Shown here: one piece after another, positions 1 through 21,675 of the stretch
How the letters are laid out: every line of letters starts with the position of its first letter
Numbering within the stretch: the first letter of the stretch is position 1
Source of the DNA: a virus
Taxonomy: Duplodnaviria; Heunggongvirae; Uroviricota; Caudoviricetes
IMG/VR virus record: IMGVR_UViG_2728369593_000011
Length of the DNA: 21,675 nucleotides
Strand: one strand, 5' to 3'
The notes under the pieces: generated by a model
The model's input: the letters and a program-made list of their open reading frames with translations, nothing else
Database searches by the model: none
Told to the model about the DNA's origin: nothing
Program-made: the position numbers and the translations under genes

Positions 1-12143: not shown

Positions 12144-12160
12144 TTTCAAAAGTGTAAATC

Positions 12161-12197
12161 AGAACCACTCGTATAGCGGGTGGTTCTCTGTTTTATT
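12161..12197 (+). terminator. Rho-independent terminator (plus strand)
   Basis: agaaccac (12161-12168) / 11-nt loop / gtggttct (12180-12187) followed by ctgttttatt. Confidence 0.5.
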
Positions 12198-12259
12198 CGT
12201 GTTGCGACTAAAACTAACTAAAATCACGCATATGAAAGATAATGGGAAAATTATCGCTA

Positions 12260-12697
12260 TCATCGAAGGCATTGCGTCCTAATGTACTCCTGCAAGTAGT
12301 TAACCTGCGCGGTTATCCTGTCGATTCCACTTCGGAGACGGTAATAATTGAGTTCAGCATCTGCTGTAAGTCCTGGGGTTTCTCCATTGCCCATGCCGCT
12401 GGCTCCGGTCGTTGACTTTGCACAGGTGGCGGCGACTTGCAGGCGCTTACGCCCAGCAGAAACATCAGCACGGAGACTTTCGATAGTCGCATTAGCATCA
12501 GCAAGCTCCTTTGTGTATCTGGCGTCAAGTTCTGCTACATCACGTTGCCGCTTCTGCATATCAGCGATGATGGATGTGGCTTTATCGCGCTGCTCTTTGT
12601 AGGCGATGGCGTTATCACGGTAATGATTAACAGCCCATGAAAGGCAGACGATGAGGCAGATGACCAGAACGTAGATAATCGCGGTTACTCTGCTCAT
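12260..12697 (-). CDS. Rz: Spanin inner-membrane subunit Rz
   Basis: ATG at 12697: [39 protein letters not shown]...[16 protein letters not shown]... resembles lambda Rz; overlaps the endolysin stop (ATGA). Confidence 0.9.
12313..12498 (-). CDS. Rz1: Spanin outer-membrane lipoprotein subunit Rz1 (embedded in the +1 frame of Rz)
   Basis: [61 protein letters not shown]: lipobox, proline-rich segment, embedded in Rz as in lambda. Start codon uncertain. Confidence 0.7.
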
Positions 12698-13192
12698 TGT
12701 TGCCCCCACAAACAGACTTCACGCTCAATCTCACGGCGAGTCATCAGCCCTTTCCATTGCTTACCGCCAGCGTATGTCCAGCGCCGTAGCTGATCACATG
12801 CGCCTTTGATATCGCCCTGGTTTATTTTGCGAAGTAAGCGTCGATGTTCTGAAATTGCCAGCGCCCACGTTGTAAACGAACGAGTAAAGAGCGCCGCGCG
12901 TTGTTTCCGGTATATCGACTTTGATGTACGGGTTTATTTGTCTGGCGACCGTGGCAAGGTCTTTATTCAGGAGGGCTTTGCATTCTGCTTCGGTATACGT
13001 TTTACCGGGCATGATGTCTTTTCCGGTGTGTCCGTGACATACAGTCCATACGCCAACGATATCTTCGTATGGTATGTAGCTGACACCTTCCAGGCCATCG
13101 TCACCACTCGGACCAGTGATGAGCACAGACGCTATGGCAACAGCCCCACCACCAATAGCAGCAGCAACAGCCTTGCGTAATGACGGAGACAT
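12694..13192 (-). pseudogene. R: SAR endolysin (phage 21 R-type lysozyme) with 1-bp insertion near 12835
   Basis: N-terminus [61 protein letters not shown]... matches the P21 SAR endolysin pattern. After ...[12 protein letters not shown] the track frame ends ([13 protein letters not shown]-stop at 12794), while the adjacent frame reads [47 protein letters not shown]-stop (12694). Confidence 0.85.
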
Positions 13193-13400
13193 TATTCACC
13201 TCTCGCAGCCTTACGCTTATCTTCTTTAATCTTGAAATAAAGATTTGTCAGATACGTCAGCAGGCCAAACAGCAGACTCCCCAGCACACCTATTCGCCAC
13301 CCACTGGGACGGAGAGACTTTGTCCAGCAGCTGCAGTAACCAGTACTCCCGTCCCCACCGCTGACGTGGTGTATGACACACCTGTTGTGATTTTTTCCAT
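13192..13400 (-). pseudogene. S: Pinholin (phage 21 S-type class II holin) split over three frames (two indels)
   Basis: From ATG 13400: frame 0 [14 protein letters not shown]..., frame +1 [18 protein letters not shown], frame +2 [33 protein letters not shown]-stop. Together these follow S21 ([42 protein letters not shown]...KIREDRRKAARGE). TAATG overlap with the endolysin start; GGAGA RBS. Confidence 0.75.
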
Positions 13401-13440
13401 CTGATGTATGTCTCCGTCACCGCCGACAGAAAATGAAAGT

Positions 13441-13481
13441 AAAGAAAAACAAAAAAGCCGCCAGTGTCACCCACTGACGGC
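13441..13481 (-). terminator. Rho-independent terminator-like hairpin upstream of the holin (minus strand)
   Basis: Minus-strand GCCGUCAGU-GGGUGAC-ACUGGCGGC (one mismatch in stem) followed by UUUUUUGUUUUUCUUU. Confidence 0.45.
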
Positions 13482-13656
13482 CAACGCCGGGAGCCGTGAT
13501 TATGGCATTCAGGCTCTGCTAAAAATGCCAGATAACATTCCGGCCAACCCCTGATTCAGGTTATAAATGACACAATATCTTGACAACATCCGTCACTGTC
13601 TGTCAGAAAATGTACTGCCAAGTATAAGTATCATGTGAAGTACATCTACCCGTTTT

Positions 13657-13692
13657 AGCCAGCGTCCTTCAGAGTGGGCGCTGGCTTTTTTT
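13657..13692 (+). terminator. Rho-independent terminator oriented on the plus strand, abutting the nanS-p stop
   Basis: agccagcg (13657-13664) / 14-nt loop / cgctggct (13679-13686) followed by T-run to 13692; on the minus strand it lacks a U-tract. Confidence 0.45.
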
Positions 13693-13693
13693 A

Positions 13694-15548
13694 TTATGAT
13701 GCCGGTGCATTTATCTCCAGCACCAGACTTTCTATCTCAACGCCATACGCTGCATTTTTTGTAACATCCGTCAGCGTCAGCGCATTCAGTCCCAGTGTCA
13801 GACTGTCTTTTATAACCTGGAATGCCGGGCCAGCCACTCCATTCAGTTTCGGAGTAACCGTGGCACTGCCGGCGGTGAACACCAGCTCCGAGCGTCTGCC
13901 AGTCGTTACCGTAATCGCCGAACTCCCCCAGCTTCGTGTTTCCGGCTTTCCTGTCGATGCATCAGATTCACTCTGCCGTCAGTGGTCTGAGTGAAGTACG
14001 ACATCAGGAACGGATTACCGGTACCCGTCATCGCCACACCATCAGGAACGGGAGCATCCGTATACAGATAAATCCCCAGCCCGAACTGATTGTTGGTCAG
14101 TGCGCCTGACAGGCGGAACTTACAGGTCAGTCTGCCGCCCTGTGTCAGCAGGGTAATTGCGTCATCCACCGGATGCGTCAGGGACCAGGTTTTATTGCTC
14201 TGCTTGGTGATCTTAAATACACCATCTGACAACTGAATTCCGCCATCCTTAATGCTCCAGCCCTGCGCAGCAGCATCTCCGGCTGTCGGCAACAGGGAGA
14301 TTGTGCGTACGGATGCATCTTCAGACGGCCCCGATGGCGTGTCGCCGCCGGGCGAGGGTTTGATTTCCGGTGCCTTACCACTAATGAAGGCTAAGGTGCG
14401 ACCGGCTACGTTCAGAATAGCAGTTGCCATACGATCGGGAATAATGCCACGACGCGCCCATGAGCTGAAATGCGTCGGGCGATTTGATGATACCCAGTTT
14501 TTGTTCGTTCGGGATGCCGAACCGTAATAACCAGACCCGGCAATATCAGGATCTTCTGACGGGTTGTTTGTCGGTGTATTAACTCCGCTACCATCGGTCA
14601 TAAAGGGAACAAAATAAATCTGCTGGGATTCTTTACCTTTATATGCACCATATACCACTTCATATTGCGTACCGTGTTCTTGTTTCCACGCGTATGTCGT
14701 GTCGCCACAAAGTCCAGGGGACTGATGCCGGACTTCCACCGTCGACACTGCGCCGCCAGCCCGGCAAGGTCAGCACGGAACTGCTGTACCATTGCAAGAA
14801 ATGCTGCTGGCTGCTGGGCGTAACTGGCATTCGTCATATCGAATTCCCCCTGCATCCAGCATATCGCCAGCAAAACGTTTTTCGGGTTTTTCTGCAATGC
14901 TGCCTTCGTGCGGAAAAGCAGATCCTGATATAACGGCTTACCCACTCCCCAGCGAGCCGAATCCTGACTGGCCCCCGTGGACTCGCTGAATGTCCCCTCC
15001 GTGCCCTGGGTGAATGCCGAACCACCACGACAGCATGGTACCAGCAGGATCCCCGCGTTATTCGGGATATACGGGAGCAGTTTTTTGGCAATATGTAAAC
15101 CCTGGCCGACACAGCCGTACTGCCCTTTGCTCAGGTCAGCCCTCGGATGATTCAGCGTACTCATATCCTGCACATCATGCAGACAGTGGTCAGCCGGAAT
15201 AATATCGTTATATCTGCAGGCAGCCCCGCCCGGCGTCACTGTACTGCGGCGCGCCAGCTGTTTAATGCGCGGATCCGGAGCATCGTATGAATCCGGCAGC
15301 GGAAGCCCTTCACCGTAAGCCATGGCATTGGATTGCCCGGCCAGTACGATGACGTAGTACCAATCCGGCTCAGATGAAGGGCCGACCTGTGGCTCTCCTT
15401 CAATAGCCACCGCCTGCATCAGTGTGTACGGCGTAATGGCAACCGGTCCGCCGTATGGCTGCCAGCCCTCTTTCAGTTTGTGTGTCAGCTTTTCCGCAAG
15501 GTCTGACGGCGACGCCGCCCTGACAACATCGTAATGTTTAATCGACAT
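13694..15548 (-). pseudogene. nanS: Prophage-type sialate O-acetylesterase (NanS-p-like), fragmented by at least two frameshifts
   Basis: Track ORF 14598..15548 has a prophage NanS-p-like N-terminus (MSIKHYDVVRAASPSDLAEKLTHKLKEGWQPYGGPVAI...) and an esterase motif VIVLAGQSNAMAYGEG. The protein continues in another frame (13906..14748, ...TTYAWKQEHGTQYEVVYGAYKGKE...) with a junction near 14700, then in a third frame (13694..13882). GGGAGAAA RBS before ATG 15548. Confidence 0.7.
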
Positions 15549-15634
15549 CGAATTTCTCCCGTGTAGAGGAACAGAGTTAAAAAGCCGGAAGCGGAATCAA
15601 ATCACAGGATGACCATCTGCCAGTGGCAGGTCAT

Positions 15635-15663
15635 AAAAAAAAAGGCTAGCGCAATGCGCAGCC
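15635..15663 (-). terminator. Rho-independent terminator (minus strand) between the cargo block and nanS-p
   Basis: Minus-strand GGCUGCGC-AUU-GCGC(U)AGCC (8-bp stem with 1-nt bulge) followed by UUUUUUUUU (plus-strand A-run 15635-15643). Confidence 0.5.
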
Positions 15664-16092
15664 AGAACTCACAAGGAAAATGATAAAAGGAATAACACTA
15701 GTGATGTACGCATGGCGCCTCCCGCTAAGTTCTGCAATGATCAAACAGAACTCGCTACGTGCCCTTAAAACTCGATCATTTAGCCCCTCCAAGGAGGATT
15801 CACCATGCGGTTGATTTTTTAATAAACAGTAAACAAAAAAGTCAAGAATTATTCATTCTGTTCTTTCATCATCGGCCACAGCAATACCACAATGCCGCAG
15901 ACCAGAGCGCCATCAGTCAGTACCAACATTATCCTGCTGGTGAAATCCATCATCACCATCACTAAAAGCAGGATCACAACAGCAAGCAGACACAGTTTAT
16001 AAAACAATGTTCAGAAAACGCATTCAGCATGCCTAAGGTTCTATTCCTACGAATAGCCAACTTGCAACTTAAAATATTATTTATGCAGCCAA

Positions 16093-16335
16093 TTAAATTC
16101 TGGTCCTTACAATATCAACCTGAAGATTCTTATCTTGTGCTGATTGATAAATGACAAACCTTTTACTACCTGCATTGAAAGAAGTAGACAAAACCAGACA
16201 ATTATCATAACGAGCAAGAACATAATACCAACCATCATTATAATTAATCATTTCATATTCTTTCTTAAACTGCGGTTTGTAATATCCTGTCAGAAATGAA
16301 AAAAGCCAAAAATATGCCACAAAAGCAATCATCAC
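16093..16335 (-). CDS. Hypothetical protein (80 aa), probable C-terminal continuation of the upstream membrane protein across a homopolymer frameshift
   Basis: ORF (V)MMIAFVAYFWLFSFLTGYYKPQFKKEYEMINYNDGWYYVLARYDNCLVLSTSFNAGSKRFVIYQSAQDKNLQVDIVRTRI begins 5 nt after the previous ORF's stop, one frame offset. Confidence 0.4.
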   Translation of the reverse strand: MMIAFVAYFWLFSFLTGYYKPQFKKEYEMINYNDGWYYVLARYDNCLVLSTSFNAGSKRFVIYQSAQDKNLQVDIVRTRI

Positions 16336-16339
16336 AATC

Positions 16340-16852
16340 TCAAAAAAAATGTTTTTTTATAAATGGCTTATCATAGAAGCATGATACCGATAAAAATCGC
16401 CCATAAGATCTTATCGAAATTGTAACCGCCAGCGCAATCGCTGCTGACAGTAGCAAAAGAGGTACCTGAATCTTCTGTCTCAATATAGAAAACTCAATAA
16501 TTGCCGGCACAAACAATAATTCCACAGCAAAATAAAGGCGAAATACATTTAGCTCTTGCATAGAATGTTTTCTTTTCACTGCGAAAAAGAATACAACACC
16601 AATACCCCAACCGATAAGAAATATAGCAATGACGATAACTGCAAAAAATAAACTTCTGGCAACATCATCAACACCTGCACCTACAATCCACCATGGGAAG
16701 CCGTAGTAAAAAGAAGTACCCCATCCATAGAAATAAGCACTCCCCCATCCAAGGCATCCCATGTAGGCAATAAAAAGTGAAGAACTCCTGAGCAGCGCAC
16801 CATCCTTCATAACCACCCCAATACAAGATGATAACATTGGCTTACAACTCAT
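16340..16852 (-). CDS. Hypothetical polytopic membrane protein (AT-rich cargo gene downstream of PR'/tR')
   Basis: 170-aa ORF rich in aromatic and hydrophobic segments (...GWGSAYFYGWGTSFYYGFPWWIVGAG..., ...FFAVIVIAIFLIGWGIGVVFFFAV...). Likely start at ATG 16810 (MKDGALL) preceded by GGGGTGG. Ends at a TGA inside an A7-CA-T8 tract. Confidence 0.5.
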   Translation of the reverse strand: MSCKPMLSSCIGVVMKDGALLRSSSLFIAYMGCLGWGSAYFYGWGTSFYYGFPWWIVGAGVDDVARSLFFAVIVIAIFLIGWGIGVVFFFAVKRKHSMQELNVFRLYFAVELLFVPAIIEFSILRQKIQVPLLLLSAAIALAVTISIRSYGRFLSVSCFYDKPFIKKHFF

Positions 16853-16949
16853 AACAAAAGCAATTCAATGCCGTCAAGAGGTTACAGGCTAAAAAAACTC
16901 TATTACATAGCAGCCAGCATGTTTACCGTACAAGTACAACTCAGGGCAT

Positions 16950-16977
16950 AAAAAAAACCCACTCGGCAGCGGGTTTA
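16950..16977 (-). terminator. tR'-like rho-independent terminator downstream of Q
   Basis: Minus-strand AAACCCGCU-GCCG-AGUGGGUUU (9-bp stem with one G-U pair) running into a U8 tract; about 50 nt downstream of the predicted PR' start. Confidence 0.6.
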
Positions 16978-17009
16978 TACATTTTTTACAACATACCAAA
17001 TTTGCATGA

Positions 17010-17038
17010 AGTATATGGCTTTTAATCCAGTTTTGCAA
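17010..17038 (-). promoter_or_regulatory. PR'-like late promoter (sigma70 -35 TTGCAA / 17-bp spacer / -10 TATACT) overlapping the 3' end of Q
   Basis: On minus strand: TTGCAA (plus 17033-17038), 17-nt spacer, TATACT (plus 17010-17015). Position matches lambdoid late promoters. Confidence 0.4.
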
Positions 17039-17711
17039 TATTTTGCTGTAAAAATGCTGCCTTTTGTTTTGAACGTGTTCTCGTCACAAGCAATAAAGCA
17101 TCACTATCAAGCTGTAGAAAAATGTGCTTCATTGCAACCCAGCGTTCAGTAAATGTCTCGGACCAGTTTTTTGTTGTCACTCCCACCAATGATGCCAGTG
17201 TCTGGTATTCATAGGCCTCACGCCCTGCAAGTTCGCTCTTCACATCCTGTGCAGCCAGCCAGATTAACGTCTTCAGGCGATCCAGTGTCTTACCTGCAAT
17301 TTTTCTGTTACTTAACAAATCTTTAAACTCGCTCCATGCCCATTGCGTTATGGTGACCTGATGCCCCCATCGAACGCTTTCGCTGTAACACCAAAGCAAC
17401 CATGCTTTCTGATGTTCATCGAGAGACAAAACCGCGCGGCGCCATGAAGAGGTTGAGAATTCAACCGGGCTGACCAAAGCAATGGATGAACCTTTTGCGT
17501 ACGACTGCTTACCGGAAGTCGGCGTATTATCCAGCGTAATCATCTTGCCAGTTACCACATCCAGAATGCGCGGCTTCTTTCGTTTGTATGTACCAGTATC
17601 AAATTGTGCATGCTCCTGCCAGGCTTCGAGCTGGCCTTTCGTTGCTCCGTTCAAGTCAGCAGTAGCTGCCATAAGTTGCTCACGAACATACTGTAAATAT
17701 TGGGTATTCAT
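17022..17711 (-). CDS. Late-gene antitermination protein Q (not lambda-Q or Q21 type)
   Basis: 229 aa from ATG 17711 (MNTQYLQYVREQLMAATADLNGATKGQLEAWQ...LDEHQKAWLLWCYSESVRWGHQVTITQWAWSEF...) with AAAGGA RBS. Sits between the rusA/ylcG nin genes and the lysis cassette, with promoter and terminator immediately downstream. Family call is from context and recalled annotations. Confidence 0.7.
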   Translation of the reverse strand: MNTQYLQYVREQLMAATADLNGATKGQLEAWQEHAQFDTGTYKRKKPRILDVVTGKMITLDNTPTSGKQSYAKGSSIALVSPVEFSTSSWRRAVLSLDEHQKAWLLWCYSESVRWGHQVTITQWAWSEFKDLLSNRKIAGKTLDRLKTLIWLAAQDVKSELAGREAYEYQTLASLVGVTTKNWSETFTERWVAMKHIFLQLDSDALLLVTRTRSKQKAAFLQQNIAKLD

Positions 17712-18184
17712 GCAGTAAATCCTTTCTATATTTTGGCATAATTCTTCAACATTCGGTAATCGTTCAAAACCGAATCGGGGAAACGACATAAGCACAGGAG
17801 CCCCCAGCGACAGCGAAGGAGTTCTGATATATAAGACTCAGACATCATTCATTCCCCGGTTCTCCAATATCTGTTTCACTCATCATCCATAACTACCTGT
17901 AATTGCCCCCCTTTTTTTGTAACAGTTCTTATATTGCTATATAGAATAGCCATTACTAATGCTTTTAAATTTAATAAAATAAAAATTATAAAAAACATAA
18001 AACACCACGCAAACACACTTAATAAAAACACCGTTACATTAAAAGATAATAAAAACCGCAATAAAAAACGAATAAATCAATTGTCTCACGCAATTATAAA
18101 ACATCATATTGATTACGCACCTTGTATTACAAACTCATGTATGTAAAATACGCGCACCATTCAAAAAAAGGAAGACAATAACAT

Positions 18185-19147
18185 ATGAAAAAAAGTGTCA
18201 TCGCTGGCGTCTTTATTGCTCTGTCATTTACCACGTGTTCAGCTATCGCGAACAGCCTTGCATTATCATTAGCAAATGATGATGCAGGGAAGTTTCAACC
18301 AATACTTAATGATATTTATGGCAATAAACATGAAAACAGAGATGATTACTCACAAGGCTTATTTCTGGGATATAGCCACGATATCTCAGACTCGAGCCAA
18401 TTATCTCTCCATATTGCGCAAGATATTTACTCTCCATCAGGCAGTAATAAAAGACACAACACAGCTGTAACTGGAGACAGAGCTTTTAGTGCATACACTC
18501 ACACTGGTATTGAATGGAACTCCCTTGCGAATGACTGGATTCGCTATCGATTAGGTACTGACATAGGTGTTGTTGGCCCCGACGCAGGCGGTCAGAAAGT
18601 ACAAAATAAAGCTCATGAGATTATTGGGGCAGAAAAATATCATGCATGGGATGATCAAATAGAGAATCGCTACGGTTATACTGTAAAAGGGATGCTATCC
18701 ATGACACCAAGTATGGATATTTTAGGTGCTAATGTTGGATTATACCCTGAAGTTTCTGCTGTTACTGGAAACTTATTTCAATATGTAGCATATGGCGCAA
18801 CCATTGCCATTGGTAATGATAAAACCTTCAATTCGGATAATGGCTTTGGTCTGCTGGCTCCCCGTGGTTTAATGCATATGTCCGATACAAGCGGATTCAA
18901 ATACAAGATTTTTGCAGGTATGGAAAGACGAGATGTCAATCGCAACTATACTCTCGAAGGAAAAACAATACAGACGAAACAAACAACAGTATCGCTAAAC
19001 AAAACTGTTGATGAATATCAAGTTGGCGCAACAATTGGGTATGCACCTGTAGCCTTCACACTAGCATTTAATAAAGTAACATCAGAATTCAAGACAGGGG
19101 ATGACTATTCATTTATAAATGGAGCAATCACCTCTTTTTTTAACTGA
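18185..19147 (+). CDS. lpxR: Outer-membrane lipid A 3'-O-deacylase LpxR-like protein
   Basis: 320-aa ORF with signal peptide MKKSVIAGVFIALSFTTCSAIA. Counting from the predicted mature N-terminus (NSLALSLANDD...), N9, D10, S34 and H122 fall on the LpxR active-site positions as I recall them (Asn9, Asp10, Thr34, His122). AGGAAG RBS; AT-rich codon usage. Confidence 0.65.
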   Translation: MKKSVIAGVFIALSFTTCSAIANSLALSLANDDAGKFQPILNDIYGNKHENRDDYSQGLFLGYSHDISDSSQLSLHIAQDIYSPSGSNKRHNTAVTGDRAFSAYTHTGIEWNSLANDWIRYRLGTDIGVVGPDAGGQKVQNKAHEIIGAEKYHAWDDQIENRYGYTVKGMLSMTPSMDILGANVGLYPEVSAVTGNLFQYVAYGATIAIGNDKTFNSDNGFGLLAPRGLMHMSDTSGFKYKIFAGMERRDVNRNYTLEGKTIQTKQTTVSLNKTVDEYQVGATIGYAPVAFTLAFNKVTSEFKTGDDYSFINGAITSFFN

Positions 19148-19175
19148 ATTGAATTCAATCAAAATAACATAAGTC

Positions 19176-19226
19176 CAACAAAAACATAAAGTGCGAAATG
19201 AATGCCAGCTCCATTTATTTCGCACT
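19176..19226 (-). terminator. Stem-loop with minus-strand U-tract between ylcG and lpxR
   Basis: agtgcgaaat (19190-19199) / 17-nt loop / atttcgcact (19217-19226); on the minus strand followed by UUAUGUUUUUGUUGG. Confidence 0.4.
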
Positions 19227-19369
19227 ATAAAAGATTAAAAGTTGCAATAAAATAATAAAATGACTCAGTTACGAAAACCAATAAACTGTGGCCAGTAGTG
19301 AGTCGCTCATCATCGGGCTTTTTGGCGAATGAAATTTAGCTACGCTTTCGAGTCTCATCGTCTTCCCCT

Positions 19370-19504
19370 CTATCCTTTGCAATGACACCACACTTCAAAC
19401 ATTCGTTTCACAACCTCACGACAGTAGAAGCCGTAAGCATCGCGGGTAAGATCGTAGCGATTGCCATAACGCTGGCGCATATATCGTTCGAATGCTTTGT
19501 TCAT
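19370..19504 (-). CDS. ylcG: Small nin-region protein YlcG-like (44 aa)
   Basis: MNKAFERYMRQRYGNRYDLTRDAYGFYCREVVKRMFEVWCHCKG; ATG overlaps the rusA stop (ATGA); position after rusA as in DLP12-type prophages. Below the track cutoff. Confidence 0.6.
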   Translation of the reverse strand: MNKAFERYMRQRYGNRYDLTRDAYGFYCREVVKRMFEVWCHCKG

Positions 19505-19863
19505 GTGTTCTCCAGTTCGGTGATTTTTATTCCAAGCCTTCCGCCTGGTACTTTCACACCACGAATTACGCGAATGTCATCGAATTGCTCGTCGTCTTCC
19601 GCAAATCCGGCGTGGATAAGGGAGTCGAGTAAACCTTTCAGGATGTTGTCGAGGTCGCGGCGGCGGGAGTCTGGAACGTCTGCGATGACTTTGATACGGA
19701 GTCGTGATTTGGTGAAAATGTCTAACTTGAGTTGGCGAATGATTTGCTGAACGTCTTTTCGGTATTTCTGGCCTTTATCGCTGATGTAGTATTGGCTTCC
19801 CCGTCTTCGCCAGTAGGTGTTCACCGACGGCGGGTATGGAAGCACAAACTGATATTCGTTCAT
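19501..19863 (-). CDS. rusA: Holliday junction resolvase RusA
   Basis: 120-aa ORF MNEYQFVLPYPPSVNTYWRRRGSQYYISDKGQKYRKDVQQIIRQLKLDIF...IKVIADVPDSRRRDLDNILKGLLDSLIHAGFAEDDEQFDDIRVIRG... with RusA motifs. Confidence 0.9.
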   Translation of the reverse strand: MNEYQFVLPYPPSVNTYWRRRGSQYYISDKGQKYRKDVQQIIRQLKLDIFTKSRLRIKVIADVPDSRRRDLDNILKGLLDSLIHAGFAEDDEQFDDIRVIRGVKVPGGRLGIKITELENT

Positions 19864-20150
19864 GGCTTAATCTTCCCCTCCTTCAGCAGTATCGCCTGCG
19901 TCCTGATCACGCCTTCGAGGTGGTAAAGTCTGGCGTCTTTGTTGTCGAGGTTATGGGTGCGTCGGTCGATTTCATCGTGACACGCGCTACAAGCCCCATG
20001 CGCCGATCAGGTCGTCAGGCTTCATTCCCGTTCCGCAAATTCCAGCCATCCGGTAATGTGCCAGAACTGTAGTTTCAGGGTTGCCATTGCATACGCCGTA
20101 AATACGTACCTGGCATTCTCTGCCGCGAGCTTCTTTGCGTAGGTTAGCCA

Positions 20151-20151
<1 letters not shown>
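19860..20151 (-). pseudogene. ybcO: YbcO-like nin-region protein (DUF1364), 1-bp insertion near 19991
   Basis: From ATG 20151: MANLRKEARGRECQVRIYGVCNGNPETTVLAHYRMAGICGTGMKPDDLIGAWGL-stop; the adjacent frame continues CSACHDEIDRRTHNLDNKDARLYHLEGVIRTQAILLKEGKIKP-stop, overlapping the rusA ATG. Confidence 0.65.

Positions 20152-21675
<1,524 letters not shown>

Follow-up and report, generated by a model that had tools for sequence, protein, structure and literature searches.

Frameshifts in the holin and endolysin genes of a P21-type prophage lysis cassette are most likely errors in a draft contig

When a prophage record shows a holin gene and an endolysin gene that are both frameshifted beside intact spanin genes, has the phage lost lysis, or does the record misreport it? 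The question is raised by the window, by which we mean the whole 21,675-bp stretch of DNA analyzed here, which exact look-ups identified as the entire NCBI draft contig AKYH01000002.1 of assembly GCA_001605745.1. In phage 21, the pinholin S depolarises the inner membrane, upon which the membrane-tethered SAR endolysin R is released and activated, and the Rz/Rz1 spanin disrupts the outer membrane as the last step. Taken at face value, the record retains the spanins and the head genes and has lost holin and endolysin, which makes for a tempting domestication story. Our analysis favors a more prosaic answer: with a probability of roughly 88%, the frameshifts that interrupt S and R, three in all, stem from faulty base calling or a faulty consensus in the draft contig and are not mutations of the phage.

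The lysis cassette of this E. coli prophage consists of the following genes:

13400 to 13192, minus strand: holin S (P21-type class II holin, or pinholin), 68 aa once two extra bases are removed
13192 to 12694, minus strand: SAR endolysin R (R21/RrrD type, GH24), 165 aa once one extra base is removed
12697 to 12260, minus strand: Rz, the inner-membrane spanin subunit, 145 aa, intact
12498 to 12313, minus strand: Rz1, the outer-membrane lipoprotein spanin subunit, 61 aa, intact and called as a gene

The cassette is an ordinary lysis module of the known P21/RrrD type. In Pfam comparisons, the repaired S matches PF04971 ("Bacteriophage P21 holin S") with 112.1 bits against a curated cut-off of 26 bits and covers profile positions 1-63 of 64, while the repaired R matches PF00959 with 155.9 bits. 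Residues 1-165 of R also align on residues 1-165 of two solved proteins, 4ZPU (RrrD; E 4.9e-108) and 3HDE (a 165-aa lysozyme; E 3.6e-107). Near its N-terminus, residues 8-27 are 60% Gly/Ala/Ser and of moderate hydrophobicity, and E35, D44 and T50 are all present, which we take to be the Glu-Asp-Thr triad in the numbering of the R21 literature. Rz (PF03245, 119.9 bits) has a hydrophobic N-terminal segment, and a lipobox-like LLGVSA-C can be read in the sequence of Rz1 (PF06085, 72.5 bits). The R stop and the Rz start overlap as ATGA, and Rz1 is wholly nested in Rz in the +1 frame. The same gene order and overlapping stop/start signals characterize the S21-R21-Rz21/Rz1 cassette of phage 21 and its prophage copies, such as essD-rrrD-rzpD of DLP12, with which the window shares the PF04971 holin, the full-length RrrD-type endolysin and the nesting of Rz1. 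In lambdoid and Stx prophages, such copies are annotated as "class II holin / lysozyme RrrD / lysis protein". At the DNA level, the window cassette is 97-99.5% identical to cassettes in many E. coli genomes and in many Stx phages, where it is also found, and matches occur in 5228 of 5426 complete E. coli genomes at a median of 3 and a maximum of 17 places per genome.

Apart from three extra bases, the only respect in which the window departs from phage 21-type cassettes is that its holin has a single Met, as S21 presumably has two starts (M1 and M4) yielding holin and antiholin. The S allele of the window begins MEKITTG, no in-frame upstream start codon was found close to S, and the dual-start motif is absent. 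A Kyte-Doolittle scan identifies a single strong segment at residues ~33-55, with the N-terminal segment below 1.0 throughout, a profile that would fit a weakly hydrophobic, SAR-like TMD1 followed by a strongly hydrophobic second segment. This allele is widespread, being encoded on 982 contigs, and the single start is a property of the shared allele and not a defect of the window.

The frameshifts themselves can be located to the base. The intact reference cassette of E. coli FDAARGOS_1059 is 99.5% identical to that of the window and comprises 1298 bases against 1301, the difference being exactly three extra bases in the alignment. The identical three were found in comparison with two related loci, L002 and L006, the latter being AASATZ010000065.1, which is 99.87% identical to the window across 13.2 kb:

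13346, in S: extra plus-strand C in CCAGTA[C]TCCCGT, unlike both of its neighbors
13295, in S: extra plus-strand C in CCTATT[C]GCCACC, placed by alignments
12835, in R: extra plus-strand T in GCGAAG[T]AAGCGT, placed by alignments

The first-pass annotation, made from the sequence alone, had described a P21-type cassette with S struck twice and R once, and the alignments agree with it down to the coordinates, each of the three bases lying within one of the intervals it had singled out as suspect (12830-12840, 13290-13315 and 13335-13360). Its description of Rz/Rz1 as intact and nested was likewise correct. Rz shows 100% identity to WP_000092312.1, annotated as a lysis protein in L002, and occurs in exact form on 368 contigs, and there are zero DNA differences from L006 anywhere in Rz/Rz1. 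As written, the S reading frame is interrupted by its two +1 insertions, which are 51 bp apart, and stops after 36 aa, 18 of them native, whereas R is interrupted by a single +1 insertion and stops after 132 aa, 125 of them native.

All three bases are private to the window. In addition to being missing from L001, L002 and L006, the base at 13346 is missing from all 43 other alleles aligned there, that at 13295 from all 81 and that at 12835 from all 85, the last being matched by no relative; a rare T/C polymorphism does exist at the position adjoining 13295. Within a collection of ~15 billion proteins, the 36-aa S product is absent and the truncated 132-aa R product occurs on the contig of the window only. 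Once the extra bases are deleted, the exact 68-aa S is found on 982 contigs and the exact 165-aa R on 36. Programmed frameshifting was rejected as an explanation, since inspection of the sequence around 12835, 13295 and 13346 shows no slippery run and none of the 43-85 other alleles per site is shifted.

Similar lesions are found elsewhere in the contig. Relative to relatives of ~99.9% identity, the window carries about 12 private single-base insertions, and translated comparison with annotated relatives revealed frame breaks in the major capsid gene E, nanS-p, a 247-aa membrane protein and a DUF1364 protein. Each frame break was pinned by DNA alignment to the best reference for its segment, and two further insertions lie in non-coding DNA:

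3240..4266, minus strand: major capsid gene E, broken by an extra base at 3677, GATGA[C]TATTC
13694..15548, minus strand: nanS-p type SASA/DUF1737/DUF6645 esterase gene, with extra bases at 13890, 13955, 14712 and 14743
15643 and 15648: two extra bases in non-coding DNA, placed by alignments, the first in an A run and the second in GGCT[A]GCGC
16093..16837, minus strand: gene for a 247-aa membrane protein, with an extra base at 16342 in an 8-base A/T run
19860..20151, minus strand: DUF1364 gene, with an extra C at 19994 that turns a C3 run into C4

The base at 3677 is missing from L002 and L006-L009, and L093 and L095-L097 encode an unbroken 341-aa capsid protein; the repaired 341-aa form is found on at least 1000 contigs and the 200-aa fragment on the contig of the window only. 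In nanS-p, which sits upstream of S, deletion of the four extra bases, which are matched by none of the relatives, yields a single 616-aa ORF. The 316-aa product as written is confined to this contig among ~15 billion proteins, and an exact look-up with the repaired 616-aa protein gave no match. The extra base at 16342 is missing from all 19 of 19 relatives, and the repaired 247-aa protein, like the repaired 96-aa DUF1364 protein, is on at least 1000 contigs. The truncated 165-aa membrane protein (16340-16837) is also present on 30 other contigs, where it is listed as "partial", which hints that the A/T run is either prone to natural slippage or repeatedly misassembled; the insertion at 16342 may be natural. 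The products of intact neighboring genes are shared more widely than the frameshifted ones, with exact copies on 4 contigs for portal, 7 for terminase, 368 for Rz and 956 for the tail-tube protein.

The most instructive feature of these lesions is their mutational signature. The events in well-matched sequence comprise 12 insertions and zero clean single-base deletions. Because 9 of the 12 inserted bases differ from both of their neighbors, the insertions are not slippage duplications. Acridine-type frameshift mutagens act in base runs; they were considered and rejected, as the insertions here lie mostly outside such runs. In comparison with relatives of 99.87-99.95% identity across 8-13 kb, all of them independent assemblies, the sole indels are the +1 insertions of the window, and more of these emerge when nanS-p and the early region are each aligned to their best references. 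Across ~19 kb (378-19,400), no private substitution was detected against ~90 related loci, every base left unmatched by all of them being an inserted base. With the frameshifts set aside, these genes show no other damage, and deletion of the extra bases restores proteins that exist exactly on 982 contigs for S, 36 for R and at least 1000 each for E, the 247-aa protein and the DUF1364 protein. Hundreds of thousands of E. coli assemblies contain no second instance of the frameshifted products (R-132, nanS-p-316 and capsid-200). The pattern matches a correct sequence to which spurious bases have been added, not decay, and we infer from these comparisons that the extra bases are of technical origin.

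The substitutions that do separate the window from its closest relatives all fall within two patches, five in terminase A (9100-9388) and seven at the S/R junction (13169-13243). Both patches look like recombination rather than errors, as the versions found in the window exist exactly elsewhere.

The element to which these genes belong has nonetheless suffered real damage. The left end of the contig (1-467) is ISEc13 (IS4 family, 99.4% identity), which interrupts the tail assembly chaperone gene G after codon 79, at about 455, and the same junction is present in NKAF01000070.1 (L007), an independent assembly. Since the junction is shared, the prophage is truly defective in this lineage. At the right end (20894-21675) lies IS100 (IS21 family, istA), which is 99.4% identical and without indels. 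Two other features of the region may be mentioned in passing. The minor tail gene U (1426-1851) is a 141-aa allele with an 8-bp difference from L002 at 1501 that changes the C-terminus and makes U overlap V; it occurs on two contigs only, those of the window and L007, and is probably a real lineage variant. A gene for an LpxR-family lipid A deacylase (18185-19147, plus strand) forms opposite-strand cargo between the Q and ninH/rusA regions, and a one-base difference at 19132, near its end, results in 320 vs 319 aa.

Given a defective prophage, one could suppose that the frameshifts are genuine and very recent pseudogenisation, in which the late genes, S, R, E and nanS-p among them, drifted unselected after ISEc13 had destroyed G. 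That the G::ISEc13 interruption is real and common to another assembly is in keeping with this scenario, as is the IS100 at the other end; moreover, the insertion at 16342 lies in a homopolymer and its truncated product recurs on 30 other contigs, such that this one event could be natural. The signature speaks against the scenario. In bacterial mutation-accumulation experiments, indels arise about one-fifth as often as substitutions and fall mainly within simple repeats (PMC5854121); at that ratio, the chance that ten private events would all be indels is ~2e-8. Neutral decay should have left several-fold more substitutions than indels, yet zero were seen against at least ten private insertions. 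Natural +1 events are duplications in runs, which 9 of the 12 here are not, and deletions are entirely lacking. Furthermore, L007, which shares the G::ISEc13 junction, retains an intact capsid gene, and the truncated products have no counterpart in the hundreds of thousands of other E. coli assemblies. The lesions of genuine pseudogenes should be inherited by clonal relatives and come with other neutral changes, whereas here the lineage relative has an intact capsid gene and the window has zero private substitutions. Parallels to the cryptic lambdoid prophages DLP12, Rac and Qin do exist, as these also have an IS-interrupted structural gene and moron cargo, for which the window has counterparts in G::ISEc13, the IS100 at its early end, the LpxR-family gene and nanS-p. 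However, real cryptic prophages exhibit deletions, IS insertions and substitutions that are common to clonal relatives, whereas the frameshifts of the window are private and consist of insertions only. We therefore regard pseudogenisation as quite improbable.

Where the insertions fall along the contig is also informative. They are highly clustered: 11 of the 12 lie within 12.8-20 kb, with one or fewer in the left 12.4 kb (P = 0.0003), and seven fall within 1.9 kb (12835-14743; scan P ~0.002). In the 707 bp of the lysis region named in advance, three or more insertions would be expected with P = 0.007, given 12 in 20.5 kb. It had been noted previously that the A-B-C region is free of indels, and this was borne out, as the A, W, B and C genes retain their full length and positions 3678-12834 align without an indel to four relatives. 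There are also no indels in the IS segments at the contig ends (~1.2 kb). A uniformly low quality of the contig does not account for the data, as neither 3678-12834 nor the terminal IS segments contain indels and the errors cluster.

The first-pass annotation had offered two readings of this clustering. According to the first, lysis was lost selectively. This would amount to domestication, by which killing of the host is avoided while spanins and head genes are kept. The concentration of two hits in S and one in R at P = 0.007, next to intact Rz/Rz1 and A-B-C genes, is in keeping with that reading. It does not withstand a wider view of the contig, as four of the seven clustered insertions are in nanS-p, and the capsid gene, the membrane-protein gene, the DUF1364 gene and non-coding DNA are struck as well, all of these lesions being private to the contig. 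In addition, a second lesion in an already dead S plus four in nanS-p are unlike selection for loss, and, aside from the lesions, the affected alleles do not differ from functional ones. We accordingly consider selective loss of lysis an exceedingly improbable account of this locus.

The second reading, that of an error-prone region that exists in several copies, fared considerably better. The part of the window that is rich in insertions, Q-nanS-p-S-R, is the most repeated part of the prophage within E. coli genomes: the lysis cassette occupies 3.7 places per genome (median 3, up to 17) vs 1.6 (median 1) for A-C. In the closest relatives, short-read contigs break off at 10.4, 11.5, 12.5 and 13.7 kb, which is the mark of a repeat boundary, so the insertions cluster where the prophage is most repeated and where the contigs of its relatives break. 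Together with the non-slippage insertions, the zero private substitutions and the exact known proteins restored by repair, these observations support an origin in the assembly.

A more specific version holds that the contig is a chimeric collapse of paralogous prophage copies, with insertions arising where differing reads were forced into one consensus. The nanS-p gene provides a reason to entertain it. This gene is a mosaic of two allele types, resembling L010/L011 outside ~14200-15020 and L012 inside, and across 2.8 kb no complete E. coli genome of the 5426 exceeds 94% identity with this combination; a homology search restricted to 90%-cluster representatives reached at best 93%. The repaired 616-aa protein is also without an exact match anywhere, and the region is multi-copy. 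The mosaic may have arisen either through rare natural recombination or in a chimeric assembly. Set against collapse are that nanS-p genes are naturally mosaic and that the insertions lie away from the mosaic breakpoints. A merger of two paralogous alleles that differ by a SNP, with both bases written into the consensus side by side, predicts an inserted base equal to a known variant at a neighboring position; with 43-85 alleles per site, only 13295 fits, i.e. one of five testable sites. Positions 12835, 13346, 13890 and 13955 do not, and merged polymorphism was rejected as a general mechanism. Chimeric collapse thus seems somewhat unlikely as the particular route, and it is in any event a sub-case of the error explanation and no true rival to it.

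The interpretation we prefer, an error in the record, can be summarized as follows. Single spurious bases would have been added to the consensus of AKYH01000002.1, and the errors would concentrate in Q-nanS-p-S-R, of which E. coli genomes carry several near-identical copies. Because of these copies, this stretch is the hardest to assemble and polish. Beneath the errors, the true sequence most likely encodes an intact, ordinary P21-type lysis cassette. Short-read assemblies rarely yield random insertions. Both ends of the contig lie in IS elements, as is typical of short-read assemblies, which counts against the error reading, and so does the freedom of the ~1.2 kb of terminal IS sequence from indels. 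The true defectiveness of the prophage in its lineage counts against it as well, as relaxed selection on the late genes is thereby plausible. A full-text literature search for AKYH01 and GCA_001605745 found no paper. Gene-fragmenting indel errors are a recognized problem of draft assemblies (PMC12007338), and the window resembles draft or under-polished assemblies in that isolated single-base indels, private to one assembly and more frequent in repeats, disrupt genes that are perfect in all other respects, and the reference protein returns on repair (PMC12007338). In the residue of long-read polishing, homopolymer deletions are more usual, whereas the window has insertions only, most of them outside homopolymers.

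Were the extra bases real after all, which we judge highly improbable, a prophage crippled in G would have gained roughly twelve +1 insertions of the non-slippage kind, and not a single substitution, over a very brief period. This would imply an unusual, localized process that generates insertions and is concentrated in the late-promoter-proximal nanS-p/lysis segment, silencing lysis by chance. Such a process might be error-prone repair, or mutagenesis linked to transcription, at a late operon with high expression. If the bases are spurious, the consequences are more practical. Assembly GCA_001605745.1 is unfit for calling pseudogenes, and "frameshifted lysis genes" in multi-copy lambdoid regions need confirmation at the level of the reads. 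Candidate artefacts can also be assessed without reads by asking whether the lesions are private, whether they consist of insertions only, whether they are of the non-slippage kind, whether they occur without private substitutions, and whether their repair yields exactly a known protein.

Follow-up and report, generated by a model that had tools for sequence, protein, structure and literature searches.

The window analyzed here is the entire contig AKYH01000002.1 of the draft assembly GCA_001605745.1, 21,675 nt in length. Its genes follow the order Q antiterminator, membrane protein, esterase, class II holin, lysozyme, Rz, Nu1, and terminase, and the order from Q to terminase is identical in phage 434, Escherichia coli C3, and E. 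coli AMSHJX01. Judged by its gene order, the segment has the canonical layout of a lambdoid-prophage late region. The esterase gene lies 3' of Q, at the stx position, and 5' of holin S, which is the location of NanS-p genes in lambdoid late regions. In agreement with the first-pass annotation, which had placed the esterase immediately upstream of the lysis genes, the holin, lysozyme, and Rz genes adjoin it downstream.

The reading path of the whole esterase gene runs from 15548 to 13694 on the minus strand, as determined by alignment to four homologs that are intact at 617 aa (E. coli C3, phage 434, E. coli 4/1-1, and Stx2 phage 86). The path measures 1,855 nt, which corresponds to 1,851 nt plus four inserted bases. 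In megablast searches against phage and complete E. coli records, the 1,851-nt intact counterpart of this segment is annotated as a SASA family carbohydrate esterase or a 9-O-acetyl-N-acetylneuraminic acid deacetylase; the gene is thus a nanS-p, encoding a SASA-family sialate O-acetylesterase. The same searches placed nanS-p in over 2,000 E. coli genomes as well as in numerous Stx and lambdoid phages. Together with the lysis cassette, it is multicopy in many E. coli genomes, with a median of 2 and a maximum of 16 places per genome. The NanS-p family, its genomic position, and its mosaic variability have already been described.

As deposited, the NanS-p-like gene at 13694-15548 is spread over three frames, as had been reported, with ORFs of 316, 280, and 62 aa on the minus strand. 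ORF1 (14598-15548, 316 aa) encodes the DUF1737 domain (aa 4 to 49) and the start of the SGNH/SASA domain; it is authentic up to residue 268, while its remaining 48 residues are out of frame. ORF2 (13906-14748, minus strand, 280 aa) continues with the rest of the esterase domain including His359, then the linker and the beginning of the C-terminal DUF6645, or lectin-like, domain. The last part of this C-terminal domain is encoded by ORF3 (13694-13882, minus strand, 62 aa), which continues to the natural stop codon.

Compared with all four intact homologs, four single-base insertions are the sole length differences in the esterase gene. The first, at 14743, is a C on the plus strand and a G in gene sense (GTGTC[G]ACGG, inserted base in brackets); it falls in codon 269 and is missing from 86 other alleles. 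The second, at 14712, is a G on the plus strand and a C in gene sense (CTGGA[C]TTTG, codon 279). The third, at 13955, is again a plus-strand C, or G in gene sense (GCATC[G]ACAGG, codon 532), and its flanks are identical in all 85 of the other alleles aligned. The fourth, at 13890, is a plus-strand G, or C in gene sense (ACGCT[C]GGAGC, codon 553). Homopolymer slippage was considered as the origin of these bases and rejected, as none of the four extends a homopolymer run.

The homologous path accordingly follows frame 0 to codon 268, shifts to +1 for 30 nt, and enters +2, the frame of ORF2, where it stays up to codon 531. It then returns to frame 0 for 64 nt before shifting to +1, the frame of ORF3, in which it reaches the natural stop codon. 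Aligned with intact NanS-p, the deposited sequence gave a continuous single-frame match with none of the homologs, so the break reported in the first-pass annotation stands at the level of the contig sequence. Both zones in which breaks had been suspected, near 14700 and at 13900-13990, were correctly located; the count of two lesions was too low, because each zone contains two +1 insertions, four in total. In the second zone, the stretch with all three frames open, previously estimated at about 100 bp, spans only ~51 nt (13961-13911) according to the positions of the stop codons. Deleting the bases at 14743, 14712, 13955, and 13890 yields a single stop-free ORF of 617 codons.

The product of the esterase gene with the four extra bases removed, hereafter the repaired product, is 616 aa long and possesses the three-domain architecture of NanS-p, which the deposited sequence distributes across its three ORFs. 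Residues 4 to 49 match DUF1737 (PF08410; E = 2e-15), residues 66 to 262 match PF03629 (E = 4e-12), and residues 467 to 577 match DUF6645 (PF20350; E = 4e-18). At the level of structures, residues 60 to 379 match NanS (PDB 3PT5; E = 6e-122), and residues 421 to 613 match the crystallized, lectin-like C-terminal domain of NanS-p (PDB 6YP6; E = 9e-30). Both this three-domain layout and allelic mosaicism have been described for NanS-p of Stx phages (PMC10462455).

Catalysis by E. coli NanS requires Ser19 and His301, with no catalytic Asp (PMC9063846, citing Rangarajan 2011). By alignment to NanS, the block I Ser and the block IV His of the SGNH family are both present in the repaired product. The GQSN motif of block I (15327-15338, minus strand) contains the predicted nucleophile Ser73 (codon 15332-15330), which aligns with Ser19 of NanS in 3PT5. 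Block IV has the sequence RPTH, a variant described for the phage 86 allele (PMC10462455); its His359 (codon 14472-14470, minus strand) aligns with NanS His301 and falls in ORF2. As deposited, the catalytic residues therefore do not reside on one polypeptide of ~617 to 657 aa; they are united on one only once the four bases are conceptually deleted.

These assignments bear on the fate of the N-terminal fragment. The first-pass annotation had noted that this fragment keeps GQSN, which is borne out by the motif at 15338-15327, and had regarded a truncated active enzyme as conceivable. When we checked whether the first fragment alone covers the catalytic domain, we found that it does not: ORF1 keeps Ser73 and its authentic part ends at residue 268, before His359. 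With the first frameshift at codon 269, both His359 and ~110 residues of the catalytic domain are missing. Because these parts lie beyond the frameshift, ORF1 is not a credible truncated active esterase, given the residues on which NanS catalysis depends (PMC9063846); the catalytic His is encoded 3' of the first break. Taken at face value, the deposited gene is predicted to be dead as an esterase, since Ser73 and His359 sit in different ORFs.

We then asked how widely the inserted bases are shared. The comparison set consisted of 85 to 86 other nanS-p alleles, drawn from 80 IMG/VR loci and from E. coli and phage records. None of the 85 to 86 alleles aligned carries any of the four inserted bases, and around 13955 and 13890 the flanks barely vary from allele to allele. 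Exact-pattern scans gave the same picture: a 28-mer bearing the insertion at 13955 had no match in genome, metagenome, and viral collections, and a 29-mer bearing the insertion at 13890 had none in genome and metagenome collections, while the insertion-free 28-mer at the latter site had more than 120 matches in viral contigs. Among ~15 billion proteins, the ORF1 product occurs on AKYH01000002.1 only, as does a 132-aa truncated lysozyme from the same contig; the intact terminase of this contig is present on 7 to 12 contigs. A frameshift site conserved among homologs, as expected for recoding, was found in 0 of the 85 to 86 alleles, and recoding would need four separate +1 events.

Apart from the insertions, the gene is a mosaic of well-preserved natural alleles. 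Its 5' third and its 3' third are ~100% identical to the allele of phage 434 and E. coli C3. The middle third matches the allele of phage 86 and E. coli 4/1-1, including the RPTH variant of block IV; this segment (~14950-14330, 621 nt) is 99.7% identical to 551 E. coli records, from which it differs only by the two inserted bases. After repair, the three thirds differ from their nearest natural alleles by 1, 0, and 1 nt, respectively. The tally for the whole esterase gene is thus four insertions against ~2 substitutions, with no nonsense mutation, no deletion, and no other damage. The nearest whole-gene allele is just 95% identical. None of 207 alleles joins this 5' third to this middle third, the best candidate having 80 mismatches, while the combination of the middle and 3' thirds occurs naturally with 9 mismatches. 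No record of the exact repaired protein was found among ~15 billion proteins. Natural mosaicism of nanS-p has been reported (PMC10462455).

The esterase gene is not the only one on the contig with extra bases when near-identical relatives are used for comparison. The class II holin gene (13192-13400, minus strand) carries two +1 insertions, at 13346 and 13295, and removal of both gives a 68-aa holin. In the SAR-endolysin/lysozyme gene (12694-13192, minus strand), removal of one +1 insertion at 12835 gives a 165-aa lysozyme. The major capsid gene is broken by one extra base at 3677, the removal of which restores the canonical full length, and the membrane-protein gene is broken by one at 16342, without which it would encode ~250 aa. 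A further extra base, an A at 15648, lies just 5' of the esterase gene.

No single base-for-base sibling prophage was found, as the contigs that share the terminase carry different Q-to-lysis modules. Since there is no sibling with an identical lysis/esterase segment, composite references were used for comparison in place of one sibling prophage. Private changes were scored over 5,733 nt (within 12269-18051) covered by at least five close, locally similar references. This region has 8 private non-homopolymer +1 insertions versus 1 private substitution. Upstream of the esterase gene, 2 substitutions and 6 single-base indels separate the segment 15560-19371 from E. coli AMSHJX01; all of these indels but the A at 15648 alter run lengths, in both directions (A8 to A9, A7 to A8, C7 to C6, A8 to A7, and TT to T). 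Against strain E2865, the segment 17101-19371 shows 2 deletions and no substitution. Spontaneous mutation in E. coli produces substitutions far more commonly than indels, and its indels arise mostly in homopolymer runs. The changes on the contig, dominated by indels over 7 kb, do not follow such a spectrum of natural decay, as the private insertions outnumber the private substitutions, lie outside runs, and are shared with no other sequence examined.

The non-homopolymer insertions are also unevenly distributed. Eight of them are clustered in 12835-15648, often paired at distances of 5 to 65 nt, and only one is located in the 10-kb structural module. Compared with its siblings, this head/tail module has 13 to 38 substitutions, one +1 insertion, and one 8-bp deletion between direct repeats, and its ratio of substitutions to indels looks natural. 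All nine non-homopolymer insertions fit a zero-mer overcall under the 454 flow order TACG, and one of the six cyclic orders reaches 9 out of 9; because this test was devised after inspection of the data and is weak (p of ~0.04 under an unconditioned null), we take the fit as a hint of 454-type error that is suggestive only.

Taken together, we consider it most likely, with a probability of about 0.7, that the esterase breaks are technical single-base indel errors in a low-quality draft contig. A technical origin, which the first-pass annotation did not mention, is now the leading explanation on the strength of the contig-wide indel spectrum. It is favored because the insertions are private and lie outside runs, because there are almost no substitutions, and because the run-length changes are of both signs. 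In this scenario, four spurious single-base insertions in the consensus of AKYH01000002.1 would create the three-frame appearance, and nanS-p of the real strain would probably be one 617-codon ORF. The errors may have come from flow-based sequencing (454 or Ion Torrent) at low coverage. The clustering of the insertions is not predicted by a uniform error process and counts against one; one would have to assume a local cause in addition, for instance that this stretch had low coverage or was covered by a single read, or that its consensus is muddled because the segment recurs in several prophages.

The alternative that survives best, although we regard it as unlikely, is that the insertions are real. 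In this case nanS-p would be a strain-private pseudogene in a cryptic, IS-disrupted prophage, with frameshifts in lysis and head genes as well, and no functional esterase would be made. Real decay is plausible because the prophage has suffered genuine damage. Its tail assembly chaperone gene is interrupted by an ISEc13 fragment (1-467), and the 8-bp deletion between direct repeats alters gpU. A transposase is found at the right end, so that both ends of the contig are IS fragments; such ends are expected when a shotgun draft breaks at repeats and thus also fit the technical reading. Moreover, the loss of holin and lysozyme would benefit the host. Broken copies of nanS-p are not rare either: 12 of 100 distinct alleles from the fetched loci are broken, mostly by a single lesion each, and complete E. 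coli genomes carry fragmentary nanS-p annotations, including IS-interrupted copies such as those interrupted by ISEc20 in O145:H28 strains. An IS-modified C-terminal variant of NanS-p, CTR3, has also been described (PMC10462455).

The lesions themselves speak against real decay. Eight private non-homopolymer +1 insertions against a single private substitution make a very unnatural spectrum. Within the esterase, four lesions would have accumulated in one non-toxic gene alongside ~2 substitutions and without deletions or nonsense mutations, while the other broken alleles mostly have one lesion. The only other allele with a comparable pattern (L151; 6 gaps and 1 mismatch) likewise looks like the product of an error-prone draft. 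Given that no other sequence shares the insertions, there is no lineage in which decay could have accumulated, and selection cannot account for four lesions in the esterase gene.

Technical error may also have taken the form of an assembly chimera, in which reads from at least two paralogous nanS-p copies were collapsed into a 434-like/ST131-like/434-like mosaic with spurious insertions. This is a sub-case of the technical artifact rather than an independent rival, and we think it rather improbable. In favor of such a collapse, nanS-p and the lysis cassette are multicopy (median 2, up to 16 places per genome), and the insertion cluster coincides with the region repeated among prophages. The junction between the 5' and middle thirds, unseen in 207 alleles, and the unrecorded repaired protein point in the same direction, as does the inserted C beside a T at 13295 in the holin gene, which coincides with a natural T/C polymorphism. 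However, the flanks of the esterase insertions agree with those of the locally closest alleles and show almost no variation at 13955 and 13890, and these insertions are therefore not split SNPs. The middle and 3' thirds are combined in nature, with 9 mismatches, and the gene is naturally mosaic (PMC10462455). We therefore rejected split SNPs or collapsed alleles as a general explanation, which fits only the holin site at 13295 and none of the four esterase sites.

It is highly improbable that the insertions are genuine products of a localized, insertion-biased mutation of the Q-to-lysis segment (8 non-homopolymer +1 insertions in 2.8 kb) with the DUF1737 module still expressed. Least credible of all is a functional split gene, whether through an active ORF1, noncovalent complementation of ORF1 and ORF2, +1 ribosomal frameshifting, or capsid decoration by DUF1737: ORF1 does retain an intact DUF1737 and the GQSN nucleophile motif, and for gp84, the homologous esterase of phage phi24B, proteolytic release of the DUF1737 domain and its decoration of the capsid have been reported (bioRxiv 10.64898/2026.04.10.717836), but ORF1 lacks the catalytic His359 (PMC9063846) along with ~110 residues of the SGNH domain, rescue would take four independent +1 recoding events of which none is conserved in 86 alleles, the major capsid gene of the same prophage is also broken and would leave no capsid to act on, and the capsid type of phi24B differs from the lambda-like head module found here.

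The main import of a probable technical origin is one of caution. If the contig is taken at face value, nanS-p, holin, lysozyme, and capsid genes would be called pseudogenes, and a decayed prophage or a truncated esterase would be inferred, while the spectrum of lesions marks the breaks as probable consensus errors. Should the breaks be real, the only result would be a further inactive copy of a gene of which many E. coli genomes have several.

Comparison with known systems places the gene among the prophage esterases. The chromosomal NanS (YjhS; PDB 3PT5) shares the GQSN nucleophile and the catalytic His with the repaired product; it differs in lacking the DUF1737 and lectin-like C-terminal domains and in not being prophage-borne. 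The other broken nanS-p copies in public records are interrupted as well, but mostly by one lesion, in contrast to the four private non-homopolymer insertions seen here. The NanS-p proteins of 933W (L0105/933Wp42), phi24B (vb_24B_21/gp84), Stx2 phage 86 (gp03), and phage 434 (CPT_434_71) have the same three domains as the repaired gene, and their genes occupy the same position between Q and a class II holin. Unlike these, the deposited copy has four +1 insertions, which put Ser73 and His359 in different ORFs.

The major capsid protein gene (3240-4293, minus strand) is split into open reading frames of 209 and 143 amino acids by a +1 insertion at 3677. The inserted base is single and outside any homopolymer (context GATGA[C]TATTC), it is present in none of the five siblings (near-identical public sequences aligned to this part of the prophage), each of which is 99.4 to 99.8% identical, and its deletion in silico restores a full-length capsid protein. 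The lysozyme and class II holin genes (12694-13400, minus strand) carry private +1 insertions at 12835, 13295, and 13346. Through such insertions the lysozyme is shortened to 132 amino acids (versus 165) and the holin, a protein of 68 amino acids elsewhere, is left as two fragments. Aligned with Escherichia coli FDAARGOS_1059, the segment 12300-13700 contains three insertions and four substitutions; 10355-12300 contains no indels and two substitutions.

Between 12835 and 15648, non-homopolymer insertions tend to be paired (15648/15643, 14743/14712, 13955/13890, and 13346/13295), with 5 to 65 nt separating the members of a pair and ~500 to 900 nt separating the pairs. Weak read-to-read joins could give rise to such paired insertions.

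Run lengths differ in both directions at six sites from those of relatives that are otherwise 99.8 to 100% identical: A8 to A9 at 15643, A7 to A8 at 16342, C7 to C6 at 17905, A8 to A7 at 18162, TT to T at 19132, and C3 to C4 at 19994. The change at 16342 cuts a membrane-protein gene (~250 amino acids) into parts of 170 and 80 amino acids, and that at 19132 alters the C terminus of an LpxR-like lipid A deacylase.

The nanS-p esterase gene (13694-15548) is itself a three-part mosaic, composed of a 434-like 5' third, a phage 86/ST131-like middle, and a 434-like 3' third, with the 5'/middle junction near 14950-14990. The combination of middle and 3' parts occurs elsewhere with 9 mismatches. The combination of 5' and middle parts was found in none of 207 alleles, the best candidate having 80 mismatches, and is a natural, if rare, recombinant or else a chimera created during assembly. 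Among other public nanS-p loci, L151 (IMGVR_UViG_2721755655_000010) differs from its nearest intact allele by six single-base gaps and one mismatch, and L117 by three single-base gaps and seven mismatches. Because these two copies show several gaps and almost no substitutions, they suggest that part of the apparent nanS-p pseudogene frequency stems from error-prone draft assemblies.

The left contig end (1-467) is a fragment of the IS4-like element ISEc13 (99.4% identical), which interrupts the tail assembly chaperone gene and yields an open reading frame of 177 amino acids (versus 140); the right end (about 20989-21675) encodes a transposase containing HTH and rve domains. With insertion sequence fragments at both ends, the prophage is therefore genuinely IS-disrupted, the contig breaking at repeats. 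In the gene for minor tail protein U (1426-1851, minus strand), close to its 3' end, an 8-bp deletion at about 1501 lies between short direct repeats (AAC.CCAT AACGCCAT) and results in a protein of 141 amino acids (versus 131); unlike the +1 insertions, it looks like a natural slippage deletion.

Two genes represent moron-type cargo: that of the LpxR-family lipid A deacylase (18185-19147, plus strand), flanked by the nin region and Q, and that of a small TonB_C-domain protein (10911-11252, minus strand), between the lysis and terminase genes. The strand of this cargo is either opposite to that in phage 434 and its relatives or identical to it.

Follow-up and report, generated by a model that had tools for sequence, protein, structure and literature searches.

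The closest described relative of the locus is the late region of phage 434 (record OL657226; Feiss et al. 2022, PMC9119081), in which CPT_434_68 is annotated as a putative membrane protein and CPT_434_69 as TciB. An sRNA gene, pasD, is placed by a published survey directly upstream of a sialate esterase gene, near Q and LpxR. PasD is a published Hfq-dependent sRNA, with an Hfq-bound RNA of approximately 172 nt demonstrated in E2348/69 only; it is abundant in uninduced EPEC, and the RNA-seq base mean of pasD2 is approximately 11,000. Outside prophages, the Salmonella protein STM1630 has been reported among SPI-2 co-regulated genes, and its promoter has been reported to be inactivated in ST313. 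According to PMC6785131, macrophage replication is reduced by deletion of STM2475 only and not of STM1630. A more distant relative, TfpB of Moraxella bovis and Moraxella lacunata, gives its name to the family PF27470. Accessory inserts such as bor and lom of lambda and stxAB of the Stx phages are likewise low-GC segments among conserved late genes, each with its own terminator and a probable promoter of its own, and are dispensable.

The window analysed here is a stretch of 21,675 nucleotides from a Caudoviricetes virus (IMG/VR record IMGVR_UViG_2728369593_000011) and corresponds to draft contig AKYH01000002.1 of assembly GCA_001605745.1; a literature search found no paper citing AKYH01. Sequence comparison of the cassette with the annotated late region of phage 434 gave 99.8% nucleotide identity over 1.6 kb. 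The same cassette was found in approximately 680 complete E. coli genomes, among them those of EPEC E2348/69 (PP2) and EDL933, in both of which the gene order is that of the window. We conclude, with a probability of about 0.85, that the block at 15635-16977 is a known accessory (moron) cassette of lambdoid prophages in which the membrane-protein gene is disrupted by one T. Its genes are already known from annotation in phage 434, EPEC and EHEC and from the published sRNA.

The cassette has three parts: a TfpB/STM1630-family gene, a DUF3927/TciB-like gene and the pasD sRNA gene (Table 1). Phage 434 shares the order Q, terminator, membrane-protein gene, TciB gene, terminator and SASA esterase gene; the window differs from it in having T8 rather than T7, two extra terminator bases and one substitution. 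In the phage 434 record pasD is unannotated and a doubtful 62-aa ORF is called over it. The initial annotation of the window had described the block as a membrane-protein ORF pair with no recognisable homologue, and had named a confident match to a known family as one result that would overturn this. Such matches were found: the protein is an annotated phage 434 gene product, is labelled 'STM1630 family protein', and belongs to PF27470 and PHROG 1521. The intact DUF3927/TciB-like gene and pasD, both within the span, had been overlooked.

Table 1. Features of the cassette and its upstream signals (window positions).
Feature	Position	Strand	Basis or remark
pasD intrinsic terminator, hairpin and U-run	15635..15663	-	terminator annotated at the equivalent place in phage 434
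pasD sRNA gene (PasD2 variant; EHEC homologue EcOnc13)	15635..15808	-	alignment, probe, seed
DUF3927/TciB-like small membrane protein gene, intact, 52 aa	15849..16007	-	profile and identity matches
3' part of TfpB/STM1630-family gene, 80-aa ORF	16093..16335	-	other frame
5' part of TfpB/STM1630-family gene	16340..16810	-	residues 1-156, then premature TGA
170-aa mechanical ORF	16340..16852	-	5' extension beyond the conserved start
Lesion, A8 on + strand (T8 on coding strand)	16342..16349	.	7 in phage 434 and nearly all relatives
Conserved start ATG (MKDGALL)	16808-16810	-	alignment of homologues
Candidate sigma-70 moron promoter TTGTTA-N18-TGTTATCAT	16828-16857	-	just upstream of the conserved start
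Candidate sigma-70 moron promoter TTGACG-N18-TATGAG	16848-16877	-	just upstream of the conserved start
tR'-like intrinsic terminator, 9-bp stem and U8	16947..16976	-	scan and fold; between Q and the first cargo gene
Promoter-like TTGCAA-17-TATACT, candidate PR' of Q82-type antiterminator	17010..17038	-	overlaps 3' end of Q; consensus scan

The block lies on the minus strand between Q/tR' and nanS-p. As had been proposed, this is the slot occupied by stxAB in Stx phages: the cassette is the first cargo after Q/PR'/tR' and is followed by nanS-p and the lysis genes. The cargo here is a membrane protein and an sRNA, with no toxin and no outer-membrane lipoprotein, unlike bor, lom and stxAB. The low GC content noted earlier was also borne out, at 0.31-0.41 across 15800-17000 compared with 0.57 at 15001-15400 and 0.49 at 17201-17600. 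When Stx phages were compared with a 1601-base query, the overlap was limited to the 5' end of nanS-p, comprising the first 62 bases in most. The block has the deviant composition and terminator of a moron, and the insert is missing from Stx phages and replaced wholesale in phage 434B; for a promoter of its own there is a consensus-like match, with a similar element at the equivalent place in non-phage copies. Phage 434B was propagated as a clear-plaque phage although its entire Q-to-lysis region is replaced, indicating that the cassette is dispensable for phage growth. No tRNA genes were found in the window, and Rfam returned no matches in it at the gathering threshold.

The two ORFs reported initially, of 170 and 80 aa and one frame apart, were confirmed. 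The conserved start lies inside the longer of them, and because the MKDGALL methionine is the start in all homologues, the real intact product is taken to be 238 aa. Starts giving 247 aa (the length annotated for CPT_434_68) and 252 aa were dropped on the same grounds. The expectation that a single-nucleotide change would fuse the two ORFs also held: removal of one T gave a single ORF identical to CPT_434_68. The protein is rich in aromatic residues (21% F+W+Y) and has four strong hydrophobic segments and an aromatic N-terminal helix, in agreement with its earlier description as an aromatic-rich membrane protein; the intact product is predicted to span the inner membrane with roughly five helices, N-in and C-out, and to end in a small beta domain. 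Its conserved, beta-rich C-terminal domain (approximately 55 aa) is encoded by the 3' part, as is the final transmembrane helix. The N-terminal aromatic/Gly motif, the approximately five helices and the C-terminal beta domain of the family are thus all present but divided between two frames. As sequenced, the gene is a disrupted family member whose product stops short of the last helix and of the conserved domain at the C-terminus.

Family assignment was made from several sources. PF27470 (TfpB) was present in precomputed annotation on all 108 homologues and on the contig's own 165-aa product, PHROG 1521 was matched with an E-value of 1.9e-154, and RefSeq labels identical proteins 'STM1630 family protein'. 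The large protein, whether intact or split, had no match in local Pfam and NCBIfam scans; PF27470 is apparently absent from the local Pfam copy, and the family name was taken from the precomputed annotation. PHROGs holds separate families for N- and C-terminal fragments, of which PHROG 3985 was built from the C-terminal fragment. For STM1630, the Salmonella cluster representative shows 46% identity from end to end and shares the architecture and the start; its gene is chromosomal, adjoins an SseJ-like effector gene and lies outside any prophage late operon. The Moraxella TfpB proteins (26-29% identity; tblastn E-values of 2e-18 for M. bovis and 1e-14 for M. lacunata) resemble the prophage protein in their N-terminal motif (AYxYGWG...PWW), in their helices and in the beta region at the C-terminus; their genes, unlike the prophage copy, neighbour those of pilins and of an IS110-like (piv-type) recombinase. 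A literature search on TfpB returned mostly chemistry and anaesthesia papers and an Acinetobacter baylyi pilus ATPase of that name, which is a different protein from TfpB of PF27470. An AlphaFold model built from 21 sequences was too poor for use (pLDDT 57); a model from 59 sequences reached pLDDT 73 and pTM 0.66. Fold searches with the membrane protein gave no significant match, and a profile search against PDB sequences gave none.

The 52-aa product of the second gene is identical to phage 434 CPT_434_69 and to RefSeq WP_000499454.1. It matched PF13064 along its entire length (E 3.4e-14, 53 bits, cut-off 25) and the TciB-like PHROG 1470 (E 2.5e-17). The name TciB, which alludes to colicin resistance, is an annotation transfer only, and a literature search on TciB and TciA returned unrelated papers only.

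The third part of the cassette is identical to PasD2 of E2348/69 over 172 nt except for two inserted terminator bases. The PasD seed UGUGAG is intact, and the published PasD probe matches with one mismatch, the same one that was noted for PasD2. PasD1 and PasD2 of E2348/69 share this seed, likewise lie immediately before the sialate esterase gene and are linked in the same way to Q and LpxR; at 18339-18366 the window also contains the lpxR target site published for PasD2. An STnc100-like (RF02076) match to pasD scored 36.8 bits (E 1.3e-5), below the gathering threshold, and surfaced only when an E-value threshold was used. The gene has its own promoter-like element. The terminator that the initial annotation had assigned to the membrane-protein block does have a hairpin and U-run; however, it belongs to pasD. 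It reads GCGCUAGCC followed by U9 in the window and GCGCAGCC followed by U8 in relatives. One of the two extra bases is an extra U in the 3' arm, the stem is bulged, and the predicted stability falls from -16.8 to -13.2 kcal/mol, so that the extra U and U9 weaken the predicted hairpin relative to PasD2. A simple terminator scan missed this hairpin. The 62-aa ORF called over pasD in phage 434, which is 48 aa here, overlaps the sRNA and its terminator and is therefore probably not a gene.

Upstream of the cassette, the candidate PR' was assigned by position only, because promoter-like matches were no commoner than in shuffled sequence. The tR'-like site has an annotated terminator at the equivalent place in phage 434; an STnc240-like Rfam match at 16946-17015 was not significant (28 bits, E 0.29). 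The consensus scan gave one match for the two candidate moron promoters (16828..16877). In an alignment of upstream regions, similarity to an enterotoxin-linked E. coli copy begins at the TTGACG element, and the C. rodentium copy carries TTGATT-N18-TATGGA at the same place. Judged from these sequences, the membrane-protein gene probably has its own promoter. Transcription on the minus strand would run from PR'/tR' through the TfpB/STM1630-family gene and the DUF3927/TciB-like gene to pasD with its terminator. In a lysogen, the cassette would be transcribed from its own promoters as far as the terminator of pasD; once the prophage is induced, polymerase modified by Q would pass through the cassette into nanS-p and the lysis genes.

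The coding strand at the junction of the two ORFs reads ATAAAAAAACATTTTTTTTGAG, that is, the A7-CA-T8 tract described previously, and T8 shifts the frame by +1 beyond codon 156 of the 238. The initial annotation had offered phase variation, a pseudogene lesion or a sequencing error as explanations, of which the last two stand. From 12.8 to 19.3 kb, the contig differs from phage 434 by 11 insertion events, nine of them single-base, and two of the insertions fall within a 500-bp stretch free of substitutions. Besides the T8 tract, the insertion sites include positions 12835, 13295, 13346, 13890, 13955 and 15645. Between 15.0 and 19.4 kb, indels unique to the window are approximately as many as unique substitutions. 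Genes for the capsid and endolysin, as well as nanS-p, are interrupted or shortened, and at the position of the phage 434 holin gene there are two insertions. These many other single-base insertions indicate that the split arose by faulty assembly or by a sporadic slippage event rather than by phase variation. A homopolymer over-call in an error-rich draft contig is, at slightly better than even odds, the origin of the extra T. A sporadic slippage mutation is also a serious candidate, at somewhat under even odds: T8 occurs in at least three other assemblies, in two different Q backgrounds, so the allele exists in nature and the window copy need not be an error. The exact 165-aa product on 30 contigs at first suggested many T8 alleles, but the four contig-end copies inspected proved to be T7 contigs that end just past the tract.

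It is very improbable that the T-run is a slipped-strand switch turning the membrane protein on and off across a lysogen population. Both +1 (T8) and -1 (T6) variants were found in independent assemblies, two homopolymers lie side by side, and the separate PHROGs families for N- and C-terminal fragments would fit such a switch. Off-length alleles are nevertheless rare among the complete genomes, T6 occurring in 2 of 681 and T8 in none (0/681), with an exact T7 match in 262 of the 681; the in-frame length was kept in all 45 evenly spaced records sampled. Frequent length polymorphism among close relatives and a conserved tract, as expected of a phase-variable locus, were thus not observed. The wild-type run is just 7 long and encodes Phe-Phe in a Phe/Lys-rich, AT-rich gene, and 46% of shuffled genes contain A/T runs of at least 7. 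The tract is missing from this place in the family's other alleles, which carry in-frame T7-T8 runs elsewhere. Expression of the split gene by recoding, either through a +1 ribosomal slip at UUU_UGA as in prfB or through transcriptional slippage on U8, is still harder to credit. The sequence CAU UUU UUU UGA GAG permits perfect +1 re-pairing of tRNA-Phe at the stop codon, and low-level transcriptional slippage occurs in E. coli on eight-base runs; however, the frameshifted arrangement is not conserved, relatives being in frame, and no stimulatory Shine-Dalgarno-like element was found upstream. It is likewise a long shot that T8 and T6 alleles leak by +1 slippage at UUU_UGA, in which case the knock-down would be graded and not all-or-none. 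Taken alone, the window carries little weight, being a frameshifted copy, probably through sequencing error, of known genes.

The family to which the gene belongs is found in hundreds of pathogenic E. coli prophages, and also beside enterotoxin, effector and lipid A-modifying genes, and has no recognisable fold. An E. coli copy adjoins the LT and STb enterotoxin genes, the C. rodentium chromosomal copy adjoins lpxR, the Salmonella copy an SseJ-like effector gene, and the Moraxella copy lies in a pilin-inversion locus; Pasteurellaceae copies stand alone. From the LT/STb, sseJ, lpxR and Moraxella pilin contexts, we tentatively place the protein among lysogen envelope or host-interaction factors rather than those of phage reproduction or defence, a placement that we hold at less than even odds. 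The protein would then act on the lysogen envelope or in host interaction (lysogenic conversion). The initial annotation had listed superinfection exclusion, abortive infection and envelope modification as candidate roles. A prophage-encoded anti-phage function, by either of the first two, seems unlikely. It would suit a prophage-borne inner-membrane protein within a moron, since small membrane proteins whose fold has not been established are common among exclusion proteins, and the name of the adjoining TciB-like gene would agree with it, were that name more than a transferred annotation. Against it, none of the three products matched PADLOC-DB at E <= 0.1, the homologues just described occupy non-phage settings, and STM1630, listed as SPI-2 co-regulated, was picked from RNA-seq as relevant to macrophages.

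The Q-proximal region as a whole looks like a co-regulated lysogenic-conversion module and not a collection of unconnected inserts, because the membrane protein is coupled to PasD, whose published interactions include the neighbouring lpxR mRNA. That the TfpB/STM1630 family is a recurrent envelope factor travelling with secreted-virulence cargo, with a common role such as envelope remodelling or the release or presentation of exported factors, is a long shot. Downstream of Q antiterminators from three unrelated families, the 'toxin slot' is filled by TfpB/STM1630 members.

The block between Q/tR' and nanS-p is an ordinary prophage cassette that was already known and annotated. Megablast searches showed that phage 434, an annotated reference, and many E. 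coli chromosomes match 15500-17100 at 99.8% identity, and at least 80% of this span is held by 678 complete genomes. The two frame-offset ORFs, the A7-CA-T8 junction between them (ATAAAAAAACATTTTTTTTGAG, coding strand), the low GC content and the terminator described in the initial annotation are all present in the sequence, and the minus strand is the coding strand for all genes in the region. GC content is 0.31-0.41 over 15800-17000, and 0.57 and 0.49 in the flanks (15001-15400 and 17201-17600, respectively). The view that the block is unrecognised and lacks homologues has to be abandoned, because the same cassette is annotated in phage 434, the large protein (238 aa) is listed in RefSeq as 'hypothetical protein' or 'STM1630 family protein', and PF27470 homologues exist. 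In the curated phage 434 record, a Q82-like antiterminator is followed by a terminator, a 'putative membrane protein' (744 nt), TciB (DUF3927), a small doubtful ORF with an internal terminator, a SASA-family esterase (nanS-p), holin, endolysin and spanins. The order LpxR, YlcG, Q, membrane protein, DUF3927 is common to the EPEC prophage E2348/69 PP2 and an EDL933 prophage. Stx phages match the 1601-base query only at its nanS-p 5' end, which for most of them means its first 62 bases; the block therefore sits in the slot used for stx, as originally placed.

Coordinates of features in the window
Feature	Position	Strand	Basis or remark
170-aa ORF	16340..16852	-	ORF read
80-aa ORF, one frame off the 170-aa ORF	16093..16335	-	ORF read
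Hairpin and U-run downstream of the DUF3927 gene	15635-15663	-	scan and fold
Another hairpin and U-run, between Q and the membrane-protein gene	16947-16976	-	scan and fold
Extra A in plus-strand A-run (coding strand T8 for T7)	16342-16349		versus phage 434
PasD2 counterpart	15635-15808	-	alignment
PasD2 probe match	15653-15676		single mismatch
STnc100 match	15681-15838	-	Rfam, relaxed threshold
pasC sRNA gene	13615-13692	+	antisense to late operon
PasC probe match	13640-13664		exact
lpxR	18185-19147		
PasD2 target site in lpxR	18339-18366	+	unchanged
1-nt deletion changing last codons of lpxR	19132		
8-bp tandem duplication (AATAAAAT AATAAAAT), spacer downstream of lpxR	19246-19253		versus phage 434
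Second low-GC block (0.38-0.43)	10200-12200		
113-aa ORF in second low-GC block	10911-11252	-	TonB_C domain (precomputed annotation)

A single search returned 108 homologues of the membrane protein, all 108 of which carry PF27470. The family is small, with 72 clusters at 50% identity among the 1.84 billion representatives covered by a profile search, and its named members are mainly from Enterobacteriaceae, Pasteurellaceae, Neisseriaceae and Moraxellaceae. Homologues share the N-terminal motif AYxYGWG...YYG(F/Y)PWW...ARSL and a C-terminal beta-rich domain of approximately 55 aa. An aromatic first helix followed by four strongly hydrophobic helices agrees with the polytopic membrane protein originally proposed, and the placement of charges points to an N-in, C-out orientation. 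The family alignment shows no conserved acidic or histidine residue that would hint at catalysis. A structural search with the second AlphaFold model (pLDDT 73, pTM 0.66) gave no significant neighbour, and a search of PDB sequences found no solved relative. In Moraxella, the tfpB ORF of M. bovis (L028) has 261 aa, whereas that of M. lacunata and of M. equi (L029, L031, L032) has only about 195 aa and lacks the C-terminal domain; truncated members of the family are thus not confined to E. coli.

In lambdoid prophages the gene directly follows antiterminators of three unrelated families (PF06323, PF03589 and PF06530). Family members also occur outside phages. A paralogue, 59% identical and listed in 1,285 blocks of the collection, lies beside LT (eltAB-type) and STb genes with flanking transposase genes; in three E. 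coli loci (L034-L036, 4001-4714) it is divergent from the LT genes at a distance of ~870 bp and ~3 kb from STb, and similarity to the phage copy can be seen from a promoter-like TTGACG element onwards. Classical tfpB of Moraxella has pilin genes and a gene for an IS110-like recombinase as its neighbours, and the Pasteurellaceae gene stands alone. On the Citrobacter rodentium chromosome (L037, 2863-4717), lpxR, here split in two, adjoins a divergent TfpB-like gene, and no Q gene separates the two. The phage order resembles this pair after insertion of ylcG-Q-PR'-tR'; alternatively, the Citrobacter locus may retain only the morons of a lost prophage. In Salmonella, at the STM1630 position, the gene adjoins that of an SseJ-like effector, a GDSL lipase whose N-terminus is of Sif type. 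STM1630 has been reported among genes co-regulated with SPI-2, its promoter has been reported to be inactivated in ST313, and it was picked from RNA-seq data for a macrophage study in which deletion of STM2475 only, not of STM1630, reduced intracellular replication (PMC6785131). An earlier motility screen is of doubtful significance here.

Alignment of the 1.6-kb span with phage 434 gave three differences only: the extra A in the A-run, two bases gained by the downstream terminator, and a single substitution. As predicted, a 1-nt change at the homopolymer fuses the two ORFs, and in silico deletion of the extra T recovered the phage 434 protein exactly. The MKDGALL methionine, preceded by GGGGTGG, is the start in all homologues, distant ones included, indicating a true product of 238 aa; in the 170-aa ORF, the 14 codons ahead of this methionine are probably untranslated. 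In the contig, the frame is lost after residue 156, which costs the protein its final hydrophobic helix and the conserved domain at its C-terminus.

To compare tract lengths, probes of 96, 95 and 94 bases (A8, A7 and A6) were searched in 5,426 complete genomes of E. coli; the locus is present in 681 of them, at 1,211 places. The T7 probe matched exactly in 262 of the 681 genomes and the T6 probe matched two; the T8 probe had no exact match among them. Across 45 records sampled at regular intervals along the ranking, query and record match lengths were equal, giving the in-frame length in every case, and the non-identical records had about one mismatch to the T7 probe (98.9% identity). Both truncated products are present in public assemblies by exact-protein look-up. 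A 165-aa product need not mean T8: the four contig-end copies inspected (L007-L010, E. coli draft assemblies) are T7 contigs that stop within a few bases after the run, and their 'partial' proteins mimic T8 truncation in look-ups. T7 is the rule among relatives, with genuine T8 verified in three other assemblies (L003, L005 and L006), in two different Q backgrounds and once in an allele 3% divergent; this recurrence marks the run as a mutational, or sequencing, hot spot. The slipped-strand phase-variation switch suggested in the initial annotation is not supported: off-length alleles are rare, the run encodes Phe-Phe within a Phe/Lys-rich, AT-rich gene, A/T runs of at least 7 arise in 46% of shuffled gene versions, and other family alleles have in-frame T7-T8 runs elsewhere, none at this position.

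A one-base change in the homopolymer disrupts the gene, and the accuracy of the contig is itself doubtful. The window makes up all of contig AKYH01000002.1 (21,675 bp) in assembly GCA_001605745.1. Between 12.8 and 19.3 kb, the window differs from phage 434 by 11 insertion events, nine of them single-base, and four deletions; several insertions fall outside homopolymers, and two lie within a 500-bp stretch without any substitution. Against three relatives, window-unique indels at 15.0-19.4 kb are about as many as window-unique substitutions, and over a 3-kb stretch there is a single mismatch to L008, with 3 gaps. The major capsid gene is in two pieces (209 + 143 aa) and nanS-p in three (316 + 280 + 62 aa), the endolysin ORF has 132 aa in place of 165 aa, and two insertions fall at the phage 434 holin site; gene-level readings of the window are affected. 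The single-base insertion excess is seen at 12800-16400 and, for example, at 3240-4293, 12794-13192, 13190-13400 and 13694-15548. Insertion-biased single-base indels in otherwise identical DNA look like uncorrected assembly, not gradual prophage decay, and an assembly artefact is slightly favoured as the source of the extra T, at somewhat better than even odds. A real slippage mutation is rated a little below even. The intact gene is the norm in either case.

The terminator assigned to the block is a real hairpin and U-run, but it belongs to pasD, an Hfq-dependent sRNA gene that had been missed. The STnc100 match is full-length yet sub-threshold (36.8 bits, E 1.3e-5, gathering score 47). In a survey of prophage sRNAs from 2026, pasD is located immediately upstream of the sialate esterase gene, close to Q and LpxR, and is described as structurally related to STnc100; the survey's example, phage 2B8, is among the near-identical megablast matches to 15500-17100. 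Table S6 of the original RIL-seq study gives PasD2 as NC_011601.1:741157-741328 (172 nt), with a Northern probe and seed. In E2348/69 this interval is flanked by the DUF3927 gene and nanS-p; it is identical base for base to its window counterpart, except for two extra terminator bases in the window, and the probe mismatch is that noted by the authors for PasD2. In the window, the terminator stem is bulged and the U-run is U9 (predicted -13.2 versus -16.8 kcal/mol). PasD2 is abundant in uninduced EPEC (RNA-seq base mean ~11,000), hence the prophage expresses at least the PasD part of the block in the uninduced state. A TTGACT element about 30 nt ahead of the PasD 5' end is a putative promoter element. 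The PasD2 interaction set includes the E2348C_0684 (lpxR) mRNA, and CUCACAAGG in the lpxR site is complementary at all 9 nt to the PasD seed region. PasD and lpxR, a lipid A deacylase moron, may form a regulatory pair within one prophage.

Phage 434B, in which DLP12 DNA has taken the place of the whole Q-to-lysis region, is still able to grow; the phage can therefore do without the block. The cassette would act as a classical moron: in the lysogen its own promoters would drive transcription, which would end at the PasD terminator, and after induction Q-modified polymerase would read through the cassette. The membrane protein, perhaps with the DUF3927 protein, would modify envelope or host-interaction properties of the lysogen. 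This functional class is tentative (probability roughly 0.4) and fits the neighbouring cargo, namely LpxR and NanS-p, joined in phage 434 by an Iss/Bor-like lipoprotein; a phage exclusion or defence function, as raised originally, is unlikely. Only the TfpB/STM1630 family, unexplained and linked to virulence, might be worth experimental work.

PasA was not found in the window, which is without 155 bp of phage 434 that include the PasA probe site. The pasC gene lies between the nanS-p end and the holin region and is 100% identical to E2348/69 PasC. The second low-GC block, bounded by the lysis genes on one side and the gene for the terminase small subunit on the other, is probably another moron.

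Follow-up and report, generated by a model that had tools for sequence, protein, structure and literature searches.

A well-studied relative of the system described here is the late promoter of phage 82, pR'82, which was characterized by the Roberts and Hochschild laboratories and consists of a qut site with a Q-binding element (QBE), a sigma70-dependent pause at +25/26 and a terminator, t82. The QBE lies between the -35 and -10 elements, and the segment from -31 to +30 suffices for engagement by Q82 (PMC4914094). The 82 pR' RNA starts with AAA; sigma70 then rebinds a -10-like sequence that includes an extended -10, a GCC discriminator occupies +15 to +17 and is followed by an AT-rich stretch, and the paused RNA ends with U at +25, with pausing at +25/26 (PMC5001585). 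Each single G/C-to-A change at +15 to +17 halves the half-life of the 82 pR' pause, and the triple change cuts it about 5-fold (PMC5001585). Short, terminated PR' RNAs have been documented for lambda, 21, phi80, 82, P22 and StxS (PMC7547250).

Within the window (the whole stretch of 21,675 nucleotides of viral DNA that we analysed), the locus at the end of gene Q is very likely the late-gene control module, with PR', Q-loading site and tR', of a lambdoid prophage with a phage 82-family Q. Elements of this kind are already known; this one is a form of the well-characterized phage 82 system that has a short leader. It shares with pR'82 the Q family (PF06323), the TTGCAA hexamer, a 17-nt spacer that contains the Q stop codon, the AAA start and the extended -10-like repeat at +6 to +14, as well as TGTA at +23 to +26 with U at +25 and an intrinsic terminator in the leader. 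The window differs from phage 82 in the -10 hexamer (TATACT versus TATATT), the pause element (TGgTATGTT versus TGaTATTTT) and the discriminator (GTA versus GCC), and from +15 onward the two leaders show no sequence relationship. In the window the terminator extends to about +54, compared with about +78 in phage 82, a figure derived from loci whose Q gene is identical to that of phage 82.

The predicted arrangement also resembles lambda PR'/6S/tR' in having a constitutive late promoter beside Q, a sigma70-dependent, promoter-proximal pause at which Q loads, and a leader that is terminated when Q is missing. However, the Q proteins are unrelated (lambda Q is PF03589), the lambda pause is at +16/17, and the lambda leader is 194 nt, compared with about 53 nt here. 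Likewise, StxS of Stx phages is a short, constitutive PR' RNA that ends at tR' in lysogens, but it arises by processing of a 258-nt leader, is bound by Hfq and has demonstrated targets, and the Q type of these phages differs from that of the window (PMC7547250).

Gene Q and the promoter at its 3' end

The Q protein belongs to the Q82 family (PF06323; E = 1.1e-91, 306.8 bits), and its gene is 89.6% identical at the nucleotide level to phage 82 Q (X92588). Over the 1.6 kb surrounding Q, identity to Escherichia phage 434 (OL657226; genome paper PMC9119081) is 99.9%. The phage 434 record labels the hairpin a terminator and Q a Q82-like antiterminator, and leaves PR' without annotation. The window as a whole is not phage 434, given an overall identity of 96.8% with many gaps. 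The stretch that spans lpxR, Q, the terminator and the first cargo gene is 99.2% identical to prophage Sp3 of O157:H7 Sakai, and the 281 bases around PR'/tR' are present at 99% identity or higher in 611 complete E. coli genomes. The moron lpxR (lipid A 3'-O-deacylase, PF09982), at 18185-19147(+), is located between the nin region and Q and runs opposite to the phage genes, a placement common to phage 434 and Sakai Sp3. DLP12, the region swapped into phage 434B, was dropped as an 82-type comparator; its Q is annotated as lambda-type (127 aa). We found no structure of a Q82-family protein in papers or the PDB, and no solved structure matches Q by sequence.

Genes in this part of the window are on the minus strand. 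Read directly on that strand, the elements follow in the order TTGCAA, AACTGGATTAAAAGCCA, TATACT, TCATGC, AAATTTGGTATGTTGTAAAAAATGTAT, the hairpin AAACCCGCU-GCCG-AGUGGGUUU and T8 (Table 1). The preliminary description had proposed a sigma70-like promoter overlapping the end of Q, which our analysis confirms on this strand, where TTGCAA/17/TATACT straddle the Q stop codon; a promoter and terminator scan also reported both elements where they had been placed. The promoter site scores 9/12 matches in the scan. Pairs of promoter hexamers alone are at chance level, with 7 sites in 3 kb against 8.5 expected from shuffled sequence, and since they are no commoner than in shuffles, the PR' assignment requires evidence beyond the hexamers. 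The composite family motif, TTGCAA-N17-TATAYT-N6-AAA-NN-TRNTAYNNT, has a single match in the window, at 16990-17038(-), with 0 expected (100 shuffles). A small ORF encoding MQIWYVVKNV, whose first codon at -3 precedes the predicted start, lacks a ribosome-binding site; we attribute it to chance.

Table 1. Positions of the late-control elements in the window and of isrJ-type leaders in other loci
Feature	Position	Strand	Basis
Gene Q, phage 82-family antiterminator, 229 aa from MNT start	17022..17711	minus	Pfam and nucleotide identity
Q stop codon TAA (protein end ...AKLD)	17024-17022	minus	direct reading
PR' -35 hexamer TTGCAA (-35 to -30), within the last Q codons	17038-17033	minus	promoter scan
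PR' spacer AACTGGATTAAAAGCCA, 17 nt, includes the Q stop	17032-17016	minus	direct reading
PR' -10 hexamer TATACT (-12 to -7)	17015-17010	minus	promoter scan
Predicted +1 (about 900,033 in Sakai); transcript begins AAA	17003	minus	register by alignment to 82-type loci
Predicted sigma70-dependent pause element: TG (+6,+7), G, TATGTT (+9 to +14), extended -10-like repeat	16998-16990	minus	register with 82 pR' (PMC5001585)
Discriminator GTA (+15 to +17)	16989-16987	minus	alignment
Predicted pause and Q-loading site, U then A (+25/+26), within TGTA +23 to +26	16979/16978	minus	register with 82 pR' (PMC5001585)
Intrinsic terminator tR': stem +28 to +49, GC core +31 to +46, 9-bp hairpin, U8 +47 to +54	16976-16950	minus	scan, fold, OL657226
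Predicted Q-independent leader RNA, about 52-54 nt; counterpart of lambda 6S RNA	16950..17003	minus	from +1 and U-tract
isrJ-type leader, L113 (Gifsy-1, NC_010392)	2501-2607		
isrJ-type leader, L006	754-827		
isrJ-type leader, L005	755-831		

Conservation of the layout among Q82-family loci

The Q protein led to loci in 20 species genomes and 80 viral contigs, which represent Escherichia, Citrobacter, Klebsiella, Raoultella, Enterobacter, Leclercia, Salmonella and others; further loci were collected by DNA similarity. More than 100 distinct loci from many Enterobacteriaceae share the order TTGCAA, 17 nt, TATAYT, 6 nt, AAA at +1 and TGnTATnnT at +6 to +14. Every Q82-family gene collected precedes this common layout, in which the -10 is TATAYT or a close variant, the start is usually AAA and +15 to +17 is usually GCC. 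Comparison with phage 82-type late regions, as the preliminary description had suggested, was thus decisive, revealing both a shared layout and a Q of the Q82 family.

The -35 region TTGCAAAA is invariant in an alignment of 29 diverse relatives. The -10 column, which lies in non-coding DNA, reads TATATT, CATATT or GATATT in relatives, and after +17 there are several leader types without sequence relationship to one another. The PF06323 Q of phage Flotzy is divergent, and in this phage the entire promoter is intergenic, about 30 nt past the Q stop, and is still conserved. Coding constraint therefore fails to explain the conservation of the -35 region.

Two viral contigs carry a Q gene identical to phage 82 Q (X92588) over 690/690 nt, from which we infer that their sequence represents that of phage 82. 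These contigs read TTGCAA-AACTGGATTAAAAAGCA-TATATT-TCATAT-AAATCTGATATTTTGCCAATGTTGTAC..., and loci with an 82-identical Q read AAATCTGATATTTTGCCAATGTTGT at the start, an exact fit to the published facts on 82 pR'. The window is identical to them at 30/35 positions from -35 to -1, at 11/14 from +1 to +14 and at 8/16 from +15 to +30, and this alignment therefore sets the +1, the pause element and the expected pause given in Table 1. Within the spacer, 15/17 positions match. The spacer of the window is the expected location of the QBE, and we assume from this identity that Q would bind there.

At 17003-16990(-) the window reads AAATTTGGTATGTT, an AAA start followed by the -10-like repeat with its extended -10 TG. 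Among 128 distinct relatives, +6 to +8 is TGA or TGG in 113/128, nearly all have TATnnT at +9 to +14, and TGTA is the commonest tetramer at +23 to +26. The core of the preliminary description, a sigma70 late promoter at the end of Q with a terminator close behind it, is supported by homology to the experimentally dissected pR' family of phage 82 (PMC5001585, PMC4914094); the pause element at +6 to +14, the part that would make the region Q-dependent, had been overlooked. Fold prediction yields a 5' leader hairpin at +8 to +27, which is AU-rich and, judged by eye, is not kept in other compact leaders, and we did not retain it. The conserved TGTA is better explained as a pause site than as part of that hairpin.

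The discriminator is GCC in 95 of the 128 relatives and GTA in 9, all of the latter belonging to the 434-type lineage. At +15 to +17 the window has GTA in place of the G/C-rich GCC, which in 82-type modules governs the strength and position of the pause; the discriminator is a variable feature that modulates the pause and does not define the system. By analogy with 82 pR', GTA may weaken or shorten the pause relative to GCC, and a shorter pause in 434-type phages is reasonably predicted from the discriminator mutagenesis (PMC5001585). Given that phage 434 is viable, the GTA variant works.

The sequence itself shows the elements, their exact register, their conservation with the Q82 family and the fold of the terminator. 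The start site, pause, Q loading and readthrough can be inferred by homology, and we propose the following sequence of events. The sigma70 holoenzyme would initiate constitutively at 17003(-) from TTGCAA/17/TATACT. Sigma70 would then stay on the polymerase and rebind the extended -10-like TGgTATGTT at +6 to +14, holding the complex, scrunched, at approximately +25/26. When Q is present, it is predicted to bind the site in the promoter spacer and to load onto the paused complex with the help of NusA. The Q-loaded polymerase would ignore the hairpin starting 3 nt later and further terminators in the operon, and transcribe the cargo genes, nanS-p, the lysis genes and the head genes. When Q is absent, as in the lysogen, the polymerase would release an RNA of about 53 nt at the U8 tract.

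Alternatively, the TTGCAA hexamer, which is palindromic, may be read on the plus strand as part of the CII-activated antisense promoter paQ, in the box TTGCAATATTTTGC at 17033-17046, the antisense RNA of which would lower Q in the lysogeny decision. We consider this reading quite unlikely. There is an exact TTGC-N6-TTGC at 17033-17046(+), as in lambda paQ, where such a box sits antisense within the 3' end of Q. In the GenBank entry for phage 434, the same hexamer is assigned on the opposite strand to a CII site and to the paQ -35, and several E. coli relatives retain the box, among them one (L003) whose codons differ at this place. However, TTGYN6TTGY is at chance frequency in the window (4 found versus 5.3 expected), and the box is kept in only 33/128 distinct family members, whereas TTGCAAAA is invariant. 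In lambda pRE the -10 lies 12-13 nt after the second TTGC. At that distance the plus strand reads GCCTTT/CCTTTT, a very poor -10. The site thus differs from lambda paQ in having no credible -10, a match at chance level and a box that is not conserved across the family. PR' and paQ may both be present in E. coli phages, but paQ does not chiefly account for the locus.

The terminator tR' and the short leader

The terminator stem AAACCCGCU/GCCG/AGUGGGUUU occupies 16976-16955 with GCCG as its loop, and the T8 run ends at 16950. The terminator folds at -12.1 kcal/mol (z = -4.7), and 0/200 shuffles fold as well; the predicted leader RNA folds at -15.3 kcal/mol (z = -3.6). The preliminary description had placed a terminator soon after the promoter, giving a Q-less RNA of about 55 nt, and with +1 at 17003 and the U-tract at +47 to +54 this holds to within 1-3 nt.

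We surveyed leader length with a simple terminator finder over 56 distinct family members. The first U-tract ends at +51 to +55 in a compact class and at +59 to +82 in most others, and in a few it was later or was not found. Besides the 434 type and Flotzy, the compact class has members in Scandinavium, Superficieibacter and an Enterobacteriaceae MAG, and in every compact-class relative the hairpin core is at +31 to +46. The pattern TAT-NN-TG-N13-AACCCGCY-N5-GYGGGTT was found in at least 120 viral contigs of IMG/VR; among the matches listed there are about 75 distinct sequences with variable loops, and the TTGCAAAA promoter precedes nearly all of them. When the spacing was lengthened by one base, the pattern was found in only 18 contigs. 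The prevalence in at least 120 contigs indicates that the short leader is a common, position-conserved form in the family rather than a peculiarity of the window. The tight arrangement emphasized previously is real with respect to the short leader, but its compactness is not special, given the hairpin at +31 to +46 in those contigs.

Among Q genes with 97-100% identity to phage 82 Q, a comparison of L077 and L201 with L089 and L091 shows two kinds of leader, the 82-type of about 78 nt and the 434-type of about 53 nt. As some contigs pair a Q that is 97% identical to that of phage 82 with a 434-type leader, we conclude that Q alleles and leader types recombine near +15. The exchange junction, at about +15, is right after the conserved pause element.

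A further reading, which we regard as highly improbable, takes the promoter match as fortuitous and the hairpin either as an insulator before the cargo moron or as the site where the early Q transcript from PR ends. In its favour, the hexamers alone are at chance level, the hairpin is flanked on both sides by A-runs/T-runs and so could act in both directions, and the same terminator and cargo module follow a lambda-type Q in phage 2B8. Against it, the non-coding -10, +1 and pause element keep their sequence and register from genus to genus, unlike their flanks, which excludes a purely fortuitous promoter; the Flotzy promoter is conserved although wholly intergenic, and the 2B8 copy of the hairpin is degenerate.

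Full-text literature searches with the leader and terminator sequences matched only unrelated papers, and no Rfam family reached its gathering score anywhere in the window. A match of the leader (16946-17015(-)) to STnc240 was rejected (28 bits versus a gathering score of 55, E = 0.04, driven by the terminator); it may be only a resemblance of terminator and A-tract. Amino-acid operon leaders, which appeared at a permissive E-value, were also rejected as sub-threshold and terminator-driven.

The main value of these results is in annotation, as they place PR', the start, the pause/Q-loading site and tR' of 434-type prophages, including O157:H7 Sp3, to the base. To this the survey adds that the short leader of about 53 nt is common in the Q82 family, that the exchange junction is near +15 and that GTA is a natural variant. 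The textbook mechanism is unchanged by these findings. The GTA discriminator, together with a hairpin 3 nt after the predicted pause site, may make this the tightest natural test bed for the speed with which Q82 confers resistance to termination.

Leader RNAs and expression of the cargo block

IsrJ, a 74-nt RNA of Salmonella, has been detected by primer extension and is transcribed from a promoter of its own (PMC2330248). We found that leaders immediately behind Q82-type genes of Klebsiella and Enterobacter phages match the Rfam model of isrJ (RF01393) with 63-73 bits. In Gifsy-1, homology to the 82-type module begins exactly at the -35 hexamer TTGCAA and extends through the isrJ terminator, and the module keeps CTGGATTAA, a relic of the last codons of a Q gene. 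On these sequences, IsrJ is an 82-type PR' promoter, leader and terminator. A promoter of the 82-type family thus fires in vivo and gives a short terminated RNA, which is indirect support for the PR' of the window.

IsrJ resembles the element in the window in its promoter architecture, in the homology of the first ~14 transcribed nucleotides and in being a short terminated RNA. It differs in that its 74-nt leader is of another class, and in that the Gifsy-1 module is detached from its Q gene; RF01393 gave no match in the window. In Gifsy-1, anrP is directly upstream of isrJ, an 82-like AntQ is located about 840 nt further up, and holin and endolysin genes are downstream. Because of these downstream genes, the isrJ promoter may be a real Gifsy-1 late promoter and the loading site of AntQ.

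The leader of about 53 nt could also function as a constitutive prophage sRNA in lysogens, by analogy with StxS and, on present evidence, IsrJ, but we consider such a function unlikely. The Hfq-CRAC candidate table for O157 Sakai lists no sRNA (no EcOnc candidate) at the Sp3 PR' leader (PMC4104026), which also counts against the PR' assignment itself. If the leader does prove to be an sRNA, it is one that 611 complete E. coli genomes, including O157:H7 Sp3, carry at 99% identity or higher.

It had also been proposed that this arrangement silences the cargo block in the lysogen. We find this doubtful, given a promoter-like site after tR' and an abundant Hfq-bound RNA in O157 Sakai Sp3. Specifically, the scan identified an extended -10 promoter-like site (TTGTTA, 18 nt, TGtTATCAT) at 16857-16828(-), after tR' and before the first cargo ORF. 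O157 Sakai Sp3 carries the same module as the window, and in uninduced cultures the spacer after its cargo gene (ECs0816...ECs0818) was the top-ranked Hfq-bound intergenic region (PMC4104026). The Hfq-bound candidate EcOnc13, on the late strand (about 187 nt; Sakai 901332-901382), corresponds to approximately 15,650-15,700(-) in the window, a region in which Rfam gave no family match. Thus, on the basis of the 16857-16828 site and the Hfq-bound RNA of Sp3, the cargo block is probably self-expressed. For nanS-p and the lysis genes, tR' is expected to block PR'-driven transcription when Q is absent.

The promoter-like site before the cargo ORF overlaps a TTGYN6TTGY box at 16844-16857, itself at chance level, which is annotated as a CII site in the phage 434 record. 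In Sakai, EcOnc13 has the convergent EcOnc32 nearby. The membrane-protein cargo gene (16093-16852(-)), one ORF of 744 nt in both phage 434 and Sakai, is represented by two ORFs in the window, and the same holds for nanS-p (13906-15548(-)), which phage 434 has as one ORF of 1851 nt. The split in the cargo gene adjoins an A8/T7 run at approximately 16344-16360. Both split genes may be either frameshifted pseudogenes or the result of sequencing errors.

In phage 2B8 (L010, 1382-1600), a lambda-type Q (PF03589) and a lambda-like PR' are followed by a degenerate 434-type terminator and the same cargo gene. This arrangement indicates that the terminator and cargo block move between phages with different Q families.

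Follow-up and report, generated by a model that had tools for sequence, protein, structure and literature searches.

Salmonella LpxR reportedly works by a Ca2+-dependent, phospholipase-A2-like mechanism, which Rutten is said to have described in 2009. Lambda lom and bor are lambdoid morons for outer-membrane proteins; these accessory envelope genes stand out by their base composition, are expressed from signals of their own, and take part in the interaction with the host. In Yersinia LpxR, each of the mutations N9A, D10A, S34A, Q118A, and H122A abolished lipid A deacylation (PMC3486919), and the enzyme is regulated by PhoPQ, RovA, and temperature (PMC3486919, PMC4651636), while Salmonella lpxR is repressed by MicF (PMC4651636). 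In Escherichia coli, lpxR is present in O157:H7 and absent from K-12 (PMC4651636); it was found in 218 of 224 EHEC genomes, and EHEC LpxR protected mice as a vaccine antigen (PMC6863877). According to Ogawa 2018, as relayed by PMC6393859, PMC6863877, and PMC7649339, EHEC LpxR displayed 3'-O-deacylase activity and lowered both phagocytosis and TLR4-dependent signalling, and transcription of its gene required Pch and Ler. The presence of morons in phage 434 has been mentioned (PMC9119081).

Genetic context and boundaries of the lpxR cassette

The window (the whole stretch of DNA analyzed, 21,675 nt in length) carried a sole long ORF within 17796-19226, as given by the ORF list; this ORF, lpxR, was located on the plus strand, as opposed to its neighbors Q, ylcG, rusA, ybcO, and ant, all of which were on the minus strand. 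The features of the region were as follows:

17022-17711, minus strand: antiterminator Q, 229 aa when counted from the MNT that annotations take as its start (the longest ORF reaches 17795)
17726-17848, minus strand: ylcG homologue immediately upstream of Q, at the left-hand cassette junction
17858-18184, plus strand: AT-rich region 5' of lpxR, presumed to hold the promoter and regulatory sites
18185-18250, plus strand: predicted signal peptide of LpxR (residues 1-22, cleaved before N23), judged by eye from the sequence
18185-19147, plus strand: lpxR coding sequence from the ORF list, 320 aa including the signal peptide (319 aa in the canonical allele)
19190-19226, unstranded: 15-bp hairpin formed by an inverted repeat, starting 43 nt past the lpxR stop codon
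19269-19358, minus strand: N-terminal remnant of a lambda-type Q, 29 codons plus stop, at the right-hand cassette junction
19370-19504, minus strand: 44-aa phage ORF overlapping the end of rusA
19501-19863, minus strand: RusA
19987-20151, minus strand: truncated YbcO
20151-20936, minus strand: KilAC/Rha antirepressor (ant)

The cassette at 17858-19287 was 1,430 bp in length with a GC content of 35.7%, had no lambdoid counterpart, and contained only lpxR and its flanks, and the adjoining kilobases on its two sides had GC contents of 44.4% and 50.1%. Within the cassette, the lpxR ORF had 39.5% GC (30% at third codon positions), the 327 bp 5' of it 28.4%, and the 140 bp 3' of it 27.1%, compared to 50.6% for the whole window; the gene and its upstream region were thus as AT-rich as a preliminary description of this DNA had stated.

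Both junctions could be mapped by sequence comparison. At the right-hand junction, window positions 19372 down to 19288 aligned with lambda positions 43870-43956, composed of the end of ninI and the first 71 nt of Q, and because of this alignment 19269-19358 was recognized as a lambda-type Q remnant; this Q fragment was likewise annotated in the records of phage 434, O26, and O157. At the left-hand junction, window positions 17857 down to 17731 displayed 85% DNA identity to K-12 prophage DLP12, where the aligned sequence takes in ylcG and the final 9 nt of rusA, and 17726-17848 matched the NCBIfam YlcG family NF033498 (E = 7.4e-13; 48 bits against a cut-off of 30). The adjoining Q belonged to Pfam family PF06323 (Phage_antiter_Q, 306 bits) and was annotated as a 690-bp coding sequence in 434, O26, O157, and E2865. 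In lambda ninI leads directly into Q, and in DLP12 rusA, ylcG, and Q are contiguous; in the window, 1,430 bp intervened.

The ORF list and the mapping of the junctions to lambda and DLP12 bear out the earlier placement of the insertion between the nin genes and Q on the opposite strand. They do not bear out its finer placement between ylcG and Q: the NF033498 match puts ylcG at 17726-17848, on the Q side, and with ylcG directly upstream of Q, lpxR therefore does not lie between the two. The ORF formerly taken for ylcG was probably that at 19370-19504, which matched PHROG 3871 (function unknown; E = 2.3e-30) and gave no NCBIfam or Pfam match; it was ruled out as ylcG by the lack of an NCBIfam match and of any resemblance to K-12 YlcG.

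The block order Q remnant, lpxR, ylcG, and Q was constant in O157:H7, O26, E2865, and phage 434, and what varied was the nin gene adjoining the block on its right: ninI in O157 and 434, ninH in O26, and the 44-aa ORF of PHROG 3871 in the window. A search of the cassette edges for terminal repeats or IS remnants disclosed only short repeats of chance quality, and a search of the whole window against Rfam at gathering thresholds gave no match. Two of the marks of a moron were seen for the cassette, namely a deviant base composition and an insertion that parts genes which are neighbors in related phages; as to a third, a promoter and terminator of its own, the strong hairpin after lpxR had no U-rich tail on the lpxR strand, and promoter-like matches were no more frequent than expected by chance.

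Identity and active site of the lpxR product

The lpxR product matched a single Pfam family, LpxR (PF09982), with 136.6 bits (gathering score 26) and E = 1.2e-39, residues 10-315 covering positions 2-317 of the 323-position profile, and it also matched PHROG 2309 with 759.7 bits. Among solved structures it matched one sequence, Salmonella LpxR (3FID; E = 4.6e-152), with query residues 24-319 on chain residues 2-296; in this alignment of 296 positions, which spans the full mature chain and has one gap, the identity was 74.0%. The product is thus, as judged from its sequence, a member of the LpxR-type lipid A 3'-O-deacylase family, and a predicted 12-stranded beta-barrel fold follows from homology at 74% identity; so close a match, with no more than a single gap from end to end of the mature protein, left no room for a different fold.

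The N-terminus, inspected by eye, was composed of MKK, a 14-residue hydrophobic core (SVIAGVFIALSFTT), and CSAIA, with the mature protein starting at N23. The AxA cleavage site was represented by A-I-A preceding N23, and the mature start agreed with the numbering of 3FID: chain residue 2 of that structure pairs with precursor residue 24, so that mature numbering equals precursor numbering minus 22. The signal peptide of the preliminary description could thereby be read directly in the sequence.

In mature numbering, the protein contained N9, D10, Q16, D31, S34, K67, Q118, H122, E128, and Y130, and precursor residues N31, D32, S56, Q140, H144, and E150 occupied the catalytic and metal-site columns, aligned one-to-one with 3FID. 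A conserved active site composed of Asn 9/31, Asp 10/32, Thr/Ser 34/56, Gln 118/140, His 122/144, and Glu 128/150 (mature/precursor numbering) has been given for the EHEC protein (PMC6863877), and these six residues were the same as those in the lpxR of the window. The preliminary description had named N9, D10, S34, and H122 as catalytic. All four were present at equivalent positions, and the part that needs amending concerns S34, which is Thr in Salmonella LpxR, the Ser being as in Yersinia. The alignment to Salmonella LpxR that had been proposed as a check accordingly brought Asn, Asp, Ser/Thr, and His of the two proteins into the same columns and was compatible with the barrel fold. The Pfam and 3FID matches, together with the annotation of the gene as LpxR in RefSeq and in the GenBank record of phage 434, agree with the initial reading of a prophage-borne, antisense LpxR-like gene.

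Sequences flanking lpxR

A Shine-Dalgarno sequence AGGAAG was located at 18169-18174, 10 nt ahead of the lpxR ATG. The promoter scan upstream of lpxR gave 6 sites compared to 8.1 expected in shuffles, so that no promoter rose above chance; this applies as well to the one plus-strand match of the region, 17919-17947 (9 of 12). With its 28% GC, the upstream region would be the kind of DNA that is silenced by H-NS and relieved by Ler, which agrees with the dependence on Pch and Ler reported for EHEC lpxR; as far as the secondary accounts of that work go, such control implies an expression of lpxR independent of the phage. As for MicF, the first 33 nt of the K-12 RNA were paired with lpxR from -120 to +200, and the best duplex (-13.3 kcal/mol) was equaled in 112 of 300 shuffles, a crude test that lent no support to MicF control. 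From about +91 of lpxR, 9 nt match the 5' end of MicF perfectly.

The hairpin at 19190-19226 had a folding energy of -19.1 kcal/mol on the plus strand (z = -5.59; none of 200 shuffles as good), where it was followed by A-rich sequence, and of -16.6 kcal/mol on the minus strand, where it was followed by the U-rich tail UUUAUGUUUUUGUUGG. Because the U-rich tail occurs on the minus strand only, a terminator on that strand is favored, and the hairpin looks, from these sequence characters, like a candidate intrinsic terminator that would act on early phage transcription coming in through the nin genes more than on lpxR; it may also act as a 3' stabilizer of lpxR mRNA. The hairpin was not among the output of a simple terminator scan. 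The preliminary description had assigned a terminator to the sequence after ylcG, and this has to be corrected, the hairpin coming after the Q remnant instead. The further suggestion that Q is separated from upstream early transcription is plausible on the strength of this putative terminator and, at the same time, unremarkable. Lambda itself has terminators tR2-tR4 between the nin genes and Q, which N-modified polymerase reads through; terminators at this place are ordinary in lambdoid phages, and the separation of Q is therefore not special to the insertion.

Distribution of the prophage lpxR allele

When 5,426 complete E. coli genomes were searched for the 1,431-bp stretch 17796-19226, matches came from 622, and in 615 of these the identity was 99% or higher; the stretch was nearly always single-copy and chromosomal and carried the annotation 'lipid A deacylase LpxR family protein'. 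Of 50,697 phage records, only two encoded LpxR, those of phage 434 and of 434B, which is derived from it; their copy was 99.7% identical and bore the annotation 'outer membrane beta-barrel lipid A deacylase'. At least three lpxR lineages were discerned in E. coli: (i) the prophage allele, in 620 genomes at 99% identity or higher; (ii) a plasmid-borne allele, about 80% identical and found in 20 places on plasmids; and (iii) a chromosomal allele, about 72% identical and found in three genomes, e.g., ECOR29. Gene, prophage location, function, and regulation are already contained in public annotation and in published papers: RefSeq and the phage 434 record name lpxR, as do the EHEC regulation papers and the vaccine study. 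The detail at 19132 (see below) alone is new.

Proposed role of lpxR and alternative explanations

The reading preferred here, to which a probability of about 93% is given, is that the product of the ORF is the outer-membrane beta-barrel enzyme LpxR and that a lambdoid prophage carries lpxR as a 'moron' (an independent accessory gene). It is founded on the identity of the protein, the conservation of its active site, the boundaries of the cassette, and its distribution. The enzyme activity, regulation, and immune effect of lpxR are what we infer or take from the literature. The product would be made with a Sec signal peptide; cleavage ahead of N23 would leave a mature protein of some 297 residues, to be inserted in the outer membrane in a BAM-dependent manner. 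By homology to the Salmonella and Yersinia enzymes, it would be a Ca2+-dependent hydrolase in which H122 serves as general base and activates water, and in which a metal site composed of N9, D10, S34, Q118, and E128 stabilizes the oxyanion. It would cut the 3'-acyloxyacyl pair from lipid A, turning the hexa-acylated into a tetra-acylated form that is a poor stimulus of TLR4/MD-2; as predicted from its conserved residues, the product can remodel the host endotoxin.

As to its origin, the cassette at 17858-19287 would have recombined into the nin-Q junction, truncating the lambda-type Q and bringing ylcG and a PF06323-type Q alongside. The gene would be transcribed from its own AT-rich upstream region, convergently with phage early transcription, and since the EHEC promoter is reportedly activated by Pch and Ler, lipid A would be remodeled together with type III secretion. 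LpxR would lower the inflammatory potency of the endotoxin, and the presence of lpxR on a mobile lambdoid prophage would explain how EHEC and EPEC lineages acquired an immune-evasion trait.

Next to no probability is given to an outer-membrane beta-barrel of another kind, such as a PagL-, OmpW-, or porin-like protein, or to a chance ORF in AT-rich DNA, either with a coincidental residue match: LpxR is the sole Pfam family found and is covered over its full profile length, the identity to the 3FID protein is 74%, and all mutationally defined residues are conserved, and both versions were rejected on the Pfam and 3FID matches. A small chance, greater than this and still slight, is given to the view that lpxR is kept mainly for the benefit of the phage, by less adsorption of competing phages or by altered vesicle release following changes in lipid A acylation and in the packing of the outer membrane, with the effect on the animal host as a by-product. 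The carriage of the gene by phage 434, a functional phage from sewage with no tie to a pathogen, and its place in a typical moron slot are consistent with such a benefit, as is the observation that catalytically dead Yersinia LpxR still alters gene expression, so that the protein has activity-independent effects (PMC3486919). It sits poorly, however, with the near confinement of lpxR to EHEC and EPEC lineages that are LEE-positive (218 of 224 EHEC genomes; PMC6863877), with its presence in no more than 434 and 434B among the 50,697 phage records, and with the reported control by Pch and Ler together with the LEE genes, which fits a role in infection; a search for evidence of phage exclusion found none.

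The alternative of most weight concerns the function of this particular copy and not the identity of the gene. Alignments to phage 434, O26, and E2865 disclosed a 1-nt (T) deletion at 19132, by which the C-terminus ...ITFFF* became ...ITSFFN* and the protein was lengthened from 319 to 320 aa. A C-terminal Phe matters for outer-membrane protein assembly, as known from PhoE studies and the BAM beta-signal, this aromatic signal being a general feature of outer-membrane proteins and not specific to LpxR; without it, and if the deletion is real, the copy ending in ...SFFN may therefore assemble poorly. The strain would then have little or no LpxR in its outer membrane, for want of the Phe that BAM recognizes, and no deacylation of its lipid A. 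The deletion is there in the sequence, and it could be a natural loss-of-assembly variant: a 76-nt probe across 19132 matched 620 complete genomes, all at 98.7% and none exactly, and the exact 320-aa protein had a single source on record, the window's own contig AKYH01000002.1 (draft assembly GCA_001605745.1). However, that contig is draft whole-genome shotgun sequence, and 17796-19226 differed from E2865 by no substitution and by only two single-base deletions, one in the TT at 19132 and the other in the A-run 18163-18169 just before the ribosome-binding site, which in other genomes has one A more. In addition, ybcO was truncated to 54 aa by an extra C at 19994, and a membrane-protein gene (247 aa in O26) was split by an extra A at 16342; indels of this kind in mononucleotide runs are a typical pattern of sequencing error. 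Because these indels disrupt neighbors of lpxR on one and the same contig, the deletion at 19132 is more probably a sequencing error than real. Aromatic residues were moreover kept at -2 and -3, so assembly might go on anyway. A crippled allele in this strain is considered unlikely, and LpxR as a moron product remains the preferred reading.

Within that reading, the antisense placement may itself be functional, although this is rather improbable, less probable than a crippled allele: the cassette would act as a two-way switch between Pch/Ler-driven lpxR transcription and phage ylcG-Q transcription, the former colliding head-on with the early transcript that crosses the cassette and the minus-strand hairpin at 19190-19226 blocking unmodified early transcription. 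If so, activity of the virulence regulon would dampen Q, and hence the late genes, of the prophage, and in an induced prophage the N-antiterminated transcript would in turn shut off lpxR through antisense and collision effects. For the window itself, the analysis supplies a correct annotation and a warning of single-base indels in a draft contig, one of which alters the C-terminus of LpxR.

Comparison with known systems

The closest relative was the EHEC/EPEC prophage LpxR (WP_000750155.1; 'MC001' of PMC6863877; studied in O157:H7 Sakai by Ogawa 2018). It shared with the window 99.9% DNA identity over 17796-19226, the same position and orientation, and an identical protein over residues 1-316, but they differed in three respects: (i) the C-terminus, ...TFFF in a protein of 319 aa compared to ...TSFFN in one of 320 aa in the window; (ii) the A-run, one A shorter in the window; and (iii) the gene beside the Q remnant, ninH or ninI in EHEC/EPEC genomes compared to the 44-aa ORF in the window. 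The counterpart in phage 434, CPT_434_65 (OL657226), had 99.7% DNA identity and lay in the same cassette with the same neighbors, except that ninI was upstream in 434; it differed from the window by two substitutions in the upstream region and the same two single-base differences. The presence of the cassette in phage 434 means that it travels on a viable lambdoid phage.

Salmonella Typhimurium LpxR (3FID) had T34 and G31 where the window protein had S34 and D31, and the other active-site residues were the same. Yersinia enterocolitica LpxR shared S34 and D31 with the window protein, in which all five residues inactivated by mutation in Yersinia were present (PMC3486919). In the Yersinia enzyme D31 sterically blocks the deacylation of aminoarabinose-modified lipid A (PMC3486919), and by analogy this block may extend to the E. 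coli enzyme. Yersinia LpxR was also latent in the membrane under some conditions (PMC3486919), and carriage of the gene is therefore no guarantee of deacylated lipid A. Compared to lom and bor of lambda, lpxR belonged to another protein family, was predicted to encode an enzyme, and was located at the nin-Q junction in antisense orientation.

Mosaic structure to the right of lpxR

The LpxR-type lipid A 3'-O-deacylase gene lpxR (18185-19147, plus strand) was followed on its right side, up to rusA, by two features:

19269-19358, minus strand: remnant of a lambda-type antiterminator gene Q, 29 codons, recognized by its DNA match to lambda Q
19372-19481, minus strand: mosaic junction, where the interval separating the Q remnant from rusA differed among relatives

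The Q remnant was near-exact to lambda Q at the DNA level across 71 nt and diverged thereafter; it was also retained in phage 434, O157, and O26, and is a recombination scar from the entry of lpxR, ylcG, and the second, PF06323-type Q. Gene content between this scar and rusA varied: the window contained a 44-aa ORF of PHROG 3871 (a family of unknown function), while O26 had ninH, and O157 and phage 434 had ninI, at the same place. Similarity of the window to O26 restarted at 19482.

Sequence variations in lpxR and its neighbors

Loss of one T at 19132 made LpxR end in ...ITSFFN* in place of ...ITFFF*. Located 5' of the lpxR ribosome-binding site, the A-run at 18163-18169 had 7 As versus 8 elsewhere. 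Both variations were absent from the compared sequences of phage 434, O26, and E2865, and the ...ITSFFN* variant was present in none of the 620 complete Escherichia coli genomes matched by a 76-nt probe across 19132. A 22-nt inverted repeat (17898-17919 and 18162-18183; 82% complementary, with arms 242 nt apart) was also observed, and its second arm covered the lpxR Shine-Dalgarno sequence. If the lpxR leader were long, the two arms could conceivably pair and block access to the ribosome-binding site; alternatively, the repeat may be a chance product of AT-rich DNA.

Compared to O26 and E2865, two mononucleotide-run indels disrupted neighboring genes: (i) an additional C at 19994, which cut ybcO (DUF1364) to 54 aa, and (ii) an additional A in the A-run at 16342, by which a gene of 247 aa in O26 was split, leaving one product of 165-170 aa and another of 79 aa. 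These two indels may be sequencing errors, because the window is the whole of a draft contig (AKYH01000002.1). That contig terminated within the following gene, which probably caused the assembly break at the window end:

20989-21675, plus strand: transposase gene (rve and HTH domains encoded), inside which the contig stops

Elements downstream of Q

Two elements were located downstream of the PF06323-type Q gene:

15681-15838, minus strand: STnc100-like sRNA match (Rfam), sub-threshold
16955-16976, minus strand: terminator-like hairpin plus T-run, 46 nt past the Q stop codon

The STnc100 match covered the full length of the Rfam model with 36.8 bits (gathering score 47; E = 1.6e-5). This region is probably a PasD-type sRNA gene on the minus strand, because a 2026 preprint describes PasD1 and PasD2, two prophage sRNAs, as related to STnc100 and places >98% of their matches no more than 10 kb from a Q gene and lpxR. 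The hairpin overlapped a weak, non-significant STnc240 match (Rfam; E = 0.36), and its position suggests the terminator of a short late-promoter leader transcript acted on by Q.

Distribution of lpxR in E. coli and phages

Two additional lpxR lineages were found in E. coli: (i) a plasmid-borne one, ~80% identical and carried at 20 places by conjugative or mobilizable plasmids (e.g., NZ_CP157094.1, 51044-52000), with some copies that look truncated (84% coverage); and (ii) a chromosomal one, ~72% identical and found in three genomes (e.g., ECOR29, NZ_CP197071.1, 2931366-2932239).

Among 50,697 phage records, only two, 434 and 434B, contained an LpxR homologue. The classic laboratory phage 434 carried an intact lpxR (OL657226, 5391-6350), while 434B differed in having DNA of the K-12 prophage DLP12 in place of Q and the lysis region, with the crossover at ylcG, adjoining lpxR.
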